Assembly (NCBI GenBank): GCA_964016885.1
Contig: OZ024740.1
Coordinates: 63,736,001-63,800,000, forward strand
Direction of reading: 5' to 3'
DNA length: 64,000 nucleotides
Origin: Eledone cirrhosa
Taxonomy: Eukaryota
In this document: positions 1 through 64,000 of the stretch, one piece after another
Layout of the letters: every line of letters begins with the position of its first letter
Position numbering within the stretch: the first letter of the stretch is position 1
Notes under the pieces: generated by a model
What the model was told of the DNA's origin: nothing
Databases searched by the model: none
What the model saw: the letters and a program-made list of their open reading frames with translations, nothing else
Made by a program: the position numbers and the translations under genes

Positions 1-13
1 ATATATGTATGCA

Positions 14-306
14 AGGTCCTGTAACTTCTGAGGGAGTCGTAGGGATGCCATAGTGGCATACAGCATTTCTTGAGCATTTATAAGCCTGATGGAGCCCATC
101 TCCTCTCTAAGTCTGAATACAGCAGATTTCTTCCAGAGAAGTGAAAAAGAGATATAGAGGAAGAATCAACCCCAGTACTAGACTAGAACTTTTTATATCG
201 ACCTCGAAAAGATAAAAGGCAAAGTTGACCTTGGCGGGATTTGAACTCAGAGCGCTGGAACAAATACTGCAAAGTATTTGTTCGACTCCTCCAATTCACT
301 GCCTCC
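14..306 (-). mobile_element. tRNA-derived SINE, copy 1 of 3
   Basis: A-box-like (ggcagtgaattgg) and B box (gagttcaaatccc), central gtcaactttgccttttatcttttcgaggtcgata; homologous to 19838-20136 and 45936-46265. Confidence 0.75.
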
Positions 307-344
307 ATCATATATATATATATATATATATACATAAAATGGTG

Positions 345-808
345 ATAATGATGATGATATCAGCATCATCAATATCATTTTTACATCTGCTTTTCCATGC
401 TTGCATGGGTTGGACAAGTTTTCAGCACAGCATTTCTCTACACATCACATTTCTTTGCCAATTCCTGTGAGTTTCAGCGATTTAAAATTACCTTTCACCA
501 CCTTGGTCCAGGTTTTCCTTTCTACTGGGATTTCCTGGCACTTCTTTATGTAGTGATCATCATCCATGCACATCACATGTCCATACCAATGCAGTCTTCT
601 CTCTTGCACACCACTTCTGATTTCTCTTAAACCCAAATTCTCCTTCAGTTCATCCAACCTCTGTTATTCTCTCACAATAACATCACACATACATCAAAGC
701 ATGGTTGCTTCATTTCTAGCCAGCATACGCATGTCTTCTGCAGTCACTGCTCATGTTTCCTACCATGCAGCATCACACATAGACATCATATAGCCAACCT
801 TTTGTTCA
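345..808 (-). mobile_element. 5'-truncated decayed RTE LINE 3' end
   Basis: ORF 445..657 (VQERRLHWYGHVMCMDD) is homologous to the intact RTE C-terminus; conserved tail motif plus (TGA)n. Confidence 0.85.
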
Positions 809-850
809 TAAATATATATACATATATATAATACATTCACACACACAAGA

Positions 851-967
851 TTTATTCACAGGTTATATTTACACAGCCAGACTATCTATATGTTTATTAA
901 AAATACTGTAAATGATTTCCTTGTATACATTTATTCATAACCACGATGTGTTGATATTTTTTTTATT
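851..967 (-). terminator. Candidate polyadenylation signal cluster of U2AF2
   Basis: Four minus-strand AATAAA (plus tttatt at 851, 893, 930, 962), about 475-590 nt after the stop. The region is AT-rich, so some may be chance. Confidence 0.45.
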
Positions 968-1361
968 AATATATATTATATGTGTATATATATATATATA
1001 TGTGTGTATATATATACACATATATAAAGTGTATATATATATATATATATACACACACACATATATATGTATATATATATATACACACATATATAATATG
1101 TATATATATATACACGTGTATATATATATATATAAATACATAAGTGTGTATATATATATATATATATATATTTACAAATATGTGTATATATGCATACATA
1201 TATGTGTATATGTGTATATATATATACACACACACACACGTGTATATACACACACATCCATATATGTGTATATGTATATACACACACACACACACACACA
1301 CACAATGTATATATATATATATATATAGATAGATATAGGTATAGATATATATATATATATA
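968..1361. repeat. Compound (TA)n/(CA)n/(TG)n microsatellite in the probable 3' UTR
   Basis: Directly visible; source of the spurious YIYI ORFs. Confidence 0.95.
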
Positions 1362-1440
1362 TTTGAAAATGGAAAATGCAACAATTGCTATTATGTTTAA
1401 CTCTTCTGTCCTCCATATGATGGCCACCCCATGGTATTTG

Positions 1441-1614
<174 letters not shown>

Positions 1615-1789
1615 TCAGAAATGCTGTTGACATAACCACCACCATACACACAAAAACTAAAATCCAGACAGTATATTAGGAACTAAAGGCATCTACACTC
1701 CACTCATGCTTCCCGAAATACGCCAAAACTACACCTGATGTACCCCTTCCATACACATGCACACGTGTGTATCATGACTCGTGCACTGT

Positions 1790-2018
1790 TCATTTTACTG
1801 ATGTTTGTGCATTGCCCTATGTACTGTACATGCACTTTTTTGATGAGTTGTGGTGCACCTGGGCACTGTACACAATATTTCATTATTGTTATTATTATTA
1901 TATCATGACTCATACACTGTTCATTTTCATGACATTTGTACATTATTCTATGTACTATACATGCACCTTTGATGAGTTGTAGTGCACCTGAGCACTGTAC
2001 ACAATAATTTCATTATTA
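1790..2018 (+). repeat. Tandemly duplicated ~130-bp retroelement-like tail ending in (ATT)n
   Basis: gatgagttgt(g/a)gtgcacctg(g/a)gcactgtacacaat at 1842 and 1971, each followed by cattatt; the second tail is interrupted by the RTE insertion. Confidence 0.65.
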
Positions 2019-2321
2019 TCATCATCATCATCATCATCACCGTTTTACGTCCGTTCTTCCACGCTAGCATGGGTTAGACGGGTTGTCCTTTGTGGGCAGT
2101 GTCTGGTCGGCTGACCATGCCTTGCTCATACAGGAACTGATCTGGCTTGATTTCTACAGCTGGATGCCCTTCCTAACACCAACCTCATTTACAGTGAGTG
2201 CTGGGTGCTTTTTCGTGGCGCCTACACGTCCACTTTACAGTGTGGGCTGAGTGCTTTTTTGCCGTGGCACCTCCACGACCACCTTGCGGTGGGGGGAGTG
2301 GGGGCATATTGTTTATATGCT

Positions 2322-5300
2322 TCAGCATGTACCCATGGGAGGTCGGGTACCCTGTATTACTGCGTGACGCCAGAAGTCACGGTCGTGTGTCATTGTCTTT
2401 GAGAGGTGTAGTTGGGTAAGGTCGGCTTTTATCACCTCATCCCAAGTCATCTTGGGTCTCCCCACTCCGCAGTTTCCATCAACTTCTAGTGCTCTGCACC
2501 TTTTTATGCAGCTGTCATCCTTCATACGCATCACATGTCCATACCAGCGTAACCGCCTCTCCTGCACGCAGCATTTGATTCCTCTTATGCTCAGTCTCTC
2601 TCTCAATTCTTTTATGCTTTGTCGTTCACGTATATTACTGTTACACATCCATCGGAGCATGCAGGCTTCGTTTCTCTCTAATCTACGTAAGTCTTCCACC
2701 TTCAGCGCCCAGGTCTCACTACCATGCAACATCGCTGTTCGGATACACGCATCATACAGTCTGCCTTTCATTCTGAGGGAGAAGCCTTTTGCAGCTAGCA
2801 GTGGTAGTAGTTCCCTAAACTTCTTCCATCCCGTTCTTACCCTAGTTATTGTACTTTCTGAGCACCCACCTCCGTTGCTAATTCGGTCACCTAGGTAGCA
2901 GAAGCTGTCTACTGTTTCTACAGGGCCCTCCCAGAGATTGGTGGTACTTGTTTCCTGTGGCTGTTTGCTTGCTGTTTCAGCACAGCTGCTGCATGTGAAT
3001 CCTACATTCTTAATTAAGCTTCCTGAGATCCCGCTACATCTCTTGTGTACCCATTGTTTGCATTTGGGGCAGAGAATGGAGTTCCTACCTACACCTTTCC
3101 TACATACTGAGCAAGGCCATTTCCCTGAGGGGATCTGGGTTCTGTTTTCTCGTCTACTTACAAGGACCTTAGTCTTTGTCATGTTGACTTTGAGGCCCTT
3201 TCTCTCTAGTCCCTGCTTCCAGGTTTGGAATTTATTCTCTAGTTCTACCATAGATTCAGCTATGAGTGCGAGGTCATCAGCATACAGGAGTTCCCATGGG
3301 CATCCGGTCTTAAACTCCTCCGTTATTGCCTGCAGGACTATGATGAACAGGAGCGGGCTAAGAACAGAGCCCTGGTGGACCCCAACCTGTACGCTAAATT
3401 CCTCGCTATACTCATTGCTAATCCTAACTTTGCTGACTGCTCCCCTATACATGGCTTGTACCGCTTTCACAAACCATTCATCTACTCCTAGTTTTCTAAG
3501 AGCCCACCAGATTACCGCACGTGGAACTCTGTCAAAGGCTTTCTCAAGGTCGACAAATGCCAAGTAGAGTGGCTTACTTTTAGCTAGGTACTTTTCCTGT
3601 AATTGCCTCACAAGGAAGAGGGCATCAGTGGTGCCTCTCCCTGGTACAAACCCAAATTGCATCTCGTCTATATTCACCCGGTCCCTAATCAGCTGTGCTA
3701 TAACTCTTTCTGTTACTTTCATGACCTGGTCCATCAACTTTATACCTCTATAGTTTCCTCTATCTAGTGCATCGCCTTTACCTTTGTAGCAGTTGACAAT
3801 GATGCTACTGCACCAATCTTTTGGTATGGCCCCTTCTAGTATTACCTGGTTAACGATACGTGTGGTTATAGTGTGACCTACAGAACCAGATGCCTTCAGC
3901 ATCTCGGCAGCTATACCCGATGGACCGGTTGCCTTCCCCATCTTCATATCTCTGATTGCCTTACTTACTACGCTGCCGCTGACTTGTACTGCTGGTCCCT
4001 CTATAGGGTCTACATGGGGTAGGGTCTCTTCTTCCCATGCATTCTCCTCATTTAGTAATCTATCATAATGACTCTTCCATGCATCTTTCTTCTCAGCACT
4101 TGTGAGGGCAAGCTCACCTTTATCATTCCGGATACACTTCTCTCCAATGACATCACAACTATCTCTGACACACTGCCTCGCAATCTTGAATACCTCCTGT
4201 TTCTGGTCCTCACGTTGTAAAACATGCTTGAATTTTCTATCCTCTGCTTCCCTCCTAGCTAAGTATACTTGTCGCCTAGCTTCCCTCTTGGTCTCTATGT
4301 AATGTACCCTGCTCCCCCCGTTCTTCCATTCTTTCCATGCTTGTCTTTTGGCCTTGACTGCTTCATCTACCTTATTGTTCCACCACCAAGTCACTCTCCT
4401 CCTGCTTGAGGTCTTACTCCAGCCACAAACCTCATCCGTCGCCTCTAGTAAGTTATTTTTTAGGAACTCCCAGTTCTCTTCTACGTTAAATGTCTCTATC
4501 TGTTCTTCTTTACTGTCGTAGGCGTTGAGTAAAATATCTTTAAATCTGTTACTGGTTGAGGGGACTTTCAGCTTCCAGATCTTTCTTCTCCAGGTTGGCC
4601 TCTGTTTCCGGGTTCGTCTAGTTCTAACCGTGAGGTCGCTGACAACTAAGCTATGTTGGGATGTACATTCCTCACTAGGGAAGGCTTTTGTGTTTACGAC
4701 CGTCCATCTGTCACGTCCTCTGATGAGGATAAAATCTAACTGACTAGAGTGCTCCCCTGATCTATAGGTGATCAGGTGGTTGTCGGGTTTTTTAAAGTTT
4801 GTGTTACATATCGACATGTCATTGGCGTCGCAGAATTCTAGAAGTCTGAATCCTTCCTCATTCCTTGTGCCAACTCCATGGCCTCCATGTACTCTATTGA
4901 AGCCGTCGCAGTGTTTACCTACGTGTCCGTTAAAATCTCCTGCAATGATTAGGAAGTCCTTGTCGTCTGTTAGAGCAGTAGTGTGTATTAGGGACTCGTA
5001 AAACCTATCCTTAAGTTCGTCTGGCAGCCCCGATTGGGGTGCGTAAGCTGATATTATTGTGGTAATTGTCTTATTCAGGACTAGTCTGAGTTTAATGATT
5101 CTTGCATTTACCCTGTACACTGAGATTACTTTATCTACCCACTTGTCAGCTAATAGTATACCTACACCACCCATCCCATCGTCATTTCCCACCCAGAAAA
5201 ATTTGTAGCACTGGCTTTTTCCTACAAGGACTCTAGCAGACCCTCCTCTCCATCTAGTCTCTTGCACACAGCATACATCAACTTCCTTTCGCTCTAGCAT

Positions 5301-5441
5301 TTCTACGATTTCGCCTGCTTTTCCTTTCATTGAGCCTACATTGATGGTACCAACTCGGAGTTTTGGGCATTTGTCGACACTCGTAGGGGAGGGTCTCTGG
5401 GTTGGCGCTTCACGTGGGTGCTTGGTAGCTCGCAGATTCAT
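2322..5441 (-). CDS. RTE polyprotein: APE endonuclease, reverse transcriptase and PHD-type zinc finger (1039 aa)
   Basis: EN motifs GTINVG, VQETRW, GDFNGHVG, DFIL, SQH; RT motifs FVDLEKAFD, QGSVLSP, YADD; C-x2-C..C-x2-C..H-x2-C..C-x2-C at ~2982-3119; RRLRWYGHV..GRPK C-terminus; no stops or frameshifts. Confidence 0.95.
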   Translation of the reverse strand: MNLRATKHPREAPTQRPSPTSVDKCPKLRVGTINVGSMKGKAGEIVEMLERKEVDVCCVQETRWRGGSARVLVGKSQCYKFFWVGNDDGMGGVGILLADKWVDKVISVYRVNARIIKLRLVLNKTITTIISAYAPQSGLPDELKDRFYESLIHTTALTDDKDFLIIAGDFNGHVGKHCDGFNRVHGGHGVGTRNEEGFRLLEFCDANDMSICNTNFKKPDNHLITYRSGEHSSQLDFILIRGRDRWTVVNTKAFPSEECTSQHSLVVSDLTVRTRRTRKQRPTWRRKIWKLKVPSTSNRFKDILLNAYDSKEEQIETFNVEENWEFLKNNLLEATDEVCGWSKTSSRRRVTWWWNNKVDEAVKAKRQAWKEWKNGGSRVHYIETKREARRQVYLARREAEDRKFKHVLQREDQKQEVFKIARQCVRDSCDVIGEKCIRNDKGELALTSAEKKDAWKSHYDRLLNEENAWEEETLPHVDPIEGPAVQVSGSVVSKAIRDMKMGKATGPSGIAAEMLKASGSVGHTITTRIVNQVILEGAIPKDWCSSIIVNCYKGKGDALDRGNYRGIKLMDQVMKVTERVIAQLIRDRVNIDEMQFGFVPGRGTTDALFLVRQLQEKYLAKSKPLYLAFVDLEKAFDRVPRAVIWWALRKLGVDEWFVKAVQAMYRGAVSKVRISNEYSEEFSVQVGVHQGSVLSPLLFIIVLQAITEEFKTGCPWELLYADDLALIAESMVELENKFQTWKQGLERKGLKVNMTKTKVLVSRRENRTQIPSGKWPCSVCRKGVGRNSILCPKCKQWVHKRCSGISGSLIKNVGFTCSSCAETASKQPQETSTTNLWEGPVETVDSFCYLGDRISNGGGCSESTITRVRTGWKKFRELLPLLAAKGFSLRMKGRLYDACIRTAMLHGSETWALKVEDLRRLERNEACMLRWMCNSNIRERQSIKELRERLSIRGIKCCVQERRLRWYGHVMRMKDDSCIKRCRALEVDGNCGVGRPKMTWDEVIKADLTQLHLSKTMTHDRDFWRHAVIQGTRPPMGTC

Positions 5442-5670
5442 ATTTCATCTATTGATTCAGAGTTGCTCAAATGTATTCTCAGCTCATCCATCCATAACGG
5501 TGGGAAAATTGAGGGCTAGAGGAACAGTGGTGGTGGGGTAATGGCAGGGTGTGTTGGGATGCGCCAGAGGAGGAGAGAGTTAGTTAGGCAGCTAGTAGCA
5601 GCAGCAGTGGAAATGGCATGCTAGGTCGAATAGACTATGGTGTGTGTGGGGGTGGGGGGAACTTGTGAGG

Positions 5671-6484
5671 TAGGAACTGAGGGTCGCATGGTAAATAACT
5701 GAGAGAGATACAATAGAATTAGAATACCGCATGGTAAATATCCAAGTTAATACTACATCAGTAAAATTAACAATAATAATAACGTCATGAAAACTACTAA
5801 GAAAAACCCTCGAAAATTTATCGCTAATACAGCAGGGAACATAATTAATATTAACAACAATATGTAGGCTAAAATACCTTCGGAGATTAGTAAGGATGGA
5901 TGGATGGCTGGAACAATTGGAATCAACTCTAGTGATACATTTTAGCAGAGAAGAATGGGAAAGTGTCTTATCTCTTCAATATTTTCAGATTGAATGAATT
6001 AGGTTGAATAGGTTAAAGACAAGGTAGTAAACCTTAAAGAGATGCATAGAGAGGGGGGGGGGGGGGGGGGTAGGAACTGAGGGTCGCATGGTAAATAACT
6101 GAGAGAGATACAATAGAATTAGAATACTGCATGGTAAGTATCCAAGTTAATACTACATCAGTAAAATTAACAATAATAACGTCATGAAAACTACTAAGAA
6201 AAACCCTCGAAAATTTATCGCTAATACAGCAGGGAACATCATTAATATTAACAACAATATGTAGGCTAAAATACCTTCGGAGATTAGTAAGGATGGATGG
6301 ATGGCTGGAACAATTGGAATCAACTCTAGTGATACATTTTAGCAGAGAAGAATGGGAAAGTGTCTTATCTCTTCAATATTTTCAGATTGAATGAATTAGG
6401 TTGAATAGGTTAAAGACAGGGTACTAAACCTTAAAGAGATGCATAGAGAGGGGGGGGGGGGGGGGTAGGAACTGAGGGTCGCAT
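5671..6484 (-). repeat. Two near-identical ~400-bp tandem monomers plus a partial third in the RTE 5' region
   Basis: taggaactgagggtcgcat starts at 5671, 6071 and 6466; G homopolymer runs at the junctions. Confidence 0.9.
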
Positions 6485-6829
6485 TATATTATTATTATTA
6501 TTATTATATTATTATCACCACCAACACCTCATCCATGGTCATCTAACCAGAATGCCAATTAACCAGCTGGCCCTATGAGCCTATAATACCTAATACCTAG
6601 TACTCAAACTTCAGAGGCCAGTGGAACAGTACACAAGTAGTGGATTGATAGAGTCACACAGATGTTCCATACCCACAACATGACTCCACTGCAGGTGTCA
6701 GGTCTTGATGCAGATCATTAACTTCATACCCCAGGGACACCTTCCCAATAAAACACATGAACCACAAAGAATTTTTTTTTTTTCTACTTAGACATAAGAG
6801 TGATGAAAGTCCAAGTGTCACTGTACATT

Positions 6830-7600
6830 ACATCCTCATCATCATTTTACGTCCGCTTTTCCCTGCTTGCAAGGGTGGGACGGGTCCTATTCAGCACAGC
6901 ATCTCTCCACTTGTCACGGTCCTTCGTCATCTCCTCCGTGAGCTTCAGCAATCTGTAGTCTGCTCTCACCACCTCCGCCCATGTTTTTCGTGGTCTTCCT
7001 TCTACTGGCATTTCTTGGCACTTCTTTACCCAGCGGTCATCCTCCATGCGCATCACATGTCCATACTATCGCAGTCTTCTCTCCCGCACACTACAACTTA
7101 TCCTTCTTAAACACAGTTTCTCTCTCAACTCATCCATGCTTGGTCGTTCATGTACATTGACATTGCACATCCAACAGAGCATGCTTGCTTCATTTCTCTC
7201 CAGCCGTCGCATATCCTCTGCAGTTGCTGCCCATGTCTCACTATTTTGCAGCATCGCACATCTCACAAAGGCATTATATAACCGGCCTTTCGTACGCAGG
7301 GAGAAACCCTTCCTTGTCAGCAGAAGAAGCAGCTCCCTAAATTTCTTCCAACTCATCCTTATTCTAGATACTATGGCCTTGGAACACCCTCCGCTCATGC
7401 TAATCTGATCACCTAGGTACCAGAAACTATCAACCACTTCTATAACCTACCTGCATTTGAAAAATGTGTCTATGAATGCGACTTCTACTGTCAAATTTCC
7501 CTGTACATCTACTGCATACGTAGTTTTCCCTACCTGTTAATTTGTCTGCTATCCCACTACATTTATTGTGTACCCAAGATCTACATTGTGTACATTTTAG
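6830..7600 (-). mobile_element. 5'-truncated RTE LINE (same subfamily as 11392-14440)
   Basis: ORFs 6847..7056 and 7066..7437 match the RTE C-terminus; high similarity to the reverse complement of 13655-14440. Confidence 0.9.
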
Positions 7601-7628
7601 AATTTATAGAATACTGTATAATCTAATG

Positions 7629-7811
7629 CAGGCATGTCAAATATGCGGCCCACATGCAGCTCTTTAGAAGCACACCTGTGGCCCGCACAAAGGTTTTTTA
7701 CAGCACGAGCATATTTTATCTTTGTAATATAAAATTAAAAAAATTAGTTGTCATGTGTAGCCTTCAGACAACACATGTGGCCCTCGCTGCTCCCTCAGTT
7801 TGACATGCCTG
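7629..7811. mobile_element. hAT-type MITE (183 bp)
   Basis: 13-bp TIRs caggcatgtcaaa / tttgacatgcctg, internal ggccc motifs, perfect 8-bp TSD atctaatg (7621-7628 and 7812-7819). Confidence 0.9.
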
Positions 7812-8312
7812 ATCTAATGCACTACTATTGCAGATTAAGTATGGCTACCTGATTAAGTTTGTTTTGTATCCTTGTGGTTCTAGGTTCAATCCTAGGGTGC
7901 AGTAAAATTGCCAGTTCATATGAGCAGGATTTTAGCAGACTGGAATTTCTTCAAATTGGGTGTATGTGTGTGTTTTGCTAATGTATATTGGCAAAATATG
8001 TAAACTATGCCGAGAAAACCTAAATTTAGTGCTTTGCTGATATCTTTTGTGATATTTGTTCTATTCAGCATTAGTCACTCCCTTATTACTGTAGCTATGA
8101 GAAACCAACTGAGTCAGTAATTGGTCTGATAGAAACATAGAACCAATGAACCAATAAAGCTATTGCTTACCAATTTGCAATATGAAATAAAAACAAGAAT
8201 ATAGATAACCATCATCATCATGATTGTTTTCTGGCTGACACTACATCACTGATTACACAACAACCAGCAATACTACCAAGACAAATACCACCACTACTAC
8301 TTTCAATAATTA

Positions 8313-8477
<165 letters not shown>

Positions 8478-8628
8478 TCAGAAAATTTTTTTAAAAAGTA
8501 AATAAAAATAGAAGCTGTTTATGTGTCAAGTTGTAAAGAATGGCAATATTGGGAAGTATGGTGAGAGAGAGAGGGAGGAGAGGGAAGAGAGAGAGAGATT
8601 TGTGTGTTGTTAGGAGATGTAAGTATTG

Positions 8629-8668
<40 letters not shown>

Positions 8669-8944
8669 GTGTGTGTGTCATCTTCATTAATTTATGTTCG
8701 CTTTCCATATTGGTACGGGTTGGATAGATTATTACAATCCAAGTCAGTTCTTATTTGAAGTTACTGACCTCATAGATGGGATTAGAGGACCACGTCTTGC
8801 TTGTACATTCCAAATTTTCGGATGGTTTCTATGGCCAGATCCCTTTCCTAACATTACCAATCTATAGTGTACTGGGTGCATTTTGTCCATAAATAGTTAA
8901 GCATGCTTTGAGCCCAGTCAAGCAAACTCAAGAAAATAGAATGA

Positions 8945-9708
8945 TCATCATCATCATCACTGTTTTATGTCCGATCTTTCACGCTAGCATGGGTTAGGCA
9001 GGTTGTCCTGTTGTGGGCAGTGTCCGGTCGGCTGACCATGCTTTGCTCATACGAGAACTGATTCTGGCTTGATTTCTAGAGCTGGATGCCCTTCCTAACA
9101 CCAACCTCATTTACAGAGAGTGCTGGGTGCTTTTTTTCCACGGCGCCTACACGTCCCTTTACAGTGTGGACTGGGTGCTTTTTTGCTGTGGCACTTCCAC
9201 GACCACTTTGCAGTGGGAGGGTGTGGGGGCATATTGTCTATGCTTCAGCTTCGGCTTGTACCCGTGGGAAGTTGGGTCTTCTGTATTACTGCGTGATGCC
9301 AGAGGTGACGGTCATGTGTCATCGCTTTTGAGAGGTGTAATTGGGTAAGGTCGGCGTTTATCACCTCATCCCAGGTCTTCTTGGGTCTCCCCACTCCGCG
9401 GTTTCCATCGACTTCTAGTGCTCTGCACCTTTTTATGCAGCTGTCATCCTTCATATGCATCACATGTCCATACCAACACAACCACCTCTCCTGCACACAG
9501 CATTTGATTCCTCTTATGCTCAGTCTCTCTATCAATTCACTTATGCTTTGCCATTCGCGTATATTACTATTACACATCCATCGGAGCATGCAGGCTTTGT
9601 TTTTTTCTAATCTACGCAAGTCTTCCACAGACAGCGTCCAGGTCTCACTACCATGTAACATTGCTGTTCGTATACACGCATCATACAGTCTGCCTTTCAT
9701 TTTGAGGG
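8945..9708 (-). mobile_element. 5'-truncated copy of the intact RTE subfamily
   Basis: ORF 9245..9721 is nearly identical to the last ~150 aa of the 1039-aa ORF and has the same 3' UTR and tail. Confidence 0.92.
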
Positions 9709-9720
9709 AAGAGGGACACA

Positions 9721-10005
9721 ATCATCATCATCATCGTTTTACGTCCGTTTTTCCATGTTAGCATGAGTTAGAAGTGTTGTCCTGTTGTGGGCAATGCCAG
9801 GTCGGGTGACCATATCTTGCTCATACGGGAACTGATTTTAGCTTGATTTCTACAGCTGTCCTTCCTAACACCAACCTCATTTACAGTGAGTACTGGGTGC
9901 TTTTTTTATTGTGGCGACTACATGGCCACTTTACAGTGTGGACTGGGTGTTTTTTGTTGTGACACCTCCACAACCACTTTGCAGTGGGAAGTCGGGTGTT
10001 CTGTA
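9721..10005 (-). mobile_element. RTE 3' UTR-only copy
   Basis: (TGA)n tail, ccatgttagcatg hairpin and tttacagtg repeats as in 2020-2300. Confidence 0.8.
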
Positions 10006-10189
10006 TGACACAATGTAAGAGCTAAAAGACAATGATAAAAAATAAAGTGACAGCAAGAGTCACCATCACCGTATCCAGAGATCAAAGATGGAGGTCATTT
10101 AATAAGAGATATCAATGAAATGATTACATCATCTTCGTTTTATATATACATAATTATATTATGTATATATTATAAAGACTCAGGAGTAA

Positions 10190-10890
10190 TTGCTGATAAC
10201 AACCTAAGCTGGGCCATTCATAAACAGCAAAGTTAATATGGGCCACAGGATGTGTTCCTGGATTCTCATAACTTTCCAGTCAAGATATATCCACACCATT
10301 ATCCTTCTCTTCTCTACTTATGCCTGGCTCAACCTTGAATACTATTGTCCACTGTGGTCTCCCCACACGAAACAAAGTATTATGAAAATTAAAGCACCCC
10401 AAAGGTCAATGACAAAAAAAGATAGATGGCATGACAGGCCTTGTCTATTGGGGTGGACTAGGAAAGCTCAAACTCTACTCTCTCTAACACTGCCATGAGT
10501 ACCATATTGTCTGAATGGTGTAGAAAAAAATTCCATCAACATTGCCCAAATGGTGTTGGCATCATCTTTAAAATACACCTAAGGCTGGGCCCCATGCTAT
10601 CCGCCGACAACAAAAATCAAACTTGCATCTCAACAACATTACAGCACAATTATTTAACCTCAACTGGTCTCACTCTCTTTAACATTACACCAAAACACAT
10701 AAAAACAGAAACAGATCCCATAAAATTAAAAAAGTCTTTGTGACAAATTCCTCCAAGAAATCCTGGATAAACCTCCTACACATGGATATGTCTCTGTAAA
10801 CAATAATAACTCTCTACTTGAGTGGGCCATGGTGTCCAAATCCTGATTTGAAAGAATTGTGGTCTCTTTGGTCTCAGCTCCACAGAGTCT
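10190..10890 (+). mobile_element. Decayed CR1/L2-group LINE 3' remnant
   Basis: Frameshifted peptides NLEYYCPLWSPH..QRSMTKK and LFNITPKHIK..LKKSL..DKFLQEILDKP resemble CR1-group ORF2 C-termini. Confidence 0.6.
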
Positions 10891-11228
10891 ACATATATAC
10901 AGTATAGACACATGTCTCTTACTCCACTGGAAGGTGTTTGGTTTATATCAGATGCTGTGACTCCGCATGACAAGCAGTACCGTTGGTCGGAGTCGAAATT
11001 GCACAAGTTCATCTCATCGGCCGATGACCAAGGAGTTCTGTGTCCTTCGTTTGCATTTTTTTTTTTTTAATAATTTTTTAATGTTTCCCTTTAAAAAATT
11101 GTATTTTGTTTTGTTTTCTTTTCGTTTGTTGTTTTGTCCTTTCTTTGTTAATTTTCTTAAGGTTATATATATATATGTGTATGTATGTATGAAATAAAGA
11201 TCTTCAGGAATGTTAGAAAGCAACTCAC

Positions 11229-11349
11229 CTTCATATTCCTCTTCATCCTCCAACTCATCAGGAGTGACCATGTTCATAAGACACAACACCTCTGTAGGAG
11301 GACCAGCCCCTTGGTTCAAATTCAAACCTGGAATTTGGAGCTGCACAAG
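11229..11349 (-). CDS. U2AF2: U2AF65 exon, linker and start of UHM
   Basis: tctctttatag|CTT GTG...TAT GAA G|gtgagt; 121 nt, LVQLQIPGLNLNQGAGPPTEVLCLMNMVTPDELEDEEEYE; ends in phase 1. Confidence 0.96.
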
Positions 11350-11391
11350 CTATAAAGAGAAAAAATATATATCAGGAACAAGAACAAGAAT

Positions 11392-14300
11392 ATGAAGATG
11401 TCGCATCTCAGAGTTGCCACACTTAATGTGGTAGATCTGGTGAGATAGTGGAGATGCTGGAGAGAAGGCATGTGGATGTGTGCAAGAGGTGAGATGGAGA
11501 GGTGCCTTTGCAAGACTAATCGCAGGCAAACATCTTAGTTACAAGCTTTTCTGGGTGGGTAATGATAGGTTAGGTGGGGTAGGCATTTTACTGGCTGAAA
11601 GATGGATCGATAAGACAATAGAGGTAGTTAGAGTTAGTAACAGAATAATTAAGCTTAGATTAGTTGTAGGCAAGAGACTGCTGACAATCATCTCTGCCTA
11701 TGCTCCTCAGGCAGGCCTAGGTAAAAAAAAAGAAAGACTGCTTTTACGAGCAACTTTTAGAAACAGCCACAATGACAGAGGACAGAGACATCATTATGCT
11801 AGCAGGGGACTTCAATGGTTATGTTGGACAGCTCCCCGATGGATACACTGGGGTACATGGTGGGTACGGTTATGGCTCAAGAAATGAAGAAGGAGTGAGG
11901 CTTCTTGAATTTTGTGATGCAAGTGTACTAACCATTTGCAACACTAACTTCAAGAAACCTACCAACCACCTAATAACCTACAAATCAGGCGAGCACATAA
12001 GCCAGATTGACTTCTTGCTAATTAGGTAGCGAGACAGACAGATGGTGTCAAATACTAAGGCATACCCCAGGGAAGAATGTACCCCACAGCATAGGTTAGT
12101 TGTTAGTGACATTGCAGTAAGCAAGAGACAAAATGAGACATACAGGAAGGTGTGGAAAAGAAAGGTCTGGTAGCTAAAAGACCTTTCACTAAAATATAAA
12201 TTTAGGAAAGCCCTTCAAGAGTGTATGACGAAAAAGATGATTTAGAGTCGTATGACATAGATGATAACTGGAATTTCTTACGTGACAACTTACTGCAGGC
12301 TACTGAAGAAACTTGTGGTTGAGGCAGAGCTCCAACCAGACAGAGAATGACCTGGTGATGGAACAGCACGGTAGATTGGGCCATTAGAGACAAAAGACTA
12401 GCATGGAACGCTTGGAAAAATGGGAGTAAAGACAGATACACAGCCGCTAAGAGAGAAGCTATATGTCAGGTGTACTTAGCACGCAGGGAGGCTGAGAGTA
12501 GGAGGCTTGCCAATGTTCTGCGACGGGATGATCAGAGACGTGCGGTGTTCCGCATTGCAAGGCAGTGTGTCAGTGTAAATCAGGATGTTGTTGGAGATAA
12601 GTGTCCGGAATGATGCTGGTGTACTTAGTGTCATGAATGATCAGAAAAAGGAGGCCTGGAAATGTCATTATGAGAGACTGATGAATGTGGAGAACGAATG
12701 GGAGATAGAGAAATTACTCCTAGTAGACCCGACAGAGGGACCAGCTATTGAGATAGATGAATATAGGGTCCAAGAGGCAATTAAGGAAATGAAAAATGAT
12801 AAGGCCGCTGGATTGTCGGCGATAGTTGCTGAGATGATGAAGGCTTCAGAAGAAGTAGGCACTAAACAGGTTGCACGCATCATCAATCAAGCTATATATG
12901 GCGGTGTCATACCCAAAGACTGGTGCAGCAGTATTCTCATAAATTGCTACAAAGGTAAAGAGGATGCTCTGGAGAGGAGCAATTATAGGGGCATAAAGCT
13001 GATGGATCAGGTTATGAAAGTGGCAGGGAGAATATTAGCGCAACTAATTAGAGAAAGGGTCAAATTAGATGAGATGCAGTTTGGTTTTGTGCCTGGGAAA
13101 AGTACAACAGATGCCCTCTTCTTAGTGAGACAACTACAAGAGAGGTTCTTAGAGAAGAATAAGCCACTATACTTAGCTTTTGTTAACCTAGAGAAGGCCT
13201 TTGATAGGTACCCCGATCTGTCATCTGGTGGTCCCTAAGGAAACTAGGTGTTGAGGAATGGCTTGTGAGGACAGTGCAAGCTATGTACAGAGGTGCTGTC
13301 AGTAAAGTGAGAGTAGGAATGGAGTTTAGTGAGGAATTCCAGATACAAGTAGGAGTACATCAGGGTTTGGTCCTCAGCCCACTCTTGTTCATTATAGTCC
13401 TCTAAGCCATAACAGAGGAGTTTAAGACTGGCTGCCCATGGGAACTTCTCTATGCTGATGATCTAGTTCTTATAGCAGAATTAGTAGAGGAGCTAGAGAA
13501 TAAATTGTGGCTATGGAAACAGCAGTTGGAATCAAGAGGAATGTGAGAGAACATAGCTAAGACAAAAGTGTTGATAAGTAGAAAAGAAGACAAAACTCTG
13601 ATTCCATCAGGGAAATGGCCATGTTCGATATGTAGCAAAGGAACTGGCATAAATTCTATAAAATGTACACAATGCAGATCTTGGGTACACAATAAATGTA
13701 GTGGGATAGCAGAAAAATTAACAGGTAGGGAAAACTACGTATGCAGTAGATATACAGGGAAGTTTGACAGTAGTAATCACAGTGATAGACACATTTTTCA
13801 AATGCAGGTGGGTTCTATAGAAGTGGTTGATAGCTTCCGGTACCTGGGTGATCAGATGAGCAGGAGAGGAAGGTGTTCCAAGGCCATAGTATCTAGAATA
13901 AGGACGGGTTGGAAGAAGTTTAGGAAGCTGCTTCCTCTGTTGACAAAGAAGGGTTTCTCCCTGCGTACAAAAGGCCGGTTATATGATGCCTGTGTGAGAT
14001 GTACGATGCTGCATGGTAGTGAGACATGGGCAGCAACTACAGAGGATATGCGATGGCTGGAGAGAAATGAAGCAAGCACGATCTGTTGGATGCAATGTCA
14101 ATGTACATGAATGACCAAGCATAGATGAGTTGAGAGAGAAACTGTGTGTAAGAAGGATAAATTGTGGTGTGCGGGAGAGAAGACTGAGATGGTATGGACA
14201 TGTGATGTGCATGGAGGATGACTGCTGGGTAAAGAAGTGCCAAGAAATGCCAGTAGAAGGAAGACGCAGTAAAGGAAGACCATGAAAATCATGGCCGGAG

Positions 14301-14440
14301 GTGATGTGAGCAGACCTCAGATCGCTGAAGCTCACGGAGGAGATGATGGACTGACAAGTGGAGAGATGCTGTGCTGAATAGGACTTGTCCCACCCTTGCA
14401 AGCAGGGAAAAGCAGACGTAAAATGATGATGATGATGATG
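11392..14440 (+). mobile_element. Near full-ORF decayed RTE LINE, antisense to U2AF2
   Basis: EN (LRVATLNV, GDFNG), RT (YADD at ~13451) and PHD remnants with many stops and frameshifts; (TGA)n tail at 14423-14440. Confidence 0.93.
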
Positions 14441-15099
14441 AAATGCTTATTAATATTAGTTAATACAATAAGACCTTATGTCTATGTTAGAAACCAATAT
14501 CAGTTAATATTAACTACCATCACTGAAACATGTAAAAAAAGTACTCTTGGGTCCCAAATAGGCAGGGAGGATAAGCAGGGAGTTGGAATAAGCAGGGAAT
14601 GGTTGGAAAATCAGTAATTTTTTTAGGTTATCTCCATTGATTTTTTTTAAAACCAGAATTAGTCATTTAGTTTATGTATTGAGACCCCCAACCCATCCTA
14701 CTTTATAACGTATGGGATTTCTGTCATGTTTAATGTTTTTTTAATGTATAAAGAAAATTCATTGTCACAGGAATGCTACCACTTATAGATTAGCAAAATT
14801 TAATAAGTGGGAGAAAGGGGGGTGGGCATTATTTGAGACCTGCGAGAAGTGTTAATATTAGTTAACTATGAGTGAAATGTTAGTGGTGGAAGGGGAGACA
14901 ATGCTGTCTATTATCCCACCCCAACAAAAAGGAAAAAAAACTATGACCTTGAGGTGATGGTCACAAACCAATATTAGTCAATATTATTTTCAGTAAGTTT
15001 GTGCCAGATATTTCATAGTTAAACTATAGAAACACTGATATCAATTTATAAAAATTATACAATTATTGTGTAATATATAGTTTGTATAACTTTTCAGAC

Positions 15100-17883
15100 T
15101 GGAAAATAAAAAACGTGACAATCACCTGATCACCTATAGATCGGGGGAACACACAAGCCAGGTAGATTATATCCTTACCAGAAGACGTGACAGAGTGTCG
15201 GTTGTAAACACTAAATCCCTCCCCCATGAAGAATGCACCTCCCAACATAGACTGATAATTAACGACCTAATAGTCAGGACGAGACGTATTAGACAACAGA
15301 AGAGGACTATCCTCAGGAGAAAAATATGGAAGTTAAAGGACCCCACAGCCGGAAATAAATTTAAAAGCATACTACTTGATGCTTTCGACAGTAAGGAAGA
15401 GCAATTAGAGTCGTACAATATAGAGGAGCAGTGGGAATTCCTGAAAGCAAACCTGCTGATGGCGGCAGACGAAGTCTGTGGCTGGAGCAGGCCTGTAGGC
15501 AGGAGGAGAGTAACATGGTGGTGGAACAGTAAGGTGGATGGGGGAAGTAGAGAAGACTATCAAGTGGCCAGGAGGGAAGCTAGGAGACAAGTGTACTTCG
15601 CAAGAAGGGAAGCAGAGGAAAGAAAGTTCAAGCATGTTCTATAACGCGAGGACCAAAAACGTGAGGTGTTCAGGATTGCTAGGCAATGTGTCAAGGAAAA
15701 CCGTGATATTGTCGGGGAGAAGTGTGTACTTAATGATGACAGCGTACTTGCCATCACCGACGCTGATAAGAAGGTAGCTTGGAAGTGTCACTATGAAAGG
15801 CTACTAAATGAGGAGAATAAATGGGAGAAAGACAGTCTCCCCCACATCGACCCAATAGAGGGACCAGCAGTGTTAGTCGAGGATAGTATAATAAGTAAGG
15901 CAATCAAAGATATGAAGACGGGTAAGGCGGCAGGGCCTTTGGAAATAGTTGCCGAGATGCTGAAGGCATCTGGTACGGTGGGACACACCATGGTCACCCG
16001 GATAGTTAACCAAGTCGTACAGATGGGGTTGTTCCGAAGGACTGGCGTAGCAGCATCATCGTCAACTGTTATAAGGGTAAAGGAGATGCCCTAGATAGGA
16101 GTAACTATAGAGGCATTAAATTAATCGACCAGGTCATGAAGGTCACGGAAAAAGTAATAGCGCAACTAATCAGAGAGCGAATTGATCTAGATGAAATGCA
16201 GTTCGGGTTTGTGTCAGGCAAAAGTACCACAGACGCTCTTTTCATTGTACGACAACTACAGGAGAAGTACCTAGCTAAAAGTAAACCCCTATACTTAGCT
16301 TTTGTCGACTTGGAGAAAGCCTTCGACAGAGTCCCCCGTTCCATTATCTGGTGGGCTCTTAGAAAACTAGGTGTTGACGAATGGCTTGTGAGAGCTATAC
16401 AAGCCATGTATAAAGAAACAGTCAGCAAGGTTAGAATTAACAACGAATATAGTGAAGAGTTTAGCGTAAAAGTTGGCGTCCATCAGGGCTCTGTTCTCAG
16501 GCTATAACAGAGGAGTTCAAGACCGGCTGCCCATGGGAACTCCTATACGCAGATGACCTAACACTCATAGCTGAATCAATGGCCGAGCTAGAGAAGAAAT
16601 TCCAAACATGGAAGCACGCCCTAGAATCAAAAGGCCTTAAAATTAACCTGGCTAAGACTAAAGTTCTAGTTTGTAAGAAAGAAAATAAGGCGGCGGTCCC
16701 TTCCGGGAAGTGGCCATGCTCAGTGTGTAGAAAAGGAGTAGGTAGAAACTCCATTTTATGTCCCAAATGCAAAGTATGGGTGCATAAAAGATGTAGTGTG
16801 ATCACAGGTAAGCTAACTAAGAACATAGATTTTATATATGGCCGGTGCTCTGGTGCAATAAGTAGCAGCAAGTGCCCACAAAATACTAGCTCATTCCATT
16901 GCACAGATGGTTCTATAGAAATAGTGGACACCTTCCGTTACCTGGGTGACAAAATCAGCAGTGGGGGAGGGTGCTCTGAAAGTACAGTAGCTAGAGTCAG
17001 AACTGGATGGAAAAAGTTCAGAGAGCTTAAACCACTATTAGCCGCTAAAGGGTTCTCCCTAAAAATGAAAGACAGGTTGTATGATGCCTGCATACGAACA
17101 GCAATGTTGCATGGCAGTGAGACCTGGGCATTGTGTGCAGAGGATATACGCAGACTAGAGAGGAACGAAGCTTGCATGCTCCGCTGGATGTGTAATAGTA
17201 ATATACGTGAACGGCAAAGCATAAACGAACTAAGGAAAAAATTAGAAATAAGAGGGATCAGATGTTGTTTACTCGAGAGAAGGCTACGTTGGTATGGTCA
17301 CGTGATGCGCATGAAAGACGATAGCTGTATAACAAAGTGCAGGGCAATAAAGATAGACGGTAGCCACGGAATAGGCAGACCCAGAAAAACCTGGGACGAG
17401 CTGATAAATTCCGACCTCACACACTTACACCTCTCCAAGACAATGTCACTGGACCGAGACCTTTGGCGGTACTCAGTAATAGAGAAGACCCGCCTTACCT
17501 AAATACAAAGTAAAACCTACTACAGTCAGTAGGCATCTCTAACAAAATACACCCCCGTCCCACCACCCCCACCCTATCCACACCGCCCCTTTCAATGTAA
17601 AGTTATGTTGGTGCCACAACATCCAGGCCGAAACAAATGAGATCGTGTAGGTGTCACGACAAAAAAACACACAGTCCACGCTGTAATGTGGCCGTGTAGG
17701 CAACACGGTAAAAACCTCCCAGCCCCACACTGTAAATGTGGTTGGTGTTAGGAAGGGCATCCAGCTGTAGAAAACCCGCCAGACAGTCCTATGCGAGCAA
17801 GACAATCACTCTTGCCTCAAGTGGGAAAACCCCCGTCCAAACCCATGCAAGCGTGGAACACGGACGTTAAACGTTTATGATGA
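15100..17883 (+). mobile_element. 5'-truncated RTE LINE, third subfamily
   Basis: ORFs 15195..15644, 15666..16094, 16136..16507 and 16579..17502; RT, PHD and 3' UTR (same UTR as 50323-50740). Confidence 0.93.
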
Positions 17884-17929
17884 ATTTAGGTAACTATTTC
17901 ACACAACAAAGATACTATCAAAATCATCC

Positions 17930-18270
17930 TCATCATCATATTTTTACATCTGCTTCCTATGCTAGCATGGGTTAGGGTTAGGGTTAGTCAATCAATTTTT
18001 ATTCAGAGCTACTACCCTCAGAGGGCCACATCTTGCATGACTTTCAATATTTTATATGGTTTTTATGGTTGAATGCCCTTCCTAACCCTAGCCACTTTAC
18101 AGAGTATACTGAGTGCAATTACTATGACAACAGCACATGAGAGTTTGTGAACTTAGCAGGACTATAGAGTTCTCTAAAGCCTATATAGTCTCCACTCATT
18201 TGCCACCTACTTTACAGAGTGTACTGGGAGAAATGTATCATGATACTGTTGCCTTGTACCTCACAAGACT
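17930..18270 (-). mobile_element. Decayed RTE-tail/SINE copy
   Basis: (TGA)n, ctatgctagcatggg, gcccttcctaac and actttacagag motifs. Confidence 0.6.
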
Positions 18271-19101
18271 AATGAATACTCATTACTCTACATTGTCTCC
18301 ATTCAATATATTACAATTACTGTCACAGAAACTAACAACACTATGTCATATATGTACTACATATATCAATTGTACGTGGTGGCTGCACTGTTGGACTTTG
18401 ATCATAGGTCTGTTTAATCAATACTGACCTGGGCAAAACAACAACATAAACCCACACTGAGAGAGTCTGCAAAGGTCATAGGCACTGCCACTTGCACTAA
18501 TGTAAGTATCTTATACAAAGAAACTTGAGCTCCTTTCTGGGGTTCTTATAGATAATTTTCTGTACCTTTCATACAAATCTGGGTGCTCTGATGGTAGTAG
18601 GACTCTTAGCAAGTGCTATATATATATTTAAGGGTAAACCAGAGAAACAGGCAACTGGATCAGTCTAAATGCACTAGGCATCACACAGTAGGATAAAACC
18701 CCAAACTTCTTTAACCACACACCCATGCCTGCATCTACGGTGAAATAATGAAAACAGAAATAATCTCTATAATTATAGAAGCATGAGACAAAAAGAAAAC
18801 CCAAATCTCCAGTATTTACATAGATACAACACAACATACAATATGAGTAAAAGGAAGCCAGTGATGTTCTGTGTCAGGAACAAATTTTACAGACAGTTCA
18901 GTTGGTGAAGTAAATGTTATGTAGTGAAGGAAGAAAAGAGTCTAACATTTTGGAAAGAATGTTGAAACGTCAAGTGGTATTGATAGATAAATATATTAAG
19001 ATTAATGGGAGAAGAGAGGCAGTAAAGGGTGGAGGAGGGAAATATAACATGTTACCATAAAGGGTCAAGTGCCAGGAAGCAAAGAAACTAAAAGGTACTT
19101 A

Positions 19102-19419
<318 letters not shown>

Positions 19420-19837
19420 TTAGAGAGGTGGTTGTAAGCTATACACAAATCTGGGCCCATAGGAAGTTTCAAGGCTTAGGCCTACCAGCATAGGAATTTC
19501 AAAAAAATTCACTGATTCCTGCTCATCTATGAATTTTTCAAGGTTATAGTTGAGAGCTTTGTTTGCAAGGTGAACAGCCATTTTCACAGATGCCATGTAC
19601 TTTGACCTGCATTGGGTTGTATAGGAATAACAAGATCAGGCTTCCAATTAGCTTTCTTCAGATAGGAATTCAGAGTGATACAGGTACTAAAATATCTGAA
19701 ATACACCAGATAAATGACTCTAATGTGTTTAATGCAGGGATAGATAAGAGGACTGGGTAGAAGTAGAAGGTAATAGGGGCAAGTGAGCAAGCAGAGCAGT
19801 AACAATATTCATTTGGGTCTTATTATACTCATATATA

Positions 19838-20136
19838 GGTGGTGAATTGGCAGTTGTTAGAATGTCAGATAGAATGCTTTATGGTATAAGTTCAAATCTT
19901 GCCAACGTCAACTTTGCCTTTCATCCTTTCAAGGTCGATAGAAAAGTCCAGTCTAGTACTGGGGTCGATTATTCCTCTAGATCTCTTTCTCATTTCCTCT
20001 CTCTCACTTTCTATCTTTCTTTGGAAGAAATCTGCTGTAATCAGGCCCAGAGAGGGATGGGCTCCGCCAGGATTAAAATACTCAAGAAACGCTGCATGTC
20101 AATATGACGTCCCTACGACTATCAGGAGTTACGGGA
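19838..20136 (+). mobile_element. tRNA-derived SINE, copy 2
   Basis: tggtgaattgg A box, gttcaaatc B box, central cctttcatcctttcaaggtcgata domain, ends ggagttacgggac. Confidence 0.78.
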
Positions 20137-20157
20137 CCATACCATACACATATATTG

Positions 20158-20521
20158 AGAGATAATTATGAAAAATATTTTGAAAACATTCTTGTTAAAT
20201 TTCCACTGCTGTTAAAGTGAAGAGGAAAGGGCTGATGAGTATTGTAAGGAAGAATAAAAGAGATGAGAGGAGGAAATAGCAAAAAGGAACAAGAAAAGAC
20301 AAAGAAAGTTTAACATGAAATAATATCTGACTTTCATGTAAAAGTGGGGTTTTCTAGTTGTTTAATAATTGTTGTTTTTGAAGTAACAGCATTTCACAAA
20401 TATCTCTGATCCGATGTTTGAATAGAGATTTTCATCATGAATATTTTGGAAGATTTTCTTTTTCTCAGCAGAGAAGTGAAAATTTGACAAAAATATTTTT
20501 CAAAATAGTTATAATTTTCTA
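20158..20521. mobile_element. Old AT-rich MITE-like element with ~65-bp degenerate TIRs
   Basis: ataattatgaaaaatattttgaaaacattcttgttaaatttccactgctg pairs with cagcagagaagtgaaaatttgacaaaaatatttttcaaaatagtttataatt. Confidence 0.55.
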
Positions 20522-21099
20522 GTATATGATGATAAACATGAATGTTAACTATAAAACCCAGGGTAAACTACATGTCTCCTCATATTGTTTTATAAATACA
20601 AATACACTACTCTCCACCTGAGTATCAAGTGTTAAATATTTTTTATATATTGGTGTTATATATCATCATCATTTAATATCTATTTTCCACTGATGGATTG
20701 ATTCATTTTTCTTTTTGTTGATCATCAAACCACATTGAGCTTGATTGAAATTTTGTTGGCGTAACTTTCTTCACCTGAACTTTTTACTCCTGTTCGTTTA
20801 ACATCCATTCATCATGCTTGGGTTAGATAGGCCGTCATATTATGAGGTCAGACAGATCCAATGGCTACATCTTTGGCTTGGTTTTCTATGGCTGGATACC
20901 CTTCTTAAAGCCAATTCCTTTCATAGTTTCATTCTACCAACTTTATGGTAGATAACACTTGTGCAAAGTGCAGTACAGTGGAACTGAATCTGGTACCATG
21001 TGTTTGCAAAGCAAACACCTTAACTACACTGTCAATATTGATGTGAAGATGTTTCTGATCACTGTAGTTGTCTATTTAATGTTTCCTTGCACTACAATC

Positions 21100-21530
21100 C
21101 TGTTGTTGTTGCTTCAATTAATGTAGTTGTGATGATTACTTGAATAGAAGTTGCTGTGGTTTTCCTAATTGAAGTTGTTGTGGTGGTGGTTGCCACAACA
21201 GAAGTTGTAATTGTGGTGGAGGTGGCTGCCACAACAGAAGTTTTGTTGCCTCAATAACAATTGTAATTGTTGTTACTCTTGTTGAGGTTACCACAATAGA
21301 AGTTGTTGCTGTTGTGGTTGCCACAAAAGATGTAGTTACCACAATAGAGATTGTTGCTGATGTAGTTGCCACAACAGAGGTTGTTGTTGTTTCCACAAGA
21401 AGCTGTTGTTACTGCTATTGTTGCCACAATAGGCAGTTTTTTGTATTGATGCAAGTGTAGAAGTTGTTGTTGCTAAGCGCTAGAATAGAAGTTGTAGTTT
21501 CCTCAATAGGCATCTGTTGTTACCTCAATA
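21100..21530. repeat. Degenerate (GTT)n/ccacaa-rich low-complexity minisatellite
   Basis: Recurring gttgccacaa(c/t)agaagttgt units. Confidence 0.7.
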
Positions 21531-21768
21531 TAAATTGAACATTGCAATCCAAGCTAAAGTACCTGAATGGTTCAACTCAGATTCACTTGGGATTTAATAC
21601 TTCCGTTGAGAATTTGTTCATGAGGACTGTGCCAGGATCAAACATGGTAGAACAATTTGTGTTCCACAGACATGCCTACAACTAGTTATCTTAAATACTT
21701 TAGGCCAAGTAAATAAAAACAGACAGGCCCATCAAATAAGAATATGTTACTTTCCATGAAGGGAAACC

Positions 21769-24700
21769 ACATCTTTCAGTTAACAGCTATGATACTGTGT
21801 CATCTTTCAGTTGACAGCTATGACACACTGTGACATCTTTCAGTTGACAGCTATGACACACTGTGACATCTTTCGGTTGACAGCTATGACACACTGTGTG
21901 ACATCTTTCAGTTGACAGCTATGACACTGTGTCATCTTTCGGTTGACAGCTATGACACAGTGACATCTTTCAGTTGACAGCCATGACACTCTGACATCTT
22001 TCAGTTGACAGCCATGACACTGTCATCTTTCAGTTGACAGCCATGACACTCTGACATCTTTCAGTTAACAACTATGACACACTGTGATATCTTTCAGTTG
22101 ACAAACATGACACAGTGACATCTTTCAGTTGACAAATATGATACAGTGACATCTTTCAGTTGACAGCATGACACAGTGACATCTATCATATCAGTTGACA
22201 GCCATGACACAGAGACAGCTATCAGTTAACAGCCATGACACTGTGTCATCTTTCAGTTGACAGCCATGACACTGTGTCATCTTTCAGTTGACGGCCATGA
22301 CACTGTGACATCTTTCAGTTGATAGCTATGACACAGTGACATCTTTCAGTTAACAGCCATGACACTGTGTCATCTTTCAGTTAACAGACATGACACAGTG
22401 ACATCTTTCAGTTGACAGTCATGACACTGTGACATCTTTCAGTTGACAGCCATGACACAGTGACATCTTTCAGTTGACAGCCATGACACTGTGACATCTT
22501 TCAGTTAACAGCCATGACACAGTGACATCTTTCAGTTGACAGCCATGACACAGTGACATCTTTCAGTTGACAGCCATGACACAGTGACATCTTTCAGTTG
22601 ACAGCCATGACACTGTGACATCTTTCAGTTAACAGCCATGACACAGTGACATCTTTCAGTTAACAGCCATGACACTGTGTCATCTTTCAGTTAACAGACA
22701 TGACACAGTGACATCTTTCAGTTGACAGCCATGATACTGTGTCATCTTTCAGTTGACAGCCATGACACAGTGATATCTATCAGTTGACAGCTATGACACT
22801 GTGACATCTTTCAGTTCACAGCCATGACACAGTGACATCTATCAGTTGACAGCCATGACACTGTGACATCTTTCAGTTAACAGCTATGACACACTGACAT
22901 CTTCAGTTAACAGCTATGACACAGTGACATCTTTCAGTTAAAAGCTATGACACAGTGACATCTTTCAGTTAACAGCTATGACACAGTGACATCTTTCAGT
23001 TGACAGCCATGACACTGTGACATCTTTCAGTTAACAGCCATGACACTGTGTCATCTTTCAGTTGACAGCCATGACACTGTCATCTTTCAGTTGACAGCCA
23101 TAACACTGTGTCATCTTTCAGTTAACAGACATGACACAGTGACATCTTTCAGTGGACAGCCATGACACAATGACATCTTTCAGTTGACAGCTATGACACA
23201 GTGACATCTTTCAGTTAACAGCTATGACACAGTGACATCTTTCAGTTGACAGCTATGACACTGTGTCATCTTTCAGTTAACAGCTATGACACAGTGACAT
23301 CTTTCAGTTAACAGCTATGACACAATGACATCTTTCAGTTAACAGCTATGACACAGTGACATCTTTCAGTTAACAGCTATGACACAGTGACATCTTTCAG
23401 TTGACAGCCATGACACTGTGACATCTTTCAGTTAACAGCTATGACACTGTGTCATCTTTCAGTTGACAGCCATGACACTGTCATCTTTCAGTTGACAGCC
23501 ATGACACTGTGTCATCTTTCAGTTAACAGACATGACACAGTGACATCTTTCAGTGGACAGCCATGACACAGTGACATCTTTCAGTTAACAGCTATGACAG
23601 TGACATCTTTCAGTTGACAGCCATGTCACAGTGACATCTTTCAGTTAACAGCTATGACACTGTGTCATCTTTCAGTTGACAGCCATGACACTGTGTCATC
23701 TTTCAGTTGACAGCCATGACACGGTGATATCTATCAGTTGACAGCTATGACACTGTGACATCTTTCAGTTCACAGCCATGACACAGTGACATCTATCAGT
23801 TGACAGCCATGACACTGTGACATCTTTCAGTTAACAGCTATGACACACTGACATCTTCAGTTAACAGCTATGACACAGTGACATCTTTTAGTTAACAGCT
23901 ATGACACAGTGACATCTTTCAGTTAACAGCTATGACACAGTGACATCTTTCAGTTGACAGCCATGACACTGTGACATCTTTCAGTTAACAGCCATGACAC
24001 TGTGTCATCTTTCAGTTGACAGCCATGACACTGTCATCTTTCAGTTGACAGCCATGACACAGTGACATCTTTCAGTGGACAGCCATGACACAATGACATC
24101 TTTCAGTTAACAGCTATGACACAGTGACATCTTTCAGTTGACAGCTATGACACTGTGTCATCTTTCAGTTAACAGCTATGACACAGTGACATCTTTCAGT
24201 TGACAGCTATGACACTGTGTCATCTTTCAGTTAACAGCTATGACACAATGACATCTTTCAGTTAACAGCTATGACACAGTGACATCTTTCAGTTAACAGC
24301 TATGACACAGTGACATCTTTCAGTTGACAGCCATGACACTGTGTCATCTTTCAGTTAACAGACATGACACAGTGACATCGTTCAGTGGACAGACATGACA
24401 GTGACATCTTTCAGTTGACAGCCATGACACAGTGACATCTTTCAGTTAACAGCTATGTCACAGTGACATCTTTCAGTTCACAGCTATGACACAGTGACAT
24501 CTTCAGTTAACAGCCATGACACAGTGACATCTTTCAGTTAACAGCCATGACACTGTGTCATCTTTCAGTTAACAGACATGACACAGTGACATCTTTCAGT
24601 TGACAGTCATGACACTGTGACATCTTTCAGTTGACAGCCATGACACAGTGACATCTTTCAGTTGACAGCCATGACACTGTGACATCTTTCAGTTAACAGC

Positions 24701-27700
24701 CATGACACAGTGACATCTTTCAGTTGACAGCCATGACACAGTGACATCTTTCAGTTGACAGCCATGACACAGTGACATCTTTCAGTTGACAGCCATGACA
24801 CTGTGACATCTTTCAGTTAACAGCCATGACACAGTGACATCTTTAGGTTGACAGCCATGACACAGTGACATCTTTCAGTTGACAGCCATGACACAGTGAC
24901 ATCTTTCAGTTGACAGCCATGACACTGTGACATCTTTCAGTTAACAGCCATGATACTGTGTCATCTTTCAGTTGACAGCCATGACACAGTGATATCTATC
25001 AGTTGACAGCTATGACACTGTGACATCTTTCAGTTCACAGCCATGACACAGTGACATCTATCAGTTGACAGCCATGACACTGTGACATCTTTCAGTTAAC
25101 AGCTATGACACACTGACATCTTCAGTTAACAGCTATGACACAGTGACATCTTTCAGTTAACAGCTATGACACAGTGACATCTTTCAGTTAACAGCCATGA
25201 CACTGTGACATCTTTCAGTTAACAGCCATGACACTGTGTCATCTTTCAGTTGACAGCCATGACACTGTCATCTTTCAGTTGACAGCCATGACACTGTGTC
25301 ATCTTTCAGTTAACAGACATGACACAGTGACATTTTTCAGTGGACAGCCATGACACAATGACATCTTTCAGTTAACAGCCATGACACAGTGACATCTTTC
25401 AGTTGACAGCTATGACACTGTGTCATCTTTCAGTTAACAGCTATGACACAGTGACATCTTTCAGTTGACAGCTATGACACTGTGTCATCTTTCAGTTAAC
25501 AGCTATGACACAATGACATCTTTCAGTTGACAGCTATGACACTGTGACATCTTTCAGTTAACAGCTATGACACTGTGTCATCTTTCAGTTGACAGCCATG
25601 ACACTGTGTCATCTTTCAGTTAACAGACATGACACAGTGACATCGTTCAGTGGACAGACATGACAGTGACATCTTTCAGTTGACAGCCATGACACAGTGA
25701 CATCTTTCAGTTAACAGCTATGTCACAGTGACATCTTTCAGTTAACAGCTATGACACAGTGACATCTTCATTTAACAGCCATGACACAGTGACATCTTTC
25801 AGTTAACAGCTATGTCACAGTGACATCTTTCAGTTAACAGCTATGACACAGTGACATCTTTCAGTTAACAGCTATGACAGTGTGTCATCTTTCAGTTGAC
25901 AGCCACGACACAGTGTCACCTTTCAGTTGACAGTCATGACACTGTGACATCTTTCAGTTGACAGACATGACAGTGACATCTTTCAGTTGACAGCCATGAC
26001 ACAGTGACATCTTTCAGTTGACAGCCATGACACAGTGACATCTTCAGTTAACAGCCATGACACTGTGTCATCTTTCAGTTGACAGCCATGACACTGACAT
26101 CTTTCAGTTGACAGACATGACACAGTGACATCTTTCAGTTAACAGCTATGACACTGACATCTTTCAGTTAACAGCTATGACACAGTGACATCTTTCAGTT
26201 GACAGCCATGACACTGACATCTTTCAGTTAACAGCTATGACATTGTGTCATCTTTCAGTTGACAGTCATGACACAGTGTCACCTTTCAGTTGACAGTCAT
26301 GACACTGTGACATCTTTCAGTTGACAGACATGACAGTGACATCTTTCAGTTGACAGCCATGACACAGTGACATCTTTCAGTTGACAGTCATGACACTGTG
26401 ACATCTATCAGTTGACAGCCATGTCACAGTGACATCTTTCAGTTAACAGCTATGACACTGTGTCATCTTTCAGTTGACAGCCATGACACTGTGTCATCTT
26501 TCAGTTAACAGACATGACAAAGTGACATCTTGCAGTGGACAGACATGACAGTGACACCTTTCAGTTGTCAGCCATGACACTGTGACATCTTTCAGTTAAT
26601 AGCTATGACACAGTGACATCTATCAGTTAACAGCTATAACACTGTGACATCTTTCAGTTAACAGCTATGACACTGTGATATCTTTCAGTTGACAGACATG
26701 ACACTGTGTTATCTTTCAGTTGACAGACATGACACTGTGACATCTTTCAGTTAATAGCTATGACACAGTGACATCTTTCAGTTAACAGCTATGACACTGT
26801 GACATCTTTCAGTTAACAGCTATGACACTGTGTCATCTTTCAGTTGACAGCCATGACACTGTGTCATCTTTCAGTTGACAGCCATGACACTGACATCTTT
26901 CAGTTGACAGACATGACAGTGACATCTTTCAGTTGACAGCCATGACACAGTGACATCTTTCAGTTAACAGCTATGACACTGTGACATCTTTCAGTTGACA
27001 GCCATGACACTGATATCTTTCAGTTAACAGCTATGACACAGTGACTCTTTCAGTTGACAGCTATGACACTGTGATATCTTTCAGTGGACAGCCATGACAC
27101 AGTGACATCTATCATATCAGTTGACAGCCATGACACAGAGACATCTATCAGTTAACAGCCATGACACTGACATCTTTCAGTTGACAGACATGACACAGTG
27201 ACATCTATCATATCAGTTGACAGCCATGACACTGTGACATCTTTCAGTTGACAGACATGACACAGTGACATCTATCATATCAGTTGACAGCCATGACACA
27301 GTGACATCTTTCAGTTAACAGCTATGACACAGTGACATCTTTCAGTTAACAGCTATGACACAGTGACATATTTCAGTTGACAGCCATGACACTGTGACAT
27401 CTTTCAGTTAACAGCTATGACACTGTGTCATCTTTCAGTTGACAGCCATGACACTGTCATCTTTCAGTTGACAGCCATGACACTGTGTCATCTTTCAGTT
27501 AACAGACATGACACAGTGACATCTTTCAGTGGACAGCCATGACACTGTCATCTTTCAGTTGACAGCCATGACACTGTGTCATCTTTCAGTTGACAGCCAT
27601 GACACGGTGATATCTATCAGTTGACAGCTATGACACTGTGACATCTTTCAGTTCACAGCCATGACACAGTGACATCTATCAGTTGACAGCCATGACACTG

Positions 27701-30700
27701 TGACATCTTTCAGTTAACAGCTATGACACACTGACATCTTCAGTTAACAGCTATGACACAGTGACATCTTTCAGTTAACAGCTATGACACAGTGACATCT
27801 TTCAGTTAAAAGCTATGACACAGTGACATCTTTCAGTTAACAGCTGACACAGTGACATCTTTCAGTTGACAGCCATGACACTGTGACATCTTTCAGTTAA
27901 CAGCCATGACACTGTGTCATCTTTCAGTTGACAGCCATGACACTGTCATCTTTCAGTTGACAGCCATGACACTGTGTCATCTTTCAGTTAACAGACATGA
28001 CACAGTGACATTTTTCAGTGGACAGCCATGACACAATGACATCTTTCAGTTAACAGCTATGACACAGTGACATCTTTCAGTTGACAGCTATGACACTGTG
28101 TCATCTTTCAGTTAACAGCTATGACACAGTGACATCTTTCAGTTGACAGCTATGACAGTGTCATCTTTCAGTTAACAGCTATGACACAATGACATCTTTC
28201 AGTTAGCAGCTATGACACAGTGACATCTTTCAGTTGACAGCCATGACACTGTGACATCTTTCAGTTAACAGCTATGACACTGTGTCATCTTTCAGTTGAC
28301 AGCCATGACACTGTCATCTTTCAGTTGACAGCCATGACACTGTGTCATCTTTCAGTTAACAGACATGACACAGTGACATCTTTCAGTGGACAGCCATGAC
28401 ACAGTGACATCTTTCAGTTAACAGCTATGACACAGTGACATCTTTCAGTTGACAGCCATGTCACAGTGACATCTTTCAGTTAACAGCTATGACACTGTGT
28501 CATCTTTCAGTTGACAGCCATGACACTGTGTCATCTTTCAGTTAACAGACATGACACCGTGACATCGTTCAGGGGACAGACATGACAGTGACATCTTTCA
28601 GTTGACAGCCATGACACAGTGACATCTTTCAGTTAACAGCTATGTCACAGTGACATCTTTCAGTTAACAGCTATGACACAGTGACATCTTCAGTTAACAG
28701 CCATGACACAGTGACATCTTTCAGTTAACAGCTATGTCACAGTGACATCTTTCAGTTAACAGCTATGACACTGTGATATCTTTCAGTTGACAGACATGAC
28801 ACTGTGTTATCTTTCAGTTGACAGACATGACACTGTGACATCTTTCAGTTAATAGCTATGACACAGTGACATCTTTCAGTTAACAGCTATGACACTGTGA
28901 CATCTTTCAGTTAACAGCTATGACACTGTGTCATCTTTCAGTTGACAGCCATGACACTGTGTCATCTTTCAGTTGACAGCCATGACACTGACATCTTTCA
29001 GTTGACAGACATGACAGTGACATCTTTCAGTTGACAGCCATGACACAGTGACATCTTTCAGTTAACAGCTATGACACTGTGACATCTTTCAGTTGACAGA
29101 CATGACAGTGACATCTTTCAGTTGACAGCCATGACACAGTGACATCTTTCAGTTGACAGTCATGACACTGTGACATCTATCAGTTGACAGCCATGTCACA
29201 GTGACATCTTTCAGTTAACAGCTATGACACTGTGTCATCTTTCAGTTGACAGCCATGACACTGTGTCATCTTTCAGTTAACAGACATGACACCGTGACAT
29301 CGTTCAGGGGACAGACATGACAGTGACATCTTTCAGTTGACAGCCATGACACAGTGACATCTTTCAGTTAACAGCTATGTCACAGTGACATCTTTCAGTT
29401 AACAGCTATGACACAGTGACATCTTCAGTTAATAGCTATGACACAGTGACATCTATCAGTTAACAGCTATGACACTGTGACATCTTTCAGTTAACAGCTA
29501 TGACACTGTGATATCTTTCAGTTGACAGACATGACACTGTGTTATCTTTCAGTTGACAGACATGACACTGTGACATCTTTCAGTTAATAGCTATGACACA
29601 GTGACATCTTTCAGTTAACAGCTATGACACTGTGACATCTTTCAGTTAACAGCTATGACACTGTGTCATCTTTCAGTTGACAGCCATGACACTGTGTCAT
29701 CTTTCAGTTGACAGCCATGACACTGACATCTTTCAGTTGACAGACATGACAGTGACATCTTTCAGTTGACAGCCATGACACAGTGACATCTTTCAGTTAA
29801 CAGCTATGACACTGTGACATCTTTCAGTTGACAGCCATGACACTGATATCTTTCAGTTAACAGCTATGACACAGTGACTCTTTCAGTTGACAGCTATGAC
29901 ACTGTGATATCTTTCAGTGGACAGCCATGACACAGTGACATCTATCATATCAGTTGACAGCCATGACACAGAGACATCTATCAGTTAACAGCCATGACAC
30001 TGACATCTTTCAGTTGACAGACATGACACAGTGACATCTATCATATCAGTTGACAGCCATGACACTGTGACATCTTTCAGTTGACAGACATGACACAGTG
30101 ACATCTATCATATCAGTTGACAGCCATGACACAGTGTCATCTTTCAGTTAACAGCTATGACACAGTGACATCTTTCAGTTAACAGCTATGACACAGTGAC
30201 ATATTTCAGTTGACAGCCATGACACTGTGACATCTTTCAGTTAACAGCTATGACACTGTGTCATCTTTCAGTTGACAGCCATGACACTGTCATCTTTCAG
30301 TTGACAGCCATGACACTGTGTCATCTTTCAGTTAACAGACATGACACAGTGACATCTTTCAGTGGACAGCCATGACACAGTGACATCTTTCAGTTAACAG
30401 CTATGACACAGTGACATCTTTCAGTTGACAGCCATGTCACAGTGACATCTTTCAGTTAACAGCTATGACACTGTGTCATCTTTCAGTTGACAGCCATGAC
30501 ACTGTGTCATCTTTCAGTTGACAGCCATGACACGGTGATATCTATCAGTTGACAGCTATGACACTGTGACATCTTTCAGTTCACAGCCATGACACAGTGA
30601 CATCTATCAGTTGACAGCCATGACACTGTGACATCTTTCAGTTAACAGCTATGACACACTGACATCATCAGTTAACAGCTATGACACAGTGACATCTTTC

Positions 30701-33700
30701 AGTTAACAGCTATGACACAGTGACATCTTTCAGTTAAAAGCTATGACACAGTGACATCTTTCAGTTAACAGCTGACACAGTGACATCTTTCAGTTGACAG
30801 CCATGACACTGTGACATCTTTCAGTTAACAGCCATGACACTGTGTCATCTTTCAGTTGACAGCCATGACACTGTCATCTTTCAGTTGACAGCCATGACAC
30901 TGTGTCATCTTTCAGTTAACAGACATGACACAGTGACATTTTTCAGTGGACAGCCATGACACAATGACATCTTTCAGTTAACAGCTATGACACAGTGACA
31001 TCTTTCAGTTGACAGCTATGACACTGTGTCATCTTTCAGTTAACAGCTATGACACAGTGACATCTTTCAGTTGACAGCTATGACAGTGTCATCTTTCAGT
31101 TAACAGCTATGACACAATGACATCTTTCAGTTAGCAGCTATGACACAGTGACATCTTTCAGTTGACAGCCATGACACTGTGACATCTTTCAGTTAACAGC
31201 TATGACACTGTGTCATCTTTCAGTTGACAGCCATGACACTGTCATCTTTCAGTTGACAGCCATGACACTGTGTCATCTTTCAGTTAACAGACATGACACA
31301 GTGACATCTTTCAGTGGACAGCCATGACACAGTGACATCTTTCAGTTAACAGCTATGACACAGTGACATCTTTCAGTTGACAGCCATGTCACAGTGACAT
31401 CTTTCAGTTAACAGCTATGACACTGTGTCATCTTTCAGTTGACAGCCATGACACTGTGTCATCTTTCAGTTAACAGACATGACACCGTGACATCGTTCAG
31501 TGGACAGACATGACAGTGACATCTTTCAGTTGACAGCCATGACACAGTGACATCTTTCAGTTAACAGCTATGTCACAGTGACATCTTTCAGTTAACAGCT
31601 ATGACACAGTGACATCTTCAGTTAACAGCCATGACACAGTGACATCTTTCAGTTAACAGCTATGTCACAGTGACATCTTTCAGTTAACAGCTATGACACT
31701 GTGATATCTTTCAGTTGACAGACATGACACTGTGTTATCTTTCAGTTGACAGACATGACACTGTGACATCTTTCAGTTAATAGCTATGACACAGTGACAT
31801 CTTTCAGTTAACAGCTATGACACTGTGACATCTTTCAGTTAACAGCTATGACACTGTGTCATCTTTCAGTTGACAGCCATGACACTGTGTCATCTTTCAG
31901 TTGACAGCCATGACACTGACATCTTTCAGTTGACAGACATGACAGTGACATCTTTCAGTTGACAGCCATGACACAGTGACATCTTTCAGTTAACAGCTAT
32001 GACACTGTGACATCTTTCAGTTGACAGCCATGACACTGATATCTTTCAGTTAACAGCTATGACACAGTGACTCTTTCAGTTGACAGCTATGACACTGTGA
32101 TATCTTTCAGTGGACAGCCATGACACAGTGACATCTATCATATCAGTTGACAGCCATGACACAGAGACATCTATCAGTTAACAGCCATGACACTGACATC
32201 TTTCAGTTGACAGACATGACACAGTGACATCTATCATATCAGTTGACAGCCATGACACTGTGACATCTTTCAGTTGACAGACATGACACAGTGACATCTA
32301 TCATATCAGTTGACAGCCATGACACAGTGACATCTTTCAGTTAACAGCTATGACACAGTGACATCTTTCAGTTAACAGCTATGACACAGTGACATATTTC
32401 AGTTGACAGCCATGACACTGTGACATCTTTCAGTTAACAGCTATGACACTGTGTCATCTTTAAGTTGACAGCCATGACACTGTCATCTTTCAGTTGACAG
32501 CCATGACACTGTGTCATCTTTCAGTTAACAGACATGACACAGTGACATCTTTCAGTGGACAGCCATGACACAGTGACATCTTTCAGTTAACAGCTATGAC
32601 ACAGTGACATCTTTCAGTTGACAGCCATGTCACAGTGACATCTTTCAGTTAACAGCTATGACACTGTGTCATCTTTCAGTTGACAGCCATGACACTGTGT
32701 CATCTTTCAGTTGACAGCCATGACACGGTGATATCTATCAGTTGACACCTATGACACTGTGACATCTTTCAGTTCACAGCCATGACACAGTGACATCTAT
32801 CAGTTGACAGCCATGACACTGTGACATCTTTCAGTTAACAGCTATGACACACTGACATCTTCAGTTAACAGCTATGACACAGTGACATCTTTCAGTTAAC
32901 AGCTATGACACAGTGACATCTTTCAGTTAAAAGCTATGACACAGTGACATCTTTCAGTTAACAGCTGACACAGTGACATCTTTCAGTTGACAGCCATGAC
33001 ACTGTGACATCTTTCAGTTAACAGCCATGACACTGTGTCATCTTTCAGTTGACAGCCATGACACTGTCATCTTTCAGTTGACAGCCATGACACTGTGTCA
33101 TCTTTCAGTTAACAGACATGACACAGTGACATTTTTCAGTGGACAGCCATGACACAATGACATCTTTCAGTTAACAGCTATGACACAGTGACATCTTTCA
33201 GTTGACAGCTATGACACTGTGTCATCTTTCAGTTAACAGCTATGACACAGTGACATCTTTCAGTTGACAGCTATGACAGTGTCATCTTTCAGTTAACAGC
33301 TATGACACAATGACATCTTTCAGTTAGCAGCTATGACACAGTGACATCTTTCAGTTGACAGCCATGACACTGTGACATCTTTCAGTTAACAGCTATGACA
33401 CTGTGTCATCTTTCAGTTGACAGCCATGACACTGTCATCTTTCAGTTGACAGCCATGACACTGTGTCATCTTTCAGTTAACAGACATGACACAGTGACAT
33501 CTTTCAGTGGACAGCCATGACACAGTGACATCTTTCAGTTAACAGCTATGACACAGTGACATCTTTCAGTTGACAGCCATGTCACAGTGACATCTTTCAG
33601 TTAACAGCTATGACACTGTGTCATCTTTCAGTTGACAGCCATGACACTGTGTCATCTTTCAGTTAACAGACATGACACCGTGACATCGTTCAGTGGACAG

Positions 33701-36700
33701 ACATGACAGTGACATCTTTCAGTTGACAGCCATGACACAGTGACATCTTTCAGTTAACAGCTATGACACAGTGACATCTTTCAGTTGACAGCCATGTCAC
33801 AGTGACATCTTTCAGTTAACAGCTATGACACTGTGTCATCTTTCAGTTGACAGCCATGACACTGTGTCATCTTTCAGTTAACAGACATGACACCGTGACA
33901 TCGTTCAGTGGACAGACATGACAGTGACATCTTTCAGTTGACAGCCATGACACAGTGTCATCTTTCAGTTGACAGCCATGACACTGTGTCATCTTTCAGT
34001 TAACAGACATGACACCGTGACATCGTTCAGTGGACAGACATGACAGTGACATCTTTCAGTTGACAGCCATGACACAGTGACATCTTTCAGTTAACAGCTA
34101 TATCACAGTGACATCTTCAGTTAACAGCCATGACACTGTGACATCTTTCAGTTAACAGCTATGACACTGTGTCATCTTTCAGTTGACAGCCATGACACTG
34201 TCATCTTTCAGTTGACAGCCATGACACTGTGTCATCTTTCAGTTAACAGACATGACACAGTGACATCTTTCAGTGGACAGCCATGACACAGTGACATCTT
34301 TCAGTTAACAGCTATGACACAGTGACATCTTTCAGTTAACAGCTATGACACAGTGACATCTTTCAGTTAACAGCTATGACACTGTGTCATCTTTCAGTTG
34401 ACAGCCACGACACAGTGTCACCTTTCAGTTGACAGTCATGACACTGTGACATCTTTCAGTTGACAGACATGACAGTGACATCTTTCAGTTGACAGCCATG
34501 ACACAGTGACATCTTTCAGTTGACAGCCATGACACAGTGACATCTTCAGTTAACAGCCATGACACTGTGTCATCTTTCAGTTGACAGCCATGACACTGAC
34601 ATCTTTCAGTTGACAGACATGACACAGTGACATCTTTCAGTTAACAGCTATGACACTGACATCTTTCAGTTAACAGCTATGACACAGTGACATCTTTCAG
34701 TTGACAGCCATGACACTGACATCTTTCAGTTAACAGCTATGACATTGTGTCATCTTTCAGTTGACAGTCATGACACAGTGTCACCTTTCAGTTGACAGTC
34801 ATGACACTGTGACATCTTTCAGTTGACAGACATGACAGTGACATCTTTCAGTTGACAGCCATGACACAGTGACATCTTTCAGTTGACAGTCATGACACTG
34901 TGACAACTATCAGTTGACAGCCATGTCACAGTGACATCTTTCAGTTAACAGCTATGACACTCTGTCATCTTTCAGTTGACAGCCATGACACTATGTCATC
35001 TTTCAGTTAACAGACATGACAAAGTGACATCTTGCAGTGGACAGACATGACAGTGACACCTTTCAGTTGACAGCCATGACACTGTGACATCTTTCAGTTA
35101 ATAGCTATGACACAGTGACATCTATCAGTTAACAGCTATGACACTGTGACATCTTTCAGTTAACAGCTATGACACTGTGATATCTTTCAGTTGACAGACA
35201 TGACACTGTGTTATCTTTCAGTTGACAGACATGACACTGTGACATCTTTCAGTTAATAGCTATGACACAGTGACATCTTTCAGTTAACAGCTATGACACT
35301 GTGACATCTTTCAGTTAACAGCTATGACACTGTGTCATCTTTCAGTTGACAGCCATGACACTGTGTCATCTTTCAGTTGACAGCCATGACACTGACATCT
35401 TTCAGTTGACAGACATGACAGTGACATCTTTCAGTTGACAGCCATGACACAGTGACATCTTTCAGTTAACAGCTATGACACTGTGACATCTTTCAGTTGA
35501 CAGCCATGACACTGACATCTTTCAGTTAACAGCTATGACACAGTGACTCTTTCAGTTGACAGCTATGACACTGTGATATCTTTCAGTGGACAGCCATGAC
35601 ACAGTTACATCTATCATATCAGTTGACAGCCATGACACAGAGACATCTATCAGTTAACAGCCATGACACTGACATCTTTCAGTTGACAGACATGACACAG
35701 TGACATCTATCATATCAGTTGACAGCCATGACACTGTGACATCTTTCAGTTGACAGACATGCCACAGTGACATCTATCATATCAGTTGACAGCCATGACA
35801 CAGTGACATCTTTCAGTTGACAGCCATGACACTGACATCTTTCAGTTGACAGCCATGACACTGTGACATCTTTCAGTTAACAGCTATGACATTGTGTCAT
35901 CTTTCAGTTGACAGTCATGACACAGTGTCACCTTTCAGTTGACAGACATGACAGTGACATCTTTCAGTTCACAGCCATGACACAGTGACATCTTTCAGTT
36001 AACAGCCATGACACTCTGTCATCTTTCAGTTGACAGCCATGACACTGTGACATCTTTCAGTTAACAGCTATGACACAGTGACATCTATCAGTTGACAGCT
36101 ATGACACTGTGACATCTTTCAGTTGACAGCCATGACACAGTGACATCTTTCAGTTAACAGCTATGACACAGTGACATCTTTCAGTTAACAGCTATGACAC
36201 AGTGACATCTTTCAGTTAACAGCTATGACACAGTGACATCTTTCAGTTAACAGCTATGACACTGTGACATCTTTCAGTTAACAGCTATGACACTGTGTCA
36301 TCTTTCAGTTAACAGCTATGACACTGTGTCATCTTTAAGTTGACAGTCATGACACAGTGTCACCTTTCAGTTGACAGTCATGACACTGTGACATCTTTCA
36401 GTTGACAGACATGACAGTGACATCTTTCAGTTCACAGCCATGACACAGTGACATCTATCGGTTGACAGCCATGACACAGTGACATCTTTCAGTTAACAGC
36501 TATGTCACTCTGTCATCTTTCAGTTGACAGCCATGACACTGTGTCATCTTTCAGTTAACAGACATGACAAAGTGACATCTTTCAGTGGACAGACATGTCA
36601 GTGACACCTTTCAGTTAACAGCTATGACACTGTGACATCTTTCAGTTAACAGCTATAACAGTGACATCTTTCAGTTGACAGCCATGGCGCTGTGACATCT

Positions 36701-39700
36701 TTCAGTTGACAGCTTTGACACAGTGACATCTTTCAGTTAACAGACATGACACAGTGACATCTTTCAGTTAACAGCCATGACACAGTGACATCTTTCAGTT
36801 AACAGCCATGACACTGTGACATTTTTCAGTTAACAGCCATGACACAGTGACATCTTTCAGTTAACAGCTATGACACTGTGTCATCTTTCAGTTGACAGCC
36901 ATGACACTGTGTCATCTTTCAGTTAACAGACATGACAAAGTGACATCTTGCAGTGGACAGACATGACAGTGACACCTTTCAGTTGACAGCCATGACACTG
37001 TGACATCTTTCAGTTAATAGCTATGACACAGTGACATCTATCAGTTAACAGCTATGACACTGTGACATCTTTCAGTTAACAGCTATGACACTGTGATATC
37101 TTTCAGTTGACAGACATGACACTGTGTTATCTTTCAGTTGACAGACATGACACTGTGACATCTTTCAGTTAATAGCTATGACACAGTGACATCTTTCAGT
37201 TAACAGCTATGACACTGTGACATCTTTCAGTTAACAGCTATGACACTGTGTCATCTTTCAGTTGACAGCCATGACACTGTGTCATCTTTCAGTTGACAGC
37301 CATGACACTGACATCTTTCAGTTGACAGACATGACAGTGACATCTTTCAGTTGACAGCCATGACACAGTGACATCTTTCAGTTAACAGCTATGACACTGT
37401 GACATCTTTCAGTTGACAGCCATGACACTGATATCTTTCAGTTAACAGCTATGACACAGTGACTCTTTCAGTTGACAGCTATGACACTGTGATATCTTTC
37501 AGTGGACAGCCATGACACAGTGACATCTATCATATCAGTTGACAGCCATGACACAGAGACATCTATCAGTTAACAGCCATGACACTGACATCTTTCAGTT
37601 GACAGACATGACACAGTGACATCTATCATATCAGTTGACAGCCATGACACTGTGACATCTTTCAGTTGACAGACATGACACAGTGACATCTATCATATCA
37701 GTTGACAGCCATGACACAGTGACATCTTTCAGTTAACAGCTATGACACAGTGACATCTTTCAGTTAACAGCTATGACACAGTGACATATTTCAGTTGACA
37801 GCCATGACACTGTGACATCTTTCAGTTAACAGCTATGACACTGTGTCATCTTTCAGTTGACAGCCATGACACTGTCATCTTTCAGTTGACAGCCATGACA
37901 CTGTGTCATCTTTCAGTTAACAGACATGACACAGTGACATCTTTCAGTGGACAGCCATGACACAGTGACATCTTTCAGTTAACAGCTATGACACAGTGAC
38001 ATCTTTCAGTTGACAGCCATGTCACAGTGACATCTTTCAGTTAACAGCTATGACACTGTGTCATCTTTCAGTTGACAGCCATGACACTGTGTCATCTTTC
38101 AGTTGACAGCCATGACACGGTGATATCTATCAGTTGACAGCTATGACACTGTGACATCTTTCAGTTCACAGCCATGACACAGTGACATCTATCAGTTGAC
38201 AGCCATGACACTGTGACATCTTTCAGTTAACAGCTATGACACACTGACATCTTCAGTTAACAGCTATGACACAGTGACATCTTTCAGTTAACAGCTATGA
38301 CACAGTGACATCTTTCAGTTAAAAGCTATGACACAGTGACATCTTTCAGTTAACAGCTGACACAGTGACATCTTTCAGTTGACAGCCATGACACTGTGAC
38401 ATCTTTCAGTTAACAGCCATGACACTGTGTCATCTTACAGTTGACAGCCATGACACTGTCATCTTTCAGTTGACAGCCATGACACTGTGTCATCTTTCAG
38501 TTAACAGACATGACACAGTGACATTTTTCAGTGGACAGCCATGACACAATGACATCTTTCAGTTAACAGCTATGACACAGTGACATCTTTCAGTTGACAG
38601 CTATGACACTGTGTCATCTTTCAGTTAACAGCTATGACACAGTGACATCTTTCAGTTGACAGCTATGACAGTGTCATCTTTCAGTTAACAGCTATGACAC
38701 AATGACATCTTTCAGTTAGCAGCTATGACACAGTGACATCTTTCAGTTGACAGCCATGACACTGTGACATCTTTCAGTTAACAGCTATGACACTGTGTCA
38801 TCTTTCAGTTGACAGCCATGACACTGTCATCTTTCAGTTGACAGCCATGACACTGTGTCATCTTTCAGTTAACAGACATGACACAATGACATCTTTCAGT
38901 GGACAGCCATGACACAGTGACATCTTTCAGTTAACAGCTATGACACAGTGACATCTTTCAGTTGACAGCCATGTCACAGTGACATCTTTCAGTTAACAGC
39001 TATGACACTGTGTCATCTTTCAGTTGACAGCCATGACACTGTGTCATCTTTCAGTTAACAGACATGACACCGTGACATCGTTCAGTGGACAGACATGACA
39101 GTGACATCTTTCAGTTGACAGCCATGACACAGTGACATCTTTCAGTTAACAGCTATGTCACAGTGACATCTTTCAGTTAACAGCTATGACACAGTGACAT
39201 CTTCAGTTAACAGCCATGACACAGTGACATCTTTCAGTTAACAGCTATGTCACAGTGACATCTTTCAGTTAACAGCTATGACACTGTGATATCTTTCAGT
39301 TGACAGACATGACACTGTGTTATCTTTCAGTTGACAGACATGACACTGTGACATCTTTCAGTTAATAGCTATGACACAGTGACATCTTTCAGTTAACAGC
39401 TATGACACTGTGACATCTTTCAGTTAACAGCTATGACACTGTGTCATCTTTCAGTTGACAGCCATGACACTGTGTCATCTTTCAGTTGACAGCCATGACA
39501 CTGACATCTTTCAGTTGACAGACATGACAGTGACATCTTTCAGTTGACAGCCATGACACAGTGACATCTTTCAGTTAACAGCTATGACACTGTGACATCT
39601 TTCAGTTGACAGCCATGACACTGATATCTTTCAGTTAACAGCTATGACACAGTGACTCTTTCAGTTGACAGCTATGACACTGTGATATCTTTCAGTGGAC

Positions 39701-42700
39701 AGCCATGACACAGTGACATCTATCATATCAGTTGACAGCCATGACACAGAGACATCTATCAGTTAACAGCCATGACACTGACATCTTTCAGTTGACAGAC
39801 ATGACACAGTGACATCTATCATATCAGTTGACAGCCATGACACTGTGACATCTTTCAGTTGACAGACATGACACAGTGACATCTATCATATCAGTTGACA
39901 GCCATGACACAGTGACATCTTTCAGTTAACAGCTATGACACAGTGACATCTTTCAGTTAACAGCTATGACACAGTGACATATTTCAGTTGACAGCCATGA
40001 CACTGTGACATCTTTCAGTTAACAGCTATGACACTGTGTCATCTTTCAGTTGACAGCCATGACACTGTCATCTTTCAGTTGACAGCCATGACACTGTGTC
40101 ATCTTTCAGTTAACAGACATGACACAGTGACATCTTTCAGTGGACAGCCATGACACAGTGACATCTTTCAGTTAACAGCTATGACACAGTGACATCTTTC
40201 AGTTGACAGCCATGTCACAGTGACATCTTTCAGTTAACAGCTATGACACTGTGTCATCTTTCAGTTGACAGCCATGACACTGTGTCATCTTTCAGTTGAC
40301 AGCCATGACACGGTGATATCTATCAGTTGACAGCTATGACACTGTGACATCTTTCAGTTCACAGCCATGACACAGTGACATCTATCAGTTGACAGCCATG
40401 ACACTGTGACATCTTTCAGTTAACAGCTATGACACACTGACATCTTCAGTTAACAGCTATGACACAGTGACATCTTTCAGTTAACAGCTATGACACAGTG
40501 ACATCTTTCAGTTAAAAGCTATGACACAGTGACATCTTTCAGTTAACAGCTGACACAGTGACATCTTTCAGTTGACAGCCATGACACTGTGACATCTTTC
40601 AGTTAACAGCCATGACACTGTGTCATCTTTCAGTTGACAGCCATGACACTGTCATCTTTCAGTTGACAGCCATGACACTGTGTCATCTTTCAGTTAACAG
40701 ACATGACACAGTGACATTTTTCAGTGGACAGCCATGACACAATGACATCTTTCAGTTAACAGCTATGACACAGTGACATCTTTCAGTTGACAGCTATGAC
40801 ACTGTGTCATCTTTCAGTTAACAGCTATGACACAGTGACATCTTTCAGTTGACAGCTATGACAGTGTCATCTTTCAGTTAACAGCTATGACACAATGACA
40901 TCTTTCAGTTAGCAGCTATGACACAGTGACATCTTTCAGTTGACAGCCATGACACTGTGACATCTTTCAGTTAACAGCTATGACACTGTGTCATCTTTCA
41001 GTTGACAGCCATGACACTGTCATCTTTCAGTTGACAGCCATGACACTGTGTCATCTTTCAGTTAACAGACATGACACAGTGACATCTTTCAGTGGACAGC
41101 CATGACACAGTGACATCTTTCAGTTAACAGCTATGACACAGTGACATCTTTCAGTTGACAGCCATGTCACAGTGACATCTTTCAGTTAACAGCTATGACA
41201 CTGTGTCATCTTTCAGTTGACAGCCATGACACTGTGTCATCTTTCAGTTAACAGACATGACACCGTGACATCGTTCAGTGGACAGACATGACAGTGACAT
41301 CTTTCAGTTGACAGCCATGACACAGTGACATCTTTCAGTTAACAGCTATATCACAGTGACATCTTCAGTTAACAGCCATGACACAGTGACATCTTTCAGT
41401 TAACAGCTATGTCACAGTGACATCTTTCAGTTAACAGCTATGACACAGTGACATCTTTCAGTTAACAGCTATGACACTGTGTCATCTTTCAGTTGACAGC
41501 CACGACACAGTGTCACCTTTCAGTTGACAGTCATGACACTGTGACATCTTTCAGTTGACAGACATGACAGTGACATCTTTCAGTTGACAGCCATGACACA
41601 GTGACATCTTTCAGTTGACAGCCATGACACAGTGACATCTTCAGTTAACAGCCATGACACTGTGTCATCTTTCAGTTGACAGCCATGACACTGACATCTT
41701 TCAGTTGACAGACATGACACAGTGACATCTTTCAGTTAACAGCTATGACACTGACATCTTTCAGTTAACAGCTATGACACAGTGACATCTTTCAGTTGAC
41801 AGCCATGACACTGACATCTTTCAGTTAACAGCTATGACATTGTGTCATCTTTCAGTTGACAGTCATGACACAGTGTCACCTTTCAGTTGACAGTCATGAC
41901 ACTGTGACATCTTTCAGTTGACAGACATGACAGTGACATCTTTCAGTTGACAGCCATGACACAGTGACATCTTTCAGTTGACAGTCATGACACTGTGACA
42001 ACTATCAGTTGACAGCCATGTCACAGTGACATCTTTCAGTTAACAGCTATGACACTCTGTCATCTTTCAGTTGACAGCCATGACACTATGTCATCTTTCA
42101 GTTAACAGACATGACAAAGTGACATCTTGCAGTGGACAGACATGACAGTGACACCTTTCAGTTGACAGCCATGACACTGTGACATCTTTCAGTTAATAGC
42201 TATGACACAGTGACATCTATCAGTTAACAGCTATGACACTGTGACATCTTTCAGTTAACAGCTATGACACTGTGATATCTTTCAGTTGACAGACATGACA
42301 CTGTGTTATCTTTCAGTTGACAGACATGACACTGTGACATCTTTCAGTTAATAGCTATGACACAGTGACATCTTTCAGTTAACAGCTATGACACTGTGAC
42401 ATCTTTCAGTTAACAGCTATGACACTGTGTCATCTTTCAGTTGACAGCCATGACACTGTGTCATCTTTCAGTTGACAGCCATGACACTGACATCTTTCAG
42501 TTGACAGACATGACAGTGACATCTTTCAGTTGACAGCCATGACACAGTGACATCTTTCAGTTAACAGCTATGACACTGTGACATCTTTCAGTTGACAGCC
42601 ATGACACTGACATCTTTCAGTTAACAGCTATGACACAGTGACTCTTTCAGTTGACAGCTATGACACTGTGATATCTTTCAGTGGACAGCCATGACACAGT

Positions 42701-44366
42701 TACATCTATCATATCAGTTGACAGCCATGACACAGAGACATCTATCAGTTAACAGCCATGACACTGACATCTTTCAGTTGACAGACATGACACAGTGACA
42801 TCTATCATATCAGTTGACAGCCATGACACTGTGACATCTTTCAGTTGACAGACATGCCACAGTGACATCTATCATATCAGTTGACAGCCATGACACAGTG
42901 ACATCTTTCAGTTGACAGCCATGACACTGACATCTTTCAGTTGACAGCCATGACACTGTGACATCTTTCAGTTAACAGCTATGACATTGTGTCATCTTTC
43001 AGTTGACAGTCATGACACAGTGTCACCTTTCAGTTGACAGACATGACAGTGACATCTTTCAGTTCACAGCCATGACACAGTGACATCTTTCAGTTAACAG
43101 CCATGACACTCTGTCATCTTTCAGTTGACAGCCATGACACTGTGACATCTTTCAGTTAACAGCTATGACACAGTGACATCTATCAGTTGACAGCTATGAC
43201 ACTGTGACATCTTTCAGTTGACAGCCATGACACAGTGACATCTTTCAGTTAACAGCTATGACACAGTGACATCTTTCAGTTAACAGCTATGACACAGTGA
43301 CATCTTTCAGTTAACAGCTATGACACAGTGACATCTTTCAGTTAACAGCTATGACACTGTGACATCTTTCAGTTAACAGCTATGACACTGTGTCATCTTT
43401 CAGTTAACAGCTATGACACTGTGTCATCTTTAAGTTGACAGTCATGACACAGTGTCACCTTTCAGTTGACAGTCATGACACTGTGACATCTTTCAGTTGA
43501 CAGACATGACAGTGACATCTTTCAGTTCACAGCCATGACACAGTGACATCTATCGGTTGACAGCCATGACACAGTGACATCTTTCAGTTAACAGCTATGT
43601 CACTCTGTCATCTTTCAGTTGACAGCCATGACACTGTGTCATCTTTCAGTTAACAGACATGACAAAGTGACATCTTTCAGTGGACAGACATGTCAGTGAC
43701 ACCTTTCAGTTAACAGCTATGACACTGTGACATCTTTCAGTTAACAGCTATAACAGTGACATCTTTCAGTTGACAGCCATGGCGCTGTGACATCTTTCAG
43801 TTGACAGCTTTGACACAGTGACATCTTTCAGTTAACAGACATGACACAGTGACATCTTTCAGTTAACAGCCATGACACAGTGACATCTTTCAGTTAACAG
43901 CCATGACACTGTGACATTTTTCAGTTAACAGCCATGACACAGTGACATCTTTCAGTTAACAGCCATGACACAGTGACATCTTTCAGTTAACAGCCATGAC
44001 ACAGTGACATCTTTCAGTTAACAGCTATAACACAGTGACATCTTTCAGTTGACAGCCATGGCGCTGTGACATCTTTCAGTTGACAGCTATGACACTGTGA
44101 TATCTTTCAGTTAACAGCTATAACACAGTGACATCTTTCAGTTGACAGCCATGGCGCTGTGACATCTTTCAGTTGACAGCTATGACACTGTGACATCTTT
44201 CAGTTAACAGCTATGACACAGTGACATCTTTCAGTTAACAGCCATGACACAGTGACATCTTTCAGTTAACAGCCATGACACTGTGACATTTTTCAGTTAA
44301 CAGCTATGACACACTGACATCTTTATATTAACAGTCATGTCACACAGCAACATCTTTCAGTGAACA
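21769..44366. repeat. ~22.6-kb intronic satellite array, 31-bp monomer (about 730 copies)
   Basis: Consensus acatctttcagtt(g/a)acagc(c/t)atgacac(a/t)gtg; period 31 (e.g. 22441->22472) with 29, 30, 33 and 36-bp variants; ends about 90 bp from the 44456 exon donor. Confidence 0.98.
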
Positions 44367-44416
44367 ATAGGGATACAGAGAGAAAATAGAATGAATATTT
44401 TACCCACAACACACTA

Positions 44417-44599
<183 letters not shown>

Positions 44600-44644
44600 T
44601 TAAGTAATAACTCACTATAAGCAAATGTGTGTATGTATGTGTGT

Positions 44645-45000
44645 ATCATTTAGGGTCCATTTTTTCACGCTAGCATGGGTTAGACGAGTTGTCTCGCTGT
44701 AAGATATGTCAGATCAGATGACCGTGTCTTGCTCATATACAAAACTGTTTCTGGCTTGGTTTCTACAGCTGGATGCCCTTCCTAACGCCAACCACATTTA
44801 CAGTGTGGACTGTGTGCTTTTTATCGTGGCACCAAAACGATGAACTGACAGGTTGGACTGGGTGCTTTTTGTTGTGTCACCAGCACGACCACTTTACAGG
44901 GTGGACTGGGTGCTTTTTGTTGTGTCACCAGCACGACCACTTTACAGGGTGGACTGGGTGCTTCTTGTCATGCCATCAACACAACGACTTTACAGGGTAA
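44645..45000 (-). mobile_element. RTE 3' UTR copy with an expanded 48-bp internal repeat
   Basis: ggactg starts at 44807, 44855, 44903 and 44951; RTE tail motif at 44645-44690. Confidence 0.8.
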
Positions 45001-45028
45001 GCTGTGTATAATACATATATTACGTAAA

Positions 45029-45430
45029 ACAGTATATAGAGAAAAATACACAAAAAGGTATGTGTCAATTATAGGGGATAGAATACCACCAGAGTGAAAA
45101 TCATATTGTCTACGAAAAGAATGCAGAATACATATCAATTAAAAGAATAAATATATCACTCTGATATAGTTTTAGAAGTAAGGACCATACTGTAGTCCAC
45201 CTGTTGATAAGCCCTCTGCAATATGGAATCTTCACTTTTTATGGCGAATCATTCTTTTATTTGAGTTTGTTCAGGTGTTATAGTTATAAACGGATGGCTT
45301 GTGCATTTTAATTTATTCTTTTACTTGATATGTATTCGCTATCCCTATTCGTAGACTTTGTTTTTCACTCTGGTGGTATTATATCCCCTATAATTGAACA
45401 CATACCTCTGTATTTTTCTCTATATACTGT
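45029..45430. repeat. Imperfect inverted repeat (~120-bp arms), MITE- or Penelope-like
   Basis: acagtatatagagaaaaataca...aaaagaataaat (45029-45152) versus atttattctttta...tatttttctctatatactgt (45311-45430). Confidence 0.75.
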
Positions 45431-45876
45431 CTTATAAAGAGCCCGGATTCTATTCCTTGAGCTCATTAAATTACAGGGGATTAACATGAGTTTTAACTCC
45501 GTTTTTTAATTTGATATATATATATATATATTATATATACATATAATGATATATCTTAAATAATTACCGACACAAACGCTAATTATATGCAAAGTAGTAT
45601 GTCCATTTCAGAATAAAAGTAAGATTGAATGGGTATATAGGCCTAACAAATACGTTTCCTTGTAGTTGTTTGGATATACATGCCTTCTGAATGAGAGTCG
45701 AATTAGGTTTGAAATTCATATTTCTGGCATGTTTACATGCCTATATATTGAATATTTATATACACATTAGTGTAGTTTCTGGTAACCACACTGTACGTAT
45801 ACAGATATAACTTTATCATACACTTCAGCTGCTAGCGAAGTGTAGATAAAGTTATATCTGTATATGTATATATCTT

Positions 45877-45934
<58 letters not shown>

Positions 45935-45935
45935 A

Positions 45936-46265
45936 GTCCCGTAACTCCTGATAGAGTTGTAAGGGTGTCAAATTGACATATGCCATTTCTTGGGCATTTT
46001 AAATCTGGCAGAGCCCATCCTTCTCCAGGCCCAAATACACAGATTTCATCCAGAGAAAGATAGATAGTGAGAGAAGAAAGATAGATAGTGAGAGAGAAGA
46101 AAGATATAGAGGAAGAATCCACCCCAGTATTAGACTGGTATTTTTTTTATCGACTTCAAAAGGATGAAAGGCAAAGTTGACCTCAGCGGGATTTGAACTC
46201 ATTAGAGCAGAGAGCCAAAACGAATACCATAAAGCATTCTATCCGACGTTTTAACGACTGCCACC
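45936..46265 (-). mobile_element. tRNA-derived SINE, copy 3
   Basis: B box gagttcaaatcccgc and the shared central and 3' domains; flanked by (TA)n and (GA)n. Confidence 0.78.
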
Positions 46266-46280
46266 TATATATATATATAT

Positions 46281-46344
<64 letters not shown>

Positions 46345-46906
46345 GGAGAAAGAGATTAGAGATAAAAGCGAGAAAATAGATATATATATAAATATAAGGT
46401 AATAAGGTAAAGTATAATATAGTGAGGAGATTAACAGTTGCAAATGTCTCAGTACTGAATCTCTTGTGACAAAATACGTCTAGAGAATAAAGGTAAATAT
46501 TAATTATTAAAAATGCAGAAAAAATAAAACTACTAGTTAGTTGGGGTGGTTAGTATATTTCTGTAATAGTGAGTAAATTTACAATAATAATGATAATAGT
46601 GGTGGTAATAATAAAAAATAATAAAATAATAGAAGTTGGTAGTAATAGTAGCAGTAGTGATAATTATGATCTCAGTCATTACCATCAACACTCTGAGGTG
46701 CGTCATAATGTGGGGAAGGTTTTAAGTGGTAAGGTGGATACTTAGTTATATAGCCAATCCATCCTACTTTATATAATATACATATAATATACAAATTATA
46801 TAATAATATATATTTATATTATAAGTAATAATCCAACCAAGAGTTTAGTCAGAAAAAGAAAAGAAAAAAGAAAAATATACTTATATATATATATATATGT
46901 CTCTTT

Positions 46907-46954
46907 CTTGTCTGATGACCCTGTGATAAACAGGTGAAACTCCAGAGTAACCAA
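46907..46954 (+). ncRNA. Degenerate type I minimal hammerhead ribozyme (Penelope-type)
   Basis: CTGATGA (46912), cctg/cagg stem II, GAAAC (46936), actc-ca-gagt stem III, GTA site; stem I is imperfect. Confidence 0.55.
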
Positions 46955-47060
46955 ACTCACTATTTAGCCTTAATAAAATGTATAAATATATATATATATT
47001 TCATTTTTGAATTTGTTTTGCAAAATTTCTTATCTGAAAATGTGTGTTGAAACAGATACT

Positions 47061-47298
47061 GTTATATTTTGGGAGGGTGAAGCTGCCAATAAAAATACAT
47101 GCACCTGTTAGTTTTCACTTCAATTTATTATAAATTTCCGGTTGATTGGTTGGTTCGATAACTGGATGGTTTATATAAATATATATATATATAACAACCA
47201 TCCGGTTATCGACCCAACTGGAAATTTATAATAAATTAAAGTGAAAACCAACAGGTGTATGTGTTTTTATTTTCAGCATGACCCTCCCAAAGTATAAT
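47061..47298. repeat. Imperfect palindrome (~105-bp arms) around a central (TA)n
   Basis: ttttgggagggt...gataactggatggtt versus aaccatccggttatc...accctcccaaag. Confidence 0.8.
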
Positions 47299-47378
47299 AT
47301 ATATATATAATTATTATTATTATTTATACACAGAACAAAAAGCTCTACCTTCGGTTTCAAGGTGCCCATTTCCCCAAA

Positions 47379-47612
47379 TTGTGGACAGTGATGCAGAATG
47401 CATGGTTGAGCAATCAAATTCCTGACCTAGTCATCAGGTGCTGGGACGAGTTTGAAGATACTGGTGCCAAGAGATGTTATCTATGCCTCAGTAAAAAATT
47501 CAGGATTTTACAAGGTTTGTACTCTGCGAATAATTACCTGAACTTTAAGAATCACACTTTTAAAGAATGCTTACATCTGAAAAGTCAACTCCTTTCTAAA
47601 TGGAAACAATGA
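47379..47612 (+). pseudogene. Penelope-like element GIY-YIG C-terminal remnant
   Basis: KRCYLCLSKKFRIL..YLNFK..KECLHLK..LL resembles the KRCxLCLxEK..LN..CxH..LL end of Penelope-like endonucleases. Confidence 0.6.
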
Positions 47613-49587
47613 ATTCACCAGATTTTCAAGCACCTTGACATTGATTTCCATACTTTCTACATAACTACTTCTGCTTTCCACACTTACATAGCACTGCACA
47701 CCTTCTATACTACAACACTACCACAATTAAATACAAATTATCATACATACTTACAGCACTGAACACAGACATATACATTTCAATTTGATATGAGCTATTT
47801 CCCATTGTTACAGAATGTAATAAATCATCATCATTTAATGTTCATTTTCCATGCTAACATGGGTTAAATGGGTTATCCCATTAGAGACAAGTTGGGTCAG
47901 GTGACCATGTATTGCTCATAAAGGACTGTTTCTGGATAGATGCCCTTCCTAACGCCAGCCACATTTACAGTGTGTGCTAGGTTTTTTTTGTCATGACTCT
48001 TACATGACCACTTTACAGTGTGAGCTGGGTTCTTTTAGTCGCGACACCTACACGACCACCTTACAGCGTAGGCTACATAACATGCTATATTTTTAATGGT
48101 ATCTTCAATCTCATACTAGTGCCTGATAACTAGGTCGTGAATTTGTTTGCTTTTCCATGCATTCTGCACCACCATGCACAATGGAGAGATGGCAATAACT
48201 GGAACTTGAAACGTAAGGTAGTGCTGTTTGTTCCATATATGAACATAAATATAATATATCAGCTCTCACACTAGCTTGAGCATTGTTTTCCTTCTCCTTT
48301 TTCACATTCATCAATATTTTACTACACACACAGATATGTATATATATATACATACACATTATATATATATATAGACATATATATCATCACCGTTTTACAT
48401 CTGCTTTCCTAGCTGGCATGGGTTGGATGGGTTGTGACAGTCCAAGATTAGACAGATTGATGGACGTAACTTGTTTATAACTTACATTTTTAACATGGTT
48501 TATATGGCTGGATGTCCTTTCTAATCCCAAACCTATTACAGAATGTGTTGGGTGCATTTTATCATGGCAGCAACACAACTACTTACAGAGTGCACAAGGA
48601 ACATTATATGATGGCCTGAATGAAAGGAGGTTGGTGTGTCCTTGGTAGGGTGAAAAGCGGGAGGAAAGGAGAGAAGGATGTGAGAGTATTCAGAAAAGGC
48701 ATTGTAGAGGGAGCAATGATAGTAACACATCTGCTGCTGGGAGCAAGAGGCAGGGAAAGAAAAGAAAAATAGATGGGAAAATTTTTGAGTGGTGGCCAGA
48801 GGAGTGAGGGTAATGGGTTGAAGATCAAAAAGTGGGGGAAATATATAAGATTGTAGATGCAAAGGGATTAGATATATACATGACTAAAGACATCCATGTT
48901 TATGTGGGCTGTATCCTGCAGTGAATATAAGACTGACTGGGTAAGCCTCAGATCAAAAGCTATCCCCAGTTATGTGGGCAGTTTGGTAATATATAAGAGA
49001 GGGTAAGTGAAAGTGATTCAGCTAAGAAAGAAACAAACCACAAAACACAGGGTGGGCAGCAGATGGAAGCTTAAGAGGGACACAAATGTAGATATATCTT
49101 TCAGCTTTCACACTAACATCCTTTCAACAGCTGCATTTTCCATGCTGGCATTAGTACGTAGTATGTATGTATGTATAATGTGTGTGTGTGTGTATATGAA
49201 TTCATCATTTAATGTCCATTTTCCCTGCTAGCAAAAAATCAGACAAGTTATGATAGATTAAGTCAGTTCATGATCAGTGTTACTGACCTCTCTGTATATC
49301 TGCACACACACACACACGCACACATATATATATGTGTGTATATATATATATATCATCATTTTACGCCCGCTTTTCCCTGCTTTTCCCAGCATCTCTCCAC
49401 TTGTCACATATATATATACACATATATATACATATATATACACATATATATATACATATATATACACATATATATATACACATATATATATACACATATA
49501 TATATACACATATATATACATATATATATATATACACATATATATATATACACATATATATATATACACATATATGCATATATATAC

Positions 49588-49633
<46 letters not shown>

Positions 49634-49636
<3 letters not shown>

Positions 49637-49976
49637 ATCATCATCATCATCATTTTACGTCCGCTTTTCCCTGCTTGCAAGGGTGGGACGGGAACTGATT
49701 CTGGCTTGATTTCTACAGCTGGATGCCCTTCCTAACACCAACCTCATTTTCAGTGAGTGCTGGGTGCTTTTTTGCCGTGGCACCTCCACGGCCACTTTGC
49801 AGCGGAATGATATGGACCCCAGTCCCTATCATCTCATTTCTACAGCTGAGTAAACTGGAGCAATGTGAAATAAAGTGTCTTGCTCAAGGAAACAACACAT
49901 CACCCGGTCTGAGAATTGAACTCACAACCTTTTGATTGCAAGGCCAATGCTCTAACCACTAAGCCATGTGCCTCCA
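49634..49976 (-). mobile_element. SINE with tRNA head, CORE-like middle and RTE-derived 3' tail
   Basis: tggcttagtgg A box, gttcaattc B box, ccttgagcaagacacttta core, then sequence nearly identical to the intact RTE 3' UTR and (TGA)n. Confidence 0.7.
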
Positions 49977-50322
49977 TATATATACATATATGTATATACA
50001 TATATATACATATATATATACACATATATATACATATATATATACACATATATATACATATATATATATATACACACATATATTTACACATATATATATA
50101 CATATATATATACACATATATATATACATATATATATACACATATATATATATACACATATATATATATATACACATATATATATATATACACATATATA
50201 TATATATACATATATATATACACACATATATATATACACACATATATACACACATATATATATACATATATATATATATACATATATATATACATATATA
50301 TATATATACATATATATATACA

Positions 50323-50740
50323 TGGACCGTGACCTTTGGCGGTACTCAGTAACAGAGAAGACCCGCCTTGCCAGTAGGCATCTCTAACAAACTACACCCC
50401 GTCCCGCCACCACCCCCACCCCATCCACACCACCCCGTTCTATGTAAAGTTATGTTGGTGCCGCGCCATCCAGGCCGAAACAAATGAGATCGTGTAGGTG
50501 TCACGACAAAAAACACACAGTCCACGCTGTAATGTGGCCGTGTAGGCAACACGGTAAAAACCTCCCAGACCCACACTGTAAATGTGGTTGGTGTTAGGAA
50601 GGGCATCCAACTGTAGAAAACCTGCCAGACAGTCCTATGCGAGCAAGACAATCACTCTTGCCTCAAGTGGGACTACCCCCGTCCAAACCCATGCAGGCGT
50701 GGAACACGGACGTTAAACGTTGATGATGATGATGATGATG
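50323..50740 (+). mobile_element. RTE 3' end (same subfamily as 15100-17883)
   Basis: [15 protein letters not shown] plus a 3' UTR closely matching 17450-17883, then (GAT)n. Confidence 0.9.
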
Positions 50741-50760
50741 ATATATATATATATATATAT

Positions 50761-51154
50761 ATAAAGTTAAATAAAAGTCAAATGATTAAAATTTAGCTTC
50801 GTTTATTACTGCTATATATATTTCAGTGACAGCCATCTTTGGCTGTGACCTCTTCAGGCAGTTTGAATTAGTATGGTATAGACAAGTACATATGTTGTTT
50901 AGGTGTATGATATTGTCAATACTCTGATATGCCCAGTTCCTTGCTGGGTTGTTAATTCACTGGGGAACTGGAGTCATACTGGGCATATCAGAGTATTGAC
51001 AATATCATACACCTAAACAACATATGTACTTGTCTATACCATACTAATTCAAACTGCCTGAAGAGGTCACAGCCAAAGATGGCTGTCACTGAAATATATA
51101 TAGCAGTAATAAACGAAGCTAAATTTTAATCATTTGACTTTTATTTAACTTTAT
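50761..51154. mobile_element. Perfect 177-bp inverted repeat with 40-bp spacer; Penelope-like pseudo-LTR inversion
   Basis: Arms 50761-50937 and 50978-51154 read as exact reverse complements; each carries a hammerhead core followed by AATAAA. Confidence 0.85.
51053..51107 (+). ncRNA. Type I minimal hammerhead ribozyme (mirror copy on the minus strand at 50808-50862)
   Basis: actgc / CTGAAGA / ggtcacagcca-aaga-tggctgtcact / GAAA / palindromic tatata / TA cleavage site / gcagt. Confidence 0.75.
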
Positions 51155-51255
51155 TTTACACTACTCCGGAGTAACCAAACCAACCTGCGCACTTCGTCGA
51201 GTGCTCCAGCCTGCATACTGAGGTGTTGGTATACAACCAACATAAACTCAAAATC

Positions 51256-51286
<31 letters not shown>

Positions 51287-51498
51287 TTTATTATGTCTCA
51301 TATAAAATAATACAACTGGCCTTCCGCAAAATACATATAGTTAGCACCCCAAACGTAAAATTGGGATTATACTAAGGTATATCCTAATGTTTGTTGAGTG
51401 AGATTGAAGCCAGTCAGAGTATAGCTTAAAGCTTTCTCTGTTAATGTATTGAGTACATATATATATATATATATATACACATATATATATACATATAC

Positions 51499-51531
<33 letters not shown>

Positions 51532-51576
51532 CATATATACATATATATATATACATATACATACATATATATATAC

Positions 51577-51607
<31 letters not shown>

Positions 51608-51664
51608 CATATATAATATATATATACACATATATATATACATATATATATATATATACACATA

Positions 51665-51716
<52 letters not shown>

Positions 51717-51814
51717 CACATATATATATATATACATATATATATACATACACAGTTCAAGAGTAACCAATTCTTCCTTGTGGAATTTGTGGTCTTGTTT
51801 TGCTTAACTAATGA

Positions 51815-51939
<125 letters not shown>

Positions 51940-52052
51940 CACATATATATATATATATACACATATATATATACACACATATACACATATATATATATAT
52001 ATATACACATATATATATATACACATATATATATATATATACACATATATAT

Positions 52053-52105
<53 letters not shown>

Positions 52106-54034
52106 TATATACACAGATATATACATATACATATATATATACACATACATATAACATTCAATTAATGAAAGTTGGTTGATAATATAATCCGCCAACTTTT
52201 TTTGTAAACAGACGTAAAGCACTCTACAATATTTATTCCTTAGAATGTCATGGATAAGATATCAACTGGAGTTTCAATATTATGAAGAAGGGAGATGGTT
52301 TATGTACACATAAAACCGTCTCTCTTCTTCATAAAACCAAGTTATCTTGAATATCGACTTTGAAATGTGAGTGTATTAGAATTCGTAAGATAATGGGAAA
52401 ACTCAGCACAAGGAAGCTGTTAAAACAGCAAAATGCCGTCAATGATGGCGTTGGGTACAATTTACCTCAGTGGCTAGAAGTGTGTTGGCTAAGAGAAGTG
52501 ATAGGAAGAAAAGAAAAAAGGAATAAAATGGAGAATAGATCACACAAACATTTAAATACACTCATCAGCTGTTAGATCGCCTGTGGTTTCAACGATTTAA
52601 CTAACAGTACCGCGTAAGTTAGATGGCTCGTAACAACAGAGAAATAAATATCTCTGTTGGTATAATGTTTGTGTTAGGAACAAAAATAGATTAGATAGAC
52701 AGACAGAAAGGTCTTTTCCACATACAGAGCCATTGTTTTCACCTTTCTTATGATGACCTGAGGCCGTGTAGATGCACTTTATTTTACTTTCTCTCTCTCT
52801 GTCTATCTAATATGCTGATAAACTATCATAGCTGAACCTATCAAAGAATTTTAAAAGCAGTCTAGAATCGAGAGGCAGCTAAATATATCTGGTAAAGAAA
52901 AGATTTTAATTAAGAAGAAAAACGGTCTTGCTTGATGTGAAGAAATAGTTTGTAACTGCTCTCTCTCTCTCTATATATATATATATAGACACACACAAAT
53001 ACATGCATACTTTCGGACACACATATTTCCGGGTGATATAGGGATGGATGGAATTTGGGTAAAAGTAATGCTCATATCTGATAGTTGAACATGGAAAAAA
53101 CATTTCTTAAATGTTCACACAAATTTCACAAATACAGGGAGAAACATAGAAAGTATTTGAAGGGTATGGAAACTAAAAGAGAGAGAAGTAATCACTCCCA
53201 ATTCCATGCATAGTGACCTCAGCAGCTTATAGTCCAATAATACCAAAAGATAAGGTGAAGAAATCACAGCTATAAGATTTCAAAGAGATAACTCAAGAAC
53301 AGTCAAAACTAGTAGAATTGTTTGAGAGATTGCAATAACAAAGTCTAAGAAATCTCTCTAAACAGGATTTTTTTCCAAAATAAACTTGAAAAGAAACTGA
53401 GCAGATGGTTTCAGTGAGCAATCTGAAATGAAAGTAAGAGTATCCTGGCACCTGAAAGTAGTATCAAGCATCACAATGAAGCTGTAATATAAGGCATCCG
53501 CCATTCATTCCAGCTGCTCTCATTCATTCGTATGGTATACTCACAACGCCCACAACAATGTCCTTGACCAACACTATAATTACGGCCCTTCCACTCAAGC
53601 TTGAAACTGACCACTTGCCTGTGTCTTGGATGAGCACATTAACAAGGTTTTGTGGTTTGGTCAGTTTACCGACAATATGAAATTCAGCAGTAGATTTTCA
53701 ACCTCTTCCCCTAAGCTAGGGACAAAAGGGGTAAGAAACAAGAAAAGAATAATGAGTTGATGTATCAAAAACATACATATAACATGACGCAATTAACTTA
53801 ATAAAGAAGCTTTTTTTGTTTTGTTTTGCTTTTTTTTTAACTTTAGAACTACAATATCTGAAATAGATTTATCAGCATTACCATAGTACAGATGTTTTGT
53901 TAGTTAAATACTAAATATAATTATTATTTCACTACACTAATTCTCACTTTTTGTTTGTATTTTTTTTTTATTTACAGATTGGAACTTTTTAATAATCACG
54001 TAATAATTTTTAAAAAAGATTTAGAGAGAGTTTC

Positions 54035-54126
54035 CTGTAAAAAGAAAGCTGAAATGGAATTGGGGAGAAATGCTGAAAGAGAATGAAGTCTGAAACAGAG
54101 AGCTTGCCATCTGAAATAGGAGAGAC
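54035..54126 (-). promoter_or_regulatory. Five back-to-back 3' splice-site-like units (pyrimidine tract plus TTTCAG/TTACAG)
   Basis: Minus strand: gtctctcctatttcag|atggcaagctctctgtttcag|acttcattctctttcag|catttctccccaattccatttcag|ctttctttttacag. Function is inferred. Confidence 0.6.
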
Positions 54127-56079
54127 TTGGCAAATTTTCTACCAAATCAGCAATGACAAATTTTCTACCAAATCAGCAATTTTCTTCTCAATCTGCATTT
54201 AAAAATATAATGCTTAATCTAAGATAAATTTAATGTAGGTACAATGACAGTTTTTAAGCCTCACGGAGCAAAAGGAACACAAGTAAAAATATTCTGTTAT
54301 TCTCTTCATACACAGAAAAAACCAGAGATTACCTTCACGTTTTTTTTAATGAATATTTAGCTTTTCATTAGAAAATAAATACTCTTATCCTTCCATATAT
54401 AAAAAGAACTTAAAGCAAACTGTTATCTATGTCAAACACAAACCAGAACTTGACTGAAATTACAATAATTAGATCCTACATAGTACTAGCTTTAGGCTTT
54501 AACAAAAGCAAAATACAAAATAATCCGACATATTGTTAATAAATGATTGAATAATGGAAATTTATTCCATATTGTTTTCAATACCACCAAAGTGTATATA
54601 TTAAATATAATTATAATTATTCAAATAGTTATGTTGTGTGTATCCAGGTTTTTAGAATAGGTACACTATCCCTGTGTGTTGAGAGGTGACTAAAAAGAAG
54701 AGCATCCGACTGTAAAATATTGTCTCAAACGATCTCATCCAAACCCATGCTAGCATGGAAAAATGTATGTAAAAGTGATGATGATCATGATTATAGTCAT
54801 TTAATTTATATTTTATTACGATTTGTGTGGAGGTCAGCAGAAGACAAGGTACTTAAAAACAGAGACTCAAATGGAAGTGGAAGTAATAAAATAATCTCCC
54901 CTGGTATGACCATTACTATTTCAAGATTGCAAAGCAATAAATCTTCAATAGAAATCAAGGAAACAATACCAGAAATTTCATGTTAAAGATATGTAACTAT
55001 AGGTTAACACAATATCAATACATATCTGCAGTCATCACCATTATTCTCTTCTTCCCATTTTTATCCTCATAACAATCTCTCACTGACAGAAACTACTTAA
55101 TTACCACCACTGCCAAAGTGCATCTTCATTTTTTGGGGATTTTACTAAACCTATAGCTTATCTCTTATTGTCTAATACACCACACCATTTCCTTTTTATG
55201 GCTGTTTGGAGAGTCTCTGAAATTTGTGAGGAGCAGGGCCAAAGTAACTATGACTTATGGGTTATCCTCAGACCTAGTCCAAATGCATACAGCACAATGG
55301 ACTCCACTAACGAAGAGCAGAAAATAAAAACTTATAGTGTAAAGGGAATTCCTTAGTTCAACCTCACAGAAACACTATAATGCTGATGGCAAGATAAAAA
55401 ACACCAAACCGTAAAAAATATATACACAACAAAATTTTCCCTGCTGTTGTGTATGCCAGATAATCAAAGGCTGCGACAAATGGTGAGATGCTGTGAAGCC
55501 TGTACACACCATGACAGTAATGACAATGATGAAATACATCTCTCTCTCTATGGGTGCGTGTGTGTATGTATCATCATCATCATCCTCATCATCACCATTT
55601 AACAACTATTTTTCTAAGTTGCATGGGTTAGACGGGTTGTCATGTTGAGACAATATTGGTGATTCACGTCTTGCTCATACAAATCTGTATTTTGGCTTGG
55701 TTTCTACAGATGGATGCCCTTCCTAATGCCAACCAAGTAGTGAACTGGGTGTTTTTTTGTTTTTTTTACTGTGGCAGCAAAACAACCATCTAACAGAATG
55801 AACTGGGCACTTTTTATATATATATATATACACGTATATATAAATATATATATGTGTGTGTGTATGTATATGTGTGCGTGTGTGTATATATAAAAGGTAA
55901 ACAAAACAAAACAAACGGTACAGTACATGGAAGAAATATATTAGTTTAACGCTTGAAATAGCAGGAAGAACGTTTCGGACACTAGTCCTTCACCAGAAGA
56001 TAGATAGAAAGTAAAGAGTGATGAGAGGAAGGAATGGGGAAAATGAGAAAAAAATTGTGTGTATATATAGATATATCAC

Positions 56080-57229
56080 AACTGTTTTACATCCAATTTT
56101 CCATGTTTGTATAGGTTGGATGTGTCTTTTCCAGTACAGCATCCCATCACTTGTAATGGTCCTTCAGTAACACAACTGAGATTCACTGATTTGAGATCAG
56201 CTGTCACAAGCTCTGCTATGGTCTTCCTTGGCCTCCCTCTACTACAATTCCCTTCCATTGGGATTTCTTGGTTCTTCTTTACCTAATGATCATCATCCAT
56301 ATGCATCACATGACCATCACAGTCTTCTCTTCTGCATACTTCATCTCATTCACCTCTTATATCAAGCTTTTCTTGCAGCGCATCAAAGCTTAGTCATTCA
56401 TGTTTGCTTCATTTCTCTCTAGCCTTCGCATATCCTCTGCATTCACTGCCCATGTCTTGGTCACATCCAAAATCGCACTTCGCACACAGGTACATACAGC
56501 CAGCCTTTCTTTTGTAGAGAGAAACCTTTTGTTGTCAACAGAGGTAGTAGCTCCCTGAACTTTTCCATCCTGTTCTTACTCTATCTTCTATGTTCTTGGT
56601 GAACCATCCTCCCCAACTAATTTGATCCCCTAGGTAGCAGAAACTATCAACCCCTTCTATGGGGCATTGTCGGGAATGGAAAACATTTATTTTACTGATG
56701 CTCTTGCAACTATCTCTGAGCATTTGCCACATACAAAGTTAGTCTGTCTGCTATCCCACTATACCTCTTGTGTATCCAAGATTTACACTGTCTCCATAGT
56801 ATAGAATTACTAGCTACTCCTTTTCTATATACTGAGCATGGCCATTTTCCTGATGAGATCAGGGTTCTGTCTTCTTTCTTACTTATTAACACTTTGGTTT
56901 TTGCTAAGTTTATTCTAAACCCTTTTGATTTTAAGTTCTGTTTCCAAAGCCAAAATTTCTTCTCTAGCTCTTCCACTTATCTGGTCATAAGAACCTGTCT
57001 TATATTTTTTGGTTATGGCCTGGAGGAATATAATAAACAGGAGAGGGCTGAGAACTGAGCCCTGATGAACATCTACTTTCACTTTGAATTCCTCACTTAA
57101 CTCATTACCTACTATCACTTTACTGACAGCTTCTCTGTACATGGCTTGCACTGCTCTTACAAGCCATTCTTCTACATCAAGTTTCCTTAAGGACCACCAG
57201 ATGATAGATTGTGGCACTCTATCTAAGGA
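56080..57229 (-). mobile_element. Decayed 5'-truncated RTE LINE
   Basis: DRVPQSIIWWSLRKL, HQGSVLSPLLF and GKWPCSV remnants; tail at ~56080. Confidence 0.88.
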
Positions 57230-57294
57230 CAAGTGTGTGCGCGTATGTGTTAATATGAAGACAGCTAATATACTTTGTGCAATACATGTATATA

Positions 57295-57339
57295 CTGCAC
57301 AAAGATGACATGCAAATTCATGAAGCATTCCATTTTTTT
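57295..57339 (+). pseudogene. U6 snRNA 3' fragment (processed pseudogene)
   Basis: ctgcacaaagatgacatgcaaattcatgaagcattccat matches the U6 3' end (CTGCGCAAGGATGACACGCAAATTCGTGAAGCGTTCCAT, recalled from memory) at 34/39 nt, with 4 of 5 changes at CpG; ends in T7. Confidence 0.8.
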
Positions 57340-57600
57340 ACACAACAATCACTCTAGTGTTGGTTCCACCAAATAATGCACCTAGCCTACAATGTGAAGT
57401 CGTAATGCTGATACCACAATAAAACAGACCTGTTACACACTGTAGAGTGGTTAGCATTTGGAAAGGCATCCAGTCGCAGAAACCAAGTCTAACATATGAG
57501 CAGGACATGTCATATGACCTGTTTATTCTCAGATCATGAAAACATGTCCAATTCATGACAGCTTCGAACTGAAAACAGTGAAGATGATGACAATAATGAT
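57340..57600 (+). mobile_element. Decayed RTE 3' UTR directly after the U6 fragment
   Basis: cactgtagagtggttagcatttggaaaggcatccag...atgagcaggaca...gatgatgac, homologous to 17720-17883. Confidence 0.65.
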
Positions 57601-59014
57601 ACATACACTCAACAATGAACGTTTTAGCATCCAGATTTTTCTTTTTTCAATGCTAACATGGGTTGTGTATGTTTACTAAAGGTACTACACTTCACCTATG
57701 AAAACTCCTTTTGCTCAATTATTGACATATTTAGTAAGATGGTTCAATACTGTTGTAGAAAAAGTGAGTGAGAAAGAGAGAGAGGATTGGGTGGTGCGAT
57801 TAATATAGAGGGAATAAGTCAAAGGGAAGGAGAGAAAAAGAAGCAGAAAAAGGGATTACACAACAACAGCAAGGATGAAGGGAGATTAAGTCTCAAAATA
57901 TAATATATTATCACAAAATAACTCCCCATAGAGCCATCCACATCCACACAGCTAGATGAGTGAGCAAAACACAGAAAGTCAAAGATACAGGGATGAAACA
58001 CAATAAATAAATCGTCTCCTGGATAGGACACCAGTAATCAGAGGTAAAATTTACTGTTGATATGGTGCTTACTCAGGTTTAACATGTTTGTATGGGTTGG
58101 ATGTGTCTTTTCCAGTACAGCATCCCATCACTTGTAATGGTCCTTCAGTAACACAACTGCCCAGCCACATACTTGAAGTCAACCCACCCTTATCCATACA
58201 GTCATGTTGACAACACAAGCATTTTAAAGCCATCTTCCCTGTAGGCTCCATGACAAGCCTCTCAACTTTTCCCTATTGTCTGCATCCCCACTCACCAATC
58301 TCCTGGCTTTCATTTTCTCCTCCATTATTTTTAGCCACGTCTTTCTGAAAGACACTCAGTCATGTCAATTCTACAGAATAGTTATTGCAGAAACATTGAC
58401 AAGACTAAATATCTATAGGATCTAATAACAATGTATGTCGAGACAGAGTTAGACAAAAAAAAAAAAATAGAAAGGCATTTATATATTTTTGAATGTATCA
58501 TATTCCATCTTTTGGAAGGCTTAGAGAATTTTTGTAAATAACCATCTTTGACGTTATACCTCTACCAGGCAGTCTGTTTCCACTCTTGTATTCGTTTTGA
58601 CAATAAGCATTCAGTATATACCAGTGTGTGTGTTATACACACATACACATATATATATGAATGAAAAATGGCATGCTGCGTTGTTGCGAACATGAACATA
58701 TGAATAAAAATAGACTAAGAGATTAAATGTCCCTCATCAGTAGTCTGCTGATTATCGTTGGTATTTCTTCGCATTAAAGACTAGATACCTAAAATCAGTG
58801 CGAACGATAACTAAATTTAGTTATCGCTCACACAGATTTTAGGTATATATATATACATGATGAAGAGACAATAATCTTTGAAATGCATAAAGATAATCTC
58901 TTGTATTTTTCTTTGTACAGAGGTAAAAGTTTCTTTACACTTATTTTCTAGTTATATTCACATCAAATTTATCTTATTTATATATGTATATATATTTATA
59001 TATATATATATATA

Positions 59015-60240
59015 CGAGGGGTGGCTGAAAAGTTTTGAGCTTCACACAGAAAACAAATAGTTATGCAAATGAAATGTTGTCTGTAAAATCAGTGCTAGCC
59101 AGGTTTCGTACTCTAAACATTTTTTCATTTCTCTTCACAGATTCTTGAAGATGATGTACTCAGGCATTTTATGAAAAATGGAGAAACTCAAGTATCTACA
59201 GTTGAAAGGCATGACCCCATAAGGACATACAAGACACATCAGGGGAAAATGTCCCATCATATGCCACAGTGAAACGCTGAGTCAATGAATTCAAGCTTGG
59301 CAAGGAAAGTGTGGAAGATGACCTAATGTCTGGGAGGCCATCAACAGTGACCACACCAGGACCTTTTTCCTTAGAATGGTGATGAAGGATTGACAACTCT
59401 CATCTCGTCAGATAGCAATCGTGTTCGGCATTTTCCAGGAGTGAGCCAATAATATACTGACAGACAAGCTTAGTTTGAGAAAGGTGCCTGTATGCTGGGT
59501 TCCATGTCTTTTGAATGAGGAACAAAAACACACTCATCGCACTACGTCCTCCAAAAATTTGGGACTTTTTGAAGCTGATCTAGAAGATTTCCAGGCATGA
59601 TTTGTCACCATGGAAGAGGCCTGGGTTCATCACTACCAACCTGAAACAAAAGAGCAGTCTAAACAGTGAAAGCACCCATCCTCACCAACCCTGAAGAAGG
59701 CCAAGATCACACCATCTGCAGGAAAGATCATGGCTACCATTTTCTGGGATGCCCAAGTGTTGTTGGTGGATTATCTCTAAAAAAAGTCAAACGATGCCAA
59801 CCTGCTTAAAGGACAAAACTATGACAACCTGCTTAAACATCTGCATGAAAACATCAAGAAGAGGCCAGGATTGCTGACAAAAGGGGTCTTGTTCCATCAT
59901 GACATTGCTCTTGCCCACACCCCGGTGATATCAATGGCAACAATCCATTACTGTGGGTTCCAACTCATCCATCATCCACCATAAATACCAAACCTCACAC
60001 CCTCCGATTTCAACCTGTTCTCAAACCTGAAAAAGGATATGACCGGACAACACAATGCCACAAATGATGACATCAAAGATGCTGTGGACACCTATATGGA
60101 TGACCAAACTAAGGAGTTCTACTTCAGCACCGGTGGAAGAAATGTGTGGACTGAAAGTGAGACTATGTTGAAAAATAAAACAAGAAAATATTTGTATATG
60201 CTACCATTCCTTGGAGGCTCAAACTTTTCAGACACCCTGC
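59015..60240 (+). mobile_element. Dead mariner (DD34D, Himar1/irritans-like) DNA transposon
   Basis: Degenerate TIRs cgaggggtggctgaaaagttttgagc / gctcaaacttttcagacaccctg in a TA context; transposase relics WVPCLL, FVTMEEAWVHHY, SAGKIMATIFWDA, FHHDIALAH and HPP*IPNLTPSDF with stops. Confidence 0.9.
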
Positions 60241-60271
60241 ACATATATATATATACACATGTGTGTGTGTT

Positions 60272-60320
<49 letters not shown>

Positions 60321-60329
60321 GATTTGTAT

Positions 60330-60783
60330 GGGTGACAGATGCAACCCAAAGAAAATGTTTTATGGTGAACTCAAGCTGGGCAAAAAGATAAATGGCAAGC
60401 CAAGGAAATACAAAGACTCTCTAAACAAGAAATTAAAATTAAAATCTTGAATCATGTGCAGCATATAGAGTAGCCAGGAGAAATGCCATTTGAAATGGAA
60501 TTAAAGTATTTGAAATCGAGAGGGTAAAACATGCAGAACTGGAAAAATAAAAGTAATAATGATGAATCTTATCCATCATTGGTTTTCAAATGCCCTGTGT
60601 CTTTCAAATGCTGGCTTGGAGTCACACCAACAAGCACATGATGGTAAAGTCCAAGTTCCTTATTCAATCTTTGTTGCAGAGAATCAGTTCCAGTGCCATG
60701 TTTGTCAGAAAAATTGCAAATCATGTGGTAGATTGAAGCGGCATTTGAACATACATAATAAGCAAACCGAAATTGGAAACTAA
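60330..60783 (+). mobile_element. Relic of a different RTE C-terminus with a C2H2 finger
   Basis: PKKMFYGELKLGK..GKPRKYKD and FQCHVCQKNCKSCGRLKRHLNIH. Confidence 0.6.
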
Positions 60784-61369
60784 TGAAATGAGACATCACT
60801 GTTTTATTTGTGGATGGGTCTTTCTCAGGCTTTCAAGACTCTAAAGCCATTTGAGATCTCATGCCAGGAAAGAAAAGACAAAGTGCAAGAAGTGGACAAG
60901 CTTTGTATGGAGCAGACAACCTTCAAATACACACACACACACACACACATACATGCACCCACATAAAGATTCTTTAGAAAATTGCTATAAATATAACTAT
61001 GGTTTTTAACTGAGAAAATAGTGTAAACATACTTTTACCTCTGTACACAGAAAAATATAAGAGATTATCTTTATGCATTTCAGAGATTATTGTCTCTTCA
61101 TTAGAAGATAATCACTCCTATGATTCTGCCTATGGAAGAATCTTATAACAGTTACTATTCATGTCAAAAAGATGTCGAACTTAATTAAAATGGCCAGTAC
61201 TATTTGCATGATGTGCATTAGTTTAACAACATAATTAACTGAATACATTATTATTAAATCTTTAGATTTTGCTAAACTTACCTTTAAGTCTATCAATTTT
61301 AGGTTTTGTTTTCACATCTGAAATTTCTTATCTAAATCTACTACAAATTCAGCTAAAAGAATTAGATCA

Positions 61370-62088
<719 letters not shown>

Positions 62089-62504
62089 TTAGGAACCGAA
62101 ATTCAATATGACTTTTGATTCATGGTCATTTGAAAAAGTCAGGGTAATCTTACTTTTTTTGTTTATTATGAAACCTTTTCTATTATACTTTTTTCATTGC
62201 TACCAGCACAAGAGGAATGGTTTTTGTTAGAGTAGAGAGCAACGAAGGGCATCTGGCCATGTCTTGTCCAACCCATTCCAGCATGAAGAAGCAGTGATGA
62301 TGAATGTCTAAAACCATAATTATTGTGCTTGTATAGTAAAATAGGGTACATAGAGCTGTGTAGTAAAGAAGTTTAAGTATGCTTTGAAGCCACATACTAT
62401 TAGATTCTATCCCACAGTGTAGTTAGTACCTTGGGTACATGGCTTCTTACGAAAGGCTTGTGAGTGATTTTGGTAGACGTAAGCTGTACAGAGACCTTTC
62501 ATCA

Positions 62505-63960
62505 AGATCATCATCATCGTTTTGTCAGCTGTTCCATACTTGCATGGGTTGAATGGGACGTTTTCAGTACAGCATCTCTCCACTTGCTACATTCCTTTCT
62601 TAACTCCTCTGTGAAATTCAGCTCTCACGCCATCTACCTAGGTCTTTCTCTACTGCAGCTTCACTCCACTAGAATTTCTTGGTACTTCTATACCCAACGA
62701 TCATCATCCATGTGCATCATATGCCTATACCATCACAGTTTTCTCTCTTTCACACTACATCTGATTCCTCTTCACTCAGTTTCTTTCTCAGTTCATCTAT
62801 GCTTTGTTGTTTCTGCACATTAACATTGCACATCCATTGAAGCATGCTTACATCATTTCTCTCCACCCTTTGCATATTATTTGCATTCACTGCCTATGTC
62901 TCACTACCATGCAACATCACACTTTGCACACAGGCATCATACAGCTAACCTTTTGTTCATAGAGACACCTTCAGTCGTCAACAGAAGTAGCAGTTTCCTA
63001 AACGTTTTCCATCCTATCCTTAGCCTAGCTACTATCCTCTCAGAGCACCCACCTCTACTGCTAAATATATCCCCTAGGTAGCAGAGGCTATCAATCACTT
63101 CTATGGATCCTTCCTGGGACTATCAATTGACCCTAAACTATCAATTGACCCTAAACATTTACTACATACAAAATCTTCCTTTCCTGTTAGTCTGCCTGTT
63201 ATCCCAATACACCTCTTGTGTATCCAAGATTTGCATTGTGTACATCATATAGAGTTTATACCTAATCCTTTTCTACATAAAGAACAAGACTACTTCCCTG
63301 ATGAGATCAGTGCTCTATCTTTTTTACATTCTTAATAACATTCTATTTTTGCTAAGATTACCCTCAGCCCTTTTGATACTAAGTTGTTTCCAAAGATGGA
63401 ATTTATTTTCTAGTTTTTCCACAGATTCAACAATGAGGACAGAAGTTCCCATGGACAACCAGTCTTAAAATCCTCTGTTGTGGCCTGGAGGACTATGATA
63501 AAGAGAAGTAAACGAAGAACTGATCCCTGGTGCACTCATAGTTGTACTTTCAATTACTCACTAATCACACTTCCTACTCTCACTTTACTCATTTTTCCAG
63601 CCTTTCCACACCTGCCTCTTGGTTTTAATGGCTCTATCCAGTGCTGGTTCATCAGTAGTTTGTAGTAGGTTGTCATGTGTGGGAATTTCCAATTGTCTTC
63701 TATGTCATATGTGTTTAACTCGTTCTCCTTCTCATCAAATTTAAGAGATGGAAACTGTGTGAAAGCCCATCAGTGAGACCATTTCTGCCTGATTTTGGGT
63801 GGTTGACCTAATCTGAGATCCCAATCTACAGTGGAGTCCACTCTCTTCCAGGTATTCAGACCATGTCTCCAACTTGAGTTCAACTTCCTCCCTTTTTGCC
63901 ACCAGTTTCTGAAGCTCTGAAAAAAATGTCATGAACACTGCCCTTCCTCCTAACCAAATA
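62505..63960 (-). mobile_element. Decayed RTE fragments
   Basis: Tail at 62505, C-terminal, PHD and HQGS relics to ~63590, and a further RT-like relic (LVAKREEVELKLETW); 18-bp tandem duplication at ~63119-63155. Confidence 0.75.
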
Positions 63961-64000
63961 GATGTTTTAAAATACAAAAAATAGGCATAAAAAAACAAAG

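Follow-up and report, generated by a model that had tools for sequence, protein, structure and literature searches.

The window, a 64,000-nt stretch of the Eledone cirrhosa genome, carries most of one minus-strand gene for U2AF65 (U2AF2), which a protein tree places among the lophotrochozoans, with the molluscs, at moderate support. The original prediction had described a 17.4-kb intron that splits RRM2. This host intron measures 17,417 nt, is in phase 0 near the start of RRM2, and lies between the exons at 62075–61996 and 44578–44456, the latter encoding a U2AF65 RRM as judged by PDB and Pfam matches. The features of the locus, in the order of the pre-mRNA, are as follows.

61996–62075, minus strand: upstream U2AF65 coding exon at the RRM2 start, ending in phase 0; 84% identity with the paralog exon
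61980–61995, minus strand: 5′ end of the putatively regulated intron, a donor and a U-rich run; these first 16 nt are the same in both gene copies
54131–54180, no strand assigned: 26-bp tandem duplication at the upstream edge of the island; second unit only in the window copy
53157–54153, minus strand: conserved intronic island; 92% identity over 1020 columns with the paralog, and two pieces in run X18
54030–54153, minus strand: array of five pyrimidine-AG units upstream of the exon, with the G at 54111, 54090, 54073, 54049 and 54035
53711–53795, minus strand: acceptor region of the predicted poison exon, with a 79-nt AG-free zone, a C-rich tract, and tandem AGs at 53716 and 53711
53619–53715, minus strand: predicted 97-nt poison exon, reading LRGRG and then a stop; 3′ junction in run X11
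53613–53621, minus strand: GC 5′ splice site CAG/GCAAGT, cut after CAG; a contig of run X11 departs here into the next coding exon
53539–53547, minus strand: candidate alternative GT donor, 74 nt 3′ of the GC donor, in a stretch without differences to X18
53400–53618, minus strand: conserved block after the donor with three pyrimidine-AG units (53482, 53452 and 53423); 1 substitution in 219 nt against the paralog
44456–44578, minus strand: downstream RRM2 coding exon; matches U2AF65 chains in the PDB (E ~6e-20) and Pfam RRM_1

A second U2AF65 gene is located 12 Mb away on the same chromosome. This paralog is intact: it has 11 collinear exons and an exon for the RS domain, and the 10 exons joined keep an open frame. 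Differences at 40 of 387 residues, together with introns that do not align, rule out that the second copy is an uncollapsed haplotype; at four-fold sites the two copies differ in 50 of 149 positions (34%). The paralog carries the island in the same U2AF65 intron. Outside the exons, no other unique block longer than 80 nt aligns between the copies, and the only further matches are three short ones of low identity. A genome search with the island returned two matches, the window and the paralog; the search skips common words, and therefore two matches do not prove rarity.

Conservation is concentrated in the island core, defined as the array, the acceptor tract, the exon and the post-donor block. 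Between the window and the paralog, 6 of 514 core sites differ, compared with the 50 of 149 four-fold sites; between the paralog and X18, a sequencing run from another organism, the count is 5 of 512 in the core versus 40 of 334 in the linker and tail (p = 2e-12). Both comparisons show the conservation above neutral or synonymous sites by which AS-NMD exons are recognized. Gene conversion may inflate the identity between the paralogs, because two coding exons are 97–99% identical, but the comparison with X18 does not rest on this question. A second sign of such conversion is the island tail, where the copies differ less from each other, at 13 of 211 sites, than from X18, at 19 and 27. The core is conserved in the paralog and X18, and the signals of the cassette in other animals (see below).

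The 26-bp tandem duplication, earlier given as 54131–54181, is present at 54131–54180 but is not conserved, being single in both the paralog and X18. Of 30 letters in the upstream flank of X18, 28 agree with the paralog; the duplication is therefore specific to the gene copy in the window and was rejected as part of the element.

The predicted cassette exon and its flanking arrays

The five AGs of the upstream array are all found where they had been predicted, on the minus (pre-mRNA) strand and counted at the G. The array has 2 substitutions in 124 nt against the paralog, and all five AGs are kept in X18. It lies 320–400 nt upstream of the 97-nt exon, with further units 135–195 nt downstream of the exon.

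Five copies of TT(T/A)CAG within 82 nt were reached by none of 80 background 10-kb strands (maximum 3), none of 5000 shuffles of the island and none of 20,000 shuffles of the array, and the island as a whole contains nine such motifs versus a shuffle mean of 0.9, for a motif that was picked after the sequence was seen. Motif-free scoring used a position weight matrix (PWM) built from 20 acceptors of both gene copies. By this score, four of the five array units rank among the top 5% of background AGs, with 54090 at the 75th percentile, and clusters of at least four in 80 nt occur in 9 of the 80 background strands. The island holds ten top-5% sites on the sense strand versus two on the antisense strand, with 2.7 expected (Poisson p = 0.0005), and a looser YYNYAG count gave p = 0.028. 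The acceptor density proposed for the island is therefore above background, but the enrichment, although real, is milder by the motif-free score, and the cluster is moderately unusual.

The original prediction missed a putative stop-carrying exon of 97 nt that is flanked by the array units. Additional array units had been placed at 53858, 53716, 53482, 53452, 53423 and 53173; the AGs are present at all of these positions, but 53716 is likely the true acceptor of the exon rather than a mimic. It scores at the 95th percentile by the motif-free measure. Of the two tandem AGs it is likely the one used; the same acceptor motif is found in other animals, and a transcript among the metagenome loci (L093) uses the first AG. 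The GC donor motif, AGGCAAGT, is present in 14 of 18 orthologous introns and absent from their antisense strands, while use of the candidate GT donor at 53539–53547 was not seen.

The predicted exon ends translation at its sixth codon, 79 nt before the exon end and thus beyond the 50 nt before a later junction that is used as a mark of AS-NMD, and its 97-nt length also shifts the frame. The outcome does not depend on which acceptor is chosen, as all eight candidate acceptors 5′ of the GC donor lead to an in-frame stop 65–402 nt before the exon end. Several adjacent splice sites, which are a feature of decoy exons, are also found, namely the tandem acceptor, the two arrays, the GC donor and the possible GT donor.

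Splice junctions and distribution across animals

Four runs were compared with the island, of which X18 and X11 were informative; X5 gave nothing, and X14 gave two 31-nt pieces with 4 mismatches, which were dismissed as chance together with two X11 pieces of 40–44 nt with 7–8 mismatches. A 54-nt contig of X11 follows the window to 53619, and its 24 further letters match the next coding exon of the paralog at 23 of 24 positions, with 8 mismatches in the next best placement. This junction is from one contig of the paralog type, and the run, taken from another organism, is only guessed to be RNA. In the transcript L093, a 68-nt insert occupies the same exon boundary; 19 of its first 20 nt match the window exon, and it has a stop at codon 6. 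The insert begins like the window at 53715, and therefore 53716 is likely the acceptor and the exon 97 nt long. Thus, an orthologous exon spliced at both ends, a further mark of AS-NMD, is seen in L093, and the 3′ junction is seen also in X11 and in two further loci (L084 and L136), in which the cassette exon is joined to the downstream coding exon and preceded by intron sequence. No junction of the window's own gene copy was seen among the examined runs and loci. Spliced junctions into the AGs of the array, which the original prediction would lead one to look for, were likewise not seen in the run contigs or metagenome loci.

A scan of metagenome contigs confirmed 171 U2AF65 loci, of which 80 were kept. 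The search rule combined a C-led tandem acceptor with AG/GCAAGT, the donor part being taken from the X11 junction and the acceptor part from these same loci. The loci dropped before counting were 42 with a gapless boundary, 13 lacking the upstream exon, the one transcript insert (L093) and six taken as duplicates, of which five are near-identical to their partners, while L120 is only similar to L116. The 42 loci without an intron or insert at the boundary are mostly like spliced transcripts, and some are long contigs that seem intronless there. The acceptor and the GC donor, 39–131 nt apart, were found in the same intron in 13 of the 18 complete, non-duplicate introns. The rule gave no match on the antisense strands of the 18 introns, none in 320 kb of antisense sequence from all 80 loci, and one in 800 kb of background from the window's own genome. 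All 13 cassette exons, despite their differing lengths, carry a stop or shift the frame.

The loci were assigned with an anchored tree of 32 of the 232 returned proteins and 19 metagenome loci; L089, L099, L128, L137 and likewise L100 were placed by best match only, and 13 loci had been too short for a first tree. By named proteins, the carriers of the cassette group with or best match stony corals (L117 and L135), a scyphozoan (L137, identical at 81 of 81 residues), arthropods (L079, L112, L124, L103, L126, L128, L130 and L136) and, within the lophotrochozoans, molluscs (L084, L088, L089, L093 and L101). A partial locus whose best match is a ray-finned fish (L100) has an 87-nt cassette with a stop, on a contig without the upstream exon. 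The full cassette is lacking in five of the 18 introns: L082, which is tetrapod-like, L123, a mite intron of 62 nt, L108, with the donor motif only, and those of an aphid (L095) and of L116, where a C-rich acceptor precedes the normal one by 73 and 59 nt, respectively, and would shift the frame. No nematode locus was identified among the 23 anchored loci, and a protein search with the 41-residue coral-type exon found nothing at E 1e-20.

The arrays are less uniform. Near the cassette, TT(T/A)CAG occurs 66 times on the sense strand versus 12 on the antisense strand in 12 loci, compared with 26 versus 23 in a downstream control; L135 was kept out of this tally, being close to L117. The densest cluster starts 386–421 nt upstream of the acceptor in both gene copies here and in L079, L088, L089 and L101; in L124 and the corals the distance is 805–878 nt. 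In L103, L126, L128, L130, L112, L137 and the available 300 nt of L100, the upstream array is weak or lacking, and three of the first four of these have the motifs downstream of the cassette instead. Since upstream arrays are weak or missing in these seven carriers, the splice sites of the exon appear to be the constant part of the element, and the arrays a frequent, strand-specific companion.

Proposed mechanism and competing explanations

The island probably contains a poison exon with splice signals that recur in several animal phyla, likely letting U2AF65 limit its own level. The original prediction had interpreted the island as an autoregulatory array of U2AF binding sites. The conservation, the location in the RRM2 intron, the sense bias of the arrays and the tie to unproductive splicing all stand, but what is conserved from animal to animal is a cassette exon, with a C-rich acceptor at 53716 and its GC donor at 53618, instead of the array, which may act as a U2AF-concentration sensor. 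Beyond the observed anatomy, conservation and stop, and the splicing of the exon in other animals, we infer that the gene copy in the window is spliced alike, that the product decays, that the choice depends on U2AF and that the arrays have some part in it.

U2AF65 binds pyrimidine tracts, U-rich ones better than C-rich ones, and U2AF35 binds the AG; GC donors are weak and are enriched at alternative exons. On this basis, abundant U2AF would occupy the C-rich acceptor at 53716, assisted by the neighboring pyrimidine-AG arrays, which may increase occupancy locally or stall the donor upstream of them, and the exon would then be defined across the weak GC donor. The combination of a C-rich acceptor and a GC donor would have the exon recognized only when U2AF is plentiful. 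Once included, the exon would end translation five residues into RRM2 and direct the mRNA to nonsense-mediated decay; when U2AF is scarce, the exon would be skipped, which would allow the full-length protein to be made. A second outcome compatible with this would be that the upstream half of the intron is retained.

That second outcome could instead be the principal one, with the island acting as a decoy exon in a detained intron, whose acceptors engage the upstream donor without splicing, such that nuclear half-intron retention dominates and inclusion is minor. This explanation, which can coexist with the poison exon, we regard as unlikely. Compatible with it are the X18 contigs, which run unspliced through the array, acceptor and donor, and L084 and L136, with intron sequence upstream and the exon joined downstream; such unspliced sequence, however, may be nascent RNA or DNA. 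Unspliced forms are common, which weighs against the poison exon as the main reading. In 21 of the 24 listed runs, 0.30–0.31 of the island words are present, where the X18 pieces predict 0.35 and the exon alone 0.02, and therefore intronic flanks are present; these runs, however, were selected for carrying the island, their RNA status is guessed, and the comparison is without a silent control stretch. None of the runs found to hold the island is recorded as RNA, a result that says nothing on expression. Multiple splice sites and U2AF binding are decoy features according to one study (10.1101/2020.01.13.902544), and an intron-retained uaf-1 isoform increases ~9-fold on fasting according to another (PMC10755965). 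On the other hand, the exon is fully included in L093, and the preservation of a stop or frameshift by every one of the 13 cassettes points to selection on a translated product.

The poison exon could also be operated by a switch other than U2AF, for example PUF60, RBM39, a neuronal regulator, temperature or nutrition, with the AG arrays accessory or bound by other factors. The variable position of the arrays and their absence upstream in several cassette loci are consistent with such a switch, as is the most conserved block of the window, which is downstream of the donor. It is nevertheless improbable in view of the end motif that the arrays share with the gene's own acceptors, their sense bias, and the common position of the densest cluster in both copies and four other loci.

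We consider it very improbable that inclusion yields a short functional protein, made up of the RS domain, RRM1 and five tail residues, instead of a substrate for decay. The xRxRG-stop sequence does recur in eight sequences (the window, L084, L088, L089, L093, L101, L112 and L124), with arginine encoded by four different codons at position 4 and each of the three stop codons used at position 6. The peptide is not kept, however, in the corals, the jellyfish, L079 or the L103 group, its first two codons double as the tandem acceptor, and the stop precedes not only the exon junction but also more junctions downstream.

High conservation alone would also fit a non-coding RNA gene within the intron, a repeat or an exon that belongs to another gene, but these are largely excluded by five Rfam matches that are all below threshold (best E 0.39), a core fold (53400–53720) no better than shuffles (z 0.03), a 66-codon plus-strand frame without a Pfam match, only two genomic matches (in a search that skips common words), and junctions that connect the island with U2AF65 exons.

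Relation to known U2AF65 exons and significance

In C. elegans uaf-1, work by Zorio et al. in 1997 reportedly described a stop-containing alternative exon near the RRM2 start with many matches to the 3′ splice site. The gene is the same, and the description of uaf-1b as part of RRM2 plus the UHM (Ma and Horvitz, PMC2762039) fits that region. The worm repeats reportedly lie inside the exon, whereas in the window the arrays flank a short exon that contains no TT(T/A)CAG; repeats internal to the exon, as in the worm, would arise only if an AG of the array were the acceptor.

Human U2AF2, like the gene here, has a conserved, stop-containing cassette; the human one is called autoregulatory AS-NMD in two reports (PMC8091538; PMC6547761). 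It is probably in a different intron, that of RRM1, whereas the element here is in RRM2. A junction from that region in the supplement of PMC8091538 ends at an exon starting GAGGC, and this start resembles that of the RRM1 exon of the paralog, GAAGCC. L082, the one tetrapod-like intron at the RRM2 position, is without the cassette.

The decoys of SF3B1, OGT and SNRNP70, as presented in the available text (10.1101/2020.01.13.902544), are similar in being conserved cryptic exons with adjacent splice sites in large introns of RNA-processing genes. They differ in being known from fish to mammals, according to the same text, and in that the cassette here is fully included in L093. Poison exons are known from RBM39 and other splicing factors (PMC10477243; PMC6547761), where a conserved exon of this kind in the transcript of a U2AF65-like protein limits that protein; the gene is a different one, and the conservation cited in these sources is from human to Xenopus, whereas the U2AF65 cassette extends from cnidarians to bilaterians.

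The portions of the literature available to us contain no account of this cassette for any mollusc, cnidarian, arthropod or fish, although genome-wide supplementary tables could list the exon, and a term search of the accessible text of PMC3771449, PMC11346455, PMC13247117, PMC12709185, PMC12385487 and PMC2265522 returned nothing on the element. The architecture of the cassette and its cnidarian-to-bilaterian spread appear to be undescribed, while its mode of working would be the known one of AS-NMD autoregulation. To our knowledge, non-coding splice elements that are recognizable from cnidarians to bilaterians, over 550 million years, are rare.

The splice signals occupy the same intron in corals, a jellyfish, insects and likely a fish, and the element is therefore likely a very old feedback brake on the level of U2AF65. 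As a more tentative proposal, to which we give somewhat less than even credence, one feedback module may descend from the cnidarian-bilaterian ancestor and measure free U2AF through the joint action of its decoy-acceptor array, its C-rich tandem acceptor and its GC donor. The nematode form of this module would be the uaf-1 exon of the worm, aphids would keep a poison alternative acceptor, the fish copy would keep the module, and tetrapods would have swapped in a poison exon in another intron.

The cassette sits in the very factor by which 3′ splice sites are defined. Should the mechanism be right, the worm and human exons would reflect one long-standing need for U2AF65 homeostasis that is met by different exons, and the natural variants, with or without the arrays or the donor, would serve as controls for a concentration threshold set by the arrays, the C-rich tract and the GC donor.

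Motifs downstream of the cassette donor

The conserved island continues beyond the GC donor of the cassette, the predicted 97-nt poison exon in the RRM2 intron of U2AF65, and contains the following motifs:

window 53505-53527: two GAATGAATG repeats, inside the most conserved post-donor block
window 53447-53458: acceptor with GT immediately after it, TTTCAG/GT

The repeats are similar to a TDP-43 site. The TTTCAG/GT element is laid out like a recursive splice site; its donor half is weak, and the paralog sequence differs there.

Cassette variants and possible intron loss in other animals

Variants or possible derivatives of the cassette were identified at U2AF65 loci from metagenome contigs:

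L095:3192-3264 (aphid): C-rich acceptor 73 nt upstream of the normal one, lacking a donor
L116:561-619: C-rich acceptor 59 nt upstream of the normal one, lacking a donor
L103, L126, L128 and L130 (arthropod carriers), first 12 nt of the cassette: donor-like GT(A/T)TGT directly after the tandem AG, 5 nt into the exon

The acceptors in L095 and L116 may represent poison alternative 3' splice sites derived from a former cassette. A cluster of three TTTCAG is also present in L095, and TT(T/A)CAG clusters lie downstream of the cassette exon in this group of arthropod carriers. No intron was found at the cassette-bearing exon boundary in the long contigs L060, L062, L064, L067, L081 and L090; loss of the intron, and of the module along with it, is possible in these lineages.

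Other introns and the second U2AF65 gene

Repeats and LINE-like frames occupy other introns of the window's gene:

window 21769-44361: 22.6-kb satellite, 732 copies of a 31-bp unit
window 2325-5444 (minus) and 11444-17499: LINE-like reverse-transcriptase frames, within the 3' introns

The satellite fills most of the next U2AF65 intron, and every unit contains TTTCAG, though the motif is antisense to the gene. One of the reverse-transcriptase frames stays open over 1040 codons.

Another complete U2AF65 gene is located on the same chromosome, 12 Mb away from the copy in the window:

G000:C1:51840733-51878511 (L007-L010): paralog

Per-exon identity between the two copies is very uneven, spanning 70-99%, and certain splice-site flanks are common to both; together, these sequence comparisons suggest patchy gene conversion between the copies.
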